A stretch of DNA of 5,797 bases from a virus. The position numbers and the translations under genes are program-made. Under the pieces are notes generated by a model, which worked only from the letters and a program-made list of their open reading frames with translations, had not been told where the DNA came from and did not search any database. This document shows, one piece after another, positions 1 to 5,797 of this stretch (within the stretch, counting starts at the first letter, position 1; each line of letters begins with the position of its first letter). The stretch lies in the IMG/VR virus record IMGVR_UViG_3300045988_013551, positions 1 through 5,797 of that record; one strand, 5' to 3'.

Positions 1-99
1 CCAGCAAGGTGCAAAACTACCTAAGCAAAAAATATCCCAACAAATACGGCATAGGTAGATACAACAACTTTACGCACATAGACGTGCGAAAAAAAAAAG
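1..99. repeat. Terminal direct repeat, left copy; identical to 5699-5797, marking closure of a circular 5698-nt genome
   Basis: Base-by-base comparison: ccagcaaggtgcaaaactacc...gacgtgcg(a)10g occurs at 1-99 and again at 5699-5797. The window ends exactly at the end of the second copy. Confidence 0.95.
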
Positions 100-116
100 C
101 CAGATGGAGGGGCTAA
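1..116 (+). CDS. C-terminal part of the M15-family peptidase ORF that starts at 5422 and wraps through the circular junction; ends ...FTHIDVRKKKARWRG, stop TAA 114-116
   Basis: Codons starting at position 3 are in frame with the ATG at 5422 (5701-5422 = 279 = 93 codons). The fragment contains the H-x-D (HID) motif at 75-83. Confidence 0.85.
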   Translation, partial: SKVQNYLSKKYPNKYGIGRYNNFTHIDVRKKKARWRG

Positions 117-119
117 AAA

Positions 120-374
120 ATGAAACTGAAATTCTACTCATTCCACGATGCACTGACGAACGGCTACTCTCAGCCGTTTCTGCAAAACAACCGAGCACAG
201 GCAGTGCGAACGGCAAGATGGAAAGCCAACGAAAGCAAAAAGAATGAGATTGAAGACATCAGCCTGGTTGAGCTGGGCGAGTTTGACACCGAAACCGGCG
301 AAATGACCGGAGCGGCGCCTGAACACATCGCACGGCTCATTGACCTCAAGGAGACTGCCAATGTTAAATCCTGA
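120..374 (+). CDS. Small conserved Microviridae non-structural protein, VP5-like (84 aa)
   Basis: ATG 120 is preceded by GGAGG (106-110) with a 9-nt spacer. The pattern F-Y-S-x-x-D...PF...N...A-x-R...L-x-E-LG-E-FD-x-E-TG resembles the small protein I recall next to VP3/VP1 in gokushovirus genomes. Its stop (TGA 372-374) overlaps the next gene by 14 nt. Confidence 0.7.
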   Translation: MKLKFYSFHDALTNGYSQPFLQNNRAQAVRTARWKANESKKNEIEDISLVELGEFDTETGEMTGAAPEHIARLIDLKETANVKS

Positions 375-789
375 CGTACTGGTGCGGTACTACGGCATAC
401 CAACCGAGAGGGTGACAAACGATCCTGGCAGCAAAACCGCACCGACGTGGAAAGCAGTCAAACGACCGAACGGCACCACAGACTACATCCAGCAGCCGGA
501 CGAGAACACATATGAGAAAATCCAGAGAGCCGGCGAGGGATACGACCTCGCAAGTGCAATCGCGCGACTGGAAGCGGGAGATACCAGCATCAAAGCCAAA
601 AGCATGGTATACACCGAGGGAACAGACCTTGAAAATCTGCCCAAGGACATCATGACGATGCACGAAAAAGCAGAAGCAGCAGCCAAAACGCTGGAACAGC
701 TGAAACAAGTACAGCAGACCGAACAGCCGAAGCCAAAAGAGGAAAAAGAGGAAGAGAAAGAGGTGAAGGAAAGCGAACAGAAACAGTGA
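361..789 (+). CDS. Putative internal scaffolding protein, VP3-like (142 aa from ATG 361)
   Basis: ATG 361 is preceded by AAGGAG (348-353) with a 7-nt spacer; the ORF-track start at 340 is a TTG with no RBS. It lies immediately upstream of VP1, as VP3 does in gokushoviruses. The segment GDTS...TDLENLPKD...AEAAAKTLEQL loosely resembles the scaffold pattern. The tail is K/E-rich and low-complexity. The functional call is positional plus weak motif evidence. Confidence 0.55.
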   Translation: MLNPDVLVRYYGIPTERVTNDPGSKTAPTWKAVKRPNGTTDYIQQPDENTYEKIQRAGEGYDLASAIARLEAGDTSIKAKSMVYTEGTDLENLPKDIMTMHEKAEAAAKTLEQLKQVQQTEQPKPKEEKEEEKEVKESEQKQ

Positions 790-814
790 AAACCATTTCG
801 CGCAAGTGCCGCGA

Positions 815-2491
815 ATGCAGCGACCACGAAGCAAATTTGACCGAAGTCACCAGCTGTTGACGACCATCAACGAAGGAGACCTCGTGCCTATCTACTGCGA
901 CGAAGTGCTGCCGGGTGATACCGCAAGGGTGCGCCTTAACGGGCTTATCCGCATGAGTACACCTATCTACCCAGTAATGGATAACGCATACATGGATACC
1001 TATTTCTTCTTTGTTCCCTGCCGGTTGCTCTGGGAACACTGGGAGAATATGTTCGGCGAAAACGATACCAATTACTGGGCAGAAAAGACCGAATACAGCA
1101 CGCCGACTTGCGAAATCGGCGGCAAGAGCGGACTGAGTAACGGCAGTCTGGGAGACTATTTCGGACTGCCGACCGAAGTCAAAAACAAAATCAAGGTAAA
1201 CGCGCTCCCGGCACGCGCCTACGCCATGATTTACAACGAGTGGTTTCGAGATGAAAATCTTGAAGCACCGCTAATGGTGGGTTACAAAAAAACTGACGAA
1301 GGAGGAACAAATGAAGACCCCACAGGAACGGGGTTTAACACTCAATACATCAACAAACCGATATACACAACGCAAACAAGCGAAGCAAACATTTACGCCA
1401 TGAAACCGGCAAAGGCTGGTAAGTTCCACGACTACTTCACAAGCTGTCTGCCGTCACCGTTGAAATCTGACCCTGTGGAAATCGGCCTGACGGGCAATGC
1501 ACCCATCAGGATTGGCAGTCCAACCGGAGAATATCAAGATTTTCCGGGCCCTGTGGAAATGGTGTTAGGCGCTAAAGGAATCGGAAACTTACCCGGTAGC
1601 GTAATATACGAGAATGCAACCGGTGCGCCGGGCGAAAAGAAAACGATGCAATTTACCGGCGTGGAAAAAACCACCGGCGAAAGCGGCGCAGGAGGCTGGA
1701 TGTACGCAGATGTAAGCGAAGTGAGCGCAATCAGCATTGCAGACTTGCGCATGAGCATCGCACTGCAGCACATCTTTGAAGCAGATGCGCGCAACGGCAC
1801 GCGCTACCGTGAATTCCTGTCTGGTACGTGGGGCGTAACGTCACCGGACAGCCGTCTACAAATTCCCGAATACATCGGCGGGCAGCGTATCGCAATCAAT
1901 GTCAATCAAGTCGTTCAGACAAGCCAGACAGACACGAAGACCGGACAGGCACTGGGCAATACGGCGGCATACAGTCTGACCACGTGCAGCAAACAGATGG
2001 TGGACTATGCAGCGACCGAATACGGCTTTATCATCGGTCTTGCAGTGGTACGAGTGGAGCACAGTTACCAGCAGGGACTGGCAACCAAGTGGACGCGCGG
2101 CGGTCGGTTCACATACTACGACCCGCGACTCGCAGCACTGGGCGAACAGCCGGTGTATAACAGAGAAATCTACGCACAGGGCACGGCAGAGGACAACGAA
2201 ATCTTTGGGTATCAGGAGGCATGGGCGGACTACCGTTACAAACCTTCTTACGTAACCGGAGAAATGCGCTCCAACTATCAAACGAGTCTGGACGCATGGC
2301 ATTATGCGGACAATTATAACGCACTTCCGCGTCTCTCGGCAGAGTGGATTCAGGAAGGACAGCAAAACATTGACCGGACGATCGCAGTAACGAGTAACAT
2401 CAGCCATCAGTTCTTGTGTGACTTCTACTTCAACGAAGAGTGGTACCGCGAGATGCCTATTTACAGCATCCCGGGCATCGAAAGAATTTAA
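815..2491 (+). CDS. VP1: Major capsid protein VP1 (phiX174 F-like), 558 aa from ATG 815
   Basis: The N-terminus MQRPRSKFDRSHQLLTTINEGDLVPIYCDEVLPGDT is the characteristic Microviridae capsid N-terminal signature (R-S-x-F-D-x-S-H...G-x-L-V-P...E-V-L-P-G-D). The size is typical of gokushovirus VP1. GTG 806 is an alternative in-frame start. Neither start has an obvious SD. Confidence 0.95.
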   Translation: MQRPRSKFDRSHQLLTTINEGDLVPIYCDEVLPGDTARVRLNGLIRMSTPIYPVMDNAYMDTYFFFVPCRLLWEHWENMFGENDTNYWAEKTEYSTPTCEIGGKSGLSNGSLGDYFGLPTEVKNKIKVNALPARAYAMIYNEWFRDENLEAPLMVGYKKTDEGGTNEDPTGTGFNTQYINKPIYTTQTSEANIYAMKPAKAGKFHDYFTSCLPSPLKSDPVEIGLTGNAPIRIGSPTGEYQDFPGPVEMVLGAKGIGNLPGSVIYENATGAPGEKKTMQFTGVEKTTGESGAGGWMYADVSEVSAISIADLRMSIALQHIFEADARNGTRYREFLSGTWGVTSPDSRLQIPEYIGGQRIAINVNQVVQTSQTDTKTGQALGNTAAYSLTTCSKQMVDYAATEYGFIIGLAVVRVEHSYQQGLATKWTRGGRFTYYDPRLAALGEQPVYNREIYAQGTAEDNEIFGYQEAWADYRYKPSYVTGEMRSNYQTSLDAWHYADNYNALPRLSAEWIQEGQQNIDRTIAVTSNISHQFLCDFYFNEEWYREMPIYSIPGIERI

Positions 2492-2501
2492 GAAAGGAGG
2501 A

Positions 2502-2527
2502 AGCCCCGCAAAAGCGGGGCTATTTTT
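2502..2527 (+). terminator. Rho-independent terminator-like hairpin between VP1 and VP2
   Basis: AGCCCCGC (2502-2509), loop AAAA, GCGGGGCT (2514-2521), then ATTTTT (2522-2527). The stem is a perfect 8 bp. Confidence 0.7.
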
Positions 2528-2529
2528 GA

Positions 2530-3387
2530 ATGGAAACGTTATTGAGCTTTATGCCGTACCTCATGCAAGGACTAAGCCTGTTAACAGGCATCATAACGAA
2601 CAGTAACCAAAGCAGCGCCAAAAACAGCCAAGGAGCGGGCAGCGAAAGCAGCACGAGCAGCGAGAGCACAACCGGCAGCTTAACAGCACCACAACAGATA
2701 GGTTCAACGCAAATCGGCACGCCAACAGGTATAACCACATTTGGTAACCAGAGCAGCGTAAACACAGCAAACGCGCTGCAAATGATGAGCGGACTACTGA
2801 GCAACCTCGCAAACGCTGGAAGCCAAGCAAGCGCGAAGAAGTACAACAGCGCGGAAGCAGCAGCAGAAAGAGCGTTCCAAAAAGAGATGCGCGGGACAGC
2901 CTATCAGGACACTGTAAAGGACATGATAGCAGCGGGCATCAATCCTATCCTAGCAGCGACCAACGGCGCAACAAGCGCACCGTCAGGAGCATCTGCAAGC
3001 ATTGGAAACCAGCATTATAACCAACAGAGCGCACAAGCGGCGAGTGTATCCGCAATGTACGAATATGGCAACAACACAGCAGAGCTGGCAGACAAATACT
3101 TACAGCTAGCAAAACAGGCAACCAGCGCAAAACAAATCAAAGCCGCAAAAAGCTGGGAGCAGTCAGCAAGCGAGCTGGCAAGCTCAAGCGCAAAACAGGC
3201 GCAACAGTACAGCTATGCAGCTAGCAAATTGGGTTCAGGCCTCGCAGGAGCTGGTAAAGCAGCCAAAGACGCAGCAAAAAAGGCAGGCGAAGCAGCCAAA
3301 GACACGGCAGGGAAATACAAAAAGTACAATCAAAGAGTACCGATTATGCCGAACATGGACACGTTCAACGCATACAGAGGAGACTAA
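2530..3387 (+). CDS. VP2: DNA pilot / minor capsid protein VP2 (285 aa)
   Basis: Hydrophobic N-terminus, S/T/Q/A-rich low-complexity regions, and the central motif ERAFQKEMRGTAYQDTVKDMIAAGINPILA (2866-2955). That motif matches the conserved gokushovirus VP2 signature (F-Q-x-x-M-x-x-T-A-Y-Q-x-x-V-x-D-M-x-A-A-G-(I/L)-N-P). Confidence 0.9.
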   Translation: METLLSFMPYLMQGLSLLTGIITNSNQSSAKNSQGAGSESSTSSESTTGSLTAPQQIGSTQIGTPTGITTFGNQSSVNTANALQMMSGLLSNLANAGSQASAKKYNSAEAAAERAFQKEMRGTAYQDTVKDMIAAGINPILAATNGATSAPSGASASIGNQHYNQQSAQAASVSAMYEYGNNTAELADKYLQLAKQATSAKQIKAAKSWEQSASELASSSAKQAQQYSYAASKLGSGLAGAGKAAKDAAKKAGEAAKDTAGKYKKYNQRVPIMPNMDTFNAYRGD

Positions 3388-3393
3388 GAAAGG

Positions 3394-3424
3394 AAGGGGG
3401 ATGGCAAAACATCCCCCTTTTTTA
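3394..3424 (+). terminator. Rho-independent terminator after VP2
   Basis: AAGGGGGATG (3394-3403), loop GCAAAA, CATCCCCCTT (3410-3419), with a T-run at 3418-3423. The stem is a perfect 10 bp. Confidence 0.8.
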
Positions 3425-3462
3425 ACAACAATAATCCAAAAAATAGAAAATGTGGAAAACTT

Positions 3463-3631
3463 GAGTTTTCAACACTTTCAACAGGTTTTCAACAACAAGT
3501 TGCACAAAGAAATTCGTCATAATGACGAACATTCAACAATTCAACAAGTTTTCAACAAAGTTTTCAACAAGTAAAAAGACAATAAATAAACATAGAAGCG
3601 TTAAAAAAACGAGTTTTCAACACTTTCAACA
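3463..3631 (+). repeat. Iteron-like array of same-orientation short repeats in the VP2-VP4 non-coding region
   Basis: TTCAACA starts at 3468, 3477, 3488, 3532, 3540, 3551, 3563, 3616 and 3625, nine copies all in one orientation. The 21-nt direct repeat GAGTTTTCAACACTTTCAACA lies at 3463-3483 and 3611-3631. The extended form CAACAAGT lies at 3493, 3542, 3565 and 3650. Confidence 0.85.
3513..3529. repeat. 17-bp palindrome TTCGTCAT-A-ATGACGAA between the two main repeat clusters
   Basis: Arms 3513-3520 and 3522-3529 are exact reverse complements around a single central base. Confidence 0.8.
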
Positions 3632-3650
3632 CTACTACTACTACTACTAC
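3631..3650. repeat. Trinucleotide microsatellite, (TAC)6 at 3633-3650 with a partial unit at 3631-3632
   Basis: actactactactactactac read directly; it sits in non-coding sequence between the last TTCAACA copy and the last CAACAAGT copy. Confidence 0.9.
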
Positions 3651-3683
3651 AACAAGTTAATATAAAAAGAAAGAGAGGTGTCA

Positions 3684-3718
3684 ACCGGCACAAGATAGAC
3701 AAGGAAGCTTGTGCCGGT
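3684..3718 (+). other. Perfect 11-bp stem-loop 12 nt upstream of the VP4 start codon
   Basis: ACCGGCACAAG (3684-3694) and CTTGTGCCGGT (3708-3718) are exact reverse complements. The loop is 13 nt (ATAGACAAGGAAG). No T-run follows, so it is not a typical terminator. Confidence 0.8.
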
Positions 3719-3730
3719 AACAAATGTTAT

Positions 3731-4720
3731 ATGCCATGTACAAAACCATTAGTATTTCAGATGGACACAAAGAAGCCAAAATTATGGGGAAGTCTGGAGA
3801 ACCTATCAAAGCAAGGACTACAAACAGACATCATGGACGGAGTAAAAAAAGGAAAATACGCATTATTACCATGCGGTAAGTGCGAATATTGCCGCAAACA
3901 GATAGCTGACCAATGGGCAACCAGAATAGAATTAGAAGCAAAAGAGTGGGACGATATAATTTTTCTGACGCTGACTTATGACGATGATCATATCCCATAC
4001 GGCGAGATACTCAAAGGTTACAGAAACATTCAGAGCCAAACAGTAAGCAAACGAGACGTGCAGCTATTCCTGAAACGGCTGAGAAAAGCGTACAAGAAGC
4101 CAATAAAATATTTCCTAGCGGCTGAATATGGTGACAGAACAAAAAGGCCACACTACCACGCAATAATATTTGGACTGAAACCACCAGATGCACAATGGTA
4201 TAAAAACCAAAAGGGCAACAGCTATTTCAAAAGCGAGTGGTTGGAAAAAATCTGGGGCAAAGGCATGATAGACTTTTCACCAGCACAGCCGGGAAGCTAT
4301 GCATACGTGGCACAGTACGTCAACAAAAAAGCCATAGGCACAGAACAGGCAACAAAATACTGGATGGAAGGGCGAGAGCCTGAATTCCGAATCATGTCAA
4401 AAGGCATCGGAGAAAAGTATCTGAAAGAACACAAAGATGAAATCTTAAAAACAGATAGCATCATATGCGCAGGAGGACGCGAGAAAAGGCCACCACGCTA
4501 TTTTGATAAGATACTCGACAAAGATACCAGCCAAGACACAGAAAGCTATTTTAAGGCGCATTCTGAAGAGCTGAGAGAGGTTAGAGCCAGACGCAGACGC
4601 AGTGCAATACAAAGTCTGGTCAATCTCGAACAATCTACAAGCGTGGATTACGAAACCTACCTCAACATTCAAAAAGAAAAAGACAAGCTAAAACAAAAGT
4701 GGCGAGAGCCAAAAACATAA
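3731..4720 (+). CDS. VP4: Rolling-circle replication initiator VP4 (phiX174 A-like HUH endonuclease, two-tyrosine type), 329 aa
   Basis: Motif I FLTLTY (3962-3979). Motif II HYH in PHYHAIIFG (4151-4159). Motif III YVAQYVNKK (4304-4330) has two Tyr spaced Y-x-x-x-Y and is nearly identical to the phiX174 gpA YVAKYVNK active site. The N-terminal M-P-C-x-x-P and CGKCEYCR (3872-3895) are typical of gokushovirus VP4. Confidence 0.95.
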   Translation: MPCTKPLVFQMDTKKPKLWGSLENLSKQGLQTDIMDGVKKGKYALLPCGKCEYCRKQIADQWATRIELEAKEWDDIIFLTLTYDDDHIPYGEILKGYRNIQSQTVSKRDVQLFLKRLRKAYKKPIKYFLAAEYGDRTKRPHYHAIIFGLKPPDAQWYKNQKGNSYFKSEWLEKIWGKGMIDFSPAQPGSYAYVAQYVNKKAIGTEQATKYWMEGREPEFRIMSKGIGEKYLKEHKDEILKTDSIICAGGREKRPPRYFDKILDKDTSQDTESYFKAHSEELREVRARRRRSAIQSLVNLEQSTSVDYETYLNIQKEKDKLKQKWREPKT

Positions 4721-4783
4721 CGCGCACAGCGCTAAAAAGGAAGATTTTATTAAGCCGAGTTCCGCGTGCGCTACACACGGCAG

Positions 4784-4800
4784 GGCGCTGAAGCGCCTTT
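4784..4800 (+). terminator. Weak terminator-like hairpin downstream of VP4
   Basis: GGCGC (4784-4788), loop TGAA, GCGCC (4793-4797), then TTT. The stem is only 5 bp and the T-run is short. Confidence 0.3.
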
Positions 4801-4846
4801 CAAAACAAAGGAATGCAAAGCAAAAGTAATATATCAATTAAAAATA

Positions 4847-4874
4847 TCGACAAATTTTAAAAGTGTAGTATAAT
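4847..4874 (+). promoter_or_regulatory. Sigma70/SigA-type promoter for the 44-codon ORF
   Basis: TCGACA (4847-4852), 16-nt spacer, TATAAT (4869-4874). A second overlapping TATAAT lies at 4874-4879. The ATG at 4902 is 28 nt downstream of the first -10. Confidence 0.6.
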
Positions 4875-4901
4875 ATAATCAAAGAAGGGAAGGTACTCAA
4901 A

Positions 4902-5036
4902 ATGAGAAAGCCAAGACTTAGCAAAAGAACAATTCAAAAACTCTACGATGAAGGAAAAGCAACCAGCGGAAAATACGAGTATATCACAATACGTGAATGG
5001 GACAACGAAGTAAACGCATACGTTGATAACCTCTAA
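4902..5036 (+). CDS. Hypothetical small protein (44 aa, basic N-terminus): MRKPRLSKRTIQKLYDEGKATSGKYEYITIREWDNEVNAYVDNL
   Basis: ATG 4902 is preceded by GGGAAGG (4887-4893) with an 8-nt spacer. It has its own promoter upstream and a strong terminator downstream. It is too short for the ORF track and I recognise no family. Confidence 0.5.
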   Translation: MRKPRLSKRTIQKLYDEGKATSGKYEYITIREWDNEVNAYVDNL

Positions 5037-5106
5037 CGGTGGGACAAAGACGACAACTACGAACGCTGGACAATACCGGCAGAGGGTATTTGGGCATTTG
5101 AGAAAT

Positions 5107-5142
5107 AAAAAAATACCCGGTTGACAACCGGGTATTTTTTTT
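5107..5142 (+). terminator. Strong rho-independent terminator, symmetric with an A-tract upstream and a T-tract downstream
   Basis: ATACCCGG (5113-5120), loop TTGACAA (5121-5127), CCGGGTAT (5128-5135), with T8 at 5135-5142. The A-run at 5107-5112 can extend the stem. Confidence 0.85.
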
Positions 5143-5149
5143 ATATAAT
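5121..5149 (+). promoter_or_regulatory. Consensus promoter TTGACA-17-TATAAT embedded in the terminator hairpin
   Basis: TTGACA at 5121-5126 is the terminator loop. The 17-nt spacer at 5127-5143 is the 3' stem arm plus the T-tract. TATAAT lies at 5144-5149, followed by AAGGAGGTG (5156-5164) and ATG 5171. Confidence 0.7.
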
Positions 5150-5170
5150 ACAAAAAAGGAGGTGGAGCGA

Positions 5171-5287
5171 ATGGCACACAGAAGCGGCGCAGGCCGGGGC
5201 GACCAGCGGCGTTTTACCCAGACTGCAAAACGGGTAAAGAACATCAACGTAAGACCAAAGGTCAGCCGTGGCGGCATCCGATTATAA
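5171..5287 (+). CDS. Small arginine-rich DNA-binding/packaging protein (phiX174 J analogue; gokushovirus ORF8-like), 38 aa
   Basis: Translation: MAHRSGAGRGDQRRFTQTAKRVKNINVRPKVSRGGIRL. It is strongly basic, and its C-terminal R-G-G-I-R-L matches the RGG(I/R)R(F/L) ending I recall for ORF8 of the Chlamydia and Spiroplasma microviruses. AAGGAGGTG lies 8 nt upstream of the ATG. Confidence 0.8.
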   Translation: MAHRSGAGRGDQRRFTQTAKRVKNINVRPKVSRGGIRL

Positions 5288-5317
5288 CCGAAACGAACAA
5301 AGAAAGGAGGTGAAGCA

Positions 5318-5419
5318 GTGAATTTTAAAGAAACCATGGACATTCTGCTGAAAATCCTTGCAATGGTGGATAAAATCTACCACGCAGTTGTCAAGGACGA
5401 AGACGAAAAAGAGGAGTAA
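5318..5419 (+). CDS. Hypothetical 33-codon ORF: (M/V)NFKETMDILLKILAMVDKIYHAVVKDEDEKEE
   Basis: GTG 5318 lies 7 nt after AAGGAGG (5304-5310); an in-frame ATG at 5336 is an alternative start. Its stop TAA (5417-5419) lies 2 nt before the peptidase ATG, and its last codons (GAGGAG) provide that gene's SD. I recognise no family. Confidence 0.4.
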   Translation: MNFKETMDILLKILAMVDKIYHAVVKDEDEKEE

Positions 5420-5421
5420 AG

Positions 5422-5797
5422 ATGCTGCATGAATACAGCTTATTTAATCAGGGCACCCAACAAGTAAGCGAACACTTCAAGATTCAAGAATTTGCACAAA
5501 AAGACTACCGGTGTGATAAAATTCTTATTGAATCAGAACTAATAAAAGTGCTAGAAGATATAAGAACACACTTCAATAAACCGGTAATCATCACCAGCGG
5601 CTACAGAACACCAGAATACAACAAGAAGGTCGGCGGTGTAAAAAATTCACAACACACAAAGGGCACGGCAGCAGACATCAAAGTGAAAAATGTGCTAGCC
5701 AGCAAGGTGCAAAACTACCTAAGCAAAAAATATCCCAACAAATACGGCATAGGTAGATACAACAACTTTACGCACATAGACGTGCGAAAAAAAAAAG
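5422..5797 (+). CDS. Zinc D-Ala-D-Ala carboxypeptidase-like cell-wall peptidase, Peptidase_M15 (M15A / M15_3-like). It is 130 aa in total, runs off the window end and continues at 1-116
   Basis: My translation: MLHEYSLFNQGTQQVSEHFKIQEFAQKDYRCDKILIESELIKVLEDIRTHFNKPVIITSGYRTPEYNKKVGGVKNSQHTKGTAADIKVKNVLASKVQNYLSKKYPNKYGIGRYNNFTHIDVRKKKARWRG. It carries the signature SGYR-x4-N-x2-VGG-x3-S-x-H-x2-G-x-A-x-D (5596-5676; H 5653-5655, D 5674-5676) and the distal F-x-H-x-D (H 5773-5775, D 5779-5781). GAGGAG lies 5 nt upstream of ATG 5422. Confidence 0.85.
   Translation, partial: MLHEYSLFNQGTQQVSEHFKIQEFAQKDYRCDKILIESELIKVLEDIRTHFNKPVIITSGYRTPEYNKKVGGVKNSQHTKGTAADIKVKNVLASKVQNYLSKKYPNKYGIGRYNNFTHIDVRKKK
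5699..5797. repeat. Terminal direct repeat, right copy; identical to 1-99
   Basis: See the left copy; both copies include the same A10 run. Confidence 0.95.

Follow-up and report, generated by a model that had tools for sequence, protein, structure and literature searches.

The window, by which we mean the whole 5,797-nt stretch of DNA analysed here, carries a gap of 343 nt between the stop codon of VP2 (3387) and the ATG of VP4 (3731), the latter gene encoding a Rep with conserved HUH and Y..Y motifs. Neither of the two ORFs crossing this gap gave a match in a Pfam search, and an Rfam scan of the whole window at E≤1 returned three sub-threshold chance matches and no RNA family. The features of the region are as follows.

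3394–3424, + strand: terminator-like hairpin after VP2 (AAGGGGGATG / CATCCCCCTT, hairpin 3394–3419), then a T run
3451–3459, − strand: DnaA box that matches the consensus perfectly (TTTTCCACA read on this strand), facing the first + strand box head-to-head
3466–3494, + strand: box cluster A (TTTTCAACA 3466–3474, CTTTCAACA 3475–3483, TTTTCAACA 3486–3494)
3513–3529, no strand: 17-bp palindrome between clusters A and B (TTCGTCAT-A-ATGACGAA; dG −6.5, z −3.7)
3530–3569, + strand: box cluster B (CATTCAACA 3530–3538, AATTCAACA 3538–3546, TTTTCAACA 3549–3557, TTTTCAACA 3561–3569)
3599–3611, no strand: small palindrome between clusters B and C, on weak evidence (CGTT-AAAAA-AACG; dG −2.5, z −3.1)
3614–3631, + strand: trio-adjacent box pair (TTTTCAACA 3614–3622, CTTTCAACA 3623–3631)
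3632–3649, + strand: (CTA)6 directly after the last repeat (expected 0.42)
3650–3674, + strand: phage-specific conserved tail CAACAAGTT, then the AT-rich tract AAGTTAATATAAAAAGAAAGA (~86% A+T)
3674–3730, + strand: VP4 leader, with SD-like GAGAGGTG, a perfect 11-bp hairpin (3684–3694/3708–3718) and the VP4 start
3731–4720, + strand: VP4, HUH rolling-circle Rep (Pfam PF23343, E 1.8e-20)

The terminator-like hairpin (dG −10.6 kcal/mol, z −3.5) is the left border of the non-coding region and lies outside the module formed by the repeats and the elements that follow them, which extends from 3451 or 3466 to 3674. It is kept in contig L249, whose VP2–VP4 gap is without the module. At the other end, 3674–3730 is the leader of VP4 and is likewise outside the module; its hairpin (dG −13.2, z −6.05) shows compensatory changes in KT264784 and KX513864, and in L249 it stays with VP4 while the module lies elsewhere, having been exchanged as a single block. 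Strong SD sequences were also seen, as were TTGACA-17-TATAAT promoters; both fit a Firmicutes host.

An earlier, sequence-only reading of this DNA had described nine same-orientation copies of TTCAACA spaced 8–12 nt apart within clusters, a long direct repeat, four copies of CAACAAGT, and a flanking palindrome and stem-loop, and all of these were recovered. TTCAACA occurs nine times in the window, always on the + strand and within 3468–3631 (starts at 3468, 3477, 3488, 3532, 3540, 3551, 3563, 3616 and 3625), compared with a mean of 0.88 after shuffling, and none of 200 shuffles reached nine. The within-cluster spacings are 9 and 11 nt, 8, 11 and 12 nt, and 9 nt. The segments 3456–3483 and 3604–3631 match at 89% over 28 nt with the exact core GAGTTTTCAACACTTTCAACA. 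The four copies of CAACAAGT in the region start at 3493, 3542, 3565 and 3650, with one further copy at 5458 (expected 0.24), and both the palindrome at 3513–3529 and the perfect 11-bp stem in the VP4 leader are present. That reading had missed or left uninterpreted the (CTA)6 run, the opposite-strand consensus DnaA box and the natural repeat unit, which is a 9-mer, TTTTCAACA or CTTTCAACA.

The dominant 9-mer TTTTCAACA has one mismatch to the DnaA-box consensus TTWTNCACA, and in relatives the same slots hold TTTTCCACA or TTATCCACA. Across 160 modules, position 6 of the box is A in 1253 cases, C in 242, and G or T in 11, and what varies is therefore whether a box has the local or the canonical DnaA form. 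Of 78 far-class modules, 61 contain one or more perfect TTWTNCACA boxes; among the far-class relatives, the final slot of cluster A is often TTTTCCACA and the third slot of cluster B often the canonical TTATCCACA. Within the window, the − strand box at 3451–3459 is the sole zero-mismatch occurrence. It is shared by the closest near-class relatives (VP4 ≥91%) and KX513864, and is missing from the 80% subgroup and the far class. At least 115 microvirus contigs contain the core 19-mer of cluster B, TTCAACAATTCAACAAGTT, without a mismatch. The window holds 9–10 boxes in ~180 bp, outside a chromosome origin, and relatives carry nine to thirteen per genome; such a dense cluster of boxes does not by itself separate titration from origin function. 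In other lineages the A–B spacer contains a different 7–8 bp inverted repeat, TGCACAAA-N4-TTTGTGCA or TGTTAAA-N-TTTAACA, and the B–C spacer contains other short palindromes, such as ACGCT-TT-AGCGT and GCGT-ATCA-ACGC.

The (CTA)6 run on the + strand corresponds to six consensus DnaA-trios (3′-GAT-5′) on the − strand, according to the published definitions of trios and of the DnaD recognition element, DRE (PMC8287927, PMC6669920, PMC10201434). Read on the + strand, the same run is a series of overlapping 5′-TnnT-3′ motifs, the single-stranded DRE of B. subtilis (PMC10201434), and the trio of C. difficile has been given as 5′-CACCTACTACTATTACTACTATGA-3′ (PMC7561715). An in-frame run of five or six triplets is present in 149 of 160 modules, CTA making up 735 of ~870 triplets, a constancy of length that sets the run apart from a free microsatellite. 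The trios are followed by CAACAAGT[TA] in 153 of 160 modules. The 30 nt past the last CTA average 71% A+T, compared with 54% for the relatives' genomes; in the window the AT-rich tract (3654–3674, ~21 nt, ~86% A+T) is short and lies below the AT maximum of the genome. The tail motif was absent from bacterial loci (0 of 120, among the matches listed) and was found solely in microvirus loci. The segment 3650–3674 is the candidate unwinding site, and, more speculatively, it may also contain a nick site for Rep.

This arrangement resembles the basal unwinding system (BUS), which consists of DnaA-boxes 6/7, DnaA-trios and the AT-rich region in B. subtilis incC and is also described for C. difficile oriC2 (Richardson 2016/2019; Pelliciari 2021, PMC8287927; PMC7561715). 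The published rules ask for a DnaA box with at most two mismatches to TTATCCACA located 0–16 bp from the trios, an optional second tandem box with at most four mismatches within 3 bp of the first, and at least three consecutive trios (NAN, consensus 3′-GAT-5′) on the strand opposite the 5′-TTATCCACA-3′ reading (PMC8287927). In the window, TTTTCAACA at 3614–3622 has two mismatches and is separated from the first trio by the second box alone (9 bp); CTTTCAACA at 3623–3631 has three mismatches and follows with a 0-bp gap; and the six trios at 3632–3649 are all consensus. The pair at 3614–3631 sits where DnaA-boxes 6/7 lie in B. subtilis oriC. As in the BUS, the further upstream boxes share the orientation of the pair. 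The order from boxes through trios to AT-rich DNA, on the same strand, is that of the Ruminococcus and Clostridia dnaA–dnaN regions (loci L211, L213, L141, L168 and L174). The location differs: the module lies between VP2 and VP4 of a 5.7-kb rolling-circle ssDNA phage, away from dnaA and dnaN, and for this reason we class it as an oriC mimic or derivative, not as an oriC itself. It also differs from the BUS in being compressed to ~210 bp, in its phage-specific tail and very short AT-rich tract, in the palindromic spacers between its box clusters, and in being movable and found in either orientation.

The layout recurs, again with TTTTCAACA boxes, between dnaA and dnaN in chromosomes of Ruminococcus and other Clostridia. 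In two Ruminococcus loci (L211 and L213), Pfam-verified dnaA and dnaN enclose 16–29 TTTTCAACA/TTTTCCACA boxes followed by an AT-rich tract; the array ends in box-g-box-cccc-(CTA)5, its box pairs are near-identical to the 18-mer of the window, and recF and gyrB lie further on in L213. In Clostridia and Bacillales chromosomes (L141, L168, L174) the identical 18-mer pair is present, and after it come 4 nt, the trios, AT-rich DNA and dnaN in turn. The 18-mer search gave at least 120 genome matches, where we calculated ~17 by chance, and among the matches listed about half were Clostridia and 12 fell in intergenic sequence next to dnaA; of the 15 dnaA-adjacent matches, three were discounted because they fall inside the dnaA coding sequence (codons E-F-F-N-T-F-N). 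Ruminococcus DnaA differs from the E. coli and B. subtilis proteins at three of six base-contact residues, in line with a shifted box preference. The comparison shows that the origins of these Clostridia use, in all probability, TTTTCAACA as their working box variant, and the hosts of the phage are likely Oscillospirales (Ruminococcus-like Clostridia). Extended homology with any one host origin was rejected, since only the box arrays align, in stretches of at most 38 nt; the alignments give no support to a recent direct capture from a sampled genome.

From these comparisons we consider it probable that the array mimics, over ~210 bp, the unwinding part of an origin of Firmicutes, of the dnaA–dnaN “incC/oriC2” type, and that it draws host DnaA to the double-stranded phage DNA, most probably so that the duplex opens for replication. 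Host DnaA-ATP would fill the boxes on the double-stranded replicative form and, starting at the last pair of boxes, oligomerise along the strand that carries the trios, opening the duplex at about 3632–3674, and the opened DNA would then serve phage replication. Loading of the host helicase (DnaD/DnaB/DnaI-DnaC in Firmicutes) may launch copying of the replicative form by the theta mode; a less likely use of the bubble would be as a single-stranded substrate for the HUH Rep VP4 beside its own gene. As evidence that the phage makes use of unwinding, there is the conservation of the trios and the tail only.

The distribution of the module among phages bears directly on the proposal of the sequence-only reading that VP4 binds the repeats as iterons, at an origin of the rolling-circle or theta type. 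The module was present in 166 of 166 related microvirus (gut gokushovirus) contigs, the 19-mer search having preselected carriers and the unbiased Rep-similarity sample covering only the same two clades; four further viral 19-mer matches were dropped as chance matches in coding DNA. It occurs in exactly one copy in 147 of 155 contigs, with the unwinding end toward VP4 in 149 of 155. It always adjoins VP4, which, together with the phased direct repeats beside a Rep gene, agrees with iterons. So does the conserved phage-specific tail CAACAAGTTAAT, which is missing from host origins among the matches listed and loosely resembles the phiX174 nick region. Other observations speak against iterons. 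Phages whose VP4 proteins are only 31–48% identical share these repeats and their order (their modules average 72% DNA identity to that of the window), so that repeats and Rep do not co-vary, and module similarity is uncoupled from Rep similarity: compared with the window, MG945447 has 37% identity in VP4 and 82% in the module, and KT264784 has 81% and 79%. The module precedes VP4 in some phages and follows it in others, and its orientation relative to the genes also differs (70 same, 84 inverted), which argues against Rep-specific iterons. In addition, the identical 9-mers fill dnaA–dnaN origins of Ruminococcus and other Clostridia, whose chromosomes have no VP4, the 18-mer pair occurs in bacterial dnaA–dnaN origins, and the same-slot variants are canonical DnaA boxes. 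The earlier reading was right about a non-coding region with a DNA-level function and an origin-like build, and its assignment of the repeats to VP4 is very improbable. The module instead appears to be an exchangeable, lineage-specific cassette, carried regardless of which VP4 is present. The relatives without repeats to which that reading had looked for counter-evidence are not found close by: all close relatives carry the module, and seven of eight distant microviruses are without it, which suggests a lineage-specific addition and not a general gokushovirus origin. Microviruses are textbook DnaA-independent rolling-circle replicons, and with seven of eight distant members lacking it, the module cannot be the core origin of the family.

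The origins of Rep-dependent plasmids, geminiviruses and CRESS viruses likewise have short, phased direct repeats in non-coding DNA by rep; the phage repeats differ from these iterons in that they do not co-vary with Rep, are common to host chromosomes and match the site of the host initiator. Within the Microviridae, the (+) origin of phiX174 lies inside gene A (CAACTTG/ATATTAATAAC, in a ~30-bp conserved sequence beginning CAACTTGATATTAATAAC), and a query for this sequence found no match in the whole window at up to three mismatches. The tail CAACAAGTTAATATAAAA has a similar make-up, CAAC..G and then an AT-rich run; in contrast to the phiX174 origin, the module lies outside the Rep gene and on either strand relative to the genes. 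Host DnaA sites are known in the plasmid and phage origins of pSC101, P1, F and RK2, and titration loci include datA and the DnaA-box clusters of B. subtilis. These resemble the module as mobile replicons or loci with host DnaA sites, and to our knowledge they have one to few boxes aiding a plasmid-encoded initiator, or boxes without an unwinding element. The phage, by comparison, has the complete unit of boxes, trios and AT-rich DNA, and its own initiator is an HUH nickase.

Titration of DnaA raises the question of whether the module could instead act as a sponge or sensor, with multi-copy replicative forms titrating DnaA and blocking or re-timing host initiation, or coupling phage expression to DnaA-ATP. 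The number of boxes per genome given above would suit this, the independence of orientation fits a pure binding site, microviruses in general can dispense with the module, and plasmids bearing incC of B. subtilis have been found to inhibit initiation on the chromosome (PMC6669920). Titration needs boxes alone, yet the trio run of 5–6, the polarity, the tail and the AT tract are kept in essentially all modules, and there is a single copy per genome, always beside VP4; we therefore regard this explanation as unlikely. We give a somewhat lower probability to a complementary-strand origin, in which hairpins and the trio/DRE run would nucleate a DnaA- or DnaD-dependent primosome on the incoming single-stranded DNA. 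In single-stranded DNA, 3451–3459 can pair with 3466–3474 to form a hairpin (3446–3479; dG −7, z −2.75) that would present a duplex DnaA box, as in the “A site” of the ABC primosome, reportedly a single-stranded hairpin with a DnaA box (Masai and Arai). The self-complementary, lineage-varying spacers and the DnaD-bound TnnT run would also fit. The box hairpin is limited to one sub-lineage, a part of the near class, and the remaining direct repeats cannot form duplex boxes on single-stranded DNA. Furthermore, the module occurs in both orientations with an equal coding-strand A>T skew, confounded by coding bias, so that a strand-specific signal is hard to reconcile with the data unless the packaged strand differs too; flipping of the packaged strand with module orientation is unsupported by the equal skew.

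The repeats could also be sites of another host protein, Spo0A (0A box TGNCGAA) or an OmpR-family response regulator, proteins that bind direct repeats phased at ~11 bp. TGTTGAA is one base away from the 0A box; the dominant box, off the textbook DnaA consensus, is also one mismatch from the extended Spo0A box TTTTCGACA; the palindrome at 3513–3529 consists of two perfect inverted TGNCGAA matches; and cluster B has spacings of 11–12 bp. Against this, position 6 varies between A and C and is almost never G, the array ends in a trio run specific to DnaA origins, and the palindrome is replaced by unrelated sequences in other lineages. These boxes are also found at the box-6/7 position in chromosomal origins, one of them labelled Mycoplasma (L234), a genus without spore formation. 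The A/C-only variation at position 6 and the trio context led us to reject such an array, which we consider scarcely credible and the least probable of the alternatives.

Several other possibilities were examined. A dif/XerCD-like site at the palindrome 3513–3529 was dismissed because no XerD-arm match was found by eye, and a MITE-like mobile element, suggested by the varying position and orientation, was dismissed because no terminal inverted repeats were seen and the module is single-copy and always beside VP4. There was no sign of integration in the form of prophage/host junctions: microvirus genes were found in 0 of 120 bacterial loci among the matches listed, and exact-protein look-ups returned nothing for VP4 and VP5 and one small protein solely on contigs of at most 6.1 kb. 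A blastn comparison of the module with PLSDB plasmids (11-base words) gave no match. In the open-access literature we found nothing that links Microviridae, gokushoviruses or microviruses to DnaA, DnaA boxes, DnaA-trios or oriC. On a quick scan, larger dsDNA phages also seem to have the module in canonical form, in which case origin mimicry may be commoner among phages.

The proposed mimicry of an unwinding region allows a broader proposal, which we put forward tentatively and with more doubt than confidence: these gokushoviruses may have captured a working unit of a chromosomal origin, so that their double-stranded form is replicated, or at least opened, by the host DnaA/DnaD machinery. If this is true, the replicative form would be chromosome-like, a small replicon controlled by the host cell cycle, and could sustain a carrier state without integration, and the HUH Rep would be needed only for single-strand production or would nick the DnaA-opened bubble. 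Such a hybrid of theta and rolling-circle initiation is, as far as we found, undescribed for any ssDNA virus. The module provides a concrete candidate for a cis-acting replication element in a group of phages whose origins are, as far as we found, unmapped, and for abundant, uncultured phages of the gut it offers a prediction of the host from sequence (Ruminococcus-like Oscillospirales). It also suggests that very small phages can adopt the initiator pathway of their host, a possibility with consequences for carrier states and for interference with host replication.

In the 343 nt that separate VP2 from VP4 lies a repeat region that is very probably a compact mimic of the hosts' dnaA-dnaN type origin-unwinding region; its building blocks are host-type DnaA boxes, consensus trios and a short AT-rich tract. 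The window represents one complete circular gokushovirus genome (5,698 nt), positions 5699-5797 duplicating 1-99, and all genes lie on the + strand.

Genes of the window and features of the repeat region
120-374, + strand, VP5
340-789, + strand, VP3, scaffold-like
806-2491, + strand, VP1, capsid protein
2530-3387, + strand, VP2
3451-3459, - strand, perfect TTWTNCACA box (motif match)
3632-3649, + strand, (CTA)6, directly abutting the last repeat
3731-4720, + strand, VP4, HUH Rep
start 5422, + strand, M15 peptidase
+ strand, several small ORFs

Near-consensus sigma-70-type promoters precede small ORFs at 4847-4876 (TCGACA-16-TATAAT) and 5121-5149 (TTGACA-17-TATAAT), and strong GGAGG ribosome-binding sites are found at most genes; both are compatible with a Firmicutes-type host. 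The coding strand of the window and of all related contigs has an A-over-T skew of +0.32 to +0.37, opposite to the packaged strand of phiX174, which is T-rich.

All nine TTCAACA copies reported by the sequence-only reading were recovered, on the + strand only and inside 3468-3631; shuffled sequences held a mean of 0.88 copies, and none of 200 reached nine. The four CAACAAGT copies, the long direct repeat (3456-3483 and 3604-3631), the flanking palindrome (3513-3529) and the long stem-loop (perfect 11-bp stem, 3684-3718) were likewise found as described. That reading had made no use of the - strand box, of the (CTA)6 run or of the natural repeat unit, which is a 9-mer, TTTTCAACA or CTTTCAACA. 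The palindrome, TTCGTCATAATGACGAA, consists of two inverted perfect matches to TGNCGAA, the Spo0A 0A-box consensus. Unrelated 7-8 bp inverted repeats replace it at the same spot in other lineages, so that self-complementarity is conserved and the sequence is not.

The identity of the repeats is indicated by microviruses that carry the same module with a dissimilar VP4 (far class), in which the same slots are occupied by TTTTCCACA or TTATCCACA, canonical DnaA boxes. Over 160 modules, position 6 of the box was A in 1,253 cases, C in 242 and G or T in just 11; the variation therefore runs between the local variant and the canonical DnaA box, and drift toward a Spo0A box, which would need G at this position, was rejected. 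Every module ends in a tandem box pair, followed by a spacer of 0-7 nt (mostly 0 or 4), five or six in-frame triplets that are almost always CTA, then CAACAAGT[TA] and an AT-rich stretch (71% A+T, versus 54% in the genomes) that is short in the window. Because CTA on the module strand places 3'-GAT-5' opposite, the triplets are consensus DnaA-trios. The order of two DnaA boxes, trios and AT-rich DNA is that of the basal unwinding system (BUS) of bacterial origins (PMC6669920, PMC8287927), and the window agrees with the numerical rules of the published BUS search program. The C. difficile trio is given as 5'-CACCTACTACTATTACTACTATGA-3', with three boxes before it and the unwinding region after it (PMC7561715), and the TnnT motifs that B. 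subtilis DnaD binds lie on the strand complementary to the trios (PMC10201434); a (CTA)n stretch consists of these motifs in series.

One scan with the box-pair 18-mer TTTTCAACACTTTCAACA over 185,579 species genomes matched at least 120 loci, where by our own calculation chance would give about 17. About half of the matches listed came from gut Oscillospiraceae, Ruminococcus or other Clostridia, and neither microvirus genes nor the phage-specific tail CAACAAGTT occurred in the 120 bacterial loci among them. In two Ruminococcus metagenome-assembled genomes (MAGs), L211 and L213, the match lies between dnaA and dnaN, with recF and gyrB following dnaN in L213 (all four genes Pfam-verified). This region holds 16-29 same-strand TTTTCAACA/TTTTCCACA boxes, and the array ends as box-g-box-cccc-(CTA)5 plus AT-rich DNA immediately 5' of dnaN. 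Loci L141, L168 and L174, from Clostridia or Bacillales, carry an exact TTTTCAACAcTTTCAACA separated by 4 nt from the trios, after which come AT-rich DNA and dnaN, and 12 of the matches listed are intergenic and dnaA-adjacent. In the Ruminococcus/Clostridia group, TTTTCAACA thus fills the DnaA-box positions of genuine chromosome origins. Three dnaA-adjacent matches (L143, L165, L219) were discounted as lying inside the dnaA coding sequence; the E-F-F-N-T-F-N codons of DnaA spell TTTTCAACACTTTCAACA, and box-pair searches therefore yield false positives within dnaA.

The DnaA proteins of the two Ruminococcus MAGs (L211 3054-4463, L213 6646-7983) keep R399, D433 and H434, but at the other three of the six base-contact residues they depart from the E. 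coli and B. subtilis proteins (P423 to A/Q, T435 to S, H439 to Y). Boxes in the two origins are mostly TTTTCAACA; position 6 is A in 28 boxes and C in 8 for L211, and A in 21 and C in none for L213. The contact changes are compatible with an inferred shift in box preference, and this preference may have changed in a lineage-specific manner. The likeness of the module to host origins is limited to the box arrays, and capture and convergence are therefore both compatible with it. Motif sharing with these MAGs suggests that the hosts are likely Oscillospirales, Ruminococcus-like Clostridia. Two Thermotogota MAGs, L137 (Mesoaciditoga, 2132-2800) and L169 (Athalassotoga), also hold arrays of 12-14 TTTTCAACA boxes, that of L137 terminating in TTTTCAACAcTTTCAACAgtac(CTA)4 plus AT-rich DNA; dnaA was not detected in the fetched stretches of either. 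Both the box variant and the layout for unwinding are thus found outside Firmicutes as well.

Whole genome megablast against GenBank phages returned two close relatives and three otherwise unalignable microviruses that match only in the 3467-3670 repeat region (79-89%). The repeat region is downstream of VP4 in MG945447 and KT264791, and in the latter its orientation is opposite to that of the genes. The exact middle-cluster 19-mer matched at least 119 IMG/VR contigs; at least 115 of the matches listed were 4-6 kb microviruses and four were chance matches in coding DNA. Sampling by Rep similarity added 59 loci, with the module in every full-length one. The expectation that the repeats are conserved in relatives was borne out among related contigs, with the module in 166 of 166 distinct ones (six, with variant tails or contig ends, were judged by eye) and exactly one copy in 147 of 155, but not beyond them: among eight microviruses picked evenly along the VP1 similarity ranking, only KT264800 (mink) has the module, and the other seven lack the box cluster and trio run. 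The module is therefore a lineage-specific addition and not a universal gokushovirus origin. A variant of the module is present in KX513864. In the open-access literature we found nothing that ties DnaA boxes, trios or oriC to microviruses.

Carriers fall into two classes. The near class has a VP4 79-96% identical to that of the window and the module between VP2 and VP4 (70 in the same orientation as the genes, 2 inverted), with its tail a median of 79 nt ahead of the VP4 start. In the far class VP4 is 31-48% identical (VP1 about 42%) and the module follows VP4 (84 inverted, 4 same); mean DNA identity between the window module and far-class modules is 72%. Microvirus L249 (470-1870) is a natural recombinant in which the cassette was swapped: VP2, leader and VP4 are near-class (95%), the VP2-VP4 gap is cleanly without the module, and VP4 is followed by an inverted module of far type together with downstream DNA of the same type. 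The SD-like sequence and hairpin (3674-3718) remain beside VP4 in L249 and are therefore parts of the VP4 leader, not of the module.

The SD-like GAGAGGTG lies about 50 nt upstream of the VP4 ATG (window 3674-3733), and the perfect 11-bp hairpin (dG -13.2, z -6), whose stem shows compensatory changes in KT264784 and KX513864, spans the interval between them; together they may form a split ribosome-binding site, or an element that controls Rep translation. At 4722-4797 lies a second non-coding element (CGCGCACAGCGCT..GCCGAGTTCCGC..CACGGCAGGGCGCTGAAGCGCC), whose DNA sequence is conserved across the near and far classes. It always runs in gene orientation, has a stem that covaries (GCCG-A-GC/GC-A-CGGC, or AT/AT, or GT/AC) and closes with a terminator-like GC hairpin. 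Its far-class counterpart adjoins the module on the side of the boxes, and the element may be a further cis-acting signal. GC-rich, alternating purine-pyrimidine long palindromes (CGCGCGTGCGCGCGTGCGCGC...) adjoin the AT-rich end of the module in most far-class loci (for example L003 2296-2345 and L002 2976-3013) and are absent from the window's lineage; they could form Z-DNA or cruciforms.

As judged from sequence, host DnaA would open the DNA at the module, most simply starting or assisting replication of the double-stranded form. That such opening is in use is suggested by the conservation of features needed for unwinding only: the trio run and its length, trio polarity beside the tandem box pair, the tail and AT-rich tract, and one copy per genome next to the Rep gene. 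Pure titration or sensing of DnaA, the first-ranked alternative, would need only the boxes and is unlikely beside these features. A single-stranded priming signal is less likely again, since both module orientations are common, which argues for action on double-stranded DNA; the identical coding-strand skew in both orientation groups points the same way, although coding bias confounds this comparison. That the repeats are iterons bound by VP4, as the sequence-only reading proposed from their position upstream of the Rep gene, is improbable, and recognition by another host factor ranks last, with very little probability. With DnaA-driven opening, the tail CAACAAGTT might, speculatively, become accessible through DnaA as a nick site for Rep; a phiX174-type origin sequence did not occur in the window with up to 3 mismatches allowed.

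An IMG/VR scan for canonical TTATCCACA followed within 16 nt by CTACTACTA picked out clear modules of box pair, spacer, trios and AT-rich DNA, with several upstream boxes, in over 30 larger viral contigs. These contigs, of 4-160 kb, include L320, L331, L333, L336, L341, L344, L365, L375, L386, L388 and L402. Their module reads TTATCCACAtTATCCACA, 3-4 nt, (CTA)3-6 and AT-rich DNA, with 4-9 boxes upstream, and no dnaA or dnaN was present in the fetched stretches. Recombinase ORFs lie nearby in three of four examined contigs, 1-3 kb from the module and, from translations judged by eye, ERF-like in L331 and L402 and RecT-like in L375. Given these modules, origin mimicry by oriC-type elements may extend to dsDNA phages.

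Follow-up and report, generated by a model that had tools for sequence, protein, structure and literature searches.

A gut gokushovirus genome encodes an M15-family peptidoglycan peptidase that probably serves as a holin-less endolysin

INTRODUCTION

The lysis protein E of the microvirus phiX174 is a membrane protein that is overprinted in another gene and inhibits MraY; it does not act enzymatically. We know of no lysis mechanism for any gokushovirus. The initial annotation of the DNA analyzed here held that cultured Microviridae lyse their hosts solely with single-gene lysis proteins of the phiX174 E kind, which is too narrow a view, as cultured roseophage microviruses encode M15 peptidases (PMC11499846). 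Roux et al. (2012) found M15_3 peptidases in 11 human-associated Microviridae. Five of these viruses were gokushoviruses, and one was affiliated with a Providencia alcalifaciens prophage; the authors concluded that the genes had been acquired horizontally, suggested that they encode endolysins, and pointed to the contrast with phiX174 E (PMC3394797). Kirchberger et al. (2022) described peptidases as typical lysis-associated accessory genes of microviruses, and distant microviruses were already reported to exchange peptidase cassettes (PMC9239249). Gp7 of the cultured microvirus Ebor degrades peptidoglycan in zymogram and plate assays; it occurs in virions only in traces, and its authors treat it as a lytic enzyme (PMC11980548).

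Like the gene described here, Ebor Gp7 and the roseophage M15 genes are muralytic accessory genes in Microviridae. They belong to other lineages with alphaproteobacterial hosts. The initial annotation had supposed that no enzyme of this kind was functionally characterized. Ebor Gp7 shows otherwise for wall hydrolases of microviruses at large; for gokushovirus M15 peptidases, the literature searched yielded no functional study.

The window analyzed here, a 5,797-nt stretch of viral DNA, by itself adds very little to this picture: published work and GenBank records already cover the gene, the family to which it belongs, and the role proposed for it, down to an identical deposited protein. What deserves attention is that strong selection maintains a tailed-phage endolysin in many gut gokushoviruses, with neither a holin nor an export signal, while sister genomes manage without it. 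Solving the route of the enzyme to the wall would close a long-standing gap, as would establishing whether these viruses infect Oscillospiraceae. The enzymes, about 130 amino acids (aa) long, are also of practical interest as candidate lysins, being numerous, diverse, and compact.

RESULTS AND DISCUSSION

Genome and gene layout

The window consists of a 5,698-nt circle plus an exact 99-nt terminal direct repeat (Table 1). By gene content, the virus is a gokushovirus-type member of the Microviridae, a circular ssDNA phage of the gut: VP1, VP2, VP3, VP4, and VP5 are all present on a single strand, in a circle within the ~4.5- to 6-kb range. Nucleotide identity to human-gut Gokushovirinae of GenBank is 76 to 86%. 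A perfect sigma-70 consensus promoter stands upstream of a block comprising the VP8-like gene, a small ORF, the M15 gene, and VP5; its TTGACA element is situated in the loop of a hairpin, with a T8 run 3' of the hairpin. The 38-aa basic protein encoded first in this block is conserved in 8 of 8 compared relatives (L001 to L008) and had no match in a Pfam search. Its position and composition suggest a small DNA-binding or charge-neutralizing protein of the VP8/J-like type.

Table 1. Coordinates of the features of the window
Feature	Position	Strand	Remarks
Terminal overlap copy	1..99	.	Exact duplicate of 5699-5797; circular-assembly overlap, no extra genome
M15 ORF, 3' end past the circular junction	100..116	+	…A-R-W-R-G; stop TAA at 114-116
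VP5 (Phage_ORF5)	120..374	+	Pfam E=1.2e-14; directly 3' of M15
VP3 scaffold	340-789		Weak Chlamy_scaf match, 21.9 bits, below the Pfam cut-off of 25
VP1 major capsid protein	806..2491	+	Pfam Phage_F, E=2.4e-149; marks the genome as Microviridae
VP2 DNA pilot protein	2530..3387	+	phrog_18604, E=2.8e-123; pilot-protein PHROGs
VP4 replication initiator (Rep)	3731..4720	+	Pfam and PHROG matches
44-aa ORF	4902-5036		Between VP4 and the peptidase
Sigma-70 consensus, TTGACA-17-TATAAT	5121..5149	+	12/12 matches
VP8/J-like protein (putative), 38 aa	5171..5287	+	Highly basic (MAHRSGAGRGDQRRF…SRGGIRL); conserved
Small ORF, 33 aa	5318..5419	+	Stop 2 nt before the M15 ATG; conserved
GAGGAG Shine-Dalgarno of M15	5411..5416	+	5 nt 5' of the ATG, within the end of the small ORF; read from the sequence
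M15 peptidase ORF, 130 aa	5422..5797	+	ATG at 5422; codons 1-125 and first base of codon 126
Key codon R62	5605-5607	+	
Key codon H78	5653-5655	+	
Key codon D85	5674-5676	+	
Key codon H118	5773-5775	+	
Key codon D120	5779-5781	+	
A10 homopolymer	5787..5796	+	Encodes K123-K125; 3' of the catalytic H118/D120 codons

The peptidase ORF crosses the ends of the window. Its length of 130 aa had been recognized in the initial annotation, which joined position 5797 directly to position 1. The length is right and the junction is not: a direct join would yield a protein of 163 aa in which 33 aa are duplicated in frame, so the true wrap runs from 5797 to 100. The overlap at 1 to 99 merely repeats M15 codons 93 to 125, flanked by two bases from the end of codon 92 and one from the start of codon 126. 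The gene had also been described as invisible to linear ORF calling, and indeed the linear ORF list holds only a 35-aa piece of it, at 9 to 116. Within the predicted polycistronic layout, the M15 gene is tightly integrated. Its Shine-Dalgarno sequence is embedded in the gene before it, and the GGAGG at 106 to 110, within its own codons for W-R-G, reads as the Shine-Dalgarno sequence of VP5 (ATG at 120).

The A10 run had been regarded as a place where a frameshift could break the distal HxD motif. Because the codons for H118 and D120 lie upstream of the run, an error in homopolymer length would leave the catalytic residues in place, and a frameshift would alter only the last ~7 residues. Moreover, the KKKARW frame through the run is confirmed by R127 and W128, neither of which varies among 29 homologues, those of tailed phages included. 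An ORF that spans the contig ends and contains such a homopolymer might be suspected of being an artefact, that is, a chimeric assembly, tailed-phage contamination, or a pseudogene that arose through the overlap or the A10 run. We regard this as extremely improbable and, for practical purposes, refuted. Closing the circle through the exact 99-nt overlap preserves the reading frame, the KARW residues are conserved past the A run, and dN/dS is well below 1. In addition, an identical protein is found in an independent GenBank record (DAX73674.1, "MAG TPA: peptidase [Microviridae sp.]"), and the gene order recurs in 16 IMG/VR and 2 GenBank genomes, gaps in the regex gene calls allowed for.

Family, active site, and predicted fold

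Sequence comparison places the protein in Peptidase_M15_3 (MEROPS M15A), a family of peptidoglycan peptidases. The Pfam profile (PF08291) matched with an E value of 4e-29 and 101.4 bits, against a cut-off of 23.2, over profile positions 2 to 108 of 108; Peptidase_M15_2 was a weaker second match. PHROG 894, annotated "endolysin," matched with an E value of 8.8e-47. The initial annotation had named an M15-family peptidase in a microvirus from motifs alone and had anticipated a Peptidase_M15_3 match in Pfam and a LAS fold in a predicted structure. The family call is borne out by both profile matches and by the invariant catalytic residues.

The protein has a mass of 15.2 kDa, a pI of 9.9, and a single domain. 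The motifs listed at the outset, and the codons for H78, D85, and H118, were all placed correctly: SGYR (residues 59 to 62), N67, VGG (70 to 72), SQHTKGTAAD (76 to 85, matching SxHxxGxAxD), and FTHID (116 to 120). The two residues that would serve as zinc ligands in the SxHxxGxAxD motif are present (S76-Q-H78-T-K-G81-T-A83-A-D85), the distal FxHxD motif, F116-T-H118-I-D120, would supply the third ligand, and R62 corresponds to the conserved substrate-binding arginine. R62, H78, D85, H118, and D120 are, like R127 and W128, invariant in the 29-sequence alignment.

A sequence search of the PDB returned 1LBU as its sole match (E=1.4e-3 with the single sequence, 2.8e-7 with a profile), which indicates that no close solved structure exists. 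R62, H78, and D85 of the peptidase align to R138, H154, and D161 of 1LBU. An AlphaFold2 model built from the 29-sequence alignment (pLDDT 92.7, pTM 0.86) had as its top Foldseek matches in the PDB 1LBU (probability 1.00), VanY, hedgehog N-domains, and the L-Ala-D-Glu endopeptidase ChiX. Matches among predicted viral structures were named "peptidase" and came from tailed phages and other microviruses. The model thus confidently predicts the expected LAS, or Hedgehog/DD-peptidase, fold of zinc DD-peptidases. Fold and metal-site motif are the same as in 1LBU, the zinc D-Ala-D-Ala carboxypeptidase of Streptomyces albus G and structural prototype of M15A. However, sequence identity to 1LBU is ~20%, 1LBU has an extra N-terminal peptidoglycan-binding domain, and the bond specificity of the two enzymes need not match.

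Tailed-phage relatives and origin

Beyond the microvirus cluster, identity to the peptidase falls to ~60%. The next relatives are found in Proteus phage Myduc (61%), in SP6-like Salmonella and Klebsiella podophages (~52%), and in Yersinia phage phiR1-37, and homologues that are 47 to 61% identical are annotated as endolysins in Proteus, Salmonella SP6-like, and Klebsiella phages. Prophage-gene relatives occur in Providencia alcalifaciens (59%) and in many Oscillospiraceae/Clostridia genomes (up to 58%). The tailed-phage M15_3 endolysins considered here (Myduc gp19, SP6 gp46, LysPM1, and the peptidase M15A of Burkholderia phage ST79 [PMC5025407]) are 116 to 130 aa long and share SxHxxGxAxD, FxHxD, and the C-terminal KARW with the window protein, to which Myduc gp19 and SP6 gp46 are 52 to 61% identical.

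In the tailed-phage neighborhoods examined, these genes sit in cassettes with holins and/or spanins, whereas the microvirus gene has neither beside it. The gene for SP6 gp46 is followed by those for the i- and o-spanins. One homologue (P0109) lies directly 3' of a Phage_holin_6_1 gene, another (P0117) directly 3' of a Phage_r1t_holin gene, and a third (P0114) directly 3' of Phage_holin_3_3 in a P2-like module. Proteus phage Homer encodes the Peptidase_M15_3 endolysin LysPM1, which lyses permeabilized cells; EDTA abolishes its activity, which Zn2+ or Ca2+ partly restores, and the same set of catalytic residues has been described for it (PMC13461873). The lysis-cassette setting of the relatives together with LysPM1 indicates that the ancestral role was that of a holin-dependent endolysin. 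By homology to LysPM1 and 1LBU, the window protein is expected to be zinc dependent, and the LysPM1 data suggest that it would hydrolyze peptide bonds of peptidoglycan.

The best explanation for these relationships is that a gut gokushovirus lineage captured the gene horizontally from tailed-phage lysis cassettes. Our preferred reading, which we consider probable, is that the protein is an accessory, horizontally acquired zinc peptidoglycan peptidase used as a holin-less endolysin. Earlier literature reaches the same reading (PMC3394797, PMC9239249, PMC11499846).

Distribution, selection, and alleles

The gene had been thought probably rare, and its distribution contradicts this. More than 100 clusters at the 90% identity level are 72 to 89% identical to the peptidase, most of them on contigs of 5.3 to 5.9 kb. 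The best 80 IMG/VR matches include 16 relatives of complete size. Among GenBank phage records, 837 match the peptidase, and >100 of these are microviruses, several with the annotation "peptidase M15." Comparison with 21 microvirus homologues gave pairwise Nei-Gojobori dN/dS values of 0.07 to 0.19, which show purifying selection on the gene in microviruses.

The gene order VP4, VP8-like gene, small ORF, M15, VP5 recurs in two GenBank genomes (L001 and L002) and in the 16 IMG/VR relatives (L012 to L027), as surveyed with regex gene calls that have gaps in some genomes. KX513864, annotated "peptidase M15," and KT264784 carry a peptidase of the same family in the same virus group and in the same slot between the small ORF and VP5, with 75 to 76% aa identity. 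The window is therefore one further genome of a lineage already described and annotated, with no substantive difference. The closest backbones are those of KX513876 and MT121961, which are 81 to 88% identical in nucleotides and align throughout except at 4905 to 5170 and 5313 to 115. These sister gokushoviruses and MG945447 carry a second, "type B" allele, a Peptidase_M15-type gene with the same motifs as the "type A" allele of the window. Only ~42% of aa are identical between the two types. Their insertion sites also differ: type B is inserted upstream of the VP8-like gene, while type A (window, KX513864, KT264784) is inserted downstream of the small ORF. Both alleles together were found in 0 of ~56 genomes examined. 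No remnant of a type B peptidase was found at 4905 to 5170, the sole cross-match being to the homologous catalytic core of type A.

The 33-codon ORF just upstream had been put forward as a possible partner of the peptidase. We rejected it as the holin-like member of a cassette: it lacks a TM segment, in type B genomes the VP8-like gene lies between it and the peptidase, and it is present in relatives without M15 (most clearly L008, L189, and L192). Comparative sequence data identify it as a clade backbone gene and not as part of the peptidase cassette. The small ORF without M15 was found in 19 of 47 related genomes, although some of these loci matched only residues 12 to 30 of the small ORF and may not be true homologues. 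Its 33-aa product, preceded by a strong Shine-Dalgarno sequence, is a predicted amphipathic helix (pI 4.7, µH 0.53) that carries the motif ILxxLDKIYHA and ends in an acidic tail, and a helper role for it is possible.

M15 behaves as an accessory, exchangeable cassette in this clade. Such behavior could also be expected if the enzyme were not used for lysis, or were used only conditionally, for instance in wall remodeling, in release in certain growth states or hosts, or in action on neighboring cells, with a backbone factor performing lysis. The dispensability of M15 in the clade, seen in its absence from the 19 related genomes, the existence of two alleles at two sites, and the lack of a visible export route are all consistent with this. 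However, strong purifying selection and long retention in a 5.7-kb genome argue for a substantial contribution to fitness, and all homologues found that are characterized or have an informative context are lysis enzymes. We consider a nonlytic or conditional function unlikely and continue to favor use of the peptidase as a holin-less endolysin.

Route to the wall and proposed role

On the plus strand, no ORF of at least 20 aa, the peptidase included, has a TM-like segment, and no frame holds a usable hydrophobic window. No holin, pinholin, SAR domain, spanin, or signal peptide was detectable on the coding strand, in agreement with the initial annotation, which had seen neither a signal peptide nor a TM segment in the peptidase and no holin-like TM ORF in the genome. 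The submitted ORFs had no Pfam or PHROG lysis matches other than M15, and no lipoprotein-like ORF was found. The N-terminus of the peptidase, MLHEYSLFNQGTQQVSEHF, is polar and in the model lies within the folded domain (strand 2 to 6, pLDDT ~95), so the peptidase is neither a secreted nor a SAR endolysin. An endolysin would normally reach the wall with the help of such elements, and this canonical route is thus missing here.

Two further sources of a membrane-active lysis protein were considered and set aside. The sole strong hydrophobic stretch, at 988 in an alternative frame of VP1 and conserved among relatives, was rejected as an E-like overprinted lysis gene, as it comes right after a stop with no start codon before it. 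The stretch lacks an upstream start codon in 6 of 6 genomes and is a by-product of the conserved YFFFVP codons. Hydrophobic ORFs on the minus strand were attributed to the purine-rich composition of the coding strand and discounted, because microviruses code on one strand. The genome resembles phiX174 in having a microvirus lysis solution without a holin, if the peptidase is indeed a lysis enzyme, and differs from it in that phiX174 E is an overprinted TM protein, whereas the window peptidase is a stand-alone enzyme in a genome without such a TM ORF.

Relatives that lack M15 carry no other recognizable muralytic gene. The backbone must therefore have an exit mechanism of its own, and lysis does not strictly depend on the peptidase. 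In the scheme that we favor, the peptidase, preceded by the consensus promoter, the VP8-like gene, and the small ORF and equipped with its own GAGGAG ribosome-binding site, would presumably be made together with the structural proteins. It would then cut peptide stems or cross-links of the host sacculus and may thereby hasten lysis, or bring it to completion, when infection ends. Its part would be that of an accessory booster beside the exit mechanism of the backbone.

A speculative and rather unlikely extension is that the enzyme is deployed in a holin-independent manner, either through a membrane lesion made by a non-TM factor (the 33-aa protein or surplus VP2) or carried in the virion against a Clostridial wall. 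If true, either route would give the smallest DNA phages a new way of deploying an endolysin independently of a holin.

Virion carriage has also to be weighed as a function in its own right. As a virion-associated entry enzyme, a few copies of the peptidase on the T=1 particle would open the wall locally for the VP2 pilot protein and the ssDNA, which would matter most with a thick-walled Clostridial host. The gene shares a predicted transcription unit with structural genes, no holin is present, and traces of Ebor Gp7 occur in virions (PMC11980548). An M15-bearing prophage in Oscillibacter and the many best cellular matches in Oscillospiraceae/Clostridia would suit such a host. On the other hand, the nearest nonmicrovirus relatives are free endolysins encoded beside holins and not virion proteins, close relatives without M15 evidently still infect, and the peptidase has no extra domain to tether it to the capsid or to VP2. 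Ebor Gp7 itself is called lytic by its authors, and only traces of it are found in virions. We consider an entry function quite unlikely and retain the interpretation of the peptidase as a holin-less endolysin acting at the end of infection.

Host candidates

Sequence similarity points to Oscillospiraceae/Clostridia or Morganellaceae as candidate hosts. The best cellular and tailed-phage matches of the peptidase are split between the two: the Morganellaceae matches (the Proteus phages and Providencia mentioned above) cover residues 14 to 128, and those in Oscillospiraceae/Clostridia are often full length. With 130 aa at 50 to 60% identity, a tree would not decide between the two. The Oscillibacter prophage mentioned above is of the gokushovirus type and resides in the genome of an isolate, Oscillibacter sp. 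PC13.

Mosaic M15 cassette in a circular genome

The first and last 99 nt of the window (1-99 and 5699-5797) form an identical direct repeat, which is a signature of circular assembly, 99 being a common assembler k-mer length. Naive concatenation of these ends produces an in-frame 33-aa duplication within the peptidase because 99 is divisible by 3. A related record, MT121961, has a terminal overlap of the same type (55 nt).

The backbone of the window is 81 to 88% identical in nucleotide sequence to those of the sister gokushoviruses KX513876 and MT121961, with the exception of two intervals, 4905-5170 and 5313-115, that on sequence comparison are mosaic breakpoints. The M15 allele of these two relatives (type B), which shares ∼42% amino acid identity with that of the window (type A), sits at the first interval, and the window's own allele occupies the second. 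Co-occurrence of both alleles was not found in any of ∼56 genomes.

Small ORFs and noncoding elements around the cassette

Features of the window and of related genomes
Feature	Location	Notes
44-aa ORF (MRKPRLSKRTIQKLYDEGK…)	window 4902-5036	promoter consensus in front (11/12, 4847-4874)
Hairpin ATACCCGG-TTGACAA-CCGGGTAT, then T8	window 5105-5149	
38-aa very basic protein (MAHRSGAGRGDQRRFTQTAKRVKNINVRPKVSRGGIRL)	window 5171-5287	C-terminal GGIRL
33-aa ORF	window 5318-5419	GTG start, strong AAGGAGG SD; conserved
VP2-VP4 intergenic region	window 3392-3720	
Putative small ORF with hydrophobic core	L188 5247-5408; L197 2182-2370; L200 4708-4869; L201 2789-2989	M15-less genomes
Gokushovirus-type prophage (L165)	NZ_FOXE01000003.1, 139639-146013	Oscillibacter sp. 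PC13, 177-kb contig

The 38-aa basic protein is probably a DNA-binding protein of the VP8/J type. It is kept in all eight relatives compared (L001 to L008) and lacks annotation in the GenBank records inspected. The 44-aa ORF has no family match; a homolog sharing its MRKPRLS N terminus lies directly 5′ of the type B peptidase in one relative, L005, and homologs with this N terminus are also found in the M15-less genomes L196 and L197. The 33-aa ORF upstream of the peptidase encodes an amphipathic helix with the motif ILxxLDKIYHA, followed by an acidic tail, and matched neither Pfam nor PHROG families. Its matches are restricted to microvirus-sized contigs in IMG/VR (46 of 46) and to microviruses among GenBank phages (18 of 18), and the matched microvirus-sized contigs include some with and some without an M15 gene.

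A perfect TTGACA-17-TATAAT consensus (12/12) overlaps the hairpin, and the element resembles a terminator-promoter combination immediately 5′ of the block comprising the VP8-like gene, small ORF, M15 gene, and VP5. Between VP2 and VP4, a G+C hairpin and its T-run lie immediately 3′ of VP2, followed by numerous repeat copies of the type TTTTCAACA(A/C) (3464-3633) and by an (ACT)6.7 run (3631-3650). Immediately 5′ of VP4 is an inverted repeat of 10 bp, CCGGCACAAG/CTTGTGCCGG (3686-3718). These elements are possibly origin or regulatory iterons.

An M15-bearing prophage in Oscillibacter

L165 is an integrated prophage with the gene order VP4 (1881-2888), M15 peptidase (2995-3378), VP5, VP3, and VP1 (4117-5844), adjoined by a gene for a tyrosine recombinase of the XerC/D type (646-1659, minus strand). 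Its peptidase is 48% identical to that of the window. The record suggests an isolate genome, and the prophage is an indication that Oscillospiraceae host M15-bearing microviruses. Among the papers searched, none connected microvirus prophages with Oscillibacter. Within VP1 of L165, three consecutive plus-strand ORFs in an alternative frame (5186-5830; 65, 76, and 69 aa) are strongly hydrophobic and TM-like, which could be a composition effect or reflect overprinted membrane proteins; the window has no counterpart to them.

Some M15-less gokushovirus genomes have a putative small ORF with a hydrophobic core (…FLLYYYLLVVVVVVG…) just 3′ of VP4. In L188, L197, L200, and L201, this ORF is located in a repeat-rich region.
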